Part shown: in pieces, positions 1 through 64,000 of the stretch | Position numbering within the stretch: the stretch's first letter is position 1 | How the letters are laid out: each line of letters opens with the position of its first letter | Origin: Myxococcota bacterium | GTDB lineage: Bacteria; Myxococcota_A; UBA9160; UBA6930 | Direction of reading: 5' to 3' | DNA: 64,000 nt | Assembly (NCBI GenBank): GCA_965223415.1 | Contig: OZ245002.1 | Location: 2,944,001-3,008,000 of the forward strand | The notes under the pieces: model-generated | What the model was told of the DNA's origin: nothing | Databases searched by the model: none | The model's input: the letters and a program-made list of their open reading frames with translations, nothing else | Position numbers and translations under genes: made by a program

Positions 1-149
1 GGGCGCCGGCTGAAGTCCCGCTTGGGGTGCGGTGGGACAGCCCCGCGAAGGCCTGTCCGGCGAAGCCCCAAGGCCCCCTGGAAGGGCGGTGAACGCCGGT
101 CAGCGCCGGGTACGCCGCTTGCACTCGGGTGGAGACGGAGGAATCGGTC

Positions 150-611
150 ATGAGCCGACGCGACCGCCTGATCGAACCGCGCAGCCACGATCCCTACCGC
201 CCGAAGGAGGGTCTGCCGGACCCGAGCGTGTGCCCGGATTGTGAGGCGACCTGGCGGGACGGCCGTTGGACCTGGCGGAACGGCCCGGCCGACGCGCCTC
301 GCATTCGCTGTTCCGCCTGCGCACGCATCCGCGACGGCTACCCGGCCGGCATCGTGCGCCTCTCCGGCGAGTTCCAGCGCACGCACCGTGCCGATATCGA
401 AGCCCTCATCCGCAACGTGGAGAAGCGGGAAAGAGGCGAGCATCCGGTCAACCGCATCATGCAGGCGCGAGACGAAGACGGAGACCTCGTCGTGACGACG
501 ACGGACATCCACCTCGCGCGCGCCATCGGATCAGCCGTGGAAAGCGCCTATCACGGCGATCTCGACCTCGACTACGCCGAAGACGTGCTACGCGTCGACT
601 GGAGTCGTTAG
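150..611 (+). CDS. BCAM0308-family protein (two CxxC motifs)
   Basis: HDPY...CPDC...GRWTW...CSAC.RIRDGYPAG...TTTDIHLARAIG pattern; GGAGGA RBS before ATG150. Confidence 0.75.
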   Translation: MSRRDRLIEPRSHDPYRPKEGLPDPSVCPDCEATWRDGRWTWRNGPADAPRIRCSACARIRDGYPAGIVRLSGEFQRTHRADIEALIRNVEKRERGEHPVNRIMQARDEDGDLVVTTTDIHLARAIGSAVESAYHGDLDLDYAEDVLRVDWSR

Positions 612-848
612 GCCGTCGTCGCGGCCGGGGAGCCCGACGCAGGGCATGTTCGCGCGGAGCGCACTCGGTATGCGGGCCTTCCCGCTCGAGGCGAGGGGTG
701 CCCGGGCTCGCGCCCGAGTCGAATCCGCTCGTGCACCGGGGCGCACGGCGGGCGCCCTACAGACACGCTGACGCGCCTGCGCCGGGCTCGGGGATGAGCT
801 CCCTCCTCGCGTCGCCGGTCCGGGGGGAGACCGGCGAGGCGGGTGGTG

Positions 849-956
849 CTAGTGCGGCCGGTGGTGCGGCTTGCGGAGGCCGGAAATCAGCCAGCCTCCG
901 AGGAAGACGCCGCCCACCACGGCCCCGACCAGCAGCGTGATGACGAGTTCCCACAT
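849..956 (-). CDS. 35-aa small membrane protein
   Basis: MWELVITLLVGAVVGGVFLGGWLISGLRKPHHRPH; GGAGG RBS upstream; one TM helix and basic tail. Confidence 0.5.
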   Translation of the reverse strand: MWELVITLLVGAVVGGVFLGGWLISGLRKPHHRPH

Positions 957-1315
957 GGTTCGACCTCCGGAGACCTGGGGCCTCCTGGGGGGAACGGTCC
1001 TCTCGAGGGAGCCCTTCCCGGGGCTCCGTCGGGCCGGAGCGTCCGAAGCCGGCACCGGGGCCGACCCCGGCGGTGTGGGCCGGGCGGGGTGCTCTCCATG
1101 GCGTCCTCCACGAAAGAGGGCTTGGACATCATACACCACGTTGTGACGCCGGGGTCGAATTTCGCCATCCCGCGGGGCGAGGTCCCCGGCATACGGTCCG
1201 ATGGCGCTCCGGGAGCACGGCGGGGAAGCCCCCGTCGTCGAGCTGGGCCCAGCATGGGGTGGGCGGGCGGCCATCCTCGGCTACACCCTGGGAACCCGCG
1301 CGCCAGCGAGCCTCC

Positions 1316-2422
1316 ATGATCCGACACCTCCTCTGCCTGCTCGGGGCCGGCCTGCTCTTCGCAGCGACCTCCGCCTCCGCCGAAGAGCCTCACGCCCACC
1401 ATGGCCCGGAAGGTTTCGTGAACCCCCACGTGGAAGTCCCCCACGGCGGCCAGGGCAGCTTTCTTCGCGCCCGCTTCGCGAGCGGACCGTGGCCGGGCCA
1501 CGACCCGGACGTCTTCACCGTGCCGACGGCGACTCCGGAGCCGGTGCCGGCGGGGGGCGCGACGGACAATGCCCGGGTCACCTGGATCGGCCACTCCACG
1601 GTGCTGATCCAGCACCGCGGTGTGAACGTGATCACCGACCCGATGCTGAGCCCGTACGCCTCGCCGATCCGCTTCGCCGGGCCGCGGCGCATCTCCGAGC
1701 CGGGCATTGCCCTGGAAAACCTGCCGCCCATCGACGTCGTCGTGATCTCCCACGACCACTACGACCACCTGGACGTGCCCACGATCGAGGCCCTCGGAGA
1801 GGGGCCACGCTATCTGGTCCCCCTGGGCCTGCGGAGCTGGTTTGCCGGGCGAGGCGTCGATCCCGCCCGGGTCGACGAGCTGGACTGGTGGGACCAGCGG
1901 GAGCTCCAGGTGCGCGGCGAGCGCCTCCGCGTCACGGCCACTCCGAGTCAGCACTTCTCGGGGCGCGGCCTGACCGATCGGGACGAGACCCTGTGGGCCG
2001 CCTGGGCCCTCGAGTGGATCGACTTCTCCGCCTGGTTCGGCGGCGACACAGGCTACAACGGCGTCCAGTTCAAGGAGATCGGCCGGCGCTTCGGCGGCTT
2101 CGACCTCGGCATCATCCCGATCGGCGCCTACCGACCCCGCTGGTTCATGGGCGTCGTCCACGTGAACCCGGCGGAGGCGGTGCGGATCCACCAGGACCTC
2201 GGCGCGCGCCGGTCGATCGGCGTCCACTGGGGCACCTTCGTGCTCTCGCAGGAGGCCTCGCACGAGCCGCCGCAGGAGCTGCGCGCCGCCGTGCGCGAAG
2301 CGGGGCTCGCCGAGGGCGCGTTCTCCGCCTGGAAGGTGGGCGAGACCCGGGCGTTCCAGGCTCCGCCGCCGCGCGATCAGGCGTCCGCGGCGTCCTCCTC
2401 GGGAGCCACGATCACGCCGTAG
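1316..2422 (+). CDS. Secreted MBL-fold metallo-hydrolase (NAPE-PLD-like)
   Basis: Signal peptide; TWIGHST, SHDHYDHLD, GDTGY, PIGAY, HWGTF motifs. Confidence 0.9.
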   Translation: MIRHLLCLLGAGLLFAATSASAEEPHAHHGPEGFVNPHVEVPHGGQGSFLRARFASGPWPGHDPDVFTVPTATPEPVPAGGATDNARVTWIGHSTVLIQHRGVNVITDPMLSPYASPIRFAGPRRISEPGIALENLPPIDVVVISHDHYDHLDVPTIEALGEGPRYLVPLGLRSWFAGRGVDPARVDELDWWDQRELQVRGERLRVTATPSQHFSGRGLTDRDETLWAAWALEWIDFSAWFGGDTGYNGVQFKEIGRRFGGFDLGIIPIGAYRPRWFMGVVHVNPAEAVRIHQDLGARRSIGVHWGTFVLSQEASHEPPQELRAAVREAGLAEGAFSAWKVGETRAFQAPPPRDQASAASSSGATITP

Positions 2423-2580
2423 CCCTCGAGGTCTTCCCGGTCCGCCACCTCGGAGCGAGGCGCGTCGTCGGCGGGGGCCGATCGCTGCTGGGCCTTGAGC
2501 TCGCGCTTGAGCGCGGCCGCTTCGGCCTTCTTCTTCTCTCGAAGCCGCTTCTGCACCGACATTCGCTTGGATCGTGCCAC
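2377..2580 (-). CDS. Small hypothetical protein (basic N-terminus, acidic C-terminus)
   Basis: 67-aa ORF with plausible codon use and AAGGGG RBS; tail overlaps the convergent gene. Confidence 0.55.
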   Translation of the reverse strand: MARSKRMSVQKRLREKKKAEAAALKRELKAQQRSAPADDAPRSEVADREDLEGYGVIVAPEEDAADA

Positions 2581-2773
2581 GTTGCCCCCTTTCCGAGAGA
2601 GCCCCCCGCTGCGATCGTGGATCGGGCGGATCGGGCGGAGACCGGGCCGGCCAGGAGCGAGAGCGGGGCGCCCCCGCGGGTCACTGCACCCGGGCCCGGG
2701 AGAGACTCCTCGGCTGCGGAGGGTAACGAAACTTGCGGGGAGTGCCGGCGGGGGTGAAACACCCTACCTAGAC

Positions 2774-4441
2774 CTATTCCAGACCCGCGATCTCGCCTTC
2801 GACCAGGCCGATCTGCTCCGCCAGGGGGTGTCGGGGCAGGCCGGGCATGCGCAGGATGTCGCCGGTCAGCACCACCAGGAAGCCGGCGCCGGCGTTCACC
2901 TGGACCGAGCGCACGGTCACCTCGAAGCCCTCGGGGCGGCCCCGGAGCTTCGGGTCGTCGGAGAGGGAGCCCGGCGTCTTGGCGATGCACACCGGCAGGC
3001 CTGCGTAGCCGAGCCGCTCCAGGTCCCGGATCTCGCGGCGCGCTTGCCGGTTGAGCTCGAGGCCGGTGGCGCCGTACATGCGGCGCGCGACGGCGAGGAT
3101 CTTGTCCGGGATGGCATCGCCGAGGTCGTAGAGCGGCGTGAAGCGGCGGGCCGGGTCGGCGTGGGCCTGCACCGCCCGCGCCAGCTCCAGCGCCCCCTCA
3201 CCACCGCGGGCGTGGTGATCCGAGACGGCGAAGGGCACGCCGGCCGCTTCGCAGCGTTCACGGACCGCGGCGATCTCCTCCTCCTCGTCGTCGGCGAAGC
3301 GATTCAGGGCCACGATCGGCGCCAGCCCGAAGTGCCGGATGTTCTCCACGTGCTTGTCCAGGTTGGGGAGGCCGCGCCCGACTGCTGCGGGGTCGGGCGC
3401 CGCCAGCGCCTTGCGGAGAATGCCGCCGTGCATCTTCAGGGCGCGCACCGTCGCGACCAGGACCACCGCCGCAGTCTCCAGGCCGGCGGCCCGGCTCTTG
3501 ATGTGGAAGAACTTCTCCGCGCCCAGGTCGAAGCCGAAGCCGGCCTCGGTGATCGCCCAATCCGCCAGGTGGAGGGCCATGCGCGTGGCGATGACGCTGT
3601 TGCAGCCGTGGGCGATGTTCGCGAACGGGCCGCCGTGGACGAGCGCCGGCGTCCCCTCGAGCGTCTGCACCAGGTTGGGCCACAGGGCGTCGCGCAGCAG
3701 GGCGAGCATGGCACCGGAGCCCGAGAGCCTCTCGGCGGTGACCGGCTCGCCGTCGTAGGTGAAGCCGATCAGGATGCGGTCGAGCCGCGCCCGCAGGTCT
3801 TCCTCGTCCTCGGCGAGGCACAGGACCGCCATCACCTCCGAGGCGGCCGTGATGTCGAAGCCGGTCTCCCGGGGGACGCCCTGCTTGCTCCCACCGAGGC
3901 CGATGATCACGTCGCGGAGCGCCCGGTCGTTCATGTCCATCACCCGTCGCCAGAGGATCCGGCGGGGGTCGATGCGCAGGGCGTTGCCGAAGTAGAGGTG
4001 GTTGTCGACGAGGGCCGCCAGCAGGTTGTGGGCCGTCGTCACCGCATGGAAGTCGCCGGTGAAGTGGAGGTTGATCCGCTCCATGGGCAGCACCTGGCTG
4101 TAGCCGCCGCCGGTGGCGCCTCCCTTCATGCCCAGCGACGGGCCGAGGGAGGGCTCGCGCAGGGCGAGGCAGGTGGACTCGCCGAGCCGCGCCAGGCCCT
4201 GGGCCAGGCCGATGCTGGTGGTCGTCTTGCCCTCGCCGGCCGGGGTTGGCGTGATGGCCGAGACGAGCACGAGGCGGCCGGTCCCGGGGCGGCGCCGGCG
4301 CTTACGAAGCGCGGCGGGAGACACCTTGGCGACATCGTCACCGAACAGGCGAACCTGTTCGGTGGGAAGGCCCAGCTCCCCGATGACCTCGTGGATCGGT
4401 CGGGGACGTGCGGCGCGGGCGATCTGGACGTCGGTCGGCAT
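2774..4441 (-). CDS. fhs: Formate--tetrahydrofolate ligase
   Basis: TPTPAGEGKTTT, KGGATGGGYSQV, HGGPFANIAHG, MPGLP motifs; 555 aa from MPTDVQIA. Confidence 0.97.
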   Translation of the reverse strand: MPTDVQIARAARPRPIHEVIGELGLPTEQVRLFGDDVAKVSPAALRKRRRRPGTGRLVLVSAITPTPAGEGKTTTSIGLAQGLARLGESTCLALREPSLGPSLGMKGGATGGGYSQVLPMERINLHFTGDFHAVTTAHNLLAALVDNHLYFGNALRIDPRRILWRRVMDMNDRALRDVIIGLGGSKQGVPRETGFDITAASEVMAVLCLAEDEEDLRARLDRILIGFTYDGEPVTAERLSGSGAMLALLRDALWPNLVQTLEGTPALVHGGPFANIAHGCNSVIATRMALHLADWAITEAGFGFDLGAEKFFHIKSRAAGLETAAVVLVATVRALKMHGGILRKALAAPDPAAVGRGLPNLDKHVENIRHFGLAPIVALNRFADDEEEEIAAVRERCEAAGVPFAVSDHHARGGEGALELARAVQAHADPARRFTPLYDLGDAIPDKILAVARRMYGATGLELNRQARREIRDLERLGYAGLPVCIAKTPGSLSDDPKLRGRPEGFEVTVRSVQVNAGAGFLVVLTGDILRMPGLPRHPLAEQIGLVEGEIAGLE

Positions 4442-4505
4442 GGATCGCACGATAGCCGCCCGGCGCGGCGCCGGGGCCAGCGTCCGCCGGCCCCGGCGCA
4501 CGGAG

Positions 4506-5225
4506 TCACGGCGTGGCGGAGGGTGTGCCCCAGGTCTTGACGGTGCGCAGCACGAAGGCGCCGTGGAACTCGGAGATGGCGTCGGTGGCCTTCTGGAAGG
4601 CGGCCCAGTCGTCGCTCGCGAACAGCATCTCGTTCGATGCCTCGGCTTCCGCCGCACTCGCGAAGCCGGTCGAGACGATGTGGGTCACGGCCGTCAGACC
4701 TGCGGCCGCCACACCCGAGAGATAGGTGGTGCCGGGAATCCCCTTGCCCGTTTCGGATTGGAGCAGGGCGTCCATCGCGGCGAGGTAGGCGGGCGGGTCG
4801 TCGACGCTGACCGCGTAGAGGACCCAGTACGCGTCGGTGTCGCCTTCCTCCCCCCAGCTCTTGGCGAAGACCATGCGGGAAGTGGCGCCGAGGTCCGTCA
4901 GGCTGGCGACCGTGTCCCGGAACGCGGCCCAGTCCGGATTGCCCTGGAGCTTCTGCTGCCAGGCTTCGCGAGCGGCCAGCGACTCCATCGAAGTGATGAA
5001 GCCATGAGTCGCGGGATCGCCGCCGTCGATCTCGTTCGCCATCAGGGACAGAGTGCCGGGCATCTCCTTGCCGATGGGCGAGGCCATGAACTTGTCGGCC
5101 GCCGCCACGATCTTGGCGACGTTCTGTGGGTCCGTCCGGAAGGTGAGGGATTGCCAGTTCGGGGCAGCGTGCGCCGAGGCACTCAGGAACAGGAGACCGG
5201 TCACGAGAACGAGAAGTCTTGTCAT
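4506..5225 (-). CDS. Secreted hypothetical protein (two similar halves, possibly NIPSNAP/dimeric alpha-beta barrel-like)
   Basis: Signal peptide; both halves contain TH...(D)WAAF; CAGGAGG RBS. Confidence 0.6.
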   Translation of the reverse strand: MTRLLVLVTGLLFLSASAHAAPNWQSLTFRTDPQNVAKIVAAADKFMASPIGKEMPGTLSLMANEIDGGDPATHGFITSMESLAAREAWQQKLQGNPDWAAFRDTVASLTDLGATSRMVFAKSWGEEGDTDAYWVLYAVSVDDPPAYLAAMDALLQSETGKGIPGTTYLSGVAAAGLTAVTHIVSTGFASAAEAEASNEMLFASDDWAAFQKATDAISEFHGAFVLRTVKTWGTPSATP

Positions 5226-5290
5226 GGGGAGATCCTCCTGGGACGTTTGTGCCACGCCCGCGTACCGAAGTCACGCCCTATTCGGGGCGC

Positions 5291-6325
<1,035 letters not shown>

Positions 6326-6344
6326 CGGGCTCCTCCGATTGATG

Positions 6345-6398
6345 TCTACACTGTAGATTCGATTTCGGGCAGTGTAGTCTACGCCGTAGACTCGTCAA
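6345..6398 (-). promoter_or_regulatory. sigma70 promoter of the diiron gene with two TetR-type operators
   Basis: Minus strand TTGACG-16-TACACT; palindromes TCTACA-C-TGTAGA (6345-6357) and AGTCTACG-C-CGTAGACT (6376-6392). Confidence 0.8.
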
Positions 6399-6421
6399 GA
6401 CCCTTCAGCTAGATTCGCCGG

Positions 6422-7096
6422 GTGCCCGCAACCCCTCGGACTTCGGCCCGAAAACGGCCTGCCCTCTCCCCGGACCGCATCGTCGCGGCCGCGCTGGCCC
6501 TGGCGGACACCCGCGGCGATTTCTCGATGCGCGCCCTGGGCCAGAAGCTGCGGGTGGACCCGATGGCCATCTACCGGCACTTCCGAGACAAGGACGCGGT
6601 GCTCGACGCGATGGTCGACGCGGCCCTGGCCGAGCTCGCGGCGCCGCCGAAGAGCGCCGGCACCGCCCGCGCCCGCCTGCGTCGCATGTGCATCGACTTC
6701 CGAGCCTGCCTCGATGCCCATCCCGGCGTGGCGATGCGCGTCTCGACCACCCGACCGACCCTGGGGCCGCACACCGTCGGGCTTACCGAGGCGTGCCTCG
6801 GCCTGCTGCGCGAGATGGGCTTCGACGCCCGGGAGGCGACCCGCGCCTTCATGATGGTCATCCGCTTCATCACCGGCGTGGCGGCCGCCGACGGCCACCT
6901 GCGCGCCGAGGGCCTCGACGAGGACGCCTGGCGCGAGGACCTGCGGGCGGGCTACGCCTCCGTGTCGCCCGCGGAGCACCCGAACGTCGCCGCCATGGCG
7001 GAAGAGGTGGCGAGCCTCGGCATGCAGGAGGAGTTCGAGTACGGACTCGATCTGCTGCTCGAGGGCTTGGAGCGCCGGGCGGGGACCGGGGCCTAG
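6422..7096 (+). CDS. TetR/AcrR regulator (TetR_C type)
   Basis: FSMRALGQKLRVDPMAIYRHF HTH; C-terminal FEYGLDLLLEGL. Confidence 0.92.
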   Translation: MPATPRTSARKRPALSPDRIVAAALALADTRGDFSMRALGQKLRVDPMAIYRHFRDKDAVLDAMVDAALAELAAPPKSAGTARARLRRMCIDFRACLDAHPGVAMRVSTTRPTLGPHTVGLTEACLGLLREMGFDAREATRAFMMVIRFITGVAAADGHLRAEGLDEDAWREDLRAGYASVSPAEHPNVAAMAEEVASLGMQEEFEYGLDLLLEGLERRAGTGA

Positions 7097-7111
7097 CCGC
7101 CTCACCGTTCC

Positions 7112-7528
7112 CTACTCGACCTGGATCGTGCGCAGGTGGTCGGCCAGTGCCCGGGCGTCGAGAGTGGGCCCGTAGGTCGCGAAGGGCTCGCCCGCGTGCT
7201 CCTGGGCGAAGACCGCCCCCCAGACCGGCATCTCCTGCGGGCCGTGCTGGGCGGCGAGGAAGCGCCCGTCGATCACCATCATCACGGCGGACTCGTCGAA
7301 GCGTCCGCCGCCCCGACGGGCCAGGGTGGTGAGATCCGCCGGGGCGGCGGTGAGGGATTCGGCCAGGGGGCCGTCGCCGGCTCCCGAAACGCCGTGGCAC
7401 GAAGCGCAGTGGCGCTTGTAGAGGACGGCGCCGGCGACCTCGTCGGTGCGCTTGTCGATGCAGCCGCCGGCGGAGACCCCCGCGCACAGGAGAAGCACAA
7501 AGATCGGAACGATGCTCCGCGCCTTCAC
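7112..7528 (-). CDS. Monoheme cytochrome c
   Basis: Signal/lipoprotein N-terminus; CASCH heme motif; HG..EMPVWG. Confidence 0.9.
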   Translation of the reverse strand: MKARSIVPIFVLLLCAGVSAGGCIDKRTDEVAGAVLYKRHCASCHGVSGAGDGPLAESLTAAPADLTTLARRGGGRFDESAVMMVIDGRFLAAQHGPQEMPVWGAVFAQEHAGEPFATYGPTLDARALADHLRTIQVE

Positions 7529-7665
7529 GCTGCCCCCTCACTGCTGCACACGATGGGCCCGTGCTCGACACCGTCAAGGGATGGGCCGACTGAGGCCCGC
7601 GACCCCACCGGGCGCCCATTCCTCCTCAATGCGGCGGGCTGTCGCGACCACGGCGAGCTACGGCT

Positions 7666-7680
7666 CGGCACGCCGATTGC
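7666..7680 (+). promoter_or_regulatory. sigma54 -24/-12 promoter
   Basis: CGGCAC-GCCGA-TTGC 26 nt before ATG7707. Confidence 0.65.
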
Positions 7681-7706
7681 GGTGGTCTCGACGTCGGAGG
7701 AACGAC

Positions 7707-8054
7707 ATGCGAATCGCAAGGATCGTCTTCGGCGCCTGCGTCGCCACCCTCGTGCTGGGACTCACCCTCCCGACCACGGTCGTCGCACAGCAGGAGCCTC
7801 CCGCAGCGGACGAACGGCCGATCTACGGCCGCGACCTGATGACGGAGCAGGAGCGGATCGAACACCGCGAACGGATGCGGAACGCGACCTCGGAGGAGGA
7901 GCGAGCTCGGATCCGTCAGGAGCACCACGAGCGCATGCGCGAGCGGGCGAAGGAGCGGGGCGTCGAGCTGCCGCCGGTGCCGCCGCCCCGCGGACGGGGC
8001 ATGGGACCGGGGCAGGGCGCGGGACCCGGAAAGGGGAAGGGCCCGCGTCGCTGA
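7707..8054 (+). CDS. Secreted helical hypothetical protein
   Basis: GGAGG RBS, signal peptide, IYGRDLMTEQER..HRERMR, Gly-rich tail. Confidence 0.75.
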   Translation: MRIARIVFGACVATLVLGLTLPTTVVAQQEPPAADERPIYGRDLMTEQERIEHRERMRNATSEEERARIRQEHHERMRERAKERGVELPPVPPPRGRGMGPGQGAGPGKGKGPRR

Positions 8055-8263
8055 CGTCTGGCCGGACCTCGCTCTCGAGTCGGCACGGGACGTCGAGGGC
8101 TACGCGCCCAAGGTGGCGACCCTGCGCCCGGATGCGTCCCTCGCCGAGGCGGGTCGCGTCCTCGCCCGCGAGCACGCGCCGATGCGGGGCCCGTGCAGCG
8201 GAAGGGATGCCGGCTCGCGGACGAGTGGTAGGCTTGGAGATCGGGTTCGCCACGGAGGGCGAG

Positions 8264-9061
8264 ATGCAGACGTCACGTCGGAGTTCCTGGATCTGGGTGA
8301 CGATTCTCCTCGTCTCGGTATCGGCCGGGCGGGCAGCCCGCGCGGACTCCCATCTGAACTGCTCGGCCTATGCCGGCATGGCCGTCTCGCAGCAGGAGCA
8401 GAACGTTGCGCAGGCCTGTGGCTTCACCGGAGGCGCATGGTCTACGGACTTCCAGGCCCACTTCACGTGGTGCAACACCAGTGCCCAGATGGCCGACCTC
8501 GTCCGTGAGGACGAGGCGCGCAAGCAAGCCCTGGCCCAGTGCGCCAACAAGCCGAAGCTCGACCAGGCGATCTGCCAGGAGTATTCGGCCAACGCAGTGC
8601 TGCAGGCCCGCATGGCCGAGCAGGCGAAATGCGGCCTGAAGGGCGGCCGATGGTCCGAGGACTATGGGCCGCATTTCGACTGGTGTTTCGGGGCCCCTCG
8701 GGCGCAGCGCGATCTCGAGGCCCAGGCCCGCGAGTCCGAGCTGTCGGGCTGTCTGGCGGTGAGGAAGTCGGACCAGGAAACCCGTTGTCTGGCCTATGCG
8801 GAGGCTGCGGTGCTCCAGAACGAAGACAACCTGGCGCGGAGCTGCGGGTTCGACGGCGGGCGCTGGAGCGCTGACTCGCCGGGCCACTTCAGCTGGTGCA
8901 TGGGCGTGCCCGAATCCGCCTCAGCGGCCGAAGGAGACGCGCGCAACGCCGCCCTGCGGGACAGCTGCAAGAAGGCGAAGAAGACGACCTGCTGGACCGA
9001 GACCAAGCCGGCGGTCGGGATTCCGCCCTGGCGCGTCGTGCGGCACTGCAAGACGCAGTGA
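8264..9061 (+). CDS. Secreted Cys-rich protein with three 71-aa repeats
   Basis: GGAGG RBS, signal peptide; three CxxY...CG.xGG.WS.D...HF.WC...C units. Confidence 0.8.
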   Translation: MQTSRRSSWIWVTILLVSVSAGRAARADSHLNCSAYAGMAVSQQEQNVAQACGFTGGAWSTDFQAHFTWCNTSAQMADLVREDEARKQALAQCANKPKLDQAICQEYSANAVLQARMAEQAKCGLKGGRWSEDYGPHFDWCFGAPRAQRDLEAQARESELSGCLAVRKSDQETRCLAYAEAAVLQNEDNLARSCGFDGGRWSADSPGHFSWCMGVPESASAAEGDARNAALRDSCKKAKKTTCWTETKPAVGIPPWRVVRHCKTQ

Positions 9062-9200
9062 TCGCGCCGGCCCGGTCGGGAGCTGAGGCACGGGCGGCCC
9101 GCCTGGGGCGGACCGCCCCAGACCGCGGCCTTGCGCCGCGCCTGCCGCCGGTGGAGCGGCGGCGCGTGCCTTGCAGAGTCGCCTCCCCGAGGAGCAACGC

Positions 9201-10586
9201 ATGTCGGAGCCCATCCCGGGCGGCGCGGCCAGCGAGGTCGGCCCGGAGGATCTGAACCCCTACCACATGGCCCAGGCCCAGTTCGACCTGGCCAGCAGCT
9301 ACCTGCCGCGGCTCAAGACGGGCCTGATCGACTTCTTCAAGCGGCCGCGCCAGACGCTCACGGTCGAGTTCCCGGTGCTCACCGAGGAAGGCGACGTGCG
9401 CATGTTCACCGGCCATCGGGTGCTGCACAGCCGCATCCGCGGGCCCGGCAAGGGCGGCCTCCGCTACCACCCGGACACGAACGCCGACGAGGTGCGCGCG
9501 CTGGCTTCCTGGATGACCTGGAAGTGCGCCGTGGTGGACGTCCCGTTCGGCGGCGCCAAGGGCGGCGTGGCCTGCGATCCGAAGCAGCTCGACGAGGCCG
9601 ACCTGCGGCGGATCACCCGCCGCTACATCTCGGAGCTCGGCGACTTCATCGGTCCTCAGACCGATATCCCCGCGCCGGACATGAACACCGACGCCCAGAC
9701 CATGGCGTGGGTGTACGACACCTACAATGCGCTCCACCCAGGCGTGAACAACCTGCCGGTGGTGACCGGGAAGCCGCTCGACATCGGCGGCTGTCAGGGG
9801 CGCGACGAGGCCACGGGGCGGGGCCTTCTCTATGTCACCCAGGCCGTGCTCGACCGGGAGCTCCTGCCGGGCCGCAGCTCGCTGAGCGGTGCCGACGTGG
9901 TCATCCAGGGATGGGGGAACGTCGGCACCCACGTGGCGGAGCTCTTCCGGGAGGAAGGCGCGCGGATCATCGCGGTCGCGGATTCCCAGGGCGGCATCGT
10001 CAACAAGGAAGGCCTCGACGTCGAAGCGGTGCGGGAGCACCGGGGAGAGATGGGAACGGTCGTCGGCCTGGCCGGCACGGCCACGGTCACCAACGAGCAG
10101 CTCCTCGAGCTGCCGTGCGACGTGCTCGTTCCCGCCGCGGTCGGCGGACAGATCCGTCGCGACAACGCGCCCCTCGTGGCCGCCAAGATGATCGTCGAAG
10201 GCGCGAACGGCCCGGTCACGCCGGCCGCGGACCGCATCTTGACGGAGCGGGGGATTCCGGTGGTTCCCGACATCCTCGCGAACGCCGGCGGCGTCGTGGT
10301 CAGCTACTTCGAGTGGGTCCAGAACTCCGAGAACCAGCAGTGGGACCTGGAGGACGTGCACACGAAGCTGCACACGCGCATCACCCGCGCCGCCGAGGCG
10401 GTGCTGGACAAGCAGCAGCAGCTCGTGCGCGACCTCCCGGCCATCCGGGAGGCTCTCGACGGGGTTCGCGCGAAGCACCCCGTTCCCGAGGTCCCGCTGG
10501 ATCCGGTCACGCTGCGCTCGGCGGCGTACGTGCTGGCGATCGAGCGGGTCGCCAGCGTCGCGCTGGCGCGCGGGATCTGGCCCTAG
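9201..10586 (+). CDS. gdhA: Glu/Leu/Phe/Val dehydrogenase (glutamate dehydrogenase-like)
   Basis: GPGKGGLRYHP, PFGGAKGG, DIPAPD, GWGNVG, EGANGP, NAGGVVVSYFEW. Confidence 0.88.
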   Translation: MSEPIPGGAASEVGPEDLNPYHMAQAQFDLASSYLPRLKTGLIDFFKRPRQTLTVEFPVLTEEGDVRMFTGHRVLHSRIRGPGKGGLRYHPDTNADEVRALASWMTWKCAVVDVPFGGAKGGVACDPKQLDEADLRRITRRYISELGDFIGPQTDIPAPDMNTDAQTMAWVYDTYNALHPGVNNLPVVTGKPLDIGGCQGRDEATGRGLLYVTQAVLDRELLPGRSSLSGADVVIQGWGNVGTHVAELFREEGARIIAVADSQGGIVNKEGLDVEAVREHRGEMGTVVGLAGTATVTNEQLLELPCDVLVPAAVGGQIRRDNAPLVAAKMIVEGANGPVTPAADRILTERGIPVVPDILANAGGVVVSYFEWVQNSENQQWDLEDVHTKLHTRITRAAEAVLDKQQQLVRDLPAIREALDGVRAKHPVPEVPLDPVTLRSAAYVLAIERVASVALARGIWP

Positions 10587-10611
10587 GCACACACCCGAAC
10601 CAGGAGGTCCC

Positions 10612-12363
10612 ATGGGCTCCATCACCGGCGGCGAGCTCGTCGCCCGCATGCTCGCAACGGAAGGTGTCGAGGTGGTGTTCGGCATCATCGACGGCACCTA
10701 CTTCGGGCTCACCTCGAGCCTCGACCAGCACGGCATCCGGCTCGTCTCGCCGCGCCACGAGAGCACCGCGGCCCACATGGCCGGCGCCTACGCCCGCAGC
10801 AGCGGACGCCTCGGCGTGTGCCTGGCGAGCAACGGCCCCGGCGCGGCCAACGTGCTGCCCGGCATCGCCGTGGAGAACGGCGAGGGCAACCGCGTGCTCG
10901 TGCTCACGAGCTGGCGACGCGCACCGATCGTCGGGCCGGACCGGGGCGGCACCTACCAGTACTTCGACCAGCTCGCGGTGACGAAGCCGATGACCAAGTG
11001 GTCCGGAGCCGCCACCACCTTCGAGCGCATCCCCGAGGCCCTGCGTCGCGCGTTTCGCGTCTCCTTCCAGGGGCGGCCGGGTGTCGTGCACGTGACCATT
11101 CCGGAGGACGTGCTGAACGGCGCCTGCGAGGCGGAGCCCGAGGTGCGGGCGCCGGCGCGCTACCGGCGGGTGGAGCCCGTGCGGCCGTCGCCGGAGCAGG
11201 TGCGCGAGACGGCGGACCTGCTGGCAGCGGCGAAGGCACCGCTCCTCCAGGTGGGCAGCGGCGCCGTGCACGCCGGCGCCGGCGACCGCGTGGCGGAGCT
11301 GGCGAAGCGCCTGTGCGCACCGATCACCTCGAGCTGGGGCGGACGCCCGGCGGTCGACGAACGCCTTCCGAATGCGATCCCCATCCTCCCGCCCCTGATC
11401 GACCAGGTGCGCACCGGTGCCGACGTCGTGCTCGCGCTCGGCAGCCGCTTCGGTGAGACCGACTGGTGGGGGAAGGAGCCCTACTGGGGCCCGCCGGAGC
11501 GCCAGAAGCTCGTGCAGGTGGACGTGGACGAGGCCGTGCTCGGCCTGAACAAGCCGGTGGACCTGCCGGTCGTCGCCGACGTCGGCGCGTTCCTGGACGC
11601 GCTCCTCGCCGAGCTCGAGAGCCGTGAGCCCCCGGCGGGCCTGGCCGCGCGGGAGGCGAGGCTCGAGGAGTACGTCGGCACGAAGACCGGGCTGCGCACG
11701 TTCCTGCGCAGCGCACCGAACCCGCCGGACGAAGCGCCCCTTCACACGGCTCACGTGCCCCTGCTCTGCCGGGAGTTCTTCGACGACGACGCGGTGCTCG
11801 TGATCGACGGCGGCAACACCGCCGTGTGGACGAACCTCTATCACGAGAACCGGGTGCCGGGCTGTCTGCTCAGCACCTTCAAGTTCGGGATGCTGGGCGC
11901 CGGCGTGGGTCAGGCCCTCGGCGCGAAGGTCGCCCACCCGGATCGGCAGGTCTACTGCATCCTCGGGGACGGAGCGATGGGCTTTCATCCCCAGGAGGTC
12001 GAGACTGCCGTGCGCTGCGACCTCCCCATCGTCTTCCTGGTGCTGTGCGACGGCGCGTGGGGGATGGTGAAGTTCGGCCAGAGCATGGCGCTGGACCCGG
12101 ACCAGATGGCCGAGAAGCGTATGCTGCCGAAGGGCAAGACGCTGAACACGGACTTCCACGACGTTCGCTTCGACAAGCTGGCGGAGAGCATGGGCGCCCA
12201 CGGCGAGCGGGTGGCGCGGGCCGACGAGCTCGTGACAGCCCTCGAGCGCAGTGTCGCGAGCGGGCGGCCCGCGGTGATCCACGTGGACGTGGATCCGGTC
12301 GCCCACCTCTGGGCCCCCGGGCTCGACGTGTTCAAGAAGATGCACCTGGAGCCGGGCGCATGA
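10612..12363 (+). CDS. Thiamine pyrophosphate-binding enzyme (acetolactate synthase-like family)
   Basis: PRHE..AAHMA..YAR, GPGAAN, GDGAMG TPP motif. Confidence 0.9.
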   Translation: MGSITGGELVARMLATEGVEVVFGIIDGTYFGLTSSLDQHGIRLVSPRHESTAAHMAGAYARSSGRLGVCLASNGPGAANVLPGIAVENGEGNRVLVLTSWRRAPIVGPDRGGTYQYFDQLAVTKPMTKWSGAATTFERIPEALRRAFRVSFQGRPGVVHVTIPEDVLNGACEAEPEVRAPARYRRVEPVRPSPEQVRETADLLAAAKAPLLQVGSGAVHAGAGDRVAELAKRLCAPITSSWGGRPAVDERLPNAIPILPPLIDQVRTGADVVLALGSRFGETDWWGKEPYWGPPERQKLVQVDVDEAVLGLNKPVDLPVVADVGAFLDALLAELESREPPAGLAAREARLEEYVGTKTGLRTFLRSAPNPPDEAPLHTAHVPLLCREFFDDDAVLVIDGGNTAVWTNLYHENRVPGCLLSTFKFGMLGAGVGQALGAKVAHPDRQVYCILGDGAMGFHPQEVETAVRCDLPIVFLVLCDGAWGMVKFGQSMALDPDQMAEKRMLPKGKTLNTDFHDVRFDKLAESMGAHGERVARADELVTALERSVASGRPAVIHVDVDPVAHLWAPGLDVFKKMHLEPGA

Positions 12364-13307
12364 CCTCGGTGCTCGTGACCGGGGCCTCGGGCCTGATCGG
12401 CCGGCAGGTGGTGGCGCAGCTCGCGGCGGAGCCGGAGGTGTTCTCGCGCATCGTCGCCATGGACGTTCGCGATCCGGGCTCGGCCCAGGAGCCGGGCGTC
12501 ACCCACCTGAAGGGCGACATCCGCGAGCCGGGGCTCGACAAGGTGCTGCGCAAGCACGGCGTGGAGTGCGTCGTCCACCTGGCGGCGGTCGTGACGCCGG
12601 GGCCGGACAGCAGCCGCGAGCTGGAGCACTCGATCGACGTAGTGGGCTCCGAGAACGTGCTGCGGGCATGCCTCGAGGCCGGCGTGCGCCAGCTCGTCTA
12701 CACCAGCAGCGGCGCGGCCTACGGCTACCACGCGGACAACCCGGTCCCTCTGGGCGAGGACGCTCCGCTGCGCGGCAATCCGGAATTCGCCTACTCGGAC
12801 CACAAGCGCCTGGTCGAAGAGATGCTGGCCCGCGCCCGCGAGGAGCATCCAGAGCTCGCTCAGCTGATCTTCCGACCCGGCACCATCCTGGGCGAGAGCG
12901 TGCGCAACCCGATCACCGCGATCTTCGAGCGGCCGGTGGTGGTGGGCGTGCGCGGCTCCGACGCGCCGTTCGTGATCATCTGGGACGAGGACGTGGCCGC
13001 TGCCATCGTGAAGGGCATCCGCGAGCAGCGTAGTGGGATCTACAACCTGACCGGGGACGGGACGATCACGCTCCCGGAGATCGCGCGACGGCTGGGCAAG
13101 CCCTACCTGCCGATCCCCGCGCCGCTCCTGGCCGGCGCCCTCCGCGTGGCCCGCACCCTCGGCCTCACCCAGCTGGGTCCGGAGCAGGTGCGCTTCCTGC
13201 GCTACCGGCCCGTGCTCTCGAACGAGCGGCTGAAGCAGGAGTACGGCTTCACGCCGGGCGCCACCAGCGAGGGCTGCTTCGAGCGCTACCGCGCGCGGGT
13301 GTCGTGA
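12360..13307 (+). CDS. Extended SDR (NAD-dependent epimerase/dehydratase)
   Basis: TGASGLIG, HLAA, YSDHK; ATGA overlap with upstream gene. Confidence 0.88.
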   Translation: MTSVLVTGASGLIGRQVVAQLAAEPEVFSRIVAMDVRDPGSAQEPGVTHLKGDIREPGLDKVLRKHGVECVVHLAAVVTPGPDSSRELEHSIDVVGSENVLRACLEAGVRQLVYTSSGAAYGYHADNPVPLGEDAPLRGNPEFAYSDHKRLVEEMLARAREEHPELAQLIFRPGTILGESVRNPITAIFERPVVVGVRGSDAPFVIIWDEDVAAAIVKGIREQRSGIYNLTGDGTITLPEIARRLGKPYLPIPAPLLAGALRVARTLGLTQLGPEQVRFLRYRPVLSNERLKQEYGFTPGATSEGCFERYRARVS

Positions 13308-14074
13308 GCGGCGCGCGGGTCGTCGTCACCGGCGCCGCCGGCGGCATCGGCGCGGCCGTGGCGGAGCGCTACGCGCGGGAGGGCGCGCGGGTCGCCCTGC
13401 TCGACCGGGAGGAGACACGGCCCCCGTCGCCGGACGGGCTCGCCCTGCGCTGCGACGTGACCCGCGAGGACGAGTGCCGGAAGGCCATCGACGAGGCGAC
13501 CCTGGCCTTCGGCGGACTGGACGTGCTCGTGAACAACGCCGGCGTGACCCACCTGAGCGCCTTCGAAGAGACCGACGTGAAGGTGCTGCGCCGCGTGATG
13601 GACGTGAACTTCTTCGGCGCCGTGCACTGCACGAAGGCGGCGCTCCCCGCCCTGCTCCAGGCCCGCGGGCAGGTGATCGCCCTTTCCAGCGTCGCTGGCT
13701 TCGCCCCGCTCGTGGGACGCACCGGCTACGCCGCCAGCAAGCACGCCCTGCACGGCTTCTTCGACTCCCTGCGGGCGGAGTTCGGCGACCGCGGGCTGCG
13801 AGTGATGCTCGTCTGTCCGTCCTTCGTGGACACGGCGATCGGCGCGCACGCCCTCGGCGGCGACGGCGGCCCTGCTCCGGTGGGCGCGCGAACCGGCGTA
13901 CGGCACCCCCTCGCCCCGGAGCAGGTGGCAGACGCCATCGTCCACGCGGCCGCCCGCAACCGGCGGCTGCTCTTGATTCCGCGCGAGGCCCGCCTGGCCT
14001 GGTGGATGGCACGCCTCCTACCCGTCCTCTACGAACGCCTGATGATCCGGCGGACACGAGCGGAAGGCCCTTGA
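13304..14074 (+). CDS. Classical short-chain dehydrogenase
   Basis: TGAAGGIG, NNAG, YAASK. Confidence 0.92.
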   Translation: MSGARVVVTGAAGGIGAAVAERYAREGARVALLDREETRPPSPDGLALRCDVTREDECRKAIDEATLAFGGLDVLVNNAGVTHLSAFEETDVKVLRRVMDVNFFGAVHCTKAALPALLQARGQVIALSSVAGFAPLVGRTGYAASKHALHGFFDSLRAEFGDRGLRVMLVCPSFVDTAIGAHALGGDGGPAPVGARTGVRHPLAPEQVADAIVHAAARNRRLLLIPREARLAWWMARLLPVLYERLMIRRTRAEGP

Positions 14075-15420
14075 GCGAGCGGGAGGAGGCCCTCCCTCGC
14101 CACGTGAAGAGCGGCTACGCGCTGGGCGACCACACCATCAACGTCCAGCTCGCTTCTGTCTCCCTCTTCTTCCTGTTCTTCCTGACGGAGGTGGCCGGGC
14201 TCGCGCCGTCGCAGGCCGGGCTCGTCCTGCTGCTGGGCCGCGCGGTCGACGCTTTCACGGATCCGCTGATGGGCCGCATCTCCGACGCCACCCGCTGGAA
14301 GCTCGGCCGCCGGCGGCCCTGGTTCCTGATCGGCGCGCTTCCGTTCGGGCTGAGCTTCGCGCTTCTCTGGTCGCCGAGCGGCCTCGAGCGCGAGGCCGCG
14401 GTCTTCGCCTTCTACGCGCTCGTGTACGTGGCGAACACCCTGTGCTCGACGCTCCTCGCCGTACCCTACGTCGCGCTGCTTCCCGAGCTGGTCCTGGGCT
14501 ACGACGAACGCACCTCGATGAACACCTTCCGCTCGGTGGTGGTGATGGCGGCCATCCTGCTGACCGCCGTGGGGATGCCCGCGCTGGTTGGCGCCTTCGG
14601 AGGGGGCGCCGAAGGCTACGCCGGCGCCGGGCTGGTGCTCGGCGTGTGGGTGGCGTTGCCCTGGCTCGTGGTCTTCGGCGTCACCTGGGAGCGGCCCGGG
14701 TTCCGCCGGCCCGGTGGGCAGGGCCTGGCGGCGGGCCTGCGCGAGCTCGCCGGCCACCGCACCTACTGCATCCTGGCGGCGCTCTTCGTCTCCGCGCGCA
14801 TCGCCGTGGACGTGAGCGGCGCCATGTTGCTCTTCTACTTCACCCATTGGCTGGGCCGCGGCGAGGACTTCCCCTTCGCGATGGGCGCCATGCTCGGTGC
14901 CGTGATCCTCTCCCTTCCGCTGTGGCTCCATCTCGCCCGCAAGCTCGACAAGCGCACCATCTTCGTCACCGGTGCGCTCTGGTGGAGCGTGGGCTCGATC
15001 GGCGTGCTGCTCTGCCAGCCGCACCACGGCCGCGGCCTCGTGCTCCTGCTCTTCGCCTTCTGCGGCGTCGGCTATGCGGTGGCCGACCTGATCCCCTGGT
15101 CGATGCTCGGCGACGTGATCGACGAAGGCGAGCTGAGGAGCGGCGAGCGCAAGGAGGGCCTCTACGGCGGCTTTTTCACCTTCCTGCGCAAGCTCGGAGG
15201 CGCGCTCGGCGTCGCCGCCGCCGGCTTCATCCTCGACGCCGCCGGCTTCCTGCGCGGCGGCGCGGCCCAGAGCGAGACCGCGCTCTCCGCGATCCGCTGG
15301 CTCACCGCGATCGGCCCGATGGCGTTCCTGCTCCTCGCGGCCTGGATCGCGCTCCGCTACCCGCTGACCCGCGCGCGGCACGAGGGGGTCCTCGCCGAGC
15401 TGGCCGGGCGGCGGGGCTGA
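14071..15420 (+). CDS. MFS transporter, glycoside-pentoside-hexuronide (MelB-like) family
   Basis: DAFTDPLMGRISD..RWKLGRRRPW, PYVALLPEL, R.EGLY motifs; many TM segments; TTG start overlaps upstream stop. Confidence 0.88.
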   Translation: MSEREEALPRHVKSGYALGDHTINVQLASVSLFFLFFLTEVAGLAPSQAGLVLLLGRAVDAFTDPLMGRISDATRWKLGRRRPWFLIGALPFGLSFALLWSPSGLEREAAVFAFYALVYVANTLCSTLLAVPYVALLPELVLGYDERTSMNTFRSVVVMAAILLTAVGMPALVGAFGGGAEGYAGAGLVLGVWVALPWLVVFGVTWERPGFRRPGGQGLAAGLRELAGHRTYCILAALFVSARIAVDVSGAMLLFYFTHWLGRGEDFPFAMGAMLGAVILSLPLWLHLARKLDKRTIFVTGALWWSVGSIGVLLCQPHHGRGLVLLLFAFCGVGYAVADLIPWSMLGDVIDEGELRSGERKEGLYGGFFTFLRKLGGALGVAAAGFILDAAGFLRGGAAQSETALSAIRWLTAIGPMAFLLLAAWIALRYPLTRARHEGVLAELAGRRG

Positions 15421-15866
15421 GGACGGCCCCCACCTTCGTCGCAGCCACCCTGCTCGGTGAGCCGATCATGGCCCTGCCGGCCGCGGTCTACGCCGCGTGG
15501 AGGCTGCCCGCCGCCCTGGCCATCGGCGCCCTGCGCATGCACCTCGGCCGCGATTTCGCCTGACCGGGCTCGCGTGCACGCGCCGCCGCGCCCGCCGCCG
15601 AAGTGGAGGATGACGGAGGGGCCTGCGAGCGCCGCGGGCACCCGATGCGTGGCGCGTGGCCTCGCTGTGCGGCGCCCGCAGGCCCCGGGGAACGCGCTTC
15701 AGGATCGAACGGTCCCCGGCGAAACGCGGTGACGGAACTCACCGCGGGTGCTCGTCTGCGTACGGCCGGTTCGAAAGGGGACGCCACCACCGGCGCTCCC
15801 CTCCCGCGGCACCCGCATGCTTCTCGCACGCCGGACTTCGTCGGGGCGCTTTCGCCCCAGGCGCCC

Positions 15867-15882
15867 GGGCACGCGGATTGCT
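15867..15882 (+). promoter_or_regulatory. sigma54 -24/-12 promoter
   Basis: GGGCAC-GCGGA-TTGCT 28 nt before ATG15911. Confidence 0.65.
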
Positions 15883-16616
15883 CTACGGGGAGTCAGGACG
15901 GAGCCCCCCGATGCGCGCGGCGCACAGCGAGAACATCCTCGAGACCCTGCGAGCCGGTGGTGCCCGACCCGGCGGCCCGGAATCCCTCGCCTCTCTCCTC
16001 GCCGACGTGTCACTCCTGGCGCGCACGGGACCCCGTGACCGATTCGTGGAGCGCTATCTCGTCGCCGGCGCGCCCATCGTCGACCGGGTCGCCTTCCGGC
16101 TCCGCGCGGCCGCGGCGGAGCTCCGGGTCTCGGTGGCGACACGCGTGTCGTCGACGCGGCCGCTCCTGATCGACCCGTGGCGCGTGGAGCGGGGCCTGAT
16201 CGGTCTGGCGCTGGCCGTCCTCGCGGCCAGCTCCGGTCGGCCCTCGGCGCTGCGCATCGGCTTCGAGCGACGCGGCGATGCCGGGGCGTTCCGTGCGACG
16301 TCCTGCCCGCAGGCAGCCGGCGGGGTCGCGGACCCCTCGGCGCCCTCGGCCGACTCCGCGGCCCTGGGCCTGCTCGCCGCCGGACGTGCGGCGGAGGCCC
16401 ACGGCGGCTGGGTGGCCCTCTCCCTCGAACCTGAAAGAGAACTGAATCTCTGGCTTCCGGCCGATCCGGAGGCGTTTCGGAGCCCTTCCGGGTTCGCGGC
16501 GTCTCCTCACGACTTGCCGTGCAGGCCCTGGAACCGAGAAGGTGTGAGAGGTCACACAAGTCGGTGTTGGGGGGCAGGGTCTGCACGGCTCCTGGGGGGG
16601 AAGGACGGGGACCTCA

Positions 16617-18011
<1,395 letters not shown>

Positions 18012-19536
18012 CCCTGATCCGGCATTGCGAGGTGTAGGGAAAGCCCGGAATTGAAAGTGGCTCCGTCGGTGTGCTTGATGGAAGTGCCAACCACCATCAT
18101 GCCTCCGAGGAGCCACATTCGTGAAGCTAAGCAGACACCGGATTCGAGCCCGCGTCAAGGGCGAATTGTCGATCGCCTTCACGGATGAGGCGCTGACGAG
18201 CTACGGCGGGCTGGAGCTGTTCCGGCGCTTCTTCGACCGCTTTTGGGCAGAGCGCCTGAAAGCGGCCTTTGCGGATCGGGCGTTCGACTCGGACTACGGA
18301 TCCTTCCGCTGCATGCTGGTGGTGGTGGGGATGCTGCTGCTGGGAGGGAGCCGTCTCTCGCATGTCCGGGTGCTCGATCGGGATCCGTTGTTTCGGCGGT
18401 TCGTCCGATTGCAGCGGCTTCCGGACGAGCGGACCCTGGCGAGGAACCTGAAGGAGCTGACGTCGGGCTACCGCGATCGTCTGAACGAACTGCTGCGGGA
18501 CATGGCCTATGGAACCCACACAGGGCTCGGCTTGGAGCGGGCCACGATCGAGCTGGACGGCACCGTGCTTCGGACGGGCGAGTACGTGGACGGCGCCGAG
18601 CGCGGCTTCAACCCACATCACCCGAAGGACCCGTCCTACTACCCGCTGACGGCGCACCTGGCGCAGACGAGCCAGCTGCTCGGCGTATGGAACCGGCCGG
18701 GCAATGTGAACGATGCGGTGGGCGCTGCGGAGAAGCTGGCCTTTCTCCTGGGCGACGCGAAGCGGCGCCTCGATCGGGTCCCGATCGAGGTGCGGCTCGA
18801 TGGCGCCTTCTTCCAGAAGGCCGTTCTCGAGGTTCTCACGGCCTCTCGCGTGGAGTACGCCCTCAAGGTCCCCATGTGGCGCTGGCTCGGCGTGCGTGAG
18901 AAGATCGCCGCCCGGAAGCGTTGGCACCGCGTCAACGCGAGCGTCGACGCCTTCTCCGTCGTCCACCGGATCCCACAGTGGAAGCGCTGCGAGCGGATCG
19001 TGGTGTTCCGCAAGAAGGTCTCCGGGCGAAGCGCGAAGAACTTCCAGCTCGACCTCTTCACCCCGGACGATGGCCACTACGAGTACTCGATGGTCGCGAC
19101 GAACAAGCGGACCAGCGAGGCCGCCGTCTGGGCCTTCATGGCCGGACGCGGCGGCCACGAGAAGACGCTGGCCGAGCTCAAACAGCACCTGGCGTTCGCC
19201 ACCATCCCGACCCAGGACTGGGACGCCAACAGCAACTGGCAGCTGCTCAGTGCCCTGACCCACAACCTGGTGCGGGACTTCCAAGCCACGCTTGGCCTGC
19301 CAGAGCGACCCAACGGCCGAAAGCGGACCGCCCGGCTCCGCTTCCCCTCGCTCCGCACGCTCCGCTTCGAGCTGATCCAGCTCCCTGGCCGCATCGCTCG
19401 GCCTGCCGGACGCGCTTCGCTCCGAATCGCCGCGTCCTCGCGCAGCCGCTCCACCATCCGGGCCGCCGAGACCGCGCTCGCCGCGTGAGCCCGCCAGACC
19501 TACGCTCGGATCCGTGATCTCAATGCCGGATCAGGG
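18012..19536 (+). mobile_element. IS1380-family insertion sequence, 1525 bp
   Basis: Perfect 16-bp IRs CCCTGATCCGGCATTG (18012-18027, 19521-19536); CTAG direct repeats at 18008-18011 and 19537-19540. Confidence 0.93.
18121..19488 (+). CDS. IS1380-family DDE transposase
   Basis: LTSYGGL, IELDGT, SYYPL, RPGN, RLDGAF, RGGHE..LAELK. Confidence 0.92.
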   Translation: MKLSRHRIRARVKGELSIAFTDEALTSYGGLELFRRFFDRFWAERLKAAFADRAFDSDYGSFRCMLVVVGMLLLGGSRLSHVRVLDRDPLFRRFVRLQRLPDERTLARNLKELTSGYRDRLNELLRDMAYGTHTGLGLERATIELDGTVLRTGEYVDGAERGFNPHHPKDPSYYPLTAHLAQTSQLLGVWNRPGNVNDAVGAAEKLAFLLGDAKRRLDRVPIEVRLDGAFFQKAVLEVLTASRVEYALKVPMWRWLGVREKIAARKRWHRVNASVDAFSVVHRIPQWKRCERIVVFRKKVSGRSAKNFQLDLFTPDDGHYEYSMVATNKRTSEAAVWAFMAGRGGHEKTLAELKQHLAFATIPTQDWDANSNWQLLSALTHNLVRDFQATLGLPERPNGRKRTARLRFPSLRTLRFELIQLPGRIARPAGRASLRIAASSRSRSTIRAAETALAA

Positions 19537-21213
19537 CTAGCGGTCCTCTGCGGGCGCCGCGAGGACCGGCAGGCGGAGGATGAAGGCGGCGCCGCCGCCG
19601 AGCCGGTTCTCGGCCTCGAGCTCGCCCCGGTTCTGCCGGGCCAGGTCGAAGCTCAGGCTGAGGCCCAGGCCCAGGTGTCCGTCGTCGTCCTTGGTGCTGA
19701 AGAACGGATCGAAGACGTGGGGCAGGAGGTCCGGCGGGATCCCCGGGCCGCGGTCGATCACACGCACCTCCGCGTGATCCGCGAGAGCCCGCAGCTCGAT
19801 CTCGATCGGAGGCGCCTTGCCCGCGGCCTGGATGGCGTTGATCAGGAGGTGGAGGATGATCTGGACGACATCCTCCTCTCGCGCGAACACCGGCGGGAGC
19901 TCGTCCTCGCGGCCGATCCGCAAGAGGTCCGGCGACCGGCCCATGGCGGCCATCTCGATCGCCCGGCGCACGACCATCGCCAGATCGAGCTCGCGCGCCG
20001 GCGCCCGGTCCTCGTCGCGTGCGAAGGTGCCCAGGCGGCGGACCAGGCCCGTGATCCGATCCGCGCCCTCGATGGCCTCGTCGGTGATGGCCATGGCCTC
20101 CCGCGCGACGCGACGCGCCCGCGCGGGCAGCCGGGCCACGAGCTCGGTTTCCTCCCCGATCGCCACGGCGAGCGTGCGCAGCATGCCGAGGTTCCCTCGC
20201 ACGTAGGACAGTGGGTTGTTGATCTCGTGGGTCACGCCGGAAATCAGGAAGCCGAGCGCCTCGAAGCGGGTCGCCAGCTCGACGCGACGCTCCGCGCTGC
20301 GCAGCTCGGTGCGGTCCTCGAGCAGCGCGGCGGTTCCGAAACGGATGCCGCCCCGGGAGAGCGGCGCCACGCTGACCTCGATGTTCCGCAGCGGGTGGCT
20401 CCTCGCACGGGCGACCACCTCGTGGAGGAGCTGGCCGATCGGGTCGTCGATCCCGGTAATCTCCGCGGCCGCCGCGTTGGCGTCGACGACCCGGTTGCCC
20501 GCGTCGGCGACCAGCAGCCCCGCGTCGATCTGCTCGATGACCTCGCGCCGCGCGAAGGGCTGGTAGTAGGGAGCCAGCCCCGTCTCGAGGAAGAGGAACC
20601 GGAAGACGACCGCCACGGCGCCGAGCACGGCGGGCGTGGGATCGACGGCGGGAACGCCCCAGAGGTTGAACACGACGTTCACGCCGAAGGGGATGCCCGC
20701 GCCCAGGGCGAGCAGCCAGACGACACGCTGGCTCTCGGCGTGCTGGGCGAGGAAGCGCGCGAAGATCGCGAAGCCCGCGAACACCATCGTCCAGGAGGCC
20801 GCGGCGTGGAAGAAAAAGAACGGGCCGTGGCGCGGCGGCCGGGCCGTCGGGTGGACGAACCACTCGCTGCCGGCCCAGAGCGACAGGTAGCCGACGACGC
20901 CGGGCGCAGCGAAGAGGGCGAAGAGCCAGAGCCTCTCTCGGCTCCAGCTGGCGCGGGTCGCCTGGCTGGCGCCCCACAGGAAAGCGGGGCCCAACGTGCA
21001 CACGCCCAGGAAGAGGATCCTCCTGGCCAGCCACACCTCCGCATCGTCGGCCGCGTGCCGGACGAGCAGCTCACCGGCGGACCACGCGACGATGGCCAAG
21101 GCCGAGACCGCGATGCCCGGGAAACGCCGGCGCCAGCCCGGGGCGAGCAGGAGATCGACGGCGATGGAGCCGTAGACGATGGCCGCGAAGAGGAGGGCGA
21201 GGTCGAATAGCAT
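19537..21213 (-). CDS. Sensor histidine kinase with N-terminal 7TM region and PAS
   Basis: Hydrophobic N-terminus; THEINNPL H-box, NAIQA, DRGPGI, FDPFFSTK, GLGLSL. Confidence 0.93.
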   Translation of the reverse strand: MLFDLALLFAAIVYGSIAVDLLLAPGWRRRFPGIAVSALAIVAWSAGELLVRHAADDAEVWLARRILFLGVCTLGPAFLWGASQATRASWSRERLWLFALFAAPGVVGYLSLWAGSEWFVHPTARPPRHGPFFFFHAAASWTMVFAGFAIFARFLAQHAESQRVVWLLALGAGIPFGVNVVFNLWGVPAVDPTPAVLGAVAVVFRFLFLETGLAPYYQPFARREVIEQIDAGLLVADAGNRVVDANAAAAEITGIDDPIGQLLHEVVARARSHPLRNIEVSVAPLSRGGIRFGTAALLEDRTELRSAERRVELATRFEALGFLISGVTHEINNPLSYVRGNLGMLRTLAVAIGEETELVARLPARARRVAREAMAITDEAIEGADRITGLVRRLGTFARDEDRAPARELDLAMVVRRAIEMAAMGRSPDLLRIGREDELPPVFAREEDVVQIILHLLINAIQAAGKAPPIEIELRALADHAEVRVIDRGPGIPPDLLPHVFDPFFSTKDDDGHLGLGLSLSFDLARQNRGELEAENRLGGGAAFILRLPVLAAPAEDR

Positions 21214-21416
21214 CGGACACCCACGTGAAACGGTGTCGTGTGTGAAGGAGTCGCCACCCGGCCCTCCAACCGGCTTGCGCTCACGAAAGGAGTCTGGCAT
21301 TCGACGCGCCGACCCTCAGTGACCGCACTCACCCGCGGCGCGATTCCGGGAGATCGCCGCTGCGCCAGCTCCGGCGTGCAGCTGCGTCGACTCTTGCCGC
21401 TCCGCTGCCGTTCGCT

Positions 21417-22205
21417 TCAGGCGCCCGCTTCGATGTTCCCCTCGAGACGGCGCAGCAAACGGCCGGCCTCGGGCAGGCCTTCCGGATGCACCTCTTCGGA
21501 GGGACGGAGGCCGATCCGGCGGCGCGCCTCGGCGAGGGGCAGGGGGAGCATGGCCTCGTAGTCGACGCAGGCCAGGTTCGGGGGTCGGCGTCCCTGGCGG
21601 AAGGCGCGCGCCATGAAGCGGAGCCACTGGATCGGCCGGGACGGCTTCAGCAGCGCCATGTACACGAGGAGTAGCTTCAGCGGCAGGAGGGGGATCTGGC
21701 CGGCGGTGAAAGAGTTGACTCCGATCTCGCCAACGATGTCGCGGCCGTAGCCCGAGAGGATGTGGAAGAGGTCGTGACTGTTCGCGAGACGCCGCACGAA
21801 CCAGAGCTGGTCCTCGCTCCAGCCGAAGCGGGCCGCCTTCTCTTCGAGGCCCGCGGCCGACAGGAAGGCGTCCGACGTCCCCATCCCCTCGCCGCCCATG
21901 TAGTCGAGGTACGCTGCGGCGAAGCTGTCCGGGGGCATCGCGGCGAGGGCGGCGCGGTCGGCGAGCAGTTCGTTCAAGTCGCGGCGGGGGCGCTCGGCCA
22001 GGAGCGCCCGGCCGACGTCGTCTCGCGCGAAGAGCTCGAGCTCCTGCTGCACGGTCGGGCCCGCCAGGGCGAACATCCCCTCGAACGCATCATCGAGTCC
22101 ACCGGAGCCGCCGAGGAAACGCCACAGGCTTCCGAGGCCGCTCCGCCAGTGGCGCCGGAGCCGCACGAGCTCGGGATCGGGCGACGCGTGGCTCGCTGCG
22201 GACAT
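21417..22205 (-). CDS. Coq4-family protein
   Basis: HDLFHILSGYGRDIVGE (HDxxH..E) motif; AGGAGG RBS. Confidence 0.8.
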   Translation of the reverse strand: MSAASHASPDPELVRLRRHWRSGLGSLWRFLGGSGGLDDAFEGMFALAGPTVQQELELFARDDVGRALLAERPRRDLNELLADRAALAAMPPDSFAAAYLDYMGGEGMGTSDAFLSAAGLEEKAARFGWSEDQLWFVRRLANSHDLFHILSGYGRDIVGEIGVNSFTAGQIPLLPLKLLLVYMALLKPSRPIQWLRFMARAFRQGRRPPNLACVDYEAMLPLPLAEARRRIGLRPSEEVHPEGLPEAGRLLRRLEGNIEAGA

Positions 22206-22318
22206 GGGTCCTCCTGGACGGGCGGCGGTCAGCTGGAGACGCCGGTCCCGAACACGTTGATGGCGCGATGCACCCTCCCGGTGACGTTCCGCGAGAGAAG
22301 ATAGGACGCCTCGGCGGA

Positions 22319-23734
22319 CTACGGATCGCCGTCCGCTGCGAACGCCCAGACGCCGCGGGACATCACCCGCCGCACCCGGCGGGTGTTCTCGATGTCGACC
22401 AACGGGTCGGCGTCGAGCAGCACCAGGTCCGCCAGGAAACCCGGCTCGATCCGGCCGAGCTCCCCCTCGAGTCCGAAGAACGCCGCCGGCACGAGGGTGG
22501 CGGCGGCCAGGGCGGCGCGGGGCGAGAGACCGGCACGCACGAGGAGCGCCAGCTCCGTGTGCAGGCTGTCGCCGGGAATGGCGAGCCCGATGGGCGTGTC
22601 CGTGCCGGCGCCGATGGGGACCCCCCGCGCCCGGAGCCGGCCGACGAGGAAGAGGCTCCACTCGGCGAACCGGGTGAGCTCCTGCGCCGCTTCGCCGGCC
22701 GGGATCTGGCCGACCACGGCGCGCCAGCGCCGGCGCACCTCGTCAGGCAGGCCATCCAGGGCGCGGACCCAGTCCTCGCGCTCGAAGCGCCGGGTGATCG
22801 CGAGGGCGTTGAGCCGCAAGGTCGGCACCTGGATCGTCTCGGTGAGTGCGTCCAGCACCCGATCACACTGGGCTTCGTCGTAGGCCGCGATCGCCGGGAG
22901 ACGCTGCTCCGCGTGGAGGGAGCGGCGCAGGTCGTAGCCCCGATCCCCGGCGAAGGCGCGCATCGCCGCCCGCCGCGCCTCGAGCCGCGGCGCCCAGTCG
23001 CGGGCGCAGGCCAGCTCGAGGTTGCGCAGGTGTTCCATCGAATCGACCCGCGGCCCGGCCTCCGCCGCCGTCATGGCGAGGGGAACGTGGGCGGCGATCG
23101 GCAGCCCGCGGGCGCGCGCCGCAGCGACCAGCGCGTCGAAGACCTCCGGCTCGACAAGCTCGTAGACCTTGACGAAGTCCGCACCGCCGGCCGCCAGGGC
23201 TTCGACCCGGCGCTGCGCCGCGTGGGCGTCCGGCACCGCGACGCCGAGCTTCGGGCGGCCCGGATCGCCGCCGTCGTAGACGGGTAGGGCACCGTCCAGG
23301 AGAGGCCCGGAGAGGAAGATCCGCGGCTCCGGCGCGGGGTCCTCCGCGAGCCGGGCGCGCAGGGCGGCGAGGCGCGCGAGATCCCCGCCCGTGTCGCGCA
23401 CGCTGGTGATGCCATGGCGCAGGAAGAGCTCCGACATCCGTCCGGTCAGGGCCTCGTCGTAGAGGAAGTGGACGTGCATGTCCCAGAGGCCCGGGATCAG
23501 GAAGCGGCCCCGAGCGTCGTGGCGGCTCCGGCTCGCCGGCGCGGGGCCGCCCATCGCGCCGACGGCGACGATGTGCTCGCCGCGCACCGCGACGCGCTGG
23601 CCCCGGCGCAGCCCGTGCTGCGGGTCCACCAGGGTGACGTTCTCGAGCAGGACGTCCGCCGGCTCGGGTGCCAGAGCGCAGGCCGTGAGGCCCGCGATCA
23701 GCGCGGCCAGGGCCACGGCTCGCCCGTTCTGCAT
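22319..23734 (-). CDS. Amidohydrolase family lipoprotein
   Basis: PGLWDMHVH, GITSVRD, GTD, G.IEPG.LADLVLLDADPL. Confidence 0.9.
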   Translation of the reverse strand: MQNGRAVALAALIAGLTACALAPEPADVLLENVTLVDPQHGLRRGQRVAVRGEHIVAVGAMGGPAPASRSRHDARGRFLIPGLWDMHVHFLYDEALTGRMSELFLRHGITSVRDTGGDLARLAALRARLAEDPAPEPRIFLSGPLLDGALPVYDGGDPGRPKLGVAVPDAHAAQRRVEALAAGGADFVKVYELVEPEVFDALVAAARARGLPIAAHVPLAMTAAEAGPRVDSMEHLRNLELACARDWAPRLEARRAAMRAFAGDRGYDLRRSLHAEQRLPAIAAYDEAQCDRVLDALTETIQVPTLRLNALAITRRFEREDWVRALDGLPDEVRRRWRAVVGQIPAGEAAQELTRFAEWSLFLVGRLRARGVPIGAGTDTPIGLAIPGDSLHTELALLVRAGLSPRAALAAATLVPAAFFGLEGELGRIEPGFLADLVLLDADPLVDIENTRRVRRVMSRGVWAFAADGDP

Positions 23735-23800
23735 GGTGAGGAAGCTCCCGGGGCGAGTCTACACCCACGGGGCTTCAGCGGTGCGTGTGCGGGTCCTCGT

Positions 23801-24547
23801 TCAGCTCGTCGGGCGGTGCCGAGCGTAGGTCGCCTTCACCCACAGGGTCGCGGGATGCTCGGCATAGGCGCCCAGGAACGCGACGACGGACGCCGGCATC
23901 GGCCGGGGCTTGGCCATGTCCGGGTGGTCCAGGTCGGCGAGCGGCGCGAGCAGCGCTGCCGCCGTGAGATCGGCGATCGTGAATTCGTCCCCGACCAGGT
24001 AGCCCGTCGCGGAGGTCCGCTTCGCTACCAGGTCGAGCGCTTCCGCGGTGCGCGCGAAGGCACGCTCCACGTTGGCGGGATCGACCACGCCGTTCCCCTT
24101 CGCGATCAACGGGCGCGCGAGGGGAAAGCTGGCCCGGTAGAGCCCGCGGGCGAGCCGCGGCTTGTCGCGAGCGAAGATCCGGCAGAGGAAGCCGCCCTCG
24201 TTCACCAGCACCGAGAAGAGGGCGGTGCGCACGGCCGGCCCGACCTCCGCGTCGAAGCGCGCCTGCAGCTCCAGGGCTTCCGCCTTCGCAGCGGGATCTT
24301 CCGGGTAGAGGCGCGGCTCCGGCCATCCGGCTTCGAGGCGATCGAGGATTGCCGCCGATCCGGCGACGACCTCGCCGTCCTGGACGAGAACCGGCGTCTG
24401 GGTCTGGCCGCTCAGCCGCCGGATCGCCGGGATGTGCGGCCCGGGCAGGTGGCTCACGCGCTCGTGATCGACCCCCTTCAGGGCCAGGCCCCACCTCGCC
24501 TTCTCGTTGAAGTGGGAGGCAGAGAACTGGTGCAAGACGATCGTCAT
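23801..24547 (-). CDS. Glutathione S-transferase family protein
   Basis: SHFNEKARWGL, TPVL, YLVGDEFTIADL. Confidence 0.9.
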   Translation of the reverse strand: MTIVLHQFSASHFNEKARWGLALKGVDHERVSHLPGPHIPAIRRLSGQTQTPVLVQDGEVVAGSAAILDRLEAGWPEPRLYPEDPAAKAEALELQARFDAEVGPAVRTALFSVLVNEGGFLCRIFARDKPRLARGLYRASFPLARPLIAKGNGVVDPANVERAFARTAEALDLVAKRTSATGYLVGDEFTIADLTAAALLAPLADLDHPDMAKPRPMPASVVAFLGAYAEHPATLWVKATYARHRPTS

Positions 24548-24576
24548 CGGAGGGACCTCCTGCTAGCATCTGGTAA

Positions 24577-24594
24577 AGATGATAATCATCATCT
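24577..24594. promoter_or_regulatory. Palindromic TetR operator between divergent gst and tetR
   Basis: AGATGAT-AATC-ATCATCT perfect inverted repeat in an AT-rich gap. Confidence 0.75.
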
Positions 24595-24610
24595 ATCAGG
24601 AGAGGCGAGG

Positions 24611-25222
24611 ATGCCGCGCTACTCCCGGGAACACAAGGCCCGCTCGCGGGCCGCGATCGTGGACGCCGCGGCGGCGGCCTTCCGTCGCCGCGGCTACGAG
24701 GGCGTCGGCATCGACGAGATCTGTGCCGCCGCCGGGCTGACCCGGGGCGGCTTCTACGGCCACTTCGACTCGAAGGCCGACCTCTATCGCGAGGTCCTGG
24801 CCGGCCGTCACGACCTGGTCCGCAGGCTCTCCGAGCGCCGCGGGCGCTCTCCCGACGGCCTCATCCGCGGCGCCGCGCGCATCGCCCGCGACTACCTGAA
24901 GCCCGCTCACGCGGAGGGCGTGCTCGGCGGCTGCTCCCTCGCCGCCCTCGCCATGGACACGATCCGCTCCCGCCCGGAGGCGCAGCGCGCCTATGGCGAG
25001 GCCGTCGAGCAGGTCGCGGCGGAGTTCGCGCGGGGCCGCCCGGACGCGGCCGACGACGACGAGCGTGCGCTCACCGACGACGAGCGTGCGCTCACCGCCA
25101 TAGCCCTCTGCGTCGGCGGCCTGCTGGTCGCGAACGCCTGCGGTGAGCACCCGGTCGGGCGGCGGGTTGCGAAGGCGGCGAGCCGTACGGTGACCCGTAT
25201 CCTCGAAGGAGAGCCCGCGTGA
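24611..25222 (+). CDS. TetR/AcrR regulator
   Basis: GIDEICAAAGLTRGGFYGHFDSK HTH. Confidence 0.92.
   Translation: MPRYSREHKARSRAAIVDAAAAAFRRRGYEGVGIDEICAAAGLTRGGFYGHFDSKADLYREVLAGRHDLVRRLSERRGRSPDGLIRGAARIARDYLKPAHAEGVLGGCSLAALAMDTIRSRPEAQRAYGEAVEQVAAEFARGRPDAADDDERALTDDERALTAIALCVGGLLVANACGEHPVGRRVAKAASRTVTRILEGEPA
25055..25096 (+). repeat. Exact 21-bp in-frame tandem duplication
   Basis: GACGACGAGCGTGCGCTCACC x2, encoding DDERALT x2. Confidence 0.9.
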
Positions 25223-26157
25223 GGCTCCTCGCATGGCTCGGCGGCGTCGCAGCGGTCGCGTTGGCCCTGCCCTTCGCGGGGCCGATGCTGGGGCTCGCCG
25301 GGTACCGCGAGCTGGCCCCCGAGCCGGGCGTGCGCGTGAACATCCCGGCGGGCACCCTCGACGTCCATCAGGCGGGGCGCGGACGCGACGCGGTGCTGGT
25401 CCACGGTCAGCCGGGCTGGGCGGGCATGATGACGCCCCTGGCCGAAGCGCTGGTACCGCAGGGGATGCGGGTCACCTGGTACGACCGGATGGGCTGGGGG
25501 CACTCGGGCCAGCGCCTGCCGGACCAGATGGCCAATCCGACCGCCCACGCGAAGGACCTGCTCGCCTTGATCGACGTCCTCGGGCTCCACCGTCCGGTGA
25601 TCGTCGGATACTCCTACGGAGGCGGCGTCGCGATGGAGGCGTTGCGTCTCGACCCGGGCGCCGCCGACGGGCTCGTCCTGATCGGAAGCGTGGGTGCGCC
25701 CGGAGACCGGCGTGGCCCCCAGGGCGCGGAGCGCTTCCTCTTCTCTCCCGTCTTCCTGCGCTGGGCGTTCGGAACCTCCTTCACGGCCCGCGCGGTCATC
25801 GGCCCGGCGCTGGAGGCGGTCGCCGCACCGGAGACCCTGAGTCCCCGCCAGCGCGATCTCTTCCTGGCCGCGCTCGCGCCTTCGGGCGTCGCGGGCCACT
25901 GGGAACGGGAGCAGCGGGAGCGCTACGAGGGCTTCGACGATCACCAGCCGGCAGCGGTCAGCGCCTGTGCGCTCGTGATCCACGGCGCGGGCGATCGGGT
26001 CGTCTCTCCGGACGTGGGCCGGGCCGTGGCCGAAGCGATTCCAGACGCAGAGCTCGTCCTGCTCGAAGGATCGGGCCACGCCGTCGTCCTGACCCGTGCA
26101 GCGGCCCTGGCGGAGCGCATCGCCGGACACGTGGAACGCTGCGAGGCCGCGGGATGA
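25219..26157 (+). CDS. Alpha/beta hydrolase
   Basis: LVHG, GYSYGG nucleophile elbow, GAGD, GSGH. Confidence 0.9.
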   Translation: MRLLAWLGGVAAVALALPFAGPMLGLAGYRELAPEPGVRVNIPAGTLDVHQAGRGRDAVLVHGQPGWAGMMTPLAEALVPQGMRVTWYDRMGWGHSGQRLPDQMANPTAHAKDLLALIDVLGLHRPVIVGYSYGGGVAMEALRLDPGAADGLVLIGSVGAPGDRRGPQGAERFLFSPVFLRWAFGTSFTARAVIGPALEAVAAPETLSPRQRDLFLAALAPSGVAGHWEREQRERYEGFDDHQPAAVSACALVIHGAGDRVVSPDVGRAVAEAIPDAELVLLEGSGHAVVLTRAAALAERIAGHVERCEAAG

Positions 26158-27188
26158 GGAGACTCCTGGGCACCTTCGTGGCGCTCGCTTCACTCGTGGC
26201 CGCGCTCGGCACCTACGTGCTGTGGGGGAGCGGGATCAGCCGGCGCATCGAGCACCGCTTCGAGGGAGGCTGCCGCAAGGTCGAAGGCATCGCCGGGGCC
26301 GAAGACCTGACGGTGCACCCGGAGACCGGCATCGCCTACCTCACCGGCATCGAGCCCGGCTCCCTGGGCGTGTACGCCTACGATCTCCGGTCTCCCGACG
26401 CCGTGCCGGTGCCGGTGCTGCCCGAAGGCTTCGAGGGCCTTCGGCCGCTCGGCCTCTCACTGTGGCGAGGCGAGCCCCGGGACCGACTCTTCGTGGTGAA
26501 CCGGCGCCAGCCCGACCCGGGTGTGGAGATCTTCCGGCTCGCGACCCCGTGGACGCTCGAGCACGTCCGCAGCATGCGCGACGCCTCCATTCGCTACCCG
26601 AACGACGTCGTCGCCGTGGGCCCCGACGCCTTCTACGTGAGCAACACCCACGCCAGCCCGCCGGGCAGCCGCCGGCGTTGGGTCGAGACCTTCCTTCGCC
26701 TTCCCACCGGTGACGTCACCTACGTCGACGGCTCCGCCGCCCGTGTGGTGACGGCGGGGCTCGCCTACCCGAACGGCGTGAACGTGAGCCGCGATCTCCG
26801 CGAGCTCTACGTGGCGAGCACCGCCACCTCGGAGGTCCACGTCTTCGCACGCCAGCCGAATGGGGACCTGGAGCGGAGCCGGAGCCTTCCGGTGCCCGGC
26901 CTCGCCGACAACATCGACCGGCGCGCCGACGGCAGCCTCGTGGTCGCGCTCCACCCGAAGGCCCTCGATGCGGTGGCCCACCTGGGAGACCCGGCGAAGC
27001 GGGCTCCCACGCGCATCGTCCACCTGGACCCGCGCAGCCCGAAGGGAGACGCGATCCGGATCCTCTACGACGATCCCGGTACCGAGATCTCGGCGGGCGC
27101 CACCGGGGTCTGGTGGAACGACCGGCTGCTCATCGGTCCGGTGCGGGAGCCGTTCTTCCTCGATTGCCGGCTGTCCGAAGGGGTCTGA
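26154..27188 (+). CDS. Arylesterase/paraoxonase-like beta-propeller (SMP-30 family)
   Basis: GAEDL, PNDVVAVGPDAFYVSN, YPNGVN, ADNI. Confidence 0.85.
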   Translation: MRRLLGTFVALASLVAALGTYVLWGSGISRRIEHRFEGGCRKVEGIAGAEDLTVHPETGIAYLTGIEPGSLGVYAYDLRSPDAVPVPVLPEGFEGLRPLGLSLWRGEPRDRLFVVNRRQPDPGVEIFRLATPWTLEHVRSMRDASIRYPNDVVAVGPDAFYVSNTHASPPGSRRRWVETFLRLPTGDVTYVDGSAARVVTAGLAYPNGVNVSRDLRELYVASTATSEVHVFARQPNGDLERSRSLPVPGLADNIDRRADGSLVVALHPKALDAVAHLGDPAKRAPTRIVHLDPRSPKGDAIRILYDDPGTEISAGATGVWWNDRLLIGPVREPFFLDCRLSEGV

Positions 27189-27452
27189 CGAACGACGAGG
27201 CGCGACTACGCCGAACGGCGGATACCGGCCGAAGCGCGATCGAGAGTGCTCCCCAACTCGGGACGCCCGTTACGTCCCCACGCAAGGGAGCGGGACGGGC
27301 GGCGGCGAGCTGCGAGCGCCGGCGAGTCGGTGATTTCGCCGAACCAGGCTCCGGTCAACGGCCAGCACCAGGCCCTCCGTTCCCGGGAAAGAGGGGCGGG
27401 CGGCACGCGTCCCGGATGTGCTGACTCAGCTCGAAGGGGAGACGGGTCGATC

Positions 27453-28400
27453 ATGACCCTCAACGGGGGCACCATGGCCGAGATCGATCTCCAGCACAGG
27501 ACGCTCGAAGGACTCACGGGCAAGCTCGAAGACCTCCCCGTGCTCCCGCTGGTCGTCGCCCGTCTGATGGCGCTGTCCCCGTCGTCGGAGGACTACTTCG
27601 ACGACGTCCTTTCGCTGGTCGAGAGCGATCCTCCCTTCGCGGCGCGTGTGATCCAGGCGGCGAACTCTTCCAAGTCCGCGCCGTTGGAGCCGATTCGGGA
27701 TCTCCGACAGGCCCTCGCGCGAATGGGTGCCCGTCTGATCGGCGAGCTGGTCACCGCCGTGGCCGTCACCCGGGTGTTCGTTCCCCGAACGGATAGCCAG
27801 CGCGCGCTCTGGTCCCATGCCCTGGACGTCGCCCTGATCGCCCGCGAGCTCGCCCATCGGCTCGGCGTCGAGAACGCGCGCCTGGACGCGGTCTACCTGG
27901 GCGGCCTTCTCCACGACCTGGGCCGCTTCGTCATGTTCGACGGCTCGCCCGAGGAGCTCGGGGCCATCGAAGAGCACGGCTGGTCCAGCCCGAACGAGCT
28001 CATCGAGGCCGAACGTGAGCTGTGCGGGTACGACCACGCAGAGCTGGGCTGGCTCGCCTGCCGGCACTGGGGCTTCCCCGACGAGGTGGCGACCATCGTG
28101 CGCGACCACCACCTGGACGAGTTTCCGGCGGAGGAAGGCGACGACGCCGACCACGCGATGGTTCTCGCCTGCATACAGGCCGCGGACGTCGTCGCGGTCC
28201 GGCTACGCCTCCGCCCCGAGCTGCGGGAGGCGGATCCGCGGGAAGCCGCCGACCCCCCGGCAGGCTCCGACGCATCGCTGCCCCAGGCGCTCAGCCGGCT
28301 CACGGTGGACGGCTTCCCGGCCCTCGTCGCGGCCCTGGAGCGCTCCGACGAGTTGGCGGCGGAGCTCGGACTCTCCTCGCCGACCCCGGCGCCCTCCTGA
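27453..28400 (+). CDS. HDOD-domain signalling protein
   Basis: LPVLP, DP..AARVIQAANS, LWSHAL, GLLHDLG, DHAELG..W; alternative start 27474. Confidence 0.9.
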   Translation: MTLNGGTMAEIDLQHRTLEGLTGKLEDLPVLPLVVARLMALSPSSEDYFDDVLSLVESDPPFAARVIQAANSSKSAPLEPIRDLRQALARMGARLIGELVTAVAVTRVFVPRTDSQRALWSHALDVALIARELAHRLGVENARLDAVYLGGLLHDLGRFVMFDGSPEELGAIEEHGWSSPNELIEAERELCGYDHAELGWLACRHWGFPDEVATIVRDHHLDEFPAEEGDDADHAMVLACIQAADVVAVRLRLRPELREADPREAADPPAGSDASLPQALSRLTVDGFPALVAALERSDELAAELGLSSPTPAPS

Positions 28401-28449
28401 TCCATCCGCCCCTTCGCGCGTGAACGGCTTCACGGCGACGCGATCGACC

Positions 28450-28779
28450 TCAGTCGCCGGGCTCCAGGAACTCCACCAGGATCGCCCGGTAGGGCCGGCT
28501 CCCGGTGTTCGTGGCTACCTCGTGGGAGCCACGGGGCACGAAGTAGACGTTCCCTCGGGCCGCGGGCAGCTCGAAGCCCTTCTGGAAGTGGGGGTTGGCC
28601 CGGCCGCCCAGGGGCTCGACCCACACCTTCTCGCCGCCGAGCTCGATCAGGGCGTAGTCGTGTTCGTGGTGATGGGGGGCTGTCGCCTCCCCGGGCCGGA
28701 TCTCCTGCTCCCAGATCCGGACGCGTTCGTCCTCGTGGAGGATGCGGGTGGCGATCGGGCCGAGCTCCGGATCGGTCAT
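28450..28779 (-). CDS. Cupin-domain protein
   Basis: RVRIWE..PGE..HHHEHDY...HE..N.G. Confidence 0.8.
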   Translation of the reverse strand: MTDPELGPIATRILHEDERVRIWEQEIRPGEATAPHHHEHDYALIELGGEKVWVEPLGGRANPHFQKGFELPAARGNVYFVPRGSHEVATNTGSRPYRAILVEFLEPGD

Positions 28780-28962
28780 GGGGGCCTCCGGGTGACGGGA
28801 ACAGGGTAGCCCGGCGCCGGGCGCGGGCCGGAGCGCCCCTCCGGCGGCCTCACACCCCCGCAGGGGCGCGGAACGCGGAAGCAGCGTTCTCCCGAAAGGA
28901 AGCGATCTTCCTTCTCGACGGCCCTCAGCGCCCCGAAGCGCGCAGGGAAGGCTCCAGGGCAT

Positions 28963-28978
28963 AGGCCCGGATCTTGCT
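28963..28978 (+). promoter_or_regulatory. sigma54 -24/-12 promoter of the PEP-CTERM gene
   Basis: AGGCCC-GGATC-TTGCT; PEP-CTERM genes are commonly sigma54-driven. Confidence 0.6.
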
Positions 28979-29027
28979 GGGGCGGGGGCGTCCTTCCTGG
29001 GTTTGGGGCACCGGAGGGACTGTTCCC

Positions 29028-29684
29028 ATGCGCAAGCTCCTGTTGGGAGCCGCGGCCCTGCTCCTCGTGGCCGCCCCCGCCTTCGCCACCCCGGCCACCT
29101 ACCACTTCACCGGCGGCCAGGTCACCGCGACCTTCTGGATCTCGGGCGTGCCGATGACGAACACGCTCACGCTCCAGATGGACGGCGACTTCGTGGTCTT
29201 CGACGGGATGATCCCTGCGATCACGGACTTCTCCCTCTCGATCTCGGGTACGGGCATCGCGCTCAGCCCGGCCATCAACGGCTACGACACCCTCGACCTG
29301 GACGTCTCGATCGTGCCGGGCGCGGGCTACGTCTCCAACGGATCGGGAACGAACCCGACGGTTCTCACGAACGGCCCCATCGACGTGGTCGGCAGCTACA
29401 CGGTGACAGGCCCCGGCCTTCCGCCGGTCAGCGCCAGCGGTGCGCCGCTCTTCTCCACCAGCAACCTCCCGATCACGCTCTGGGGCGGTCTCCCGGGCGC
29501 AATGGCGATCGAGATCGGCGGCGCGACCCTCTTCGAGTTCACGGCGCCGGGCGGGGCGCGGGTGGAGCTGATCGCCGACATCTTCTGGCGGGGCGAAGTC
29601 CCGGAGCCCGGGATCGCGGGGCTCGTCGTCCTCGGCCTCCTGGGCGCGATGGCGCGCGGCTCCCTGGGGCGGGGTGCCCGGTAG
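29028..29684 (+). CDS. PEP-CTERM sorting-domain protein
   Basis: Signal peptide; C-terminal VPEPG, TM helix and Arg tail. Confidence 0.85.
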   Translation: MRKLLLGAAALLLVAAPAFATPATYHFTGGQVTATFWISGVPMTNTLTLQMDGDFVVFDGMIPAITDFSLSISGTGIALSPAINGYDTLDLDVSIVPGAGYVSNGSGTNPTVLTNGPIDVVGSYTVTGPGLPPVSASGAPLFSTSNLPITLWGGLPGAMAIEIGGATLFEFTAPGGARVELIADIFWRGEVPEPGIAGLVVLGLLGAMARGSLGRGAR

Positions 29685-29789
29685 GCCGAAGCCTGCGATC
29701 CCTCCGGTCGCGCGCCCCGGGGACCCACGCCTCCTGCCGTCCCGTGCCGTGACTGGTAGCGTCGGTAGGGTCCGCATTCGGAGGTCCCC

Positions 29790-30410
29790 GTGATCCCTCG
29801 CGCCACGCTGGTTCTCGCTCTCGTCCTGCTCGTCTTCCTCTCGGGCTGCACGTCGTTCTCGCTCTCGAAGCAGTCCGGACCCCTCGCCATCTCGCGCCAC
29901 GAGCAGGCCACCGAGAAGACCCTGGCCGTGCTCCGCTTCGAGTTCGAGGACGACACCATCGCCGCCTTCGAGGATCGAGCGAAGTGGCAGCAGATCCTGG
30001 CCGCCGGGCTCGGCCAGTCGAACGTCTTCGAGACCGTGAGGGAGGCCTCCGTGCTCGATCCGGAGTTCGACGGCTACGTCCTCACCGGCAAGGTCCGGCG
30101 GTTCACCTTCGAGAAGAACTGGGTCCCCACGTTCTTCCCGTTCCACGTCGCCTTGAGCTTCTTCACCCTGGGCGGCTACACGATCTTCGGCGGTCCGACG
30201 ACGGGCACCGCCGTCCGGATCACCGTGGACTTCCAGCTCGAGGACGCGGATGGCCGGCCGATCACCGCGTTCACGGAGAACTACGCCTCCACCCGGGCGG
30301 TCAACATCTACACGAGCGACGCCAAGAACCCTTACGACAACCCGAACCTGGCGCTCTCGAGGATGATCGACTCGACTGCCGCGCACCTCGCAGCCGCCCT
30401 CTCCGACTAA
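29790..30410 (+). CDS. Hypothetical lipoprotein
   Basis: GGAGG RBS; lipobox LSGC. Confidence 0.7.
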   Translation: MIPRATLVLALVLLVFLSGCTSFSLSKQSGPLAISRHEQATEKTLAVLRFEFEDDTIAAFEDRAKWQQILAAGLGQSNVFETVREASVLDPEFDGYVLTGKVRRFTFEKNWVPTFFPFHVALSFFTLGGYTIFGGPTTGTAVRITVDFQLEDADGRPITAFTENYASTRAVNIYTSDAKNPYDNPNLALSRMIDSTAAHLAAALSD

Positions 30411-30513
30411 CGCCACCTCGCACGCCGAACCCCCTGGCGGACCGACCCGTTTCGGATGCGAAGCCCGCCAGACTCCGGGCGAGGGCAGGACGGCTCCCGC
30501 CCGGAGGCTGGGC

Positions 30514-30940
30514 ATGCATCGTCGACCGACGCTCCTTGCGCTCGCATCCCTCGGCCTGGTCGCACTGACGCTTTCTTCTCCGGAGCCGGCCGCGAGATCC
30601 ACGTGCGCTTCGCGCCGGAGGACGCCGAACGGGTCTGGGTGGGAGCGCTCGCCGACGGCTCGGGGCGGTTCCAGGCCAAGATTCCGCCGCAGCTGCACGG
30701 GCGGCCGGCGCGGGCGCAGGCCTTCTTCGGCGGCGGCAAGGGCATCGGCCGGTGCGCTCGGCGGAGATCCTGATCAAGATCCCGAGCGGCGGGGGCGGCG
30801 TGCAGCCCCCGGTCATCGTTCCGGACGATCCGCTCGTGCCCGGAGGCGGTATCGGGGTCGAGGACGACCCGCAGGCGCAGACGCCTCGCGTTCAGCCAGC
30901 TGGCGTCTCGGTGATGTCGGCCTCGAGATCGAGCCCGTAG
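30514..30940 (+). pseudogene. Possible frameshifted remnant of a secreted protein gene
   Basis: Signal-peptide-like start, then protein-like segments in two other frames. Confidence 0.3.
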
Positions 30941-32058
30941 TAGCGCGCCGGATTCTCCAGCAGCATGGTGCGCCGCAGCTCGTCCGGAACGCCTTCGAAG
31001 GCCTCCTCGAGGAATTGGCGCGTGTTCGGGAACGAGCCGACCGAGTGCGGGAAGTCGGTGCCGAACATCAGCCGGTCGAAGGGCACATGCTCGTGCATCT
31101 GCACCGCCCGTGGGTCGCGGATGATCCCGAACCAGCAGTGGTCGAGGATGTACTCGCTCGGCTTGCGCTCGAGCTTCCGGTCGAAGACGCCGCGGAAGAT
31201 CTCGTAGTTGTCGTCGAGCACGAACAGGCCCCAGGGCAGCCAGCTCGCGTTCACCTCGGCGAAGTAGAACTCGAGCTCGGGCAGCCGATCGAAGACGCCC
31301 GCGCAGATCAGCTGACTCAGGGTGTAGAGGGGAGGCGTCCCGCTCGCCCGCTGGGTGATCGTGGCGGCGAAGGGATCGGCGGCGATGCCGATCCCGACGG
31401 CGTTCATCGGCGGCGAGAAGGCCCCGAAGCCGAAGTGCGGCGACAGCTTGACGCCCAGCTCGAGGCTCCGCTTCCAGAAGGAGTCGTCCTCGGGAGCCGC
31501 GAAGCCGCTTCCGTTCGGGAACTGGTGGAAGGACACCGAGCGCAGTCCGAGGCTCTCGACGTACTCGAGCTCGGCGATCGCGTCGTCCACGCCGGTCACA
31601 GGGATCACGGCGTTGCCGATCAGACGGTCGGGCGCGACGGAGCAGAAATCCTTCGCCAGGAAGGTGTTGTACGCGCGAACCAGCGCCCGGTAGGCGTCCT
31701 TGTCCGAGATCGACTCGATCATGCGCGAGGCGAAGATCGGCGGGAACAGCACCTCGGCGTCGATGCCGTCCTCGTCCTGCTCGCGCAGCCGCTGGGCGGC
31801 GTCGCCGGCTCCCTCGGCCGGGGAGCCGTCGGGCTTGAAGTAGCTGCCGCCCTTGATCTTCACCGGGCCGCGGCCAGTGATGTTCTGTCCGTTGGGGACG
31901 AGGGGCTGGCCCTCGATCAGCCACGCCTCCCCGCCGTCGCGCAGCGGGATCAGCTGCGGCGCGTGGGGCCGGTACTGATCGTCGAGGTAGCGGATCCAGG
32001 TATCGGGGGGCGTCTCCACGTGTCCGTCCGCGGAGATCAGCTGGTATTTTCGTCCCAT
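30892..32058 (-). CDS. Amidohydrolase_2 family protein
   Basis: ISADGHV, DGIDAEVLFP, GVFDRLPEL, GTDFPH. Confidence 0.9.
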   Translation of the reverse strand: MGRKYQLISADGHVETPPDTWIRYLDDQYRPHAPQLIPLRDGGEAWLIEGQPLVPNGQNITGRGPVKIKGGSYFKPDGSPAEGAGDAAQRLREQDEDGIDAEVLFPPIFASRMIESISDKDAYRALVRAYNTFLAKDFCSVAPDRLIGNAVIPVTGVDDAIAELEYVESLGLRSVSFHQFPNGSGFAAPEDDSFWKRSLELGVKLSPHFGFGAFSPPMNAVGIGIAADPFAATITQRASGTPPLYTLSQLICAGVFDRLPELEFYFAEVNASWLPWGLFVLDDNYEIFRGVFDRKLERKPSEYILDHCWFGIIRDPRAVQMHEHVPFDRLMFGTDFPHSVGSFPNTRQFLEEAFEGVPDELRRTMLLENPARYYGLDLEADITETPAG

Positions 32059-32143
32059 GGGCGGTTCTCCTCGTCCGCGAGTTTGCGCCGTCGTCGCGGA
32101 CGCCGCCAATCCGGTGGGACGTGGGGAGTGATAGAGTCGCGAC

Positions 32144-34372
32144 ATGCCCTCCGCCCCGGCTCCCGGCGTCGAGCGCGTCCCCTCCATCTGCCGCTTCTGT
32201 CACGCGAACTGCGGAATCCTCGTGGACCTGGAGCAGGGGCGGCCCGTCCGCGTCCAGGGCGACCCGGACAACCCCGCCTACCGGGGGTTCACCTGCGCCA
32301 AGGGCCGCAGGCTCCCGGAGCAGCACGCCCATCCGGATCGGCTGCTGCACAGCCAGAAGCGGAAGGAGGGCGGCGGCTTCGCGCCGATCCCGAGCGCGAC
32401 CGCCATGGACGAGGTGGCCCAGCGCGTCTCCGCCCTGATGGCCGAGCACGGGCCGCGGTCGGTCGCGCTCTACGTGGGCACCTACGCGGGGCCCCACCCG
32501 GCGTCGATCCCCTTCGCGGTGAGCTGGCTGCTGGCAGCGGGCTCGCGCATGGTGTTCACACCCTCGGCGATCGACCAGCCGGGCAAGCACATCGCCAACG
32601 CGATCCACGGCCGCTGGCTCGGCGGCTCCTACGTATTCGACGAGGCGGACGCCTGGATGCTGGTCGGGAACAACCCGCTCATCTCCATGTCCGGCGGCAT
32701 CCCGCCGTCGAACCCGGGCCGCCGGCTGCGCGTGGCTCGCGAACGGGGCTTGAAGCTCGTCGTCGTCGATCCGCGCCGGACCGAGGTGGCTCGCTTCGCG
32801 GATCTCCACCTCCAGCCCCGTCCCGGCGAGGACCCGGCGCTGCTCGCGGCCATGCTCCACGTCGTCTACCGGGAGGGCTGGGTGGACGAGGCCTTCGTGG
32901 CCGCGAACGTGGACGGCGCGGAAGCGCTGGCCGAGGCGGTGCATCCGTTCTCCCCCGAAGTCGCCGCGGCGCGGGCCGACGTGCCGGCGTTGGCCATCGA
33001 GGAGGCGGCGCGGATCTTCGCCACCGCCCGCCGCTGCTGCGGTGTGGCGGGCACCGGACCCAACATGGCTCCCCATGGCAACGTCACCGAGTACCTGCTG
33101 CTCGCCCTGAACAGCGTCTGTGGGCACTGGCGGCGGGAGGGCGAGACGGTGCCCAACCCGGGCGCGCTGCTGCCCCGCGCCACGCCGAAGGCCCAGGCCC
33201 TGGCGCCCCGCGCGGGCTGGGGCCGGGGCGAGTCCCTGCGCTCGCGTCCCCTCGGCAGCTCGGCCGCCGGGCTGCCGACCGCGGCCCTGGCCGACGAGAT
33301 CCTCTACGAGGGCGAGGACCGGATTCGTGCACTGCTCTGCGTGGGCAGCAACCCGGTGGCGGCGTGGCCGGACCAGCGCAAGACCCTCGAGGCCATGGAC
33401 CGGCTCGACCTCCTCGTATGCCTCGACCCGAAGATGGCGGCGACGGCCCGCCGCGCCCACTACGTGATCGCACCCCGGCTCAGCCTGGAGGTTCCGGGCC
33501 TCTCCGTCTCGAGCGAGGCCATCGAGCAGACCTACGTGGGCATCGGCTATCCGGAGCCCTACGCCCAGTACACGCCGGCGCGAGCCGTGCCGCCCGCCGG
33601 CTCCGACGTGATCGAGGAGTGGGAGTTCTTCTACGGGCTCGCCCAGCGGATGGGGCTCGAGCTGAACCTCTTCCCGCTCCGGCCCGAGACCGGCGTGCTG
33701 CGGGACCGGCGCGAGGCCGTGCCCGTCGACATGGAGAAGATGCCCAGCACCGACGAGGTGCTCGGCCTGCTGATGAACGGATCCCGGGTTCCGCTGGAGG
33801 AAGTCCGCCGCCATCCCCACGGCCGGATCTTCGACGACGAGACGGTCCCGGTCGCGCCGCCGGATCCGGAGGCTCGCGACCGGCTCGACGTCGCCAACGA
33901 GACGATGCTGGCGGAGCTGGCCGGGATCCGGAACGAAGCGCCCTACGGCGCCGAGCCGGCACGACCCTTCCGCCTCGTCTCACGTCGCATGCCCAACGTC
34001 TACAACTCCTCGGGCCGCGACATCGAGGCCCTGCAGAAGGGCCGTCCCTACAATCCGGCCTACCTCCACCCGGACGACCTGGCGATGCTCGGGGTCGTCC
34101 CGGGCGAGACGATCGAGATCGCGTCGGAGCGCGCCTCGATCCTGGGCGTGGCCGCGCAGGCTCCGGAGCTGCGCCGGGGCCTGGTCTCGATGGCCCACGG
34201 CTTCGGCGACGCGCCCGAGCGGGATGGCGAGCTCCACCGGCTGGGGAGCAACACGGGCCGTCTCGTCAGCAACGAGGAGCATTTCGATCCCCACTCCGGC
34301 ATCCCGCGCATGAGCGCGATCCCGGTGGCGGTGCGGAGCGCACCGGCGCCGCGGCCCGTGCCGTCTACCTGA
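32144..34372 (+). CDS. Molybdopterin-dependent oxidoreductase with N-terminal 4Fe-4S
   Basis: CRFCHANC..C.KG; VDPRRTE; GSNP; LHPDD C-terminal domain. Confidence 0.9.
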   Translation: MPSAPAPGVERVPSICRFCHANCGILVDLEQGRPVRVQGDPDNPAYRGFTCAKGRRLPEQHAHPDRLLHSQKRKEGGGFAPIPSATAMDEVAQRVSALMAEHGPRSVALYVGTYAGPHPASIPFAVSWLLAAGSRMVFTPSAIDQPGKHIANAIHGRWLGGSYVFDEADAWMLVGNNPLISMSGGIPPSNPGRRLRVARERGLKLVVVDPRRTEVARFADLHLQPRPGEDPALLAAMLHVVYREGWVDEAFVAANVDGAEALAEAVHPFSPEVAAARADVPALAIEEAARIFATARRCCGVAGTGPNMAPHGNVTEYLLLALNSVCGHWRREGETVPNPGALLPRATPKAQALAPRAGWGRGESLRSRPLGSSAAGLPTAALADEILYEGEDRIRALLCVGSNPVAAWPDQRKTLEAMDRLDLLVCLDPKMAATARRAHYVIAPRLSLEVPGLSVSSEAIEQTYVGIGYPEPYAQYTPARAVPPAGSDVIEEWEFFYGLAQRMGLELNLFPLRPETGVLRDRREAVPVDMEKMPSTDEVLGLLMNGSRVPLEEVRRHPHGRIFDDETVPVAPPDPEARDRLDVANETMLAELAGIRNEAPYGAEPARPFRLVSRRMPNVYNSSGRDIEALQKGRPYNPAYLHPDDLAMLGVVPGETIEIASERASILGVAAQAPELRRGLVSMAHGFGDAPERDGELHRLGSNTGRLVSNEEHFDPHSGIPRMSAIPVAVRSAPAPRPVPST

Positions 34373-36422
34373 GCGAGCGCGGAACCGGGAGCCGGGAGCG
34401 ACGTCTCCGGGACGTCCGAGCGGCGAGGAGGGGGAGGAGCACCAGGAGCTCGGCGCCGAGGCCGCAAGCGGTCTGGGTGGTTTGCTCGCTGTCGCGCCAG
34501 GGCCGGCCCACGCACTGGGGGTCGGGGCCGTTCGGGTCTGCGCCTCCGGCGCCGAGGATCGACTCGCCTCCGTCGAAGTCCGTGCCGAGGGCGCCGTCGT
34601 TGTCGAGGCCGTCCTGGCACTGGGGATCCTCCAACGGCGAGGCGGCGCTGCCGCAGCCCGGGTCAACCGGGAAGTCGATGAGCCCGTCGCCGTCGTCGTC
34701 GACGAGGTTGCTGCAGGCGGTGCCGAGAACGGGGGAGAGGAGCGCACCGCCCAAGGCGATCAGGTTCCCGACGTCTTCGCTGCCCAGCGCGAGGCCGTTG
34801 CCGAGCATCTCGTTGGTGATCACGTCGGCGCGACCGTCGCCGTCCAGGTCCCCCGCTGCCGCGCTGTAGCAGAGCACGTCGCCGACGTCGGCGCCGACGG
34901 TGCCGTGGGCGCCGATCACCTCGGTCGCGCGCACGCCGGGCGGAAGCGGCTGGGCCAGGTCGACCTGCGGCGGCCACGGCACGGAAGCGCCGAAGAAGAC
35001 GTGGAGAATGCCCGCCTCGTTCCGTCCCAGGGCGGCGCCGTGGGGCGAGCTGAAGCCCAGGTCGTCGATCCCATCGCCGTCGAAGTCCCCGTGCAGCGCC
35101 GTGTCTCCCGTGATCGCGCCGCCCTGGAAGCCGGGGAAGTCCGTGGTCACCGCGCCCGGTGGCGGGCTGTCGCGATCGAAGACGAGGCCGCGCAGACTCG
35201 CCGCGCCGTAGAACACGTGGGCGGAGCCGGAGGCCGCGCCGGCTCCCAAGTCGGCGACGATGTCGGCCACGAAGAGGTCCGCCGCGCCGTCGTCGTCGTA
35301 GTCGAGGCCGCCCAGCATCTCCTCGCCGAAGGCCACGTTGCCCACACCCCCGTCGATGATCGTCCGGGCGCCCGGCGAGCTGTCGATCTCGAAGGCGAGG
35401 CCCGCCGTCCACGGGTTGCCTGCAAAGTTGTCGTCCCAGGCGACGTAGAGGGTGCCCTCGGCAGTCCCGCCCGTGCCGTGAGCTTGGCTCGCCGGGGCTC
35501 CCTCGGCGGGCAGTGTCGCGCCGGAGCGGTTGAGCGCCGCCGCCGCCATCACCTCGGCCTGGCCGTTGCCGTCGAGATCCGCGACGCCCACCGTCGCGCC
35601 GAAGTGGAGGTGGCTCGTGCCCGGCGGAGGACCGACCCGAGCCACGTGGCCCGCGATGGACGTGCTGCCGAAGTTGGCCAGATCGATCGTGCCGCCCGCC
35701 GCCAGGCGCGAGCCGCCGCGCACGACGTACACCGCACCGCGGTGGACGCCGCTACCCGCGTCCTCCTGATCGGCACCGATCGCGAGATCGGCCACGCCGT
35801 CGCCGGTCACGTCGCCGGTGCGCATCCAGATGCCGAGCCGACCGTACTCCTCGCCGCCGACGATCGTCGTGAGCGTGAGCGCCGCCGGGGGCGCCCGCAG
35901 ATCGACGGCGGTGAGGCCGGCGGCGTGGGTCGCGAGCTCCGGGCCTCCGACCAGGATCGAGAGGGCCCCGGCTCCGGTCCGCCCCGCCTCCGGCGTGTGG
36001 TTCTGGCGGGCGATGAGCAGGTCGCCGACCCCGTCGCCGGTCACGTCGTCCATCCAGATCTCGCTGCCGGCGTTCTCCTGCACGCCGTCGCCGAGGATGC
36101 GCAGGATGCGCGCCTGGGCGACGGCCGTGTCGAGGGTACCCGCGAGGGTTCCGTCGCCGAACACCAGGTACACCTCGCCGGCGGAGCTTCGCCCGAGCGG
36201 GCTCGCCTGCATGGCGGCGAAGGCCAGGTCCAGCGCGCCGTCGCCGTCGCAATCGTGCCCCCCGGCGACGGGAACTCCCTCCGCACCGGTGCCGGTCGAG
36301 CCGTGGACCCGCAGCAGGCCCGGACCAGTAGTGGACACGGTGGCCAGATCCAGGGTGTGGAGCTGGGCGGAGGCGGAGCTCGGAAGGGCGATGAGCAGCA
36401 GGAGCATGGCGAGTCGCAGCAT
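34365..36422 (-). CDS. FG-GAP/integrin-alpha beta-propeller surface protein with Cys/Asp stalk and CGLGxEL C-terminal anchor
   Basis: Signal peptide; seven DxxGDG/DxDGDG-like repeats with G.VY.V.G-type strands; ends CGLGAEL-TM-RRRR. Confidence 0.85.
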   Translation of the reverse strand: MLRLAMLLLLIALPSSASAQLHTLDLATVSTTGPGLLRVHGSTGTGAEGVPVAGGHDCDGDGALDLAFAAMQASPLGRSSAGEVYLVFGDGTLAGTLDTAVAQARILRILGDGVQENAGSEIWMDDVTGDGVGDLLIARQNHTPEAGRTGAGALSILVGGPELATHAAGLTAVDLRAPPAALTLTTIVGGEEYGRLGIWMRTGDVTGDGVADLAIGADQEDAGSGVHRGAVYVVRGGSRLAAGGTIDLANFGSTSIAGHVARVGPPPGTSHLHFGATVGVADLDGNGQAEVMAAAALNRSGATLPAEGAPASQAHGTGGTAEGTLYVAWDDNFAGNPWTAGLAFEIDSSPGARTIIDGGVGNVAFGEEMLGGLDYDDDGAADLFVADIVADLGAGAASGSAHVFYGAASLRGLVFDRDSPPPGAVTTDFPGFQGGAITGDTALHGDFDGDGIDDLGFSSPHGAALGRNEAGILHVFFGASVPWPPQVDLAQPLPPGVRATEVIGAHGTVGADVGDVLCYSAAAGDLDGDGRADVITNEMLGNGLALGSEDVGNLIALGGALLSPVLGTACSNLVDDDGDGLIDFPVDPGCGSAASPLEDPQCQDGLDNDGALGTDFDGGESILGAGGADPNGPDPQCVGRPWRDSEQTTQTACGLGAELLVLLPLLAARTSRRRRSRLPVPRSLR

Positions 36423-36444
36423 GACGTCTTCCTTCGGGCCCCTC

Positions 36445-37209
36445 CTAGCCGCCGGCCCCTCCCATCGACCCGATCGCGGCGAACACCTCCTCGGGTCGCG
36501 CGCGCTTGCGGTAGGTGTCGGCCTGGTAGGTCCAGCGAACGATGCCCTCGCCGTCGACGAGCACGGTGGTGGGGAAAGCGATGTCCTTGCCCATGTTGCC
36601 GCCGCGGTGTCGGATGCCGAGGGCGTCCAGCAGCTCGCCCTCGGCATCGGCGAGGAAGGTGAAGCTCACCGAGAGCCGATCGCGCAGGCGACGCGAGACC
36701 TCGGGCGGATCGACGCTCACCGCGATCAGCTCCACGCCCTTGGAGCGGATCTCCTCGTAGTAGCGTTCGAGCTGGACCAGCTCGGTGCGGCAGAAGGGTC
36801 ACCAGTCGCCGCGGTAGAAGATGTAGAGCTCGGGCGGGCGCGGTGCGCCGGCCTCGCGGGTGCGAAGCTGCTCGTCCTGGTCCAGGAGCGCGTAGGAAGG
36901 GAAGGGAGCCCCTACGTCGATGGCCAGGGAGTGGGGCGGGAGCCAGCTGAGCTGCAGGACGTAGAAGGAGACCGGGCCGACCAGGGCGAGCTCGAGGCCG
37001 ACGACGGGCCAGTGGAACCAGCGGCGGCGGCGGCGGAAGAGGGCGAGCAGGCCCAGGGCCCCACCCAGCCAGAGCGCGCCGAGCACGATCCACGGGATCT
37101 CCGCGTGGATGAGCTGCTCGAAGCCCGGCACCAGCCGATCCGACTCGCCGAGGGCGACCAGCACCCAGCCGAAGGTTCCGAAGACGAGCAGGGCCGAGAT
37201 CCAGAGCAC
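36445..37209 (-). CDS. Membrane-anchored AhpC/TSA peroxiredoxin-like selenoprotein (Sec at TGA 36799-36801), 254 aa
   Basis: ORFs 36799-37209 and 36445-36735 share a frame and join through a single TGA: FYRGDW-U-PFCRTELVQL...LIAVSVD...FLAD...PTTVLVD.EGIVRW. Confidence 0.9.
36768..36784 (-). promoter_or_regulatory. Bacterial SECIS hairpin
   Basis: CGAGCUG-GUC-CAGCUCG perfect 7-bp stem 14 nt after UGA; loop starts with G. Confidence 0.8.
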
Positions 37210-37244
37210 GGCGTGAGGGTAGCGCCCCGGTGTAGCCTCCCGCG

Positions 37245-38960
37245 ATGACCCGAGCCGTCCTCTCCGTCGCCGCCTTCCTATCGCTCCTGCTGCCCTGCGC
37301 GAGCCTCGCCGCGGAGCCCGCCACGATCTTCACGGCGCGGAGGATCCACACCCTGGAGCCCGCGCTGCCGGTCGCGACGGCGGTCGCGGTGGCCGAGGGC
37401 CGGATCGTCGCGGTCGGCAGCCTCGAATCGCTCGAGCCCTGGGTGCGCGAGCGCGGCGCCACGATCGATCGCCGCCTCGAGGACAAGGTGCTCCTGCCGG
37501 GCTTCATCGATCCCCACGTGCACCCCTCGCTCCCCGCGATCGTGACCCAGTTCCCGTTCCTGGCGCCCGACGACTGGTCCCTGCCGACCGGCGAGTTCCC
37601 CGGCGCGCGAAACCCCGAAGCCTTCCGCGCCCGCTTGCAGGAGCTGGTCGCGGCCCACGACGACGCGCGGGTCCCCTTCATCGCCTGGGGCTACCACCCG
37701 CTGTGGCACGGCGACGTCTACCGCGCGGAGCTCGACGCACTCTTCCCCGATACGCCGGTGATGCTGTGGCACCGCTCCTTCCACGAGCTCGTCGCCAACA
37801 GCCCGGCGCTCGCGATGCTCGGCGTGACCGAGCAGGACGTCGCCGGTCACCACGAAATCGTCTGGGAGAAGGGCCACTTCTTCGAGACCGGCGCCATGCA
37901 GCTCGTGCCGAAGATGGCCTTCCTGTTCGACCCCGCCCGTTACGGCCAGGGGATGCAGAACTTCCTGGCGATGGCCCACCGGGGCGGCGTGACGACGGCC
38001 CTCGACATGGGCACGGGCATCTTCGGCAACCCGGAGCAGGAGATCGCCCTCGTGCGCCAGGTGACGGAGCAGAGCCGCGCGCCGACGCGCCTCATCCTGA
38101 CACCGATCATCTCGGACTTCCTGGCGCGAGGTGTCTCCATTCCCGACGCGCTGACCGCCATCGACCGGTGGCGCGAGGGAAACACCCCGCGCGTCCGCAT
38201 CGACCGCCGCTTCAAGCTCATGATGGACGGCGCGATCTTCAGCGGCCTCTCCCGTTTCGGGTTCCCCGGCTACCTGGACGGCCACGAGGGCGTCTGGCTC
38301 GCGCCCCTCGAGGTGACCCGGAAGTGGGCCCAGGCCTTCTGGAACGAGGGCTACCAGCTCCACGCCCACACCAACGGTGACGAGAGCGCCGCGGCGATGA
38401 TCGACCTGCTGCGCGGCCTCCAGGAGGCGAAGCCCCGGCCGGACCACCGCTTCACCCTCGAGCACTTCGCCTACACCACCGAGGATCAGAACCGCCAGCT
38501 GAAGGCGCTCGGCGCCGTCGTCTCCGCCAATCCCTACTACCAGTACATCCTGAGCGATCTCTACAGCGAACGCTGGCTCGGCCCGGATCGCGCCCGCCAG
38601 ATGGTGCGGCTCGGCTCCCTCGAACGGCTCGGCGTCCCCTTCGCCCTCCACTCGGATTGCCCGATGGCGCCCCTCGAGCCCCTGACCCTCGCCTGGGCGG
38701 CGGCGAACCGGGTGACGATCAACGGCAACGAGAACGCCGCCTCCGAGCGCGTCAGCCTGGAAGCGGCGATGCGCGCGATCACGATCGACGCCGCCTGGGT
38801 GATGGGCTGGGAGGACGAGATCGGGTCGATTCGCGCCGGCAAGCGGGCGGACTTCACGGTGCTGGGAGCGGATCCCTTCGAGGTAGGGGCGAAGGGGCTC
38901 CGGGAGATCCCGGTCTGGGGGACGGTGTTCGAGGGGGAGGTGGCGCCCGGCGGCGACTGA
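37245..38960 (+). CDS. Secreted amidohydrolase (Amidohydro_3, YtcJ-like)
   Basis: PGFIDPHVH, KLMMDG, HTNGD, LEH, HSDCP, GSIRAGKRADF. Confidence 0.9.
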   Translation: MTRAVLSVAAFLSLLLPCASLAAEPATIFTARRIHTLEPALPVATAVAVAEGRIVAVGSLESLEPWVRERGATIDRRLEDKVLLPGFIDPHVHPSLPAIVTQFPFLAPDDWSLPTGEFPGARNPEAFRARLQELVAAHDDARVPFIAWGYHPLWHGDVYRAELDALFPDTPVMLWHRSFHELVANSPALAMLGVTEQDVAGHHEIVWEKGHFFETGAMQLVPKMAFLFDPARYGQGMQNFLAMAHRGGVTTALDMGTGIFGNPEQEIALVRQVTEQSRAPTRLILTPIISDFLARGVSIPDALTAIDRWREGNTPRVRIDRRFKLMMDGAIFSGLSRFGFPGYLDGHEGVWLAPLEVTRKWAQAFWNEGYQLHAHTNGDESAAAMIDLLRGLQEAKPRPDHRFTLEHFAYTTEDQNRQLKALGAVVSANPYYQYILSDLYSERWLGPDRARQMVRLGSLERLGVPFALHSDCPMAPLEPLTLAWAAANRVTINGNENAASERVSLEAAMRAITIDAAWVMGWEDEIGSIRAGKRADFTVLGADPFEVGAKGLREIPVWGTVFEGEVAPGGD

Positions 38961-39046
38961 CCCGCCCGGGGACCTATCCTCTCCGCATGCCTCCCGACGA
39001 CCGCGCGGGGCGACCCCGCACCCCTCCCCACGAGCCCATGGAGGCG

Positions 39047-40867
39047 ATGCGCCAGCGCCCGAGCTTCACCCTCGTCTACGTGATGCTGGCCATCCTCGGC
39101 GTCGTGACCCTGCGCGACCTGTGGGTCTCCTACAAGACCGTCGAGCGCATCCCCTACAGCCAGTTCGAAGCACTGCTCGAGCAGGACGAGATCAAGAGCG
39201 TCGTGGTCCGCGGCGACACCATCGAGGGCGAGCTGCGAACGCCCCAGAACGACAAGACGCGCTTCACCACCCAGCGCGTCGACCCGGCCCTGGCCGAGCG
39301 GCTCGAGGGCAGGGAGGTCGAGCTCTCGAGCGTCCCCGAGAACACCTTCCTGCCGACCCTGCTCTCGTGGATCGTGCCGATCGGCCTCTTCTTCCTGGTG
39401 TGGATGTTCCTGATGCGGCGCATGGCCGGGAGGGTGGGCGAAGGCCCAGGGGGCCTGCTCTCGATCGGCAAGAGCAAGGCGCGGGTGTACGTGGAGAGCG
39501 ACACCCAGGTGTCCTTCGACGACGTGGCCGGCGTGGACGAGGCGAAGGCCGAGCTGACCGAGGTCGTCGACTTCCTGAAGGATCCGGCGCACCACGGCCG
39601 GCTGGGCGCGCGCATGCCGAAGGGGATCCTGCTGGTGGGCCCGCCCGGCACCGGCAAGACGCTGCTGGCCCGGGCCGTCGCCGGCCAGGCGGGCGTGCCC
39701 TTCTTCTCGATCTCGGGCTCGGAGTTCGTCGAGATGTTCGTTGGGGTCGGCGCGGCGCGGGTGCGCGATCTCTTCGAGCAGGCGCGCAAGCACGCGCCGT
39801 GCATCATCTTCATCGACGAGCTCGACGCGTTGGGCCGCGCCCGCGGCGCCGGGCCGGCGGGGATGGGCGGCCACGACGAGAAGGAGCAGACCTTGAACCA
39901 GCTCCTGGTCGAGCTGGACGGCTTCGATCCGAGCGCGGGCATCGTCATCCTCTCCGCCACGAACCGGCCCGAGATCCTCGACCCGGCGCTCCTGCGGGCC
40001 GGGCGCTTCGACCGTCAGGTGCTGGTGGACCGGCCGGACAAGCGGGGCCGGTTCGCGATCCTGGAGGTGCACGTCAAGCGGATCCAGCTTGCGCCGGAGG
40101 TCGATCTCGAGCAGGTGGCAGCACTCACGCCCGGCTTCACCGGCGCGGACCTGGCCAACCTGGTGAACGAGGCGGCGCTGGCCGCCACACGGCGCAATGG
40201 CAAGGAGGTGATCCTCGACGACTTCACGGTGGCCATCGAGCGGCTGGTCGCGGGCCTCGAGAAGAAGAACCGGCTGCTCAACCCGCGGGAGCGCGAGATC
40301 GTGGCGCACCACGAGATGGGCCACGCGCTGGTCGCCGCCTCCCAGCCCGGCACGGACCCGGTGCACAAGGTCTCGATCATCCCGCGCGGAATCGGCGCCC
40401 TCGGCTACACGCTCCAGCGCCCCACCGAGGATCGCTTCCTCATGACCCGCGAGGAGCTGGACGCGAAGCTCGCCGTGCTGCTGGGCGGGCGCGCCGCCGA
40501 GTGGGTGATCTACGGCCACCTCTCCACCGGCGCCGCCGACGACCTGGCCAAGGCCACGGACATCGCGCGCACCATGGCCACCCAGTACGCCATGGTGCCC
40601 GAGCTCGGCAACGCCACCTTCGAGGAGCGACCGGCGAGCTTCCTGGGAGAAGCCGGCCCGGTCTTCGGCGGCCGCAGCTACAGCGAGGAAACGGCGACGG
40701 CGATCGACCGGGCGGTCTCCAGCATCGTCGACGGCGCCTTCGAGCACGCGCGAGACGTGCTCGAGACCCACAAGGACGTGCTGCAGGAGAGCGCGAAGGT
40801 GCTGCTCGAGGTGGAGACCCTGGACGAGGCCGCCCTCGGCCCGTTCTTCCTGCGCATGAAGCACTGA
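39047..40867 (+). CDS. ftsH: ATP-dependent zinc metalloprotease FtsH
   Basis: Two TM helices; [26 protein letters not shown]. Confidence 0.96.
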
Positions 40868-40872
40868 GCCGG

Positions 40873-42408
40873 GTGCGACTGGCCGAGCTCGTCCAGACCC
40901 ACGCTGCCCTGCGCCGCACGCGCTCGCGCAAGGAGAAGATCGCGCTCCTCGCGGCTCGGCTGCGGGAGGTGCCGGCGGCGCAGGTGGCCCACGCGGTCGC
41001 CTGGCTCACCGGGGGGCTGCGCCAGGGGCCCCTGGGCATCGGCTGGAAGCTGGTCGCCCGGGTGCGTGAAGCGATGGAGCCGGCGCGGGAGAGCCGCCTC
41101 GAGCTGGCCGGGATCGTGGCCGTGCTCGACGAGATCGCGGAGCTCTCCGGGCCGGGCTCTGCCCGGGCGAAGCAGGAGAGCCTGGCGGGGCTGCTCCGGC
41201 GCGCGACGTCCGACGAGCAGGAGTTCCTGACGCGCCTTCTCCTCGGCGAGATGCGGCAGGGCGCTTCGGCGGGGCTGCTCGTGGAGGCGATCGCCCTGGC
41301 TGCGGACGTGCCGGCCGACGCGGTCCGACGCGCCCACATGGTCTCGGCGGATCTCGGCGCCGTGGCGCAGGCGGCGATCGCAGGCGGCGAGGCGGAGCTG
41401 GCGCGCTTCGGCCTGGCACTCTTCCGCCCGGTGCTCCCCATGCTCGCGAGCCCCGCCGGCGACTTCGACGACGTCTTCGCTCGTCACGAGCGCGCCGCCT
41501 TCGAGTGGAAGCTCGACGGCGCCCGGGTGCAGGTGCACGTGGGTGACGGCGACGTGCGCGTCTACTCGCGCCGCATGAACGACGTGACCGCCGCGGTGCC
41601 GGAGCTGGTGGAAGCGGCCCGCTCGCTGCCGCTCCGCTCGGCGATCCTCGACGGTGAGACCCTCGCCCTTCGCCCGGACGGGACGCCCCATCCCTTCCAG
41701 GTGACGATGCGCCGCTTCGGGCGCCGCCAGGGCGTCGACGCGCTGCGCGCCTCGCTCCCGCTGGCCACCTTCTTCTTCGACGCGCTCCACCTGGACGGGG
41801 AAGACCTGCTGGACGCGCCGACGGCCGAGCGCGCCGCGCGGCTCGGCGCAGCCGTTCCGCAGGGCCTGCGCGTTCCGAGGCTCGTGACCGGGGACGCCGA
41901 GGAGGCCTCGACCTTCTGGGACGACGCCCTCGCCCGCGGTCACGAGGGCTTGATGGCGAAGGGGGAGGACGCGCCCTACGAGGCCGGCGGCCGCGGCTTC
42001 GCCTGGCTCAAGCTGAAGCCCGCCCACACCCTCGACCTGGTGGTCCTCGCCGCCGAGTGGGGCAGCGGGCGGCGGCGCGGCTGGCTTTCGAACCTCCACC
42101 TGGGCGCGCGCGATCCCGCGGCGGGCGGCTTCGTCATGCTCGGCAAGACGTTCAAGGGCCTGACCGACAAGCTGCTTGCCTGGCAGACCCGGGAGCTCCT
42201 GGCCCGAGAGGTCGCCCGGGAGGACCACGTCGTCCACGTGCGCCCGGAGCTGGTGGTGGAGATCGCCTTCTCCGGGGTCCAGACCAGCCCTCACTACCCG
42301 GGCGGCCTGGCCCTGCGCTTCGCCCGGGTTCGCCACTACCGGCCGGATCGGGCCGCAGAGGACGCGGATTCGGTGGAGGCGGTCCGGGCGTTCCTGCCTC
42401 GCGGCTGA
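40873..42408 (+). CDS. ligB: ATP-dependent DNA ligase (LigB type)
   Basis: EWKLDGARVQ, LDGE, EGLMAK, WLKLK, LGKTFKG, ALRFARV. Confidence 0.92.
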   Translation: MRLAELVQTHAALRRTRSRKEKIALLAARLREVPAAQVAHAVAWLTGGLRQGPLGIGWKLVARVREAMEPARESRLELAGIVAVLDEIAELSGPGSARAKQESLAGLLRRATSDEQEFLTRLLLGEMRQGASAGLLVEAIALAADVPADAVRRAHMVSADLGAVAQAAIAGGEAELARFGLALFRPVLPMLASPAGDFDDVFARHERAAFEWKLDGARVQVHVGDGDVRVYSRRMNDVTAAVPELVEAARSLPLRSAILDGETLALRPDGTPHPFQVTMRRFGRRQGVDALRASLPLATFFFDALHLDGEDLLDAPTAERAARLGAAVPQGLRVPRLVTGDAEEASTFWDDALARGHEGLMAKGEDAPYEAGGRGFAWLKLKPAHTLDLVVLAAEWGSGRRRGWLSNLHLGARDPAAGGFVMLGKTFKGLTDKLLAWQTRELLAREVAREDHVVHVRPELVVEIAFSGVQTSPHYPGGLALRFARVRHYRPDRAAEDADSVEAVRAFLPRG

Positions 42409-42416
42409 GTCGGGGG

Positions 42417-42464
42417 TTGCGAACGTTTTAGTCGGTTGTATAATCAACTTAGTCGACCGACTAA
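42417..42464 (+). promoter_or_regulatory. sigma70 promoter with TetR-type operators
   Basis: TTGCGA-16-TATAAT; perfect TTAGTCG-AC-CGACTAA (42449-42464) and degenerate copy (42428-42443). Confidence 0.8.
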
Positions 42465-42478
42465 AGGAGGCCCTCACC

Positions 42479-43324
42479 GTGGCCGAAGCCGCTCATCAGC
42501 CCGTTCCGTTGGAGTCGCTCCGGCGCGCCCTTCGCCCTCTCTCCTTGCTGGCGAGCCCGGTCTCCTCCGGGCTCGAGCGGGCTCCGAAGGCCGGGCCGGT
42601 GCTCTTCGTCGGCAACCACACGATCTACGGAATGCTCGACGTTCCGCTCCTGGGCCTGGAGATCCATGAGCGGACCGGCCGGCCGGTGCGCGGACTGGCC
42701 GACCACCTGCACTTCTCCCTGCCGGGCTGGCGCGACGCCCTCGTCGCCCTGGGCGGCGTCCGCGGCACCCGCGAGAACTGCGCGCGGCTCTTCCGGGAAG
42801 GGGAGCAGGTGATGGTCTTCCCCGGCGGCGGCCGCGAGGTGGTGCGGCGCCGGGGCGAGGCCTACCAGCTCATCTGGAAGCAGCGCATCGGCTTCGCCCG
42901 GCTGGCCATCCAGCACGGGGTGCCGATCGTGCCCTTCGCCTCGGTCGGCGTGGACGACATGTTCGAGATCCTGGTCGACGCGAACGACGTCATGGCCTCG
43001 CCGGTCGGCACGCTCCTCGAGCGGCTCGGCGTCACGGACGAGCCCTGGTTCCGAGGCGGTGAGCTCATTCCCTCCCTTTCGCGAGGCAAGGGCATCGCCG
43101 GGCTGCCTCGGGCGGAGCGCATGTACTTCCACTTCGCCGACCCGATCGACACCAGCCGTTTCGCCGGTCTCCACGAGGATCGCGACGCCTGCTTCGCCCT
43201 GCGCAAGGAGGTGCAGCTCGCGATCGAGCAGGGCGTCGGCGCGCTGATGGAGAAGCGCGATCGCGATCCCGAGCCCTACCCGGTCCAGCGCCTGCTGCGA
43301 GGCCTGGCCTCGCGGCTCGGCTGA
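42479..43324 (+). CDS. Lysophospholipid/diacylglycerol acyltransferase family protein
   Basis: FVGNH....D, FPGGGRE, GFARLA...VPIVP; AAGGAGG RBS. Confidence 0.88.
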   Translation: MAEAAHQPVPLESLRRALRPLSLLASPVSSGLERAPKAGPVLFVGNHTIYGMLDVPLLGLEIHERTGRPVRGLADHLHFSLPGWRDALVALGGVRGTRENCARLFREGEQVMVFPGGGREVVRRRGEAYQLIWKQRIGFARLAIQHGVPIVPFASVGVDDMFEILVDANDVMASPVGTLLERLGVTDEPWFRGGELIPSLSRGKGIAGLPRAERMYFHFADPIDTSRFAGLHEDRDACFALRKEVQLAIEQGVGALMEKRDRDPEPYPVQRLLRGLASRLG

Positions 43325-43336
43325 GGCGACGACCGC

Positions 43337-43990
43337 GTGTCCCCTGCCGCGCAGGCATCCCGAGCCGAGGACGCCAGCACCCGCGAGCGCATCCTCGAGG
43401 CCGCCCTCACCAGCTTCTCGGAGCTGGGCTTCGACGGCGCCACCACCCGCGAGATCGCGCGACGCGCCGGCGTGAACCTCGGCCTGATCAAGTACTACTT
43501 CGACGGCAAGGAGCGCCTGTGGCGCGAGGCGGTGACACGCGCCTTCGAGCAGCTGGCCAGCGGCCTGGGCGACGCCCTCGACGATGCGGGGGGCTTCGAC
43601 GATCGCGAGCGGCTCCGCCGCGTGCTGCGCCGCTACATCCGCTGGACCGCCCGCCATCCCGAGTTCATCCGCCTCATGCACGACGAGGGCAGCCACGACA
43701 GCCCGCGCCTCCGCTGGCTCGTCGACGAGCACATCCGGCCGATGTACGAGACGGTCATCGGCGCCCTGGGCGCCGCGCAGCAGCGGGGCGTGCTACCTCC
43801 CGGCATCGACCCGCTCCACTTCCACTACACGCTGCTCGGCGCCGTGGGCCTGGTCTTCCACCAGTCCGCCGAGTGCCGCTTGCTGACCGGACGCGATCCC
43901 TCGGACGAGGCCTTCGTCGAGGCCCATGCCGAGGCCGTGCTCCACCTGTTCCTTGGACCCGCCCCCGACGACGAGGAGAACCCTTCATGA
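43337..43990 (+). CDS. TetR/AcrR regulator
   Basis: TTREIARRAGVNLGLIKYYFDGK HTH. Confidence 0.92.
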   Translation: MSPAAQASRAEDASTRERILEAALTSFSELGFDGATTREIARRAGVNLGLIKYYFDGKERLWREAVTRAFEQLASGLGDALDDAGGFDDRERLRRVLRRYIRWTARHPEFIRLMHDEGSHDSPRLRWLVDEHIRPMYETVIGALGAAQQRGVLPPGIDPLHFHYTLLGAVGLVFHQSAECRLLTGRDPSDEAFVEAHAEAVLHLFLGPAPDDEENPS

Positions 43991-44859
43991 AGCTCGTGAC
44001 CTTCACGGAATCCGACCGGACCCGCATCGGCGTGGTCGTGGGAGACGGCGTCGCCGATCTCTCCACCGCCGCTCCGGAGCTGCCCACCGAGATGTGCGCT
44101 CTGCTCGAGGCGGGCCCCGATGCCCTCGCCGCGGTTCGCGGCGCGGCCGAGGCGACGCCGACCCTGCCTCTCGCCGACCTGCGACTCGAATCGCCCGTCC
44201 TACGGCCGCCGAAGATCCTCGCCATCGGCCTCAACTACGCGGACCACGTGGCGGAGGCCGGCATGGAGACGCCGACCATCCCCATGGTCTTCAACAAGCA
44301 GTCGACCTCGGTGGTCGGGCCGACGGATCCCTTCCACATGCCGCGCGTCTCGACCGCCCTCGACTACGAGGGCGAGCTCGGCATCGTGATCGGCCGCCGC
44401 TGCCGCCACGTGCCGAAGGAGCGCGCCGCCGAGGTGATCGCCGGCTACACGGTGGTGAACGACGTGAGCGTGCGCGATTGGCAGCTCCGCAGCCCGACCT
44501 TCACGATGGGCAAGAGCTTCGACACCCACTGCCCGCTCGGGCCCTGGATCGTCACCGCCGACGAGATCCCCGATCCCCACACCCTCGATCTCAAGACCTG
44601 GGTGAACGGCGAGCTTCGCCAGTCGTCGAACACGAAGCACCTGATCTTCGACTGCTTCGCCCTGGTGGAGCACCTCTCCACGGCCTTCACCCTCGAGCCC
44701 GGCGACGTGATCCCGACCGGCACGCCGGGCGGCGTCGGAGTGGCCATGAAGCCGCCGAAGATGCTCCAGGTGGGCGACGTGGTGAAGATCGCGATCGACG
44801 GCGTGGGCGAGATCGAGAACGCCGTGGTCGAAGAGCCGGAGGAAACGGCTCGGATCTGA
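43987..44859 (+). CDS. Fumarylacetoacetate hydrolase family protein
   Basis: IGLNYADH, DYEGEL, NDVSVRD, GKSFDT, TGTPGGVG. Confidence 0.93.
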   Translation: MKLVTFTESDRTRIGVVVGDGVADLSTAAPELPTEMCALLEAGPDALAAVRGAAEATPTLPLADLRLESPVLRPPKILAIGLNYADHVAEAGMETPTIPMVFNKQSTSVVGPTDPFHMPRVSTALDYEGELGIVIGRRCRHVPKERAAEVIAGYTVVNDVSVRDWQLRSPTFTMGKSFDTHCPLGPWIVTADEIPDPHTLDLKTWVNGELRQSSNTKHLIFDCFALVEHLSTAFTLEPGDVIPTGTPGGVGVAMKPPKMLQVGDVVKIAIDGVGEIENAVVEEPEETARI

Positions 44860-44916
44860 CGCGGCGGGATCAGCTGGGAACCGACTTCGACGGTGGCGAG
44901 TCGATCCTCGGCGTCG

Positions 44917-45750
44917 GAAGACGCCACCGAACATCAGGAACAGGAAGGGGCGGCGGGAGATGGCGCCGGTCTCGACGGAGTTGAGCGCGGCCACCTGGAA
45001 CGGATCGCTGCCGTAGAGCTGGGTGTCGGCCATCGGCGTGCCGCCGTGGTGGCTGAGGGGAAGCTCCATCTCCTCGCACAGGGACCACAGGCGCTCGTAG
45101 CGGGGGTCGTTGTAGCCCGGCAGCCCGGAGCCCGGCTGGAGGCCCGGCAGGGCGACGCCGCCGCGGAGCCCGCACTTCACGAAGTGCTCGATCTCCTCCA
45201 GCGCCACGTCCATGTCGTGGAGCGCCACCTGGATGATGCCGGCTCGGCGGCCTGGTGCGTCGTTGCACAGCTCCGCGAGCCAGCGGTTGTAGGCCCGCTT
45301 GCCGGCAGCTTCGAGTTCGGGCTTCGCGGGCGCGAAGAGGGAGCGGAAGGGCATGCGCGTGCCGAACACGCCGTCCGGGTGGATCACCTCGGCGACGACG
45401 CCCTCTCGCTCGAGGGCGGCGAGCCGCGCCGTGGAATCCCACGCCCCCTCGATGCTCGCCTCGCTCGGGTAGTTGTTCTCGACGTTCAGCTGGGCGGCCT
45501 CCTCGGGAACCCCGAGCGCCTTCAGGTTGGCGAGCTGGCGGGCGCGGAATGCCCCGTCCCCGCTTTCGGCCACCTCCTCCACCTCGGCGCCGAACAGGTT
45601 GCGGGTGGCCTTCTCCTCGTTCTCCACCCAGGCGTCGAACTCGCCGAGGAAGGCCGGGTCGACGTAGGGCCGGTAGTCCACGGGACGGCGAGGCCCCGCG
45701 TGGCAATCGGCCGAGATCACGACGTGACGGGGAGTGGCGCTTCGCTCCAT
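44917..45750 (-). pseudogene. 3'-truncated Amidohydrolase_2 gene
   Basis: ISADCH, EGVVAEVI, YNRWLAELC; family-like sequence ends at LMFGGVF, no GSD(Y/F)PH; frame runs on antisense into the FAH gene. Confidence 0.75.
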
Positions 45751-45802
45751 GTCGCTCTCCGGTCTCACCCCTCCGGTAGTCTGGCACGGGGGCGCCCGGG
45801 CG

Positions 45803-46876
45803 TCAGCCGCCCCGCACGTTGGTCGAGGGCGTGTACGGCAGGTCGAGGGTGCTGACGAGCCCCGGGGCGTGCTCGCAGAGCGCCGGGATGGCGTTGATCA
45901 TGCGCATCGCCGTCGTCTGGACGCCACCGGTGTTGTGGTCTCCATCCTCCCCGGTGACGAAGCACTCGAGCTGGACCGAGGGATTGGCCCGGACGATGCA
46001 ACGGTGCACGCCGGGGCGGCCGTCGGGAGGCATGGGCCATTCCGGCGCGATGCCGGCCGCGAGCCGGTTCACGTGCTCGGTGACGACTACCGGCCGGCCG
46101 TGGGCCATGCCCTCGAGCTGGAAGCGCACGGCCGCACAGGTGCCGGCGGGCACGTGCATCATCGGCGTGTCAAAGGCCTCGTCCGTGTAGAAGCGTTCGA
46201 AGCTCTCGCGGATCTCGTCCAGCTCCACGCCGATGCGGTCGGCGACCATCTGCACCATGCCTCCCCACCCGGTGCGGAGCACGCCCGGCATGGAGAGGGG
46301 CGGCTTGTAGTCCGGCCCCCGCCCGAAGCCGAAGCTCACGCCGGTGAACTCCGGATCCTCGTAGGTAGAGTAGTCGCAGAGCTCCTGGACGCGGACCTCT
46401 TCGATCTGGTCGGCCAGCTGCAGCGCCGCCAGCGGGAGCACGTCGCCGGAGAAGCCCGGATCGATCCCACTCACGTAGAAGGTCGAGCCGCCCTCCTGGC
46501 ACGCCTTCTCGAGGGGCTCCCGCATGCGATCGCTGGCAAAGGTCGGGTAGACCAGGTAGATCATCGAGGTCGAGGCGACGTTGGCACCGGAGGCGAGGAT
46601 GCGCTCGAGCTCGGGGATCACCTCGTGTGGACGCGTCTCGGCATTCACCGTGTAGACGACGCCGTCGGCGCCCAGGGAGAGGAGTGCTTCGACGTCGTTG
46701 GTGGCGATGATGCCCGTTTCGTCCGGCAGACCGCAGAGACGTGCCGCGTCCTTGCCCACCTTCTCGGGGCTGTGGGCGTGGACGCCGACCAGCTCGAAAT
46801 CGGGATGACGGATCAGGTGGCGCAGGCTGTGGAAGCCGACGTTGCCGGTACCCCATTGGATCACGCGATGAGTCAT
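45803..46876 (-). CDS. NAD(P)H-dependent amine dehydrogenase / DapB-like oxidoreductase
   Basis: QWGTGNVG, SGIDPGF, TAMRMINAIP..C. Confidence 0.85.
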   Translation of the reverse strand: MTHRVIQWGTGNVGFHSLRHLIRHPDFELVGVHAHSPEKVGKDAARLCGLPDETGIIATNDVEALLSLGADGVVYTVNAETRPHEVIPELERILASGANVASTSMIYLVYPTFASDRMREPLEKACQEGGSTFYVSGIDPGFSGDVLPLAALQLADQIEEVRVQELCDYSTYEDPEFTGVSFGFGRGPDYKPPLSMPGVLRTGWGGMVQMVADRIGVELDEIRESFERFYTDEAFDTPMMHVPAGTCAAVRFQLEGMAHGRPVVVTEHVNRLAAGIAPEWPMPPDGRPGVHRCIVRANPSVQLECFVTGEDGDHNTGGVQTTAMRMINAIPALCEHAPGLVSTLDLPYTPSTNVRGG

Positions 46877-46928
46877 GGACCGATGCTACCATGCGCCGCC
46901 GATCGGATCTGACACCGAGGAGAATCAC

Positions 46929-48143
46929 ATGGAACGCCGGGACTTCCTGAAGGGCGCGAGCATGGCGGGCGCGCTATCGCTGCTGCCCCTGGCCGAGCTG
47001 GCACGGGCCGACGGCCACGAGGGCGCAGCCGCCCAGCGCCCCGAGACCGAGAGCGGCAAGGCCTACGCCGAGCTGGCCCGCACCCTCCAGGAGGTGGAGG
47101 CCGAGTACCTGAGCGCCGAGCGCCGCGTCACCCGCGCGGCGGACGTGAGCGACGGCCATCGCTTCATCCTGCACGTCCTCCAGGCCGCGCTCTTCCTGCG
47201 CTTCGAGTACGACCCGGAGCGCCCCTCATTCAAGCGCATCGTCTCGCCGACCCGCAAGATGCTCGGCGACAACCCGGACGCCATCTACTTCGAGGCCGCG
47301 ATCCGCGGCGACCGCCGCTACCGCATCCGCGGCAACACGGCGGGCGCGGTCTACACCTCGTTCACCGTCGAGGCGGGCGGCACCGAGGGCGGCTACCCGG
47401 AGCGCACCGAGGGATGGATCAACGACAAGGAGATGAGCCTCGAGGGCGACGGCGGCTACGAGATCACACTCGGGCCCGACACCTCGGGGCCCAACACGAT
47501 CAAGCTGCCCGCCGACGCGCGCACGGTCACGACCCGGAGCTACTTCGAGACGAAGCGGAGCGCCGCGGCGGATCCGAGCCGGGTCGTGCCCATCGTGATC
47601 GAGCCCCTCGACGATCCGGGCCCCTCGCCCTCCCCCGACGACGCGTCGATCGCCGCAGCGATCCGCCGGGTGATCGCCTACCTGCGCGGCATCACCGTCG
47701 ATCTGGTCCTGGGCGCGACCAGCGAGAGCTGGGTTTCCACGGTCCCCAACCAGTTCAACCCACCCGGCAAGCCCGGGGCCATGGCCTTCGCAGCCAGGGA
47801 CAACGCCTACGCGATGGCTCCCTACGCCCTGCGCCCGGACCAGGCGCTGGTGATCGAGGGGAGCTTCCCGACGTGCATCTTCTCCAACGTCGTGCTGTGG
47901 AACCGCTACCTCCAGAGCTACGACTACGCGAGCCGTACCATCTCCCTGAACCGCGAGCAGACGTGGCAGGGCGCCGACGGCCGCTACCGCATCGTGATCG
48001 CGGGCAGCGATCCCGGCGTCCCGAACTGGATCGACACGGGGGGCCGGCCGAGCGGCCTCGTCTACTGGCGCTTCATGCTGCCGGAGGGTGAGATCGAGAC
48101 GCCCCAGGCGAAGGTGGTGCCGCTGGCGGAGCTGCGGGCCTAG
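46929..48143 (+). CDS. Tat-exported DUF1214-like protein
   Basis: MERRDFLKG Tat motif; GDNPDAIY, DPGVPNWIDTGG...WRF. Confidence 0.8.
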   Translation: MERRDFLKGASMAGALSLLPLAELARADGHEGAAAQRPETESGKAYAELARTLQEVEAEYLSAERRVTRAADVSDGHRFILHVLQAALFLRFEYDPERPSFKRIVSPTRKMLGDNPDAIYFEAAIRGDRRYRIRGNTAGAVYTSFTVEAGGTEGGYPERTEGWINDKEMSLEGDGGYEITLGPDTSGPNTIKLPADARTVTTRSYFETKRSAAADPSRVVPIVIEPLDDPGPSPSPDDASIAAAIRRVIAYLRGITVDLVLGATSESWVSTVPNQFNPPGKPGAMAFAARDNAYAMAPYALRPDQALVIEGSFPTCIFSNVVLWNRYLQSYDYASRTISLNREQTWQGADGRYRIVIAGSDPGVPNWIDTGGRPSGLVYWRFMLPEGEIETPQAKVVPLAELRA

Positions 48144-48144
48144 C

Positions 48145-49575
48145 GTGGAGACGCCGGTCATCGCCGGGGTCGGCCAGGTGCTGCAGCGGCTGGACGATCC
48201 CCGGGAGGCGGCGGAGCCGCTCGAGATGATGGTCGCCGCCCTGGAGCGCGCGGCGGAGGACGCCGCCGCGCCGAAGCTCCTGGGGCGGGCCGACGCCATC
48301 TACGTCCCACGCGGGGCGTGGGGCTACGCCGAGCCCGGCAGGGCCGTCGCCCAGCGGCTCGGCGCGTCACCCACCGAATCCGTCGGCACCTTCTACGGCG
48401 GCAACTTCTCCCAGGGATGCGTCATCGAGGCCGCCCGCGAGATCCAGGCCGGCCGGCACGGCGTGGTGCTGGTGGTCGGCGCCGAGAACGGGCGCAGCAC
48501 CGGCCAGGCCGCGCGCCTGGGCGCCGAGCTCGATCCGAGCGAGGCGCCGGGCGTGCCGGATCGCATGCTGGCGCCGGACAAACCCCTCTTTCACGAGGCC
48601 GAGCTGGCCCGGGGCATGAACAGCGCGAGCGATGTCTTCGCCGTGGTCGAGAGCGCCATCCGTCACGCTCGGGGAGAGAGCGTGGAGGCCCACGCCGCGC
48701 GGATCGCGGCGATCTGGGCGGGCTTCAATCGGGTGGCCCAAGGCAATCCGAATGCCTGGATCCGCGAGCCGATCGACGCCGAGGCGATCCGCTGCGCCGG
48801 CCCCGACAACCCGATGATCTCCTTTCCCTACACCCGCCTCATGAACGCGAACCCGCGGGTGGACATGGGGGCCGGCCTCCTGCTCTGCTCCCTCGCCATC
48901 GCCCGTGAGGCCGGCGTTCCCGAGGACCGGCTCGTCTACCTGCATGCGGCCACCGAGGCGAACGACAGCAACTACCTGTCGGAGCGCCTCGAGCTCCACC
49001 GCTCTCCGGCGATTCGCATCGCCGGCGCGCGGCTCCTCGAGCTCGCGGAAACGGCGGTGGGCGAGGTCGACCACGTCGACCTCTACAGCTGCTTCCCCTC
49101 CTCAGTCCAGGTGGCCGCGGCGGAGCTCGGCTTTCCCGAGGATAGGCCGCTCACGGTCACCGGCGGCCTCACCTTCGGCGGCGGCCCGCTCAACTGCTAC
49201 GGGCTCCACGCCGTGGCGCGCATGGCGGAGGTGGTGCGCAGGGACCGCGGCTCCCGGGGCCTCGTGCACGGCAATGGCGGCTGGCTCGCGAAGCAATCCC
49301 TCGGCGTCTACTCCGCGGAGCCGCCCCGCGAGGGGTTTCGCTACGAGAACCTCCAGGCCCGGGTCGACGCGGAGGGCCCGGTCACCCTCGAGGCCTACAC
49401 CGTGGGCCACCGGAAGGGCGAACCGGAGCGGGCGCTCGTCGCCTGTCTCACGCAAGACGAGCAGCGCACCTGGGGGCTCGTCGACGATCCCGCCGTGATG
49501 GATGCGATGATGCAGGAGGAGCTCTGCGGACGGCCCGGGCAGCTCGCCGCCGGCGGCCGCCTGGAAGTCGCGTAG
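48145..49575 (+). CDS. Thiolase-like (acetyl-CoA acetyltransferase-like) protein
   Basis: PVIAGVGQ, DLYSCFPSSVQ, TVTGGLTFGGGP.N.Y..H. Confidence 0.85.
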   Translation: METPVIAGVGQVLQRLDDPREAAEPLEMMVAALERAAEDAAAPKLLGRADAIYVPRGAWGYAEPGRAVAQRLGASPTESVGTFYGGNFSQGCVIEAAREIQAGRHGVVLVVGAENGRSTGQAARLGAELDPSEAPGVPDRMLAPDKPLFHEAELARGMNSASDVFAVVESAIRHARGESVEAHAARIAAIWAGFNRVAQGNPNAWIREPIDAEAIRCAGPDNPMISFPYTRLMNANPRVDMGAGLLLCSLAIAREAGVPEDRLVYLHAATEANDSNYLSERLELHRSPAIRIAGARLLELAETAVGEVDHVDLYSCFPSSVQVAAAELGFPEDRPLTVTGGLTFGGGPLNCYGLHAVARMAEVVRRDRGSRGLVHGNGGWLAKQSLGVYSAEPPREGFRYENLQARVDAEGPVTLEAYTVGHRKGEPERALVACLTQDEQRTWGLVDDPAVMDAMMQEELCGRPGQLAAGGRLEVA

Positions 49576-49771
49576 CGGGAGGCCGGTTTCCCCGCCGCAC
49601 CAGCGCCTTCTCGGCCTCGATCGGCAGGTTGCTGAAGAGGCCGAGCGGAAGAGCGAAGCGCGCTCGCTGGGCACCGCGAGGGAATGCAAGAGCTGGGAGA
49701 GGCCGTGGTCGCGTCGCTGCCGAGCCGGAGAACCTCCCCCGGCGCAGGAGATGCCACTCCGCCTCAGCCAC

Positions 49772-50935
49772 TCACGCGACGCGCACGCTCTCGGGGAGGC
49801 GCCGGGTCAGGATGTCCGCGGCCTCCTCGACCATCTCCTCCACGATCGCGGCGGCGGGCTTGATCTCGCCGATCAGCCCGGATACCTGGCCGGCGAAGGG
49901 GCCGACATACTCGACGTTACCCGCGCGGTTGAACATGTCCACGGCAGCCGAGGCGAGCAGCACCTGGACCGGGAAGGCCAGCGGCTCGAGGCCGGATTCC
50001 TCCCACAGATCGTGGAAGCGGTTGTAGGTCGCCCGCGACGTCTTGCCCGTGTAGATGGTGGTGCGCCGCGTGTCCTCGTCGCCGGCGGCGACGATCGCCT
50101 GCTTCTGGATGTCGAGGGCGCCGCCCTCCTCGGAGGCGAGGAAGCGGGTCCCGACCCAGACGCCGATGCATCCCATGGCCAGCGCGGCGGCCACGCCGCG
50201 GCCGTCGCCGATGCCGCCGGCGGCCAACACTGGGGTCGGCGCCGCCGCGTCGATAGCCTGGGGCCAGAGCGCCATCGAGCCGATACGCCCGGTGTGCCCC
50301 CCGGCCTCGTGCCCCTGGGCCACGACCAGGTCGGCGCCGTCCTTCGCGATGCGTCCCGCGTTCTTGGCGTTGCCGGCGATGCCCAGCACCTTCATGCCGG
50401 CGGCGTGGGCGGCGTCGATCATGAAGCCCGGGTTGCCGAGGCCAGCGCAGAAGAGCGGCACTTGCTCCTCGATGCAGACCTCGACGGCCGCGTGGGGCCG
50501 GGCGGTCGTGGTGCCGCTGCTGATCACGGCTTCCGCCTGGGGCAGGCCGAGATCCTGCTGGATCTTCTCGAGCCACTCGCGGTGGGCCTTGGGCAGCACG
50601 TTCAGTGCGGCGCTGAGCGGGACGTCCTGGGTATCGGCGGCCGGCGCGTCGCCCGCCGCGACCGTGGCAGCGGGCAGCAGCAGGTCGACGCCAAAGGGCC
50701 GGGAGGTGAGCTTGCGGATCTCGCGGATCTCCTCGCGCAGCTCCTCCACGCTGTACCCGGCGCCGCCGAGCACGCCGAGCCCACCGGCCTCGGAAACGGC
50801 CGCCACCAGCGCGACCGGCGCACCGGTCTTCTCGCCGATCAGGCTGGGGCCCATGCCCGCGCTCAGGATGGGGTACTCGATGTCGAGCAGGTCACAGAGC
50901 GGGGTGCGGAGCGTTCGCTTGGCCAAGGTCGGCAT
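49772..50935 (-). CDS. Nitronate monooxygenase / FabK-like flavoprotein
   Basis: QGHEAGGHTG, LAAGGIGDGRG, GTRF. Confidence 0.9.
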   Translation of the reverse strand: MPTLAKRTLRTPLCDLLDIEYPILSAGMGPSLIGEKTGAPVALVAAVSEAGGLGVLGGAGYSVEELREEIREIRKLTSRPFGVDLLLPAATVAAGDAPAADTQDVPLSAALNVLPKAHREWLEKIQQDLGLPQAEAVISSGTTTARPHAAVEVCIEEQVPLFCAGLGNPGFMIDAAHAAGMKVLGIAGNAKNAGRIAKDGADLVVAQGHEAGGHTGRIGSMALWPQAIDAAAPTPVLAAGGIGDGRGVAAALAMGCIGVWVGTRFLASEEGGALDIQKQAIVAAGDEDTRRTTIYTGKTSRATYNRFHDLWEESGLEPLAFPVQVLLASAAVDMFNRAGNVEYVGPFAGQVSGLIGEIKPAAAIVEEMVEEAADILTRRLPESVRVA

Positions 50936-50956
50936 CCTCCTCGGGGGCGGGGCGCT

Positions 50957-52072
50957 CTAGGGTAGGGCTTCGCGAGGCACTCGTCGGGCGATCGCGGTCA
51001 CCACCTCGTAGTGGATCGTGTCGAGCTTCGCCGCCAGCTCGTCGGCGGTCACCGTCGTTTCACCCTGGCGCCCGATCAGCGCCACGTCGTCGCCCAGCGC
51101 CACCTGGCCGCGCAGCGCCGTCACGTCGACGAGGGTCTGGTCCATGGTGATGGTGCCTACCTGAGGGCAGCGCACGCCGCCCACCAGCACCTCCATGCGG
51201 TTCGAGAGGCTGCGGTGGAGGCCGTCGCCGTAGCCGACCGGGAGGGTGGCCACGAGAGAGGGGCGCTCGGTGCGGAAGGTGTGCCCGTAGGAGAGGCCGG
51301 TTCCGGCGGGCACCTCCTTCAGGAAGGAGATGCGCGTGCGCCACTCGAGGACCGGCTCCAGCTCCGCCACCCGCGGGTTCGCGATATGGGCCGAGGGTGC
51401 GAGGCCGTAGACGGCGATGCCGGGGCGCGCGGCGTCGAAGTGGCTCTCGGGCAGGTCGAGGATGCCGGCGCTGTTGGCGAGGTGGCAGACGAAGGGGCCT
51501 TCGTCCTGGTTGGCCTCGCAGACGCGGCGGAAGGCCCCGACCTGCTCCCGCGAGAAGGACTTGTCCTCTTCGTCGGCGCGCGGGAGGTGACTCATCAGGC
51601 CGCGCACGCGGACACCGCCGAGCTCGCGCGCCTGGGCGAGGAAGGCAGGGACCTCCTCCGGGTGGATGCCGACGCGGCCCATTCCGGTCTCGACCTTGAG
51701 GTGCACCTCGAGCTCGGTCCGAGCGCGCCCGGCAGCGGCGGAGAGCGCCTCCAACGCCTCGTGGGTGCAGACGACCGGCTCCAGGCGATGCCGCACGACC
51801 GCATCGCTCTCCTCGGGCGGCAGCGCCGAGAGCAGGAGCAGCCGGGCGTCGATGCCGATCACGCGCAGCTCCGCGGCCTCGGAGACGTGGGCCACGCAGA
51901 GCGTGTCGTAGCCCTCCGCCACCAGATGGCGGGCGACGATCTCCGCTCCGTGGCCGTAGGCGTTCGCCTTGACGCAGGGCCAGAGCGGGCGCGCCCCCGC
52001 GACCTCGGCGAGAAGACGGAGGTTCCTCGACAGGCGATCCGTGTGGACGATCACCCGCGTGGGGTGGCTCAC
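50957..52072 (-). CDS. alr: Alanine racemase
   Basis: VKANAYGHG, KVETGMGRVG, HLANSA, RPGIAVYG, SYG, GYGDG, MDQ. Confidence 0.96.
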   Translation of the reverse strand: MSHPTRVIVHTDRLSRNLRLLAEVAGARPLWPCVKANAYGHGAEIVARHLVAEGYDTLCVAHVSEAAELRVIGIDARLLLLSALPPEESDAVVRHRLEPVVCTHEALEALSAAAGRARTELEVHLKVETGMGRVGIHPEEVPAFLAQARELGGVRVRGLMSHLPRADEEDKSFSREQVGAFRRVCEANQDEGPFVCHLANSAGILDLPESHFDAARPGIAVYGLAPSAHIANPRVAELEPVLEWRTRISFLKEVPAGTGLSYGHTFRTERPSLVATLPVGYGDGLHRSLSNRMEVLVGGVRCPQVGTITMDQTLVDVTALRGQVALGDDVALIGRQGETTVTADELAAKLDTIHYEVVTAIARRVPREALP

Positions 52073-52342
52073 GGGTCCCTCCGCTGCTGCGCCGCATGGG
52101 TTCATTCTAGGCGATCGCTCGCTCAGCGGTTCGCCGCTCGGCGCCGGCGGCGCTCCTGCAGGCGCGCGACCGCCCGCAGCGTGACCGGGTACGAGATCGC
52201 AGCGACGATGTCGCTCCCGCGCGGGATCTTCCCGGCGAAGCCGCCCGGCTAGCCGCCCGTGGCGGGAGCTGGTGCGGCTCGGGGCGGAGTAGCCGAAGCC
52301 GCGGACGATGCGCCGCCGCACGGTAGGGGCTATCCAGGGCCC

Positions 52343-53902
52343 GTGAGCGCGCGCCCTCCCGGCTACTACGAGCAATCGCTCTGGGCCTATACCGACGCCT
52401 GCAGCTACGCCCCAGGCGAGACCGTGACGTTCTTCGTCTCGAGCCCCACTCCGGAGGTGAGCTGCAGCGTCTCGCGGGTGGGTGCGGACGAGGCGGAGGT
52501 CCACGCGCTGGCCGGCATCCGGGCGGGTCATCACGAGACCCCGGGCGACGCCTACCGGGAGGGCTGCGGTTGGCCGGACACCTTCGCCCTCCGCGTGGGA
52601 AGCGATTGGCCGAGCGGGTACTACCGGGTGCGGCTGCGCGCGGGCGAGCTCTCCGCCGAGCACTTCTTCGTGGTGCGATCGGCACGGCCCGGCGCGCAGG
52701 CGCGCCACGTGCTCGTTCTCGCCACCAACACCTACCAGGCCTACAACGGCTGGGGTGGCCTGAACCTCTACGGCAACGACGCCAGCTTCGCCGACAGTCC
52801 CGACCAGCTCGTGCACCGGCCCACGCCCGCGCCGGTGGTCGCGTGGGATCGCCCCTACTCGCGCTGCCTCGTGGCCTCCCCGGTACCGACGCGCATCCCC
52901 ACCTCCGGTCGGCGCGACATGGGCGCGCCCCTCGGGCTGCCCGACGCCACGGCCGAGCTGGTGGCCGCCGGCGCTTCGATCTGGGACATGCCGGCGGGCT
53001 TCCTCCACAAGTGGGAGCAGCAGTTCGTAGCGTGGGCCGAGCGAGCCGGCGTCGCCCTCGACTACCTCGCCCAGAGCGACCTGGACGCCGACCCGAACGC
53101 CCTCGATCCCTACTCTTCCTACCTGAGCGTCGGCCATGACGAGTACTGGACCTGGGAGGAGCGCGACGTCGTCGAGGCCTTCGTCGATGCGGGAGGCAGC
53201 GCGTCGTTCTTCTCGGGCAATACCTGCTTCTGGCAGGTGCGCTTCGAACGCGACGGCCACGCGATGGCGGGCTACAAGTTCACGGCGCCCCAGGACGATC
53301 CGGTGCTCGGGACCGACCGCCAGCACCTCGTGACGAGCCTGTGGTCGGACCCCCTGATCGGCCGGCCGGAGACGCGGATGACCGGCGTAAGCTTCGCCCG
53401 CGCGGGCTACGCGCGGGCCGGCTACGCCCTCTCCCGTGGGATCGCCGGCTACACCGTGTACCGTCCGGAGCACTGGTGCCTGGAGGGAACGGATCTCTTC
53501 TACGGAGACGTGATCGGCGACGATTCGGCGCTCGTCGCCTACGAGACCGACGGCTGCACCTTCCGCTTCGAGGAGGGGCGACCCGTCCCCACGGGTGAGG
53601 ACGGCGCGCCGACGGACTTCGAGATCGTCGGCATCGCCCCCGCGACCCTCGGCGAGCCGGATCCCCCGCCCGGCGAAGGACTGCTCGGCCGGGACGACGC
53701 CGAGTTCGTCGCCTCCCGTCTCTTCGGCGGCGACACCGAGCGGGCACTGCGAGGCCACGCGACCTTCGGGAGCTTCCGGCGCGGCCAGGGCGAGGTGTTC
53801 ACCGCAGGCACCACCGAGTGGGCGTGGGCGCTGGCAGCGGGCGATCCCTTCATCGACCGGATCACGCGCAACGTCCTGGAGCGCGCTCAAGCAGGCCGCT
53901 GA
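52343..53902 (+). CDS. N,N-dimethylformamidase large-subunit-like protein
   Basis: TNTYQAYN.WGG.NLY, VGHDEYWT, FSGNTCFWQVR, YETDG. Confidence 0.82.
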   Translation: MSARPPGYYEQSLWAYTDACSYAPGETVTFFVSSPTPEVSCSVSRVGADEAEVHALAGIRAGHHETPGDAYREGCGWPDTFALRVGSDWPSGYYRVRLRAGELSAEHFFVVRSARPGAQARHVLVLATNTYQAYNGWGGLNLYGNDASFADSPDQLVHRPTPAPVVAWDRPYSRCLVASPVPTRIPTSGRRDMGAPLGLPDATAELVAAGASIWDMPAGFLHKWEQQFVAWAERAGVALDYLAQSDLDADPNALDPYSSYLSVGHDEYWTWEERDVVEAFVDAGGSASFFSGNTCFWQVRFERDGHAMAGYKFTAPQDDPVLGTDRQHLVTSLWSDPLIGRPETRMTGVSFARAGYARAGYALSRGIAGYTVYRPEHWCLEGTDLFYGDVIGDDSALVAYETDGCTFRFEEGRPVPTGEDGAPTDFEIVGIAPATLGEPDPPPGEGLLGRDDAEFVASRLFGGDTERALRGHATFGSFRRGQGEVFTAGTTEWAWALAAGDPFIDRITRNVLERAQAGR

Positions 53903-53941
53903 ATCCGGGGCGCCTCCGGCCGAGCTACGCTCCCCGTCGGG

Positions 53942-55087
53942 ATGGAGCCCGGAGCCCGCGAAGACCAGGCGCTGCTGCGCGAGACCACCCGCAAGTTCCT
54001 CGAGGCGGAGGTGCCCCTCACCACCGTGCGGGCGCTGGCAGACGAGGCCAACGGCTTCGACCGCGGCTGGTGGAAGCGCGGCGCGGAGCTCGGCTGGACG
54101 TCGATGCTCGTCCCCGAGGAGCATGGAGGCGGCAGCCTGGGCGGCGGTCTCGCCGATCTGGCGATCGTGGCGGAGGAGAGGGGCCGGCTCGTCTCGCCCG
54201 GGCCCTTGCTGCCAACGAACGTGGTCGCCGCAGCGGTGGCCGCGCGCGGAACGCCGGACCAGCGCGAAGCCATCCTGCCGGCGATCGTCGAAGGCGACCT
54301 GGTAGCGAGCTGGGCCCTGGCCGAGCCGGGCGGGCGTTGGCTGGCCGGAGACCTGACCGCGACTGCCGAGGCTCGCGGTGACGACTTCGTCCTCCACGGC
54401 ACCAAAGCGCCAGTGGAGGCAGGCGCCCAGGCGGATCACCTGCTCGTGACCGCACGCAGCACCGACGGTCCGATCCAGCTCCTCGTGCCCGCCGATGCGC
54501 CGGGGCTGCAGCGCGTCCCGATGGAGAGCATCGACCTGGTGCGCCGCTTCGCCGAGCTGCGCTTCGACGACGTCGTGCTCCCGCGTTCGACGTTGCTAGG
54601 CGAAGCCGGGACCGCCGCTGGGGACGACATCGAGCGCCAGCTCCAGATCGCGGTGGCCCTGCAGTGCGCCGAGACCGTCGGCGCCGTGGAGCGGGTGTTC
54701 GAGACGACCCTCGCCTACATGTTCGAGCGCTTCTCCTTCGGCCGCCCTCTCGCGTCCTACCAGGCCCTGAAGCACCGCTTCGCGGACATGAAGATGTGGC
54801 TCGAGGCGTGCCACGCCAGCGCCGAGGCCGCCGCCCTCGCGGTGGAGGCTGGGAGCGAAGAGGCCGCGGTGCTCGCCAGCGCCACGAAGTCCTACGTCGG
54901 CGACCACGGTGTGCAGATCCTCCAGGAGTGCGTCCAGATGCACGGGGGCATGGGCGTTACCTGGGAGCACGACGCGCACCTCTACCTGCGCCGCGCCACC
55001 CAGAACCGCGGCCTCTACGGAACGCCGAGCGAGCACCGGGAGCGGATCGCTGCGCGGATCGGCCTCGACGGCGAGGAGACGGCATGA
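53942..55087 (+). CDS. Acyl-CoA dehydrogenase family protein
   Basis: FGRPLASYQALKHRFAD, Q.HGGMG.TWEHD.HLYLRRA. Confidence 0.9.
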   Translation: MEPGAREDQALLRETTRKFLEAEVPLTTVRALADEANGFDRGWWKRGAELGWTSMLVPEEHGGGSLGGGLADLAIVAEERGRLVSPGPLLPTNVVAAAVAARGTPDQREAILPAIVEGDLVASWALAEPGGRWLAGDLTATAEARGDDFVLHGTKAPVEAGAQADHLLVTARSTDGPIQLLVPADAPGLQRVPMESIDLVRRFAELRFDDVVLPRSTLLGEAGTAAGDDIERQLQIAVALQCAETVGAVERVFETTLAYMFERFSFGRPLASYQALKHRFADMKMWLEACHASAEAAALAVEAGSEEAAVLASATKSYVGDHGVQILQECVQMHGGMGVTWEHDAHLYLRRATQNRGLYGTPSEHRERIAARIGLDGEETA

Positions 55088-56322
55088 GCGAGAGCGTCCC
55101 GGCCTTCCGCGAGCGGGCCCGGGCCTGGCTCGCCCGGAACCTGCCGCCGGACACCGGAGCCCTCTGGGCCCTGGGCGACATGGAGCGCTGGGACCGGGCC
55201 CGGGAGCTGCAACGGCAGCTCTTCGATGCGGGCTTCGCCGGCCTCTGCTTCCCGGAGGCGTACGGCGGCCGGGGCCTGAGCGTCGCCCACCAGCGCGCCT
55301 TCGAGGCCGAGTCGGAGGGCTACGAGATGCCGACGCCCCTCGACATCCCGACCTTCGGCATCATCGCCGCGACGCTGCTGGATTTCGGCACCGAGACCCA
55401 GAAGGAGCGCCACCTCCCCCGCATCCTGCGCGGCGAGGAAATCTGGGTGCAGCTGCTCTCGGAGCCGACGGGAGGCTCGGACCTGGCCTCGGTGCTCACC
55501 CGCGCGACGCCGAAGGGCGACCACTTCCTGCTGAGCGGCTCCAAGGTGTGGAGCTCCGGCGCCTACGCCGCCGACTACGGCCTGTGCGTCTGCCGCACCA
55601 ACTGGGACGTGCCGAAGCACGACGGCATCAGCGTGCTGATCGTGAAGATGGACGCACCCGGCGTGACCGTGGACCGCATCCGCGGCGTCGCCGGCGACGA
55701 CGAGTTCTGCCAGGAGTTCTTCGACGACGTGCGCATCCCGGCGGACGACGTGGTCGGCGAGGTGGACGCCGGATGGACCGTGGTGCGCGGGCTCCTCGGC
55801 CACGAGCGCAACTCGATGGGGAGCGCCTCCCCCTACGCGCCGGGGCCCAGCCGGGTGATCGCGCCCAACGCCAAGACGGAGCTCGTCGGGTTGGCCCGGC
55901 TGCGCGGCCTGGCCAAGGATCCGCGTGCGCGGCAGCTCGTGGCCGAGGCCCACGTGCTGGGCCTCGTCCAGGGCCAGACCGCACGACGGGTGACCGGCGC
56001 CATGACCCGCGGCGAGCTGCCGCCCCCCGCCGGCGCCATCCTGCGCCTGATGGGCGCGCGCCACGCGGTGCGCCGCACCGACATCGCCCTCGAGCTGGCC
56101 GGCGACGGCGCCGGGGTGTGGCACGAGGGCGATGCGGAGGGCCTCGTCGGCACCCGCTACCTGGCGCGGCAGGGCAGCGAGCTCGGCGGCGGCAGCACCG
56201 AGATCCAGCGCAACATCGTGAGCGAGCGCGTGCTCGGCATGCCGCGGGAGCCGGCAGCCGACCGCGGTGTACCCTTCAACCAGGTGCGGCGGAACGCTCT
56301 GCCCGGCCGCACGACGGACTGA
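55084..56322 (+). CDS. Acyl-CoA dehydrogenase family protein
   Basis: LSEPTGGSDLA, KVWSS, GGGSTEIQRNIVSERVLG; ATGA overlap. Confidence 0.92.
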   Translation: MSESVPAFRERARAWLARNLPPDTGALWALGDMERWDRARELQRQLFDAGFAGLCFPEAYGGRGLSVAHQRAFEAESEGYEMPTPLDIPTFGIIAATLLDFGTETQKERHLPRILRGEEIWVQLLSEPTGGSDLASVLTRATPKGDHFLLSGSKVWSSGAYAADYGLCVCRTNWDVPKHDGISVLIVKMDAPGVTVDRIRGVAGDDEFCQEFFDDVRIPADDVVGEVDAGWTVVRGLLGHERNSMGSASPYAPGPSRVIAPNAKTELVGLARLRGLAKDPRARQLVAEAHVLGLVQGQTARRVTGAMTRGELPPPAGAILRLMGARHAVRRTDIALELAGDGAGVWHEGDAEGLVGTRYLARQGSELGGGSTEIQRNIVSERVLGMPREPAADRGVPFNQVRRNALPGRTTD

Positions 56323-56335
56323 CCAGGAGAAGGCC

Positions 56336-57544
56336 ATGCCTCGCGAGATCGACTTCCCCGTCTTCGACGCCGACAACCACCTCTACGAGACCCCGGAGGC
56401 CTTCACCCGTCACCTCCCGAAGCAGTACGAGGACCTGATCAAGTACGTGGAGGTGAAGGGCCGCACCAAGGTCGCGATCCAGAACCGCATCTCGGACTAC
56501 ATCCCGAACCCCACCTTCAACGTCGTCGCGCCGCCGGGCGCCTGGGAGGAGCGCTACAAGCACCAGAACCCGGACTCGAAGACGAAGCCCGGACAGGAAG
56601 CGAAGAAGCCGGTGCCGCGCTCGGTCCCCTCCATCCCGGCGTACTTCGAGCCCGAGCCCCGGCTGAAGCTGCTGGACGAGCTCGGCATCGACCGCGCGCT
56701 CATGTGGCCCACCCTGGCGAGCGTGCTCGAGGAGCGCCTCGCCGCGGATCCAGTCGCCACCCACGTCGTCGTGCACGCCTTCAACCAGTGGCTCCACGAG
56801 CAGTGGAGCTTCGACTACGAGGGCCGGATCTTCACCACGCCGGTCATCACGCTGCCCATCGTCGAGCGCGCGATCGAGGAGCTCGCCTGGGTGGTCGAGC
56901 GCGGCGCGAAGGCGATCCTGATCCGGCCGGCGCCGGTGCCCGACTTCAACGGCCGCCGCCGCTCCTTCGCCCTGCCCGAGTTCGACCCCTTCTGGGAGGC
57001 CGTCCAGGAGGCGGACATCCTGGTGGGCATGCACGCCTCGGACAGCGGCTTCCAGCGCTACCTGAACGAATACGAGGGATGGGACGACGAGTTCCTCCCC
57101 TTCAAGGGCGGGCGCAGCGCCTTCTCCGCCCTCGTGAACGCCGACAACCGCCCGATCACCGACGTGCTCAGCTCGGTCATCGGCCACGGCCTGGCGACCC
57201 GCTTCCCCAGGCTGCGCATCCTCCCCGTCGAGAACGGCAGCGCCTGGGTGCGACCGCTGGTGCAGAAGTTCCAGCGCGTCTACGAGCGCTCCCCGCAGCT
57301 CTTCGACGAGGATCCGATGGGCGCCTTCCGGCGCTGCGTCTGGGTGCACCCCTTCCACGAGGAAGACCCGGTGGGCCTCGCGGAGCTGATCGGCGTGGGG
57401 AACGTGTGCTTCGGATCGGACTACCCACATCCGGAGGGGATGAGCGACCCGGTGTCCTTCGTCGACGAGCTGGGCGCCCTGCCGGCCCAGGATCAGGCGA
57501 GGATCATGGGCGGGAACCTCGCCGGGATCATGAAGGTGGCCTGA
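56336..57544 (+). CDS. Amidohydrolase_2 family protein
   Basis: DADNHLYE, ENGSAW, FGSDYPHPEG. Confidence 0.9.
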   Translation: MPREIDFPVFDADNHLYETPEAFTRHLPKQYEDLIKYVEVKGRTKVAIQNRISDYIPNPTFNVVAPPGAWEERYKHQNPDSKTKPGQEAKKPVPRSVPSIPAYFEPEPRLKLLDELGIDRALMWPTLASVLEERLAADPVATHVVVHAFNQWLHEQWSFDYEGRIFTTPVITLPIVERAIEELAWVVERGAKAILIRPAPVPDFNGRRRSFALPEFDPFWEAVQEADILVGMHASDSGFQRYLNEYEGWDDEFLPFKGGRSAFSALVNADNRPITDVLSSVIGHGLATRFPRLRILPVENGSAWVRPLVQKFQRVYERSPQLFDEDPMGAFRRCVWVHPFHEEDPVGLAELIGVGNVCFGSDYPHPEGMSDPVSFVDELGALPAQDQARIMGGNLAGIMKVA

Positions 57545-57782
57545 CCTCGGCCTGATCCTCCAGCGGCTTCCAGTGGAAGAGGCCGTAGATCAGGGTCTGC
57601 ACGAAGTGCTGCGCCATGGAGCCGCCCGCGGCCTCCATGACCGGACGCTTCACCACGAATTCGGCCACGTGGGCGATCAACGTGGCCCAGAAGGCGACGT
57701 GCCCCGCCGTCTGCACCCAGCCCGTTCCCCAGACGATCGCGGCAGCCGCTCCCAACCAGAGGATCCACACGCTGTACTTCAC
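57528..57782 (-). CDS. Small membrane protein (DUF1145-like)
   Basis: GGAGG RBS; TM helices; AHVAEF...HFVQTLIYGLFHW. Confidence 0.65.
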   Translation of the reverse strand: MKYSVWILWLGAAAAIVWGTGWVQTAGHVAFWATLIAHVAEFVVKRPVMEAAGGSMAQHFVQTLIYGLFHWKPLEDQAEVRPPS

Positions 57783-58075
57783 GCTCTTCCTCCCGTGCAA
57801 CGGCAGCCTATCACAGCGATGGGGCTACCCGATCGGTGGCGGTCGGAGCGCGTCGATGCCTGCGGCGGAAGGGGGCTGGAGATCGGGCGCCGTGAGGTCG
57901 AGCTCGCCCCCCCTGAGTCGGCCCGACGAGGGCTCGCCACCAGTTGGCGATCGAGCCCGCGCCCAGACACAAGGAGGCCACGCCCAGCGCCGCGGCGAAG
58001 AGAGGAACGTGCACCCGGGGCGCCGTCGAAGACGGCGGCGACCTCGGGGCTCTGGATCGACGTCGTCCCTGAACG

Positions 58076-59128
58076 CTAGGCGAAGTTCGCTTGTGCCTCG
58101 GTCGCCGCGACCACGTTCTCCTGCAGGTGGGCGAGCGTCCCCATGTCGGCGTTGACCACGTCGAGACCATTGGCGAGGACGTAGGCGTAGCTGCGCTGGA
58201 AGGGCGAGAGGGCGGCGGCCAGGAGCTTCGCGTCGTAGTAGCCGTCGAAGGCCTCGAGCTTCTTCCACCAGCCGAGGACCGGCAGGCCGGCGATGTGCCG
58301 GGCCGCCTTCATGCCGACGAGGCCGATCCCGGCCGCGCGGGCCTTCTCGAGCACGGGCCGGAGCTCGCTCATCGGCGGCGTGCCCTCGAGCACGCCCTTG
58401 CTCTCCCAGTCGTACCAGCCGGCCGGCGTGATGGCGATCATCGCCAGGTCGTACCGGCCCGTCTCCGCCGCCGCGAGCAGCACCTTCTCCGCATTGCGGT
58501 GGGTGCTGAGGCCCAGGTGCGTGACCTTCCCGGCCTGCTTCGCGTCCTGGAAGGTCCGGTAGATCTCGTCGCTCGCAATGAGCGAGGGGTTGTACGAGGC
58601 CATCAGATAGTAAGCGTCGACGTGGTCGACCTGCAGCTCCCGGAGGCTCTGCTCGAGGCGTCCCTGCCAGATGACGGCCGCCTGCTTCGCCTGCTGGGCG
58701 GTGACCTCCTGGTTCGGCTCGGCCTCGACGTCCGCCGGCGCCTTCGAGATGAGGAAGATCTCGTCGCGTGCCTTCTTGAGGAACGGAGCCAGGTTCGTCT
58801 CGGCGTTGCGGTAGTAGCCGCTGTAGCCCACGTCGAAGACGTTGATCCCGGCGTCGCGGGCCGCCTGGAGCAGGGCGTCCTTGGGCCGGAACATGAGGGC
58901 GGCACCGCAGCCGAACACCAGGCGACTCGCGTTCCAATCGGTGCGGCCGAGCTTGCGGTAGGTCATCTCCGGCCAGGCGGCCTCGGCGCCGCCGGCCTCC
59001 CGTGCGGCGTAGATGGCGGCTCGGGCGTCCCCCGAATCGAGGAGCGTCTTCCAGGCGACGGCGAGCATGGCGCTGGCCTGGAGAAAGCGCCGGCGGGTGA
59101 GGGAAGCGGACTCGGGGTCGGGTCCCAT
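58076..59128 (-). CDS. Tat-signal aldo/keto reductase
   Basis: TRRRFLQ; YRKLGRT, GINVFD, SLRELQVDHVD, G.V..LGLSTH, GMK. Confidence 0.88.
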   Translation of the reverse strand: MGPDPESASLTRRRFLQASAMLAVAWKTLLDSGDARAAIYAAREAGGAEAAWPEMTYRKLGRTDWNASRLVFGCGAALMFRPKDALLQAARDAGINVFDVGYSGYYRNAETNLAPFLKKARDEIFLISKAPADVEAEPNQEVTAQQAKQAAVIWQGRLEQSLRELQVDHVDAYYLMASYNPSLIASDEIYRTFQDAKQAGKVTHLGLSTHRNAEKVLLAAAETGRYDLAMIAITPAGWYDWESKGVLEGTPPMSELRPVLEKARAAGIGLVGMKAARHIAGLPVLGWWKKLEAFDGYYDAKLLAAALSPFQRSYAYVLANGLDVVNADMGTLAHLQENVVAATEAQANFA

Positions 59129-59169
59129 CGCTGACTCCTGGGAAAGAGGTAGGGAGAGGATACAGGCGT

Positions 59170-60147
59170 TCAGGACTGGCGCGCGAAGGCCAGCGCGCGC
59201 TCGGTCGCCCGGCGGCCCTCGGCGATGGCCTCGTCGCCGCGATCGAGATCGAGCAGCGCGAAGTCCGGCAGCCGCGGCGTCACCAGCAGGTCCGGCGGCT
59301 CGCCGGCCATGCGGCTGCGCGTGATCCGCACCTGCATGATGGCGAGGCTGTTCGCGAGCACCTCGTAGAGGGAGGGCTGGCTCGGATCCCGCGGCGGGTC
59401 CGTGGCCGCGACCCGCTGGCGCAGCTCCCGCGCCCAGGCCTCCACCGTGGCACGGAGCCGGCTCTCCTCACCGCCGTCGGCCTCTTCGCCGGCCTGCTCC
59501 AGACTCGCCGTGTCCGTCGCCTCGCCGCTCTCCTCGCTCGCGGGCTCGGTCTCGGCGGCGATCCGCGCCTGGATGTCCCGGCGTCCGAGCAGGATGGTGT
59601 TGAGGTCCACCGCGATGACGCTGTCCGCGCCCATCGCTCGGCACAGCGAGATCGGCACCGGGTTCACGAGGCCCCCGTCCACCAGCCAACGCCCCGCCCG
59701 GCCGGCCGGCGTGATCAACCCAGGCATGGCGACGGACGCGCGCAGCGCCTCGTGCAGCGAGCCCTCCCGCAGCCACACCTCCTGGCCCGTGGCGAGATCG
59801 GTCGCGACGGCGCCAAAGGCCCGGGGTAGCGCCGCGATGTCGCAGTCCGGCAGCTCCGGCGACATGAAGGAGAAGAACTGCGTGCCCTTCAGCAACCCGC
59901 CGCGGAAGGAGAGATCGAGGTTGCGCAGCACCCGCGTTCGGTCGAGGCCTGCCACCCACTTCTCGAAGGCGTCGAGGTTGCCCGACGCGTACGCCGCACC
60001 GACGACTGCGCCGACGCTGCTGCCACTCACCACCTCGGGCTCGATGCCCGCGGCCTGTAGCGCACGGATCACCCCGATGTGCGCCCAGCCGCGGGCGGCG
60101 CCGCTGCCGAGGGCGAGACCGATGCGGCCGGGGAGGAGGGTCGACAT
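59170..60147 (-). CDS. Patatin-like phospholipase (RssA-like)
   Basis: GSGAARGWAH, GSSVG, DGG. Confidence 0.92.
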   Translation of the reverse strand: MSTLLPGRIGLALGSGAARGWAHIGVIRALQAAGIEPEVVSGSSVGAVVGAAYASGNLDAFEKWVAGLDRTRVLRNLDLSFRGGLLKGTQFFSFMSPELPDCDIAALPRAFGAVATDLATGQEVWLREGSLHEALRASVAMPGLITPAGRAGRWLVDGGLVNPVPISLCRAMGADSVIAVDLNTILLGRRDIQARIAAETEPASEESGEATDTASLEQAGEEADGGEESRLRATVEAWARELRQRVAATDPPRDPSQPSLYEVLANSLAIMQVRITRSRMAGEPPDLLVTPRLPDFALLDLDRGDEAIAEGRRATERALAFARQS

Positions 60148-60212
60148 GGGGCTCTTCAGGGTAGGGACGCGGAGGGGCGCGGTCGACGACGAGGCGGCGC
60201 CGCTGCGACGAG

Positions 60213-60572
60213 CTAGGCGTAGGACGACTCCCGGAACCGCTTCCGGCCCACGCGCAGGATCCGCGCCCCCAGCACCACCACGGTCGCCACGCTGTTGATC
60301 GGTGCGAGCACCAGCGCGAGCCAGCTCTCGCCGAGGTCGAAGAGCGCCGTCGAGAGCGCCTGGGCCAGGAGCACCGCGAGCTCCTGGAGAGGCACGAACA
60401 GGAGGCCCCCGGCCACCAGGAGGAGCGCCGCCGCGCCGATCCATCCCGTCTCGGCGCGGAGCCGCGCGAAGCGCGTTCGCCTCATCACCTGGGCCGTGAA
60501 CGCCTCGCCGCCCAGCTCCTGCCGGGCTTCGCCGAACAGGGCCTCCAGGGTCGGATCCCGCTCGTCCGTCAT
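60213..60572 (-). CDS. Membrane protein, putative anti-sigma factor
   Basis: ATGA-coupled to the ECF sigma gene; short soluble N-terminus plus TM helices. Confidence 0.6.
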   Translation of the reverse strand: MTDERDPTLEALFGEARQELGGEAFTAQVMRRTRFARLRAETGWIGAAALLLVAGGLLFVPLQELAVLLAQALSTALFDLGESWLALVLAPINSVATVVVLGARILRVGRKRFRESSYA

Positions 60573-61138
60573 CGTGCTTCCTCCGCTCCGGGCTCGTCGC
60601 GATAGGCCGACAGGATCTCCCGAAGCTGCTTCGTGCCGCGTTGGATGTGGGACTTCACCGTGCCGAGCGGCTTGCCGACCAGCGCCGCGATCTCTCCGTG
60701 GCTCATCCCTTCGTGGTACGAGAGCACGATGCAGAGCCGCGCGCTCTCGGGCAGCGTCGCGAGGGCCGCGTCCAGATCCATGCCCTCGGCGGGCGCGTCG
60801 CGGGGTGCCACGGCGCGATCGGCCAGCTCGTCCGCCCCGCGCAGCGCGTCCTTCCTCCGCAGGTGCTGGAGCCACACCGAGATCGCCACCTTTCGCGCCC
60901 AGGCGCCGAAGGCCTGGGCTTGCTTCAATGTGCGCAGGCGCAGCCAGATCTGGAGGAGCGCCTGCTGCGCCAGATCGTCCGCCAACGTCGGATCGCCGCA
61001 GCAGCGCCGCATCAGGTTTCGCAGCCAGGATTGCCGCCGCCGCACGAGCTCCCCGAACGCCCGGCGATCGCCGCCCCGCGCCAGACTCACCAGGAACGCC
61101 TCCGGGCATTCCGGGTAGTACTCGTGCAGCTTCCGCAC
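60569..61138 (-). CDS. ECF RNA polymerase sigma factor
   Basis: LADDLAQQ region 2; EGMSHGEIA..GTVKSHIQRG region 4. Confidence 0.93.
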   Translation of the reverse strand: MRKLHEYYPECPEAFLVSLARGGDRRAFGELVRRRQSWLRNLMRRCCGDPTLADDLAQQALLQIWLRLRTLKQAQAFGAWARKVAISVWLQHLRRKDALRGADELADRAVAPRDAPAEGMDLDAALATLPESARLCIVLSYHEGMSHGEIAALVGKPLGTVKSHIQRGTKQLREILSAYRDEPGAEEAR

Positions 61139-61143
61139 GGATG

Positions 61144-61578
61144 CTAGGCGTCCAGCCGCCCGAGCTCCGCGTCGTCGTCGCCCTCGTACCAGCGCGCCGT
61201 GATCCGGGCGGCGATCAGGCATCCCACACCGAGGCACGCACACAACGCGCCGGCCCCGGCGACCGGATAGAAGACCTTCGCCGAGAGCGAGCTCAGGAAG
61301 AACGCGAGAACGACCAGCCCGACCGACACCGGCAGCAGCCAGAGCGCCGTGATCTTGAAGTCCCGATCCGGCCGCCCGCTGCCGCCTTCACCGGCGGCCA
61401 GCAGCTTCTCCAGCAGCCGCTGATCGATCGCCTGCCCGCTCTCGATCAGCCGCCGCACCGTCTCGTGCTGCGCCTCGCGCTTGCGGATGCCGTTCCAGGT
61501 GCTCGCCAGCACCGCGCAGGCCACGAAGCCCCAGAAGGCGAGGGCCGCCAGCCCTGCGCCCAGACCCAGCTCGTCCAT
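61144..61578 (-). CDS. Membrane protein (DUF6249-like)
   Basis: TM, then HETVRRLIESGQ, then two TMs; first gene of the ECF operon. Confidence 0.65.
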   Translation of the reverse strand: MDELGLGAGLAALAFWGFVACAVLASTWNGIRKREAQHETVRRLIESGQAIDQRLLEKLLAAGEGGSGRPDRDFKITALWLLPVSVGLVVLAFFLSSLSAKVFYPVAGAGALCACLGVGCLIAARITARWYEGDDDAELGRLDA

Positions 61579-61775
61579 GTCCGTCTCCCTCGAGGTGGTT
61601 GCTGATGGTGGAGAGGATGCGGGCGAGGGCGGTTTGGATGCACGAGAGCGAAAAACGGCGGAGAACGGAGCCGGGGGGACTCGAAAACCCGAGTGCGGAC
61701 GTGCGGTTGCGTAGACAAGGCAGGCCGGGTGTGCAGCCACGCCAGGCACGGTCGCGCCGATCTGCAGGTTCGAGA

Positions 61776-62675
61776 TCAGCTCTTGCGGCGCGGTCGCTTG
61801 GACTTGCGAGGGCTCTTCTTCGTTGCCCTCTTCGAGGCTCTGGTCTTGGTCTTGGTCTTGGTCTTGGTCTTGGACCTGGGTGAAGCGGGCTTCTTCGCTC
61901 GCGCTGCGCCCGGCTTCTTCCTCCTCGTTCGTCGGCCCACGTCTCCCGCGTCGATGTCCACGCCGAAGACGCCGGCCAGGTCGTCGGTCTCCAGCACGCG
62001 CGAGCGGCTCGATCTGCGCCTCGAAATCCCCTTCCCGAGGGCGTCCGTGACGAGCTCTCCGGGATCCACGCCGCGAAGACCGAACATCAGCTCGGGAGCG
62101 TCGTCAAGACGTGCGCCCACGCCATAGAGCACAGCAGCCACGTGCTTGCACAGCACCGCCCAATCCGGGCAGGAGCAGTCCAGAGCGATCTCCCGGGGAG
62201 CCGGGAAGAGGCCCTCCTTCCTCTTCGTCACGATCTCCATCACGCCGTCGGAGAGCTCGCCCCGCAGGAGTTCGACCAGCGTGTCGATCTGGCCGGCGCA
62301 ACGCGAACGGATACGCTTCCACTTCGCGGCGGAAAGCGGCTTGACTCGAAGCTCGACCTCGTAGAACTCGCTGCCGCTCACCAGCGCCGAGACGCTACCA
62401 CGATCGATCTGGAGATCGATCACCGATCCGTTCCGGACGTAGGTCTTCCCGCGCGGCAACCGGTTCGCGTAGTCGCTGTACGCCTCGATGTTCTCGCACC
62501 ACGCCCTGCCCCAGAACGTCCGGGCGATCCCGCGTCCCTGGATCACGATGGGATCCACCTCGCGACCCGACTCGCGCATCTGTGCGACCAGGCTCGCGGC
62601 CCGCCTGCGCCGTTCGCCCGCGGGGACGTAGGACCGCCATTCGAAGTCGGAACCTGCTTTCGATCGTCTTCTCAC
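61776..62675 (-). CDS. SWIM zinc-finger protein with Lys/Arg-rich tail
   Basis: NRLPRGKTYVRNGSV, CSCPDWAVLCKH; GTGA overlap with the SNF2 stop. Confidence 0.9.
   Translation of the reverse strand: MRRRSKAGSDFEWRSYVPAGERRRRAASLVAQMRESGREVDPIVIQGRGIARTFWGRAWCENIEAYSDYANRLPRGKTYVRNGSVIDLQIDRGSVSALVSGSEFYEVELRVKPLSAAKWKRIRSRCAGQIDTLVELLRGELSDGVMEIVTKRKEGLFPAPREIALDCSCPDWAVLCKHVAAVLYGVGARLDDAPELMFGLRGVDPGELVTDALGKGISRRRSSRSRVLETDDLAGVFGVDIDAGDVGRRTRRKKPGAARAKKPASPRSKTKTKTKTKTRASKRATKKSPRKSKRPRRKS
61841..61873. repeat. (TGGTCT)5 hexanucleotide repeat
   Basis: Encodes KTKTKTKTKT in the SWIM tail. Confidence 0.85.
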
Positions 62676-64000
62676 GTGCCTCTCGCGCTTTGGAGATCGA
62701 GCGAGACGAAGGAGAGCAGCTCGCCGTTGCTCATCTCTGTCAGCCTCGCTTCTGGCGCCCCGGTTCCGATCACCGAATCCGCGAGCTCCTTCTTGCTCGA
62801 GATCAGCTCGTCGATGCGCTCCTCGACCGTTCCCTTGCAGACGAACTTCTGCACCAGCACGTTCCGTTTCTGACCGATCCGAAAGGCGCGATCGGTGGCC
62901 TGGTCCTCCACGGCCGGATTCCACCAGCGATCGAAGTGAACGACGTGAGAGGCGGCCGTCAGGTTGAGACCCGTGCCTCCCGCCTTCAATGAGAGCACCA
63001 TGAAGGGGATGCCGTCCCGCTCCTGGAACTCCTTTACGAGCTGCTGACGCTTCCGCACGGCCGTGCCTCCGTGCAGCACGTGTCCGGGGTTTCCGAAGCA
63101 GCGCGCGAGAAGGTCCGCCAGGGGCCCGGTCAACTCGCGGAACTGGGTGAACACGAGGACCTTCTCCTGGCGAGCGGCGATCGGCTCGCAGAGCTCGCGG
63201 AGCCGAGCGAACTTCCCGCTCGAATCCGAGGCGTATTCGCCGTCGCCGAGCCACTGGGAGGGATGGTTGCATATCTGCTTGAACCGGGTCAGGAAGGCCA
63301 ACACCACACCTCGCCGCTCGATTCCGTCCACTCCTCTCAGGGCCCGCTTCAGCTCGTCGACGGAAGCCTGGTAGAGGACAGCCTGCGACTTCTCGAGCAG
63401 GCAGTAGGCCGTCACCTCGGTCTTCTCCGGAAGATCGGAGATCACCTTCGGATCGGTCTTGAGGCGGCGGAGGGTGTAGGGCCGGACGAGCCGCCGAAGG
63501 AACGCGTAGCCGCCCTCCTTGCCGGCGCTCAAGGCCTTGCAGAAGCTCGCGAACTCCTTCGACGAGCCGAGCAGCCCCGGATTCAGGAAGTCGAAGATCG
63601 ACCAGAGGTCCCCGAGCTGGTTTTCCACCGGAGTGCCCGTGAGCGCGAGCTTCCACCGCGCGCGGAGCCGCTTGACGGCGCGCGTCTGCTTGGCGCTCGG
63701 GTTCTTGATGGCCTGGGCCTCGTCGAGGACGACGCAGCGCCAATCGCGCTCCTTCAGCGAAGTGCTGCGCAGTACCGTTCCGTAGGTAGTGACGACGGCG
63801 TCGTAGGCGGTGAACTCGCGCTCGGAGAGGCCCTCGAGCTGCCGAGTCGGAATCCGCGAGGGATGCGCGATCATCACCCGGAGCTGAGGCGCGAACCGGG
63901 CCAGCTCCGCACGCCAGTTCTCGACGAGAGAGGCGGGGACGACCAGGAGATCCGTGCCGGCCTCGCCGCGCCCACGGCGCAGCAGCGACAGGAGCGCGAT
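62672..64000 (-). CDS. SNF2-family helicase (C-terminal part, runs off the window)
   Basis: LDEAQAIKN, LTGTPVEN, SLKAGGTGLNLT, QATDRAFRIGQ. Confidence 0.96.
   Translation of the reverse strand: MALLSLLRRGRGEAGTDLLVVPASLVENWRAELARFAPQLRVMIAHPSRIPTRQLEGLSEREFTAYDAVVTTYGTVLRSTSLKERDWRCVVLDEAQAIKNPSAKQTRAVKRLRARWKLALTGTPVENQLGDLWSIFDFLNPGLLGSSKEFASFCKALSAGKEGGYAFLRRLVRPYTLRRLKTDPKVISDLPEKTEVTAYCLLEKSQAVLYQASVDELKRALRGVDGIERRGVVLAFLTRFKQICNHPSQWLGDGEYASDSSGKFARLRELCEPIAARQEKVLVFTQFRELTGPLADLLARCFGNPGHVLHGGTAVRKRQQLVKEFQERDGIPFMVLSLKAGGTGLNLTAASHVVHFDRWWNPAVEDQATDRAFRIGQKRNVLVQKFVCKGTVEERIDELISSKKELADSVIGTGAPEARLTEMSNGELLSFVSLDLQSARGT

Follow-up and report, generated by a model that had tools for sequence, protein, structure and literature searches.

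A predicted membrane-anchored selenoprotein of the Prx-like UxxC class, encoded across an in-frame TGA codon in a Myxococcota genome

The stretch of DNA analysed here (the window; 64,000 nucleotides of contig OZ245002.1 from a Myxococcota bacterium) carries on its minus strand a gene at 36445..37209 that comprises 254 codons plus a TAG stop (36447-36445) and contains one in-frame TGA codon (36799..36801, minus strand). Table-11 ORF calling yields two pieces, 36799..37209 (136 aa) and 36445..36735/36798, which share a common frame with this TGA as the sole interruption, just as the first-pass annotation had described. The GTG start (37209-37207) aligns with the ATG or GTG starts of the homologues. 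The read-through product of 254 residues contains the sequence FYRGDW-U-PFC-RTEL, in which the TGA, as the predicted selenocysteine codon, specifies residue 137 at position 1 of a UxxC motif, i.e. it occupies the first Cys position of an AhpC/TSA-type motif (W-[U]-P-F-C), as had been noted before. The second UxxC position is Cys140, encoded by a TGC (36790..36792, minus strand) that is invariant in alignment A3. Both fragments have a coding composition, with a GC3 of 0.86 upstream and 0.92 downstream of the TGA, and the earliest possible start 3' of the TGA lies 22 codons further on, where the CxxC motif would be lost. Of the 37 further coding-like ORFs of the window, 20 terminate with TGA, and hence the standard code applies to this stretch. 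Within the 64 kb, this is the only site at which a single gene has an in-frame TGA with a coding signal on both sides; another candidate at 43322 was rejected, as it represents the junction of an acyltransferase and a TetR gene.

Downstream of the UGA, the transcript can form a hairpin (C-GAGCUG/GUC/CAGCUC-G, 36768..36784, minus strand), the sequence of which also encodes (T)ELVQL(E). Seven perfect pairs close a GUC loop that opens with G-U and begins 21 nt past the UGA, and the energy is -10.6 kcal/mol. The bacterial SECIS (bSECIS) model, in the sections of PMC13188914 used here, has an apical loop of 3-9 nt, an upper stem of 4-16 bp and an MFE of -7.5 kcal/mol or lower (Fig. 2 legend), together with a G within the first two loop positions and a UGA-loop distance of 16-37 nt; the window hairpin falls within all constraints published there, in agreement with the earlier claim of a bacterial SECIS pattern. 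In this window of 71% GC, a perfect stem of 7 bp or more with bSECIS geometry occurs after 23 of 966 TGA triplets (2.4%). The folding of the 71-nt stretch does not differ significantly from that of shuffled sequences (z -0.85; 42 of 200 shuffles fold equally well), and folding energy alone was for this reason dropped as an argument. Neither the window nor nine loci had an Rfam match at gathering score, be it to a SECIS family or to tRNA-Sec. Taken alone, the hairpin is weak evidence for a SECIS.

The comparison with homologues carries the case. Among 29 related loci, which come from several phyla, the aligned codon is TGA in 27 and TGC or TGT in the two others, and thus the alignment returned what the first-pass annotation had expected for this column, namely either Sec or Cys. 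Full-length Cys forms number 16 (P0003-P0018). All 28 Sec forms retain the hairpin, with 95% of cells paired, and it is missing from both Cys forms, which encode ELSAMN or ELSVMN at its site. Throughout the Sec forms, the loop begins 20-21 nt past the UGA and has a G in its first two positions (28/28), and hairpin energies lie between -5.4 and -12.5 kcal/mol. When the 22-nt hairpin is folded alone, 23 of the 28 reach -7.5 kcal/mol, the remaining five (L021, L022, L025 as a borderline case, L026 and L027) having -5.4 to -7.8 kcal/mol, and the MFE of 42 nt is -7.5 kcal/mol or lower in every Sec form. Support by covariation is restricted to one pair, because in five of the seven pairs at most one side varies, and these pairs also encode the conserved E-L..Q-L; the outer pair is CG in 17 cases, GC in four, UA in one and unpaired in four, and the pair next to it is GC in 22 and GU in four. 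Synonymous-site identity reaches 0.84 in codons +6..+10 versus 0.47 elsewhere, which is the top value of 123 five-codon windows, and the fact that this peak falls exactly on the hairpin codons supports a real selenoprotein gene. The mean pairwise identity of the 26 Sec forms in A3 is 0.58 downstream of the TGA and 0.38 upstream, and the downstream dN/dS of 0.05-0.43 (11 pairs) indicates purifying selection on the frame past the TGA. The comparative evidence from the TGA, the hairpin and the synonymous sites lies far beyond chance, and 37209-36445 is almost certainly one gene for a membrane-anchored redox protein that would have selenocysteine at its active site.

The redox part of the protein is an AhpC/TSA (Redoxin) domain that spans residues 99-226 (36532..36915, minus strand), with the folded part reaching to about residue 252; it is matched by Pfam PF00578 (AhpC-TSA, 2.1e-22) and PF08534 (6.6e-19). 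An AF2 model (pLDDT 92.2, pTM 0.87) gave Bcp4, BcpB and AhpE as top Foldseek matches (E 3e-13 to 1e-10; TMt, the target-length-normalised TM-score, 0.84-0.87), and the TGA break sits inside this modelled fold, just ahead of the active-site helix. In alignments, the UxxC is in register with the CxxC of ResA, and Cys140 corresponds to the peroxidatic Cys of PrxQ as well as to the second Cys of the ResA CxxC. The invariant Pro213 (codon 36571..36573, minus strand) is at the position of the PrxQ catalytic Arg (Arg122 of 2cx3), and where 2cx3 has FFPAAFSPVC, the window protein has FYRGDWUPFC, with Pro exchanged for Arg and Ser for Sec. In the alignment with 2cx3, the window protein thus lacks both the PxxxT/SxxC motif and the catalytic Arg that is conserved in the PrxQ/BCP type. 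Of the earlier description as “peroxiredoxin-like”, the PrxQ/AhpE fold is retained, but of the three catalytic residues of peroxiredoxins only one remains, and the usual peroxidase chemistry is thus not implied. NCBIfam assigned no curated family: its best match was ResA with 45.9 against a cut-off of 170, and the other scores were 26 for TlpA (cut-off 230), 19.6 for DsbE (123), 37.7 bits for SelL_rel_redox (NF040769; 120) and 23.5 for PrxU (270).

This domain is preceded by three transmembrane helices, which had been proposed as a fused membrane domain and are found both by hydropathy and in the AF2 model. Helix 1 comprises residues 2-20 (37150..37206; hydropathy peak 2.17), helix 2 residues 40-58 (37036..37092), and helix 3 residues 66-87 (36949..37014; all minus strand). 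A loop-1 motif, GFEQLIHAxIPW, is conserved ahead of helix 2, with Pro39 being invariant, and Glu72 in the middle of helix 3 is E or Q in most sequences of the window clade. The five Arg that had been located between TM2 and TM3 are indeed residues 59-63 (37021..37035, minus strand), flanked by the hydrophobic segments 2 and 3, and this loop is predicted to be cytoplasmic. Loop 2 contains five K+R, and there is one in loop 1 and the 15 residues after helix 3 taken together; with one K/R against four D/E, loop 1 has an acidic net charge, and K/R are absent from the segment after helix 3. Among 18 members of the window clade, 13 have the identical charge bias and five have equal counts. From the positive-inside charge rule only, we infer that the Sec domain would be outside the cytoplasm (N-in/C-out). 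The charge patterns of 122 truncated representatives are C-out in 41, C-in in 35, ambiguous in 39 and weak in seven cases.

With a profile built on the N-terminal part, 948 representatives were retrieved at E<=1e-3. Among the best 150 of these 948, 129-130 end exactly at ..G.W (the 130th, P0123, ends with CYRGDW and was missed by the pattern), and the others are six Cys forms and 14 fragments or ambiguous cases. The expectation that standard annotation would overlook such genes is borne out by the NCBI record of one homologue, a 151-aa “hypothetical protein” that ends with ...FYRGDW, and the sole matches that a protein atlas gave for the table-11 N-terminal ORF were “hypothetical protein” clusters of 118-145 aa. 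Because public predictions stop at the Sec codon (one NCBI record, at least 129 representatives), annotations and selenoprotein counts miss a membrane redox protein that is widespread in Myxococcota, Binatia, Acidobacteriota and other phyla. With its short hairpin, fixed distance and overlap with a conserved peptide, the family also lends itself to clean tests of bacterial SECIS models.

In acidobacterial relatives, the module of three helices and Prx-like domain is fused to a histidine kinase. In three of these proteins (L024, L027, L028), the Prx-like domain is followed by the GAF/HisKA/HATPase domains without an intervening transmembrane segment, and the Prx-like domain of the kinase-fused relatives must consequently be cytoplasmic. 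For four kinase-fused relatives, the positive-inside rule correctly yields C-in, their charge bias being reversed relative to the window clade, and the three-helix region is homologous family-wide. We tentatively consider that three-helix UxxC proteins may form a large, essentially unannotated selenoprotein family with two opposite membrane orientations, in which the form represented by the window gene would act as a Sec-dependent oxidoreductase outside the cytoplasm, and the other form would face the cytoplasm and act in Acidobacteriota as input domain of histidine kinases, i.e. as selenocysteine redox-sensor kinases. Supplementary Table 6 of PMC8318568 reportedly lists “a histidine kinase” as putative selenoprotein. 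Such kinase-fused relatives would connect selenium with two-component signalling. Concerning the gene neighbourhood, all-against-all clustering of 997 flank ORFs gave no conserved neighbour or operon partner family-wide, shared neighbours (alkyl sulfatase, YqeC) occurring in closely related Myxococcota loci only. When 119 filtered flank ORFs were compared with Pfam, again nothing was common to the family, and neither CcdA/DsbD nor a sel gene was detected. No genes for cytochrome c maturation, Sco or CcdA/DsbD are nearby, and no conserved neighbour indicates an electron donor.

We propose, with a probability of about 0.8, that the gene encodes a 254-residue selenoprotein whose UGA would be read as Sec by means of the hairpin within the coding sequence, and in which three transmembrane helices carry a UxxC domain of PrxQ/AhpE fold that would act as Prx-like thiol:disulfide oxidoreductase, with the Sec domain presumably on the outer face. 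UGA 36801-36799 would be decoded as selenocysteine, with the hairpin 36784-36768 likely acting as a bacterial SECIS to which SelB binds, as its geometry and conservation suggest. The active site would be the thioredoxin-type U137-P-F-C140 at the start of a helix. Family knowledge makes it most likely that Sec137 attacks an oxidised substrate (a disulfide or sulfenic acid, or perhaps a peroxide), and that Sec137 and Cys140 would subsequently be joined in a selenenylsulfide, which a partner would reduce. With the N-terminus in and the C-terminus out, the Sec domain would lie on the outer side of the inner membrane, as in ResA, TlpA and CcmG.

What alternatives exist for a decoding as selenocysteine? 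If translation did terminate at the TGA, we would be dealing with a pseudogene or with two separate small genes, which would agree with the two pieces from table-11 ORF calling and with the public prediction of homologues as short “hypothetical proteins”. However, the same codon is TGA across phyla, the downstream part is under purifying selection, the break would fall within the fold ahead of the active-site helix, and a restart downstream would sacrifice the CxxC, so that we regard this possibility as hardly credible. Alternatively, near-cognate decoding or an altered genetic code could insert one of the standard amino acids (Cys, Trp or Gly) at the UGA, with no selenium involved. In line with this, selA, selB, selD and tRNA-Sec are found neither within the 64-kb window nor in the flanks of the 29 loci; ARAGORN gave no tRNA in the window, and a single doubtful 92-nt “tRNA-Gly” (in L028) in the 29 loci. 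But such a read-through is at odds with the standard code of the window and with the synonymous-site constraint, and a SECIS-type hairpin whose conservation at a constant distance is confined to the TGA forms would be purposeless, which makes it very improbable as well.

Other alternatives accept the selenoprotein and differ in its orientation or chemistry. The Sec domain could be cytoplasmic (N-out/C-in), with substrates in the cytoplasm or at the membrane surface and recycling by thioredoxin. The kinase-fused relatives, which share a homologous three-helix region and lack a transmembrane segment before the kinase domains, speak for this, as do the cytoplasmic location of the structurally closest proteins, PrxQ and AhpE, and the absence of CcdA/DsbD nearby. 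Such an orientation would nevertheless require five consecutive Arg in a loop 2 of 7-9 residues to cross the membrane, it does not fit the acidic loop 1 and the lack of K/R after helix 3, and the reversed charge pattern of the kinase-fused clade suggests a genuine difference between clades; we consider it unlikely for the window protein. A selenium-dependent peroxidase at the membrane surface, in which peroxide would oxidise Sec137 and Cys140 would resolve, without any reduction of protein disulfides, is a possibility that deserves more weight, though we do not favour it. Sec reacts fast with peroxides, the PrxQ/AhpE fold and the Pfam AhpC-TSA match would suit a peroxidase, and Cys140 occupies the position of the peroxidatic Cys. 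Against this stand the exchange of the motif Pro for Arg and of the peroxiredoxin Arg for Pro213, the thioredoxin-type WCxxC motif as in ResA, and ResA as best NCBIfam match, albeit under the cut-off.

A class that combines these properties in part is already known, as had been pointed out: Prx-like thiol:disulfide oxidoreductase selenoproteins (PF00578, UxxC) are “predicted with high confidence” in PMC13188914, and a “Prx-like protein” and “Prx-like 1/3” appear in the Sargasso Sea (PMC1088965) and GOS (PMC2398784) studies, respectively, the class being published since 2004-2005 according to the parts of these sources used here. Judged from its sequence, the window protein is a member of this class, because it combines a PrxQ/AhpE fold with a thioredoxin-type UxxC and a Pro in place of the catalytic Arg; its PF00578 match comes with UxxC (W-U-P-F-C) and not with TxxU. 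The Prx-like class was reportedly first named in an EMBO Reports paper of 2004. A “Redoxin family protein”, HEU0032618.1, is also named in PMC13188914. In common with its members, the window protein has an AhpC/TSA-type domain, UxxC instead of the TxxU of Sec-peroxiredoxin, Cys-containing homologues and a SECIS inside the coding sequence, and no named class member was among the 75 matches of the homologue search. The three-helix N-terminal membrane domain sets it apart, a difference that refers to descriptions of the class and not to the type sequence WP_010940744.1. In the parts used here of PMC13188914, PMC1088965, PMC2398784 and, likewise, of the 2006 Genome Biology paper, the words “membrane” and “transmembrane” are not tied to the Prx-like UxxC family, and a three-helix anchor on such a selenoprotein appears to be new to the literature.

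PrxQ/BCP and AhpE (3hjp, 5epf, 1xxu, 2cx3) are the closest structures, with Cys140 at the peroxidatic Cys, but these have Thr/Ser at -3, the motif Pro and the catalytic Arg where the window protein has Sec, Arg and Pro213, and they are soluble proteins without a membrane domain. That Sec can work outside the cytoplasm is known from the periplasmic selenoproteins, such as the formate dehydrogenase-N alpha subunit and [NiFeSe] hydrogenase. These are enzymes with metal cofactors that are exported after folding, whereas the window protein would insert co-translationally and would have a thiol-type redox site. ResA, TlpA, CcmG (DsbE) and StoA resemble the window protein in their W-C-x-x-C motif, the Pro opposite the active site, the anchor N-terminal to the redox domain and the outer-face location, which for the window protein is predicted. 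They differ in having a single anchor helix and Cys instead of three helices and Sec, and the window protein scores far under the ResA, TlpA and CcmG cut-offs and retrieves peroxiredoxins first in fold searches. If the proposed orientation is right, the window protein would be a selenium-dependent counterpart of ResA/TlpA-type thiol-disulfide oxidoreductases on the outward side of the membrane, and as such it would bear on the envelope redox chemistry in poorly cultured phyla.

The window gene runs from 37209 to 36445 on the minus strand and encodes 254 residues if its TGA is read as selenocysteine. U137 (36801-36799), in the peptide ...LYIFYRGDW-U-PFC-RTELVQLERYY, is the single departure from table 11. 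Table-11 ORF calling breaks the gene into pieces of 136 and 96 aa, both of which have the excess of third-position GC that is typical of real genes (0.86 and 0.92; window 71% GC). The TGA, the hairpin, the RRRRR motif (residues 59-63) and the two in-frame fragments described in the first-pass annotation were each recovered in place. Elsewhere in the window TGA is an ordinary stop codon, used by 20 of 37 further coding-like ORFs, whose Pfam domains are complete, and no second gene with an internal TGA and coding signal on both sides was found there. At two TGA triplets on the plus strand the same frame runs on without a stop, from an acyltransferase to TetR (43322-43324) and from a DMFA2-like protein to an acyl-CoA dehydrogenase (53900-53902), but these are separate genes with distinct domains and were rejected.

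Used as a query, the read-through protein matched 75 proteins, including 16 full-length homologues of 237-244 aa with W-C-P-F-C and seven of 142-168 aa that all stop exactly at ...FYRGDW; among these seven is a "hypothetical protein" that NCBI lists for a Myxococcota MAG. The species-representative genome collection, scanned once, gave 29 homologous loci, and here the Cys or Sec expected at the active-site column was indeed found: in 27 loci TGA directly follows the FYRGDW codons and the frame runs on into the conserved C-terminal half, while two (L019, L020) have TGC or TGT. The closest homologue of the window protein is from a Myxococcota MAG (L001, 68% identity), and in the tree the window protein falls among Myxococcota sequences. 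On a Chloroflexota-labelled MAG contig, the homologue L018:811-2100 is near-identical to that of locus L010 until about residue 203 and then continues as unrelated alpha/beta-hydrolase-like sequence, by either deletion or assembly chimera; it was excluded from the family alignment A3. A profile of the N-terminal part, run against 1.84 billion cluster representatives, had 948 protein matches with E<=1e-3, 99 of them with E<=1e-10. Among the best 150 of the 948, 129 end exactly at ..G.W (130 with the protein match P0123), six are Cys forms and 14 are fragments or ambiguous. From this number of matches and their ends, the family is large, most members have Sec, and gene callers cut them short systematically; together with the table-11 split, the ends at ...FYRGDW bear out the expectation that standard annotation misses the gene.

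The stretch past the TGA is, as judged from sequence comparison, translated: mean pairwise amino acid identity among the 26 Sec forms of A3 is 0.58 downstream vs 0.38 upstream of the TGA, and dN/dS downstream is 0.05-0.43 (11 pairs). The hairpin C-GAGCUG-GUC-CAGCUC-G (36784-36768, minus strand) starts 14 nt past the UGA, has seven perfect pairs and a GUC loop beginning 21 nt after the UGA, and satisfies all four published bSECIS constraints as given in the Fig. 2 legend of PMC13188914. By itself it is not strong evidence: 23 of the 966 window TGA triplets (2.4%) are followed by a hairpin that has at least 7 bp, perfect pairing and a geometry like that of SECIS, the folding energy of the 71-nt stretch does not stand out from that of its shuffles (z -0.85; 42/200 fold at least as well), and Rfam gave no match for it. 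The case therefore depends on the comparison with related sequences. All 28 Sec forms (window and 27 loci) share a hairpin at a distance of 20-21 nt from the UGA, and its first two loop positions include a G; energies are -5.4 to -12.5 kcal/mol, and 95% of alignment cells are paired. The outer pair varies on both sides (CG n=17, GC n=4, UA n=1, unpaired n=4) and the pair next to it is GC (n=22) or GU (n=4), while four pairs are invariant and thus uninformative either way. Synonymous-site identity at the hairpin codons +6..+10 is 0.84 vs 0.47 in the rest of the gene, the top of 123 five-codon windows; Glu is encoded only by GAG and Gln only by CAG, and the second Leu by CUC or CUU, never CUG. 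The Cys forms at L019 and L020 encode ELSAMN/ELSVMN at this site, where the hairpin cannot form, and Cys-form proteins from the protein search likewise lack Q-L. The hairpin is thus an RNA-level feature, and its interpretation as SECIS-like holds up. We regard the window gene as a hidden selenoprotein of a known Prx-like class, a conclusion that is solid.

No Sec machinery, neither sel genes nor tRNA-Sec, was found in the window or in the flanks of the 29 loci. YqeC (PF19842) is a marker of the selenium-cofactor trait. Five related Myxococcota loci (L003:5007-5882, L012:4658-5539, homologous ORFs in L005, L009 and L011) have its gene 0.1-1.4 kb upstream, on the other strand, which would hint indirectly at selenium use in those genomes; none was present among the 36 window ORFs scanned. 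A 92-nt ARAGORN "tRNA-Gly (acc)" at L028:9820-9911 is probably a false call, since Rfam at gathering score has no tRNA at this place. The genus Anaeromyxobacter is a member of the Myxococcota. The available text of PMC1794560 lists 11 selenoproteins for Anaeromyxobacter dehalogenans, and Sec use therefore occurs in Deltaproteobacteria as grouped there.

No neighbour conserved across the family was found in the window and locus flanks, and no CcdA/DsbD or cytochrome c maturation genes lie near the window gene or its homologous loci. The selenoprotein gene is followed, 22 nt past its stop, by a probably co-transcribed gene (34368-36422, minus strand) that encodes a secreted protein with FG-GAP repeats. 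This protein has a signal-like N-terminus (MLRLAMLLLLIALPSSASA) and a Cys-Gly-rich C-terminus followed by a hydrophobic stretch and RRRR, which we take to resemble a MYXO-CTERM-type sorting tail; its only NCBIfam match was a weak one to a repeat. A divergent amidohydrolase gene (37245-38960) has its ATG at 37245, 35 bp (37210-37244) from the selenoprotein GTG; a GGAGG 27 nt upstream of this GTG is too distant for a usual ribosome-binding site. The gene at 32135-34372 (plus strand) encodes a molybdopterin oxidoreductase with a distant resemblance to formate dehydrogenase alpha (151 bits vs cut-off 666); it has no in-frame TGA and is therefore not a Sec form. A DDE transposase (PF13701, PF01609; 18079-19488, plus strand) lies between genes for a sigma-54 response regulator and a 7TM histidine kinase.

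The claimed three-helix membrane domain is well founded, as three hydrophobic segments occur in 28/28 aligned proteins and AlphaFold2 (28-sequence alignment; pLDDT 92.2, pTM 0.87) predicts helices at 2-20, 40-58 and 66-87 and, after them, a domain with the thioredoxin fold. Loop 1 of the window protein is acidic (one K/R, four D/E), its loop 2 has five Arg, and the 15 residues past helix 3 contain no K/R. K+R counts of N-tail plus loop 2 (2-5) exceed those of loop 1 plus post-helix segment (1-3) in 13 of 18 window-clade sequences and are equal in the remaining five. By the positive-inside rule, such a bias predicts that the N-terminus and loop 2 face the cytoplasm, while the Sec domain would lie outside it. 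The first-pass placement of the Sec site outside thus agrees with the loop charges and stands as a charge-rule prediction.

It could be argued that the Sec domain faces the cytoplasm throughout the family. Among 122 truncated representatives, a crude charge count put the Sec domain inside in 35 and outside in 41; 39 were ambiguous, and in 7 the helices were weak. A cytoplasmic Sec domain is what one group of relatives suggests. In Acidobacteriota/Marinacidobacterales, the reading frame of the three-helix and UxxC (TGA) module runs on into GAF-like, HisKA and HATPase_c domains (L024:5809-8058, L027:5914-8016, L028:5755-7884), with no further hydrophobic segment between module and kinase domains; two more members of this group, L026 and L029, are broken, and the kinase-fused proteins form one clade (support 100/99). 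In these proteins the bias runs the opposite way, with K+R of 5-9 in loop 1 plus post-helix segment and 0-2 in loop 2. Because a kinase core must be cytoplasmic, this reversal is an internal control that supports the positive-inside rule. Given the bias of the window clade, an inside orientation of all members appears unlikely, and we favour one family with two predicted orientations.

If read through, the kinase-fused relatives are candidates for sensor histidine kinases (700-750 aa) that contain selenocysteine, and they are the more surprising part of the finding. No title or abstract naming such kinases was found in the literature searched; "a histidine kinase" is named, without details, among unverified bSECISearch candidates in the available text of PMC8318568. 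The fused membrane domain does appear to be the unusual part of the window protein: we found no description of such an anchor in the literature searched, though the "Prx-like 1/3" or "Redoxin family protein" entries may already include the three-helix form. The word "membrane" is absent from the available text of PMC2398784, PMC1088965 and PMC1794560, as are "transmembrane" and "histidine kinase" from that of PMC13188914.

The class itself appears as "Prx-like thiol:disulfide oxidoreductase, PF00578, UxxC" in the available text of PMC13188914 and is also listed in those of PMC1794560 and PMC2398784. In the window protein, Pfam finds AhpC-TSA (2e-22, residues 99-226) and Redoxin, while NCBIfam has no curated family for it (top match ResA, 45.9 bits vs cut-off 170). 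By analogy with the class, Sec137 would be the nucleophile and would form with Cys140 a selenenylsulfide that is then reduced by a partner. The description "peroxiredoxin-like UxxC" applies to fold and motif, as the top Foldseek matches in the PDB are PrxQ/Bcp/AhpE peroxiredoxins (TM-score normalised to target length 0.84-0.87), but the active site is not that of a peroxiredoxin. Compared with A. pernix Bcp (2cx3), Sec137 takes the place of Ser at -3 and Cys140 that of the peroxidatic Cys, while the motif Pro is replaced by Arg and the catalytic Arg122 by the invariant Pro213; in the comparison with ResA, U-P-F-C aligns over C-P-H-C.
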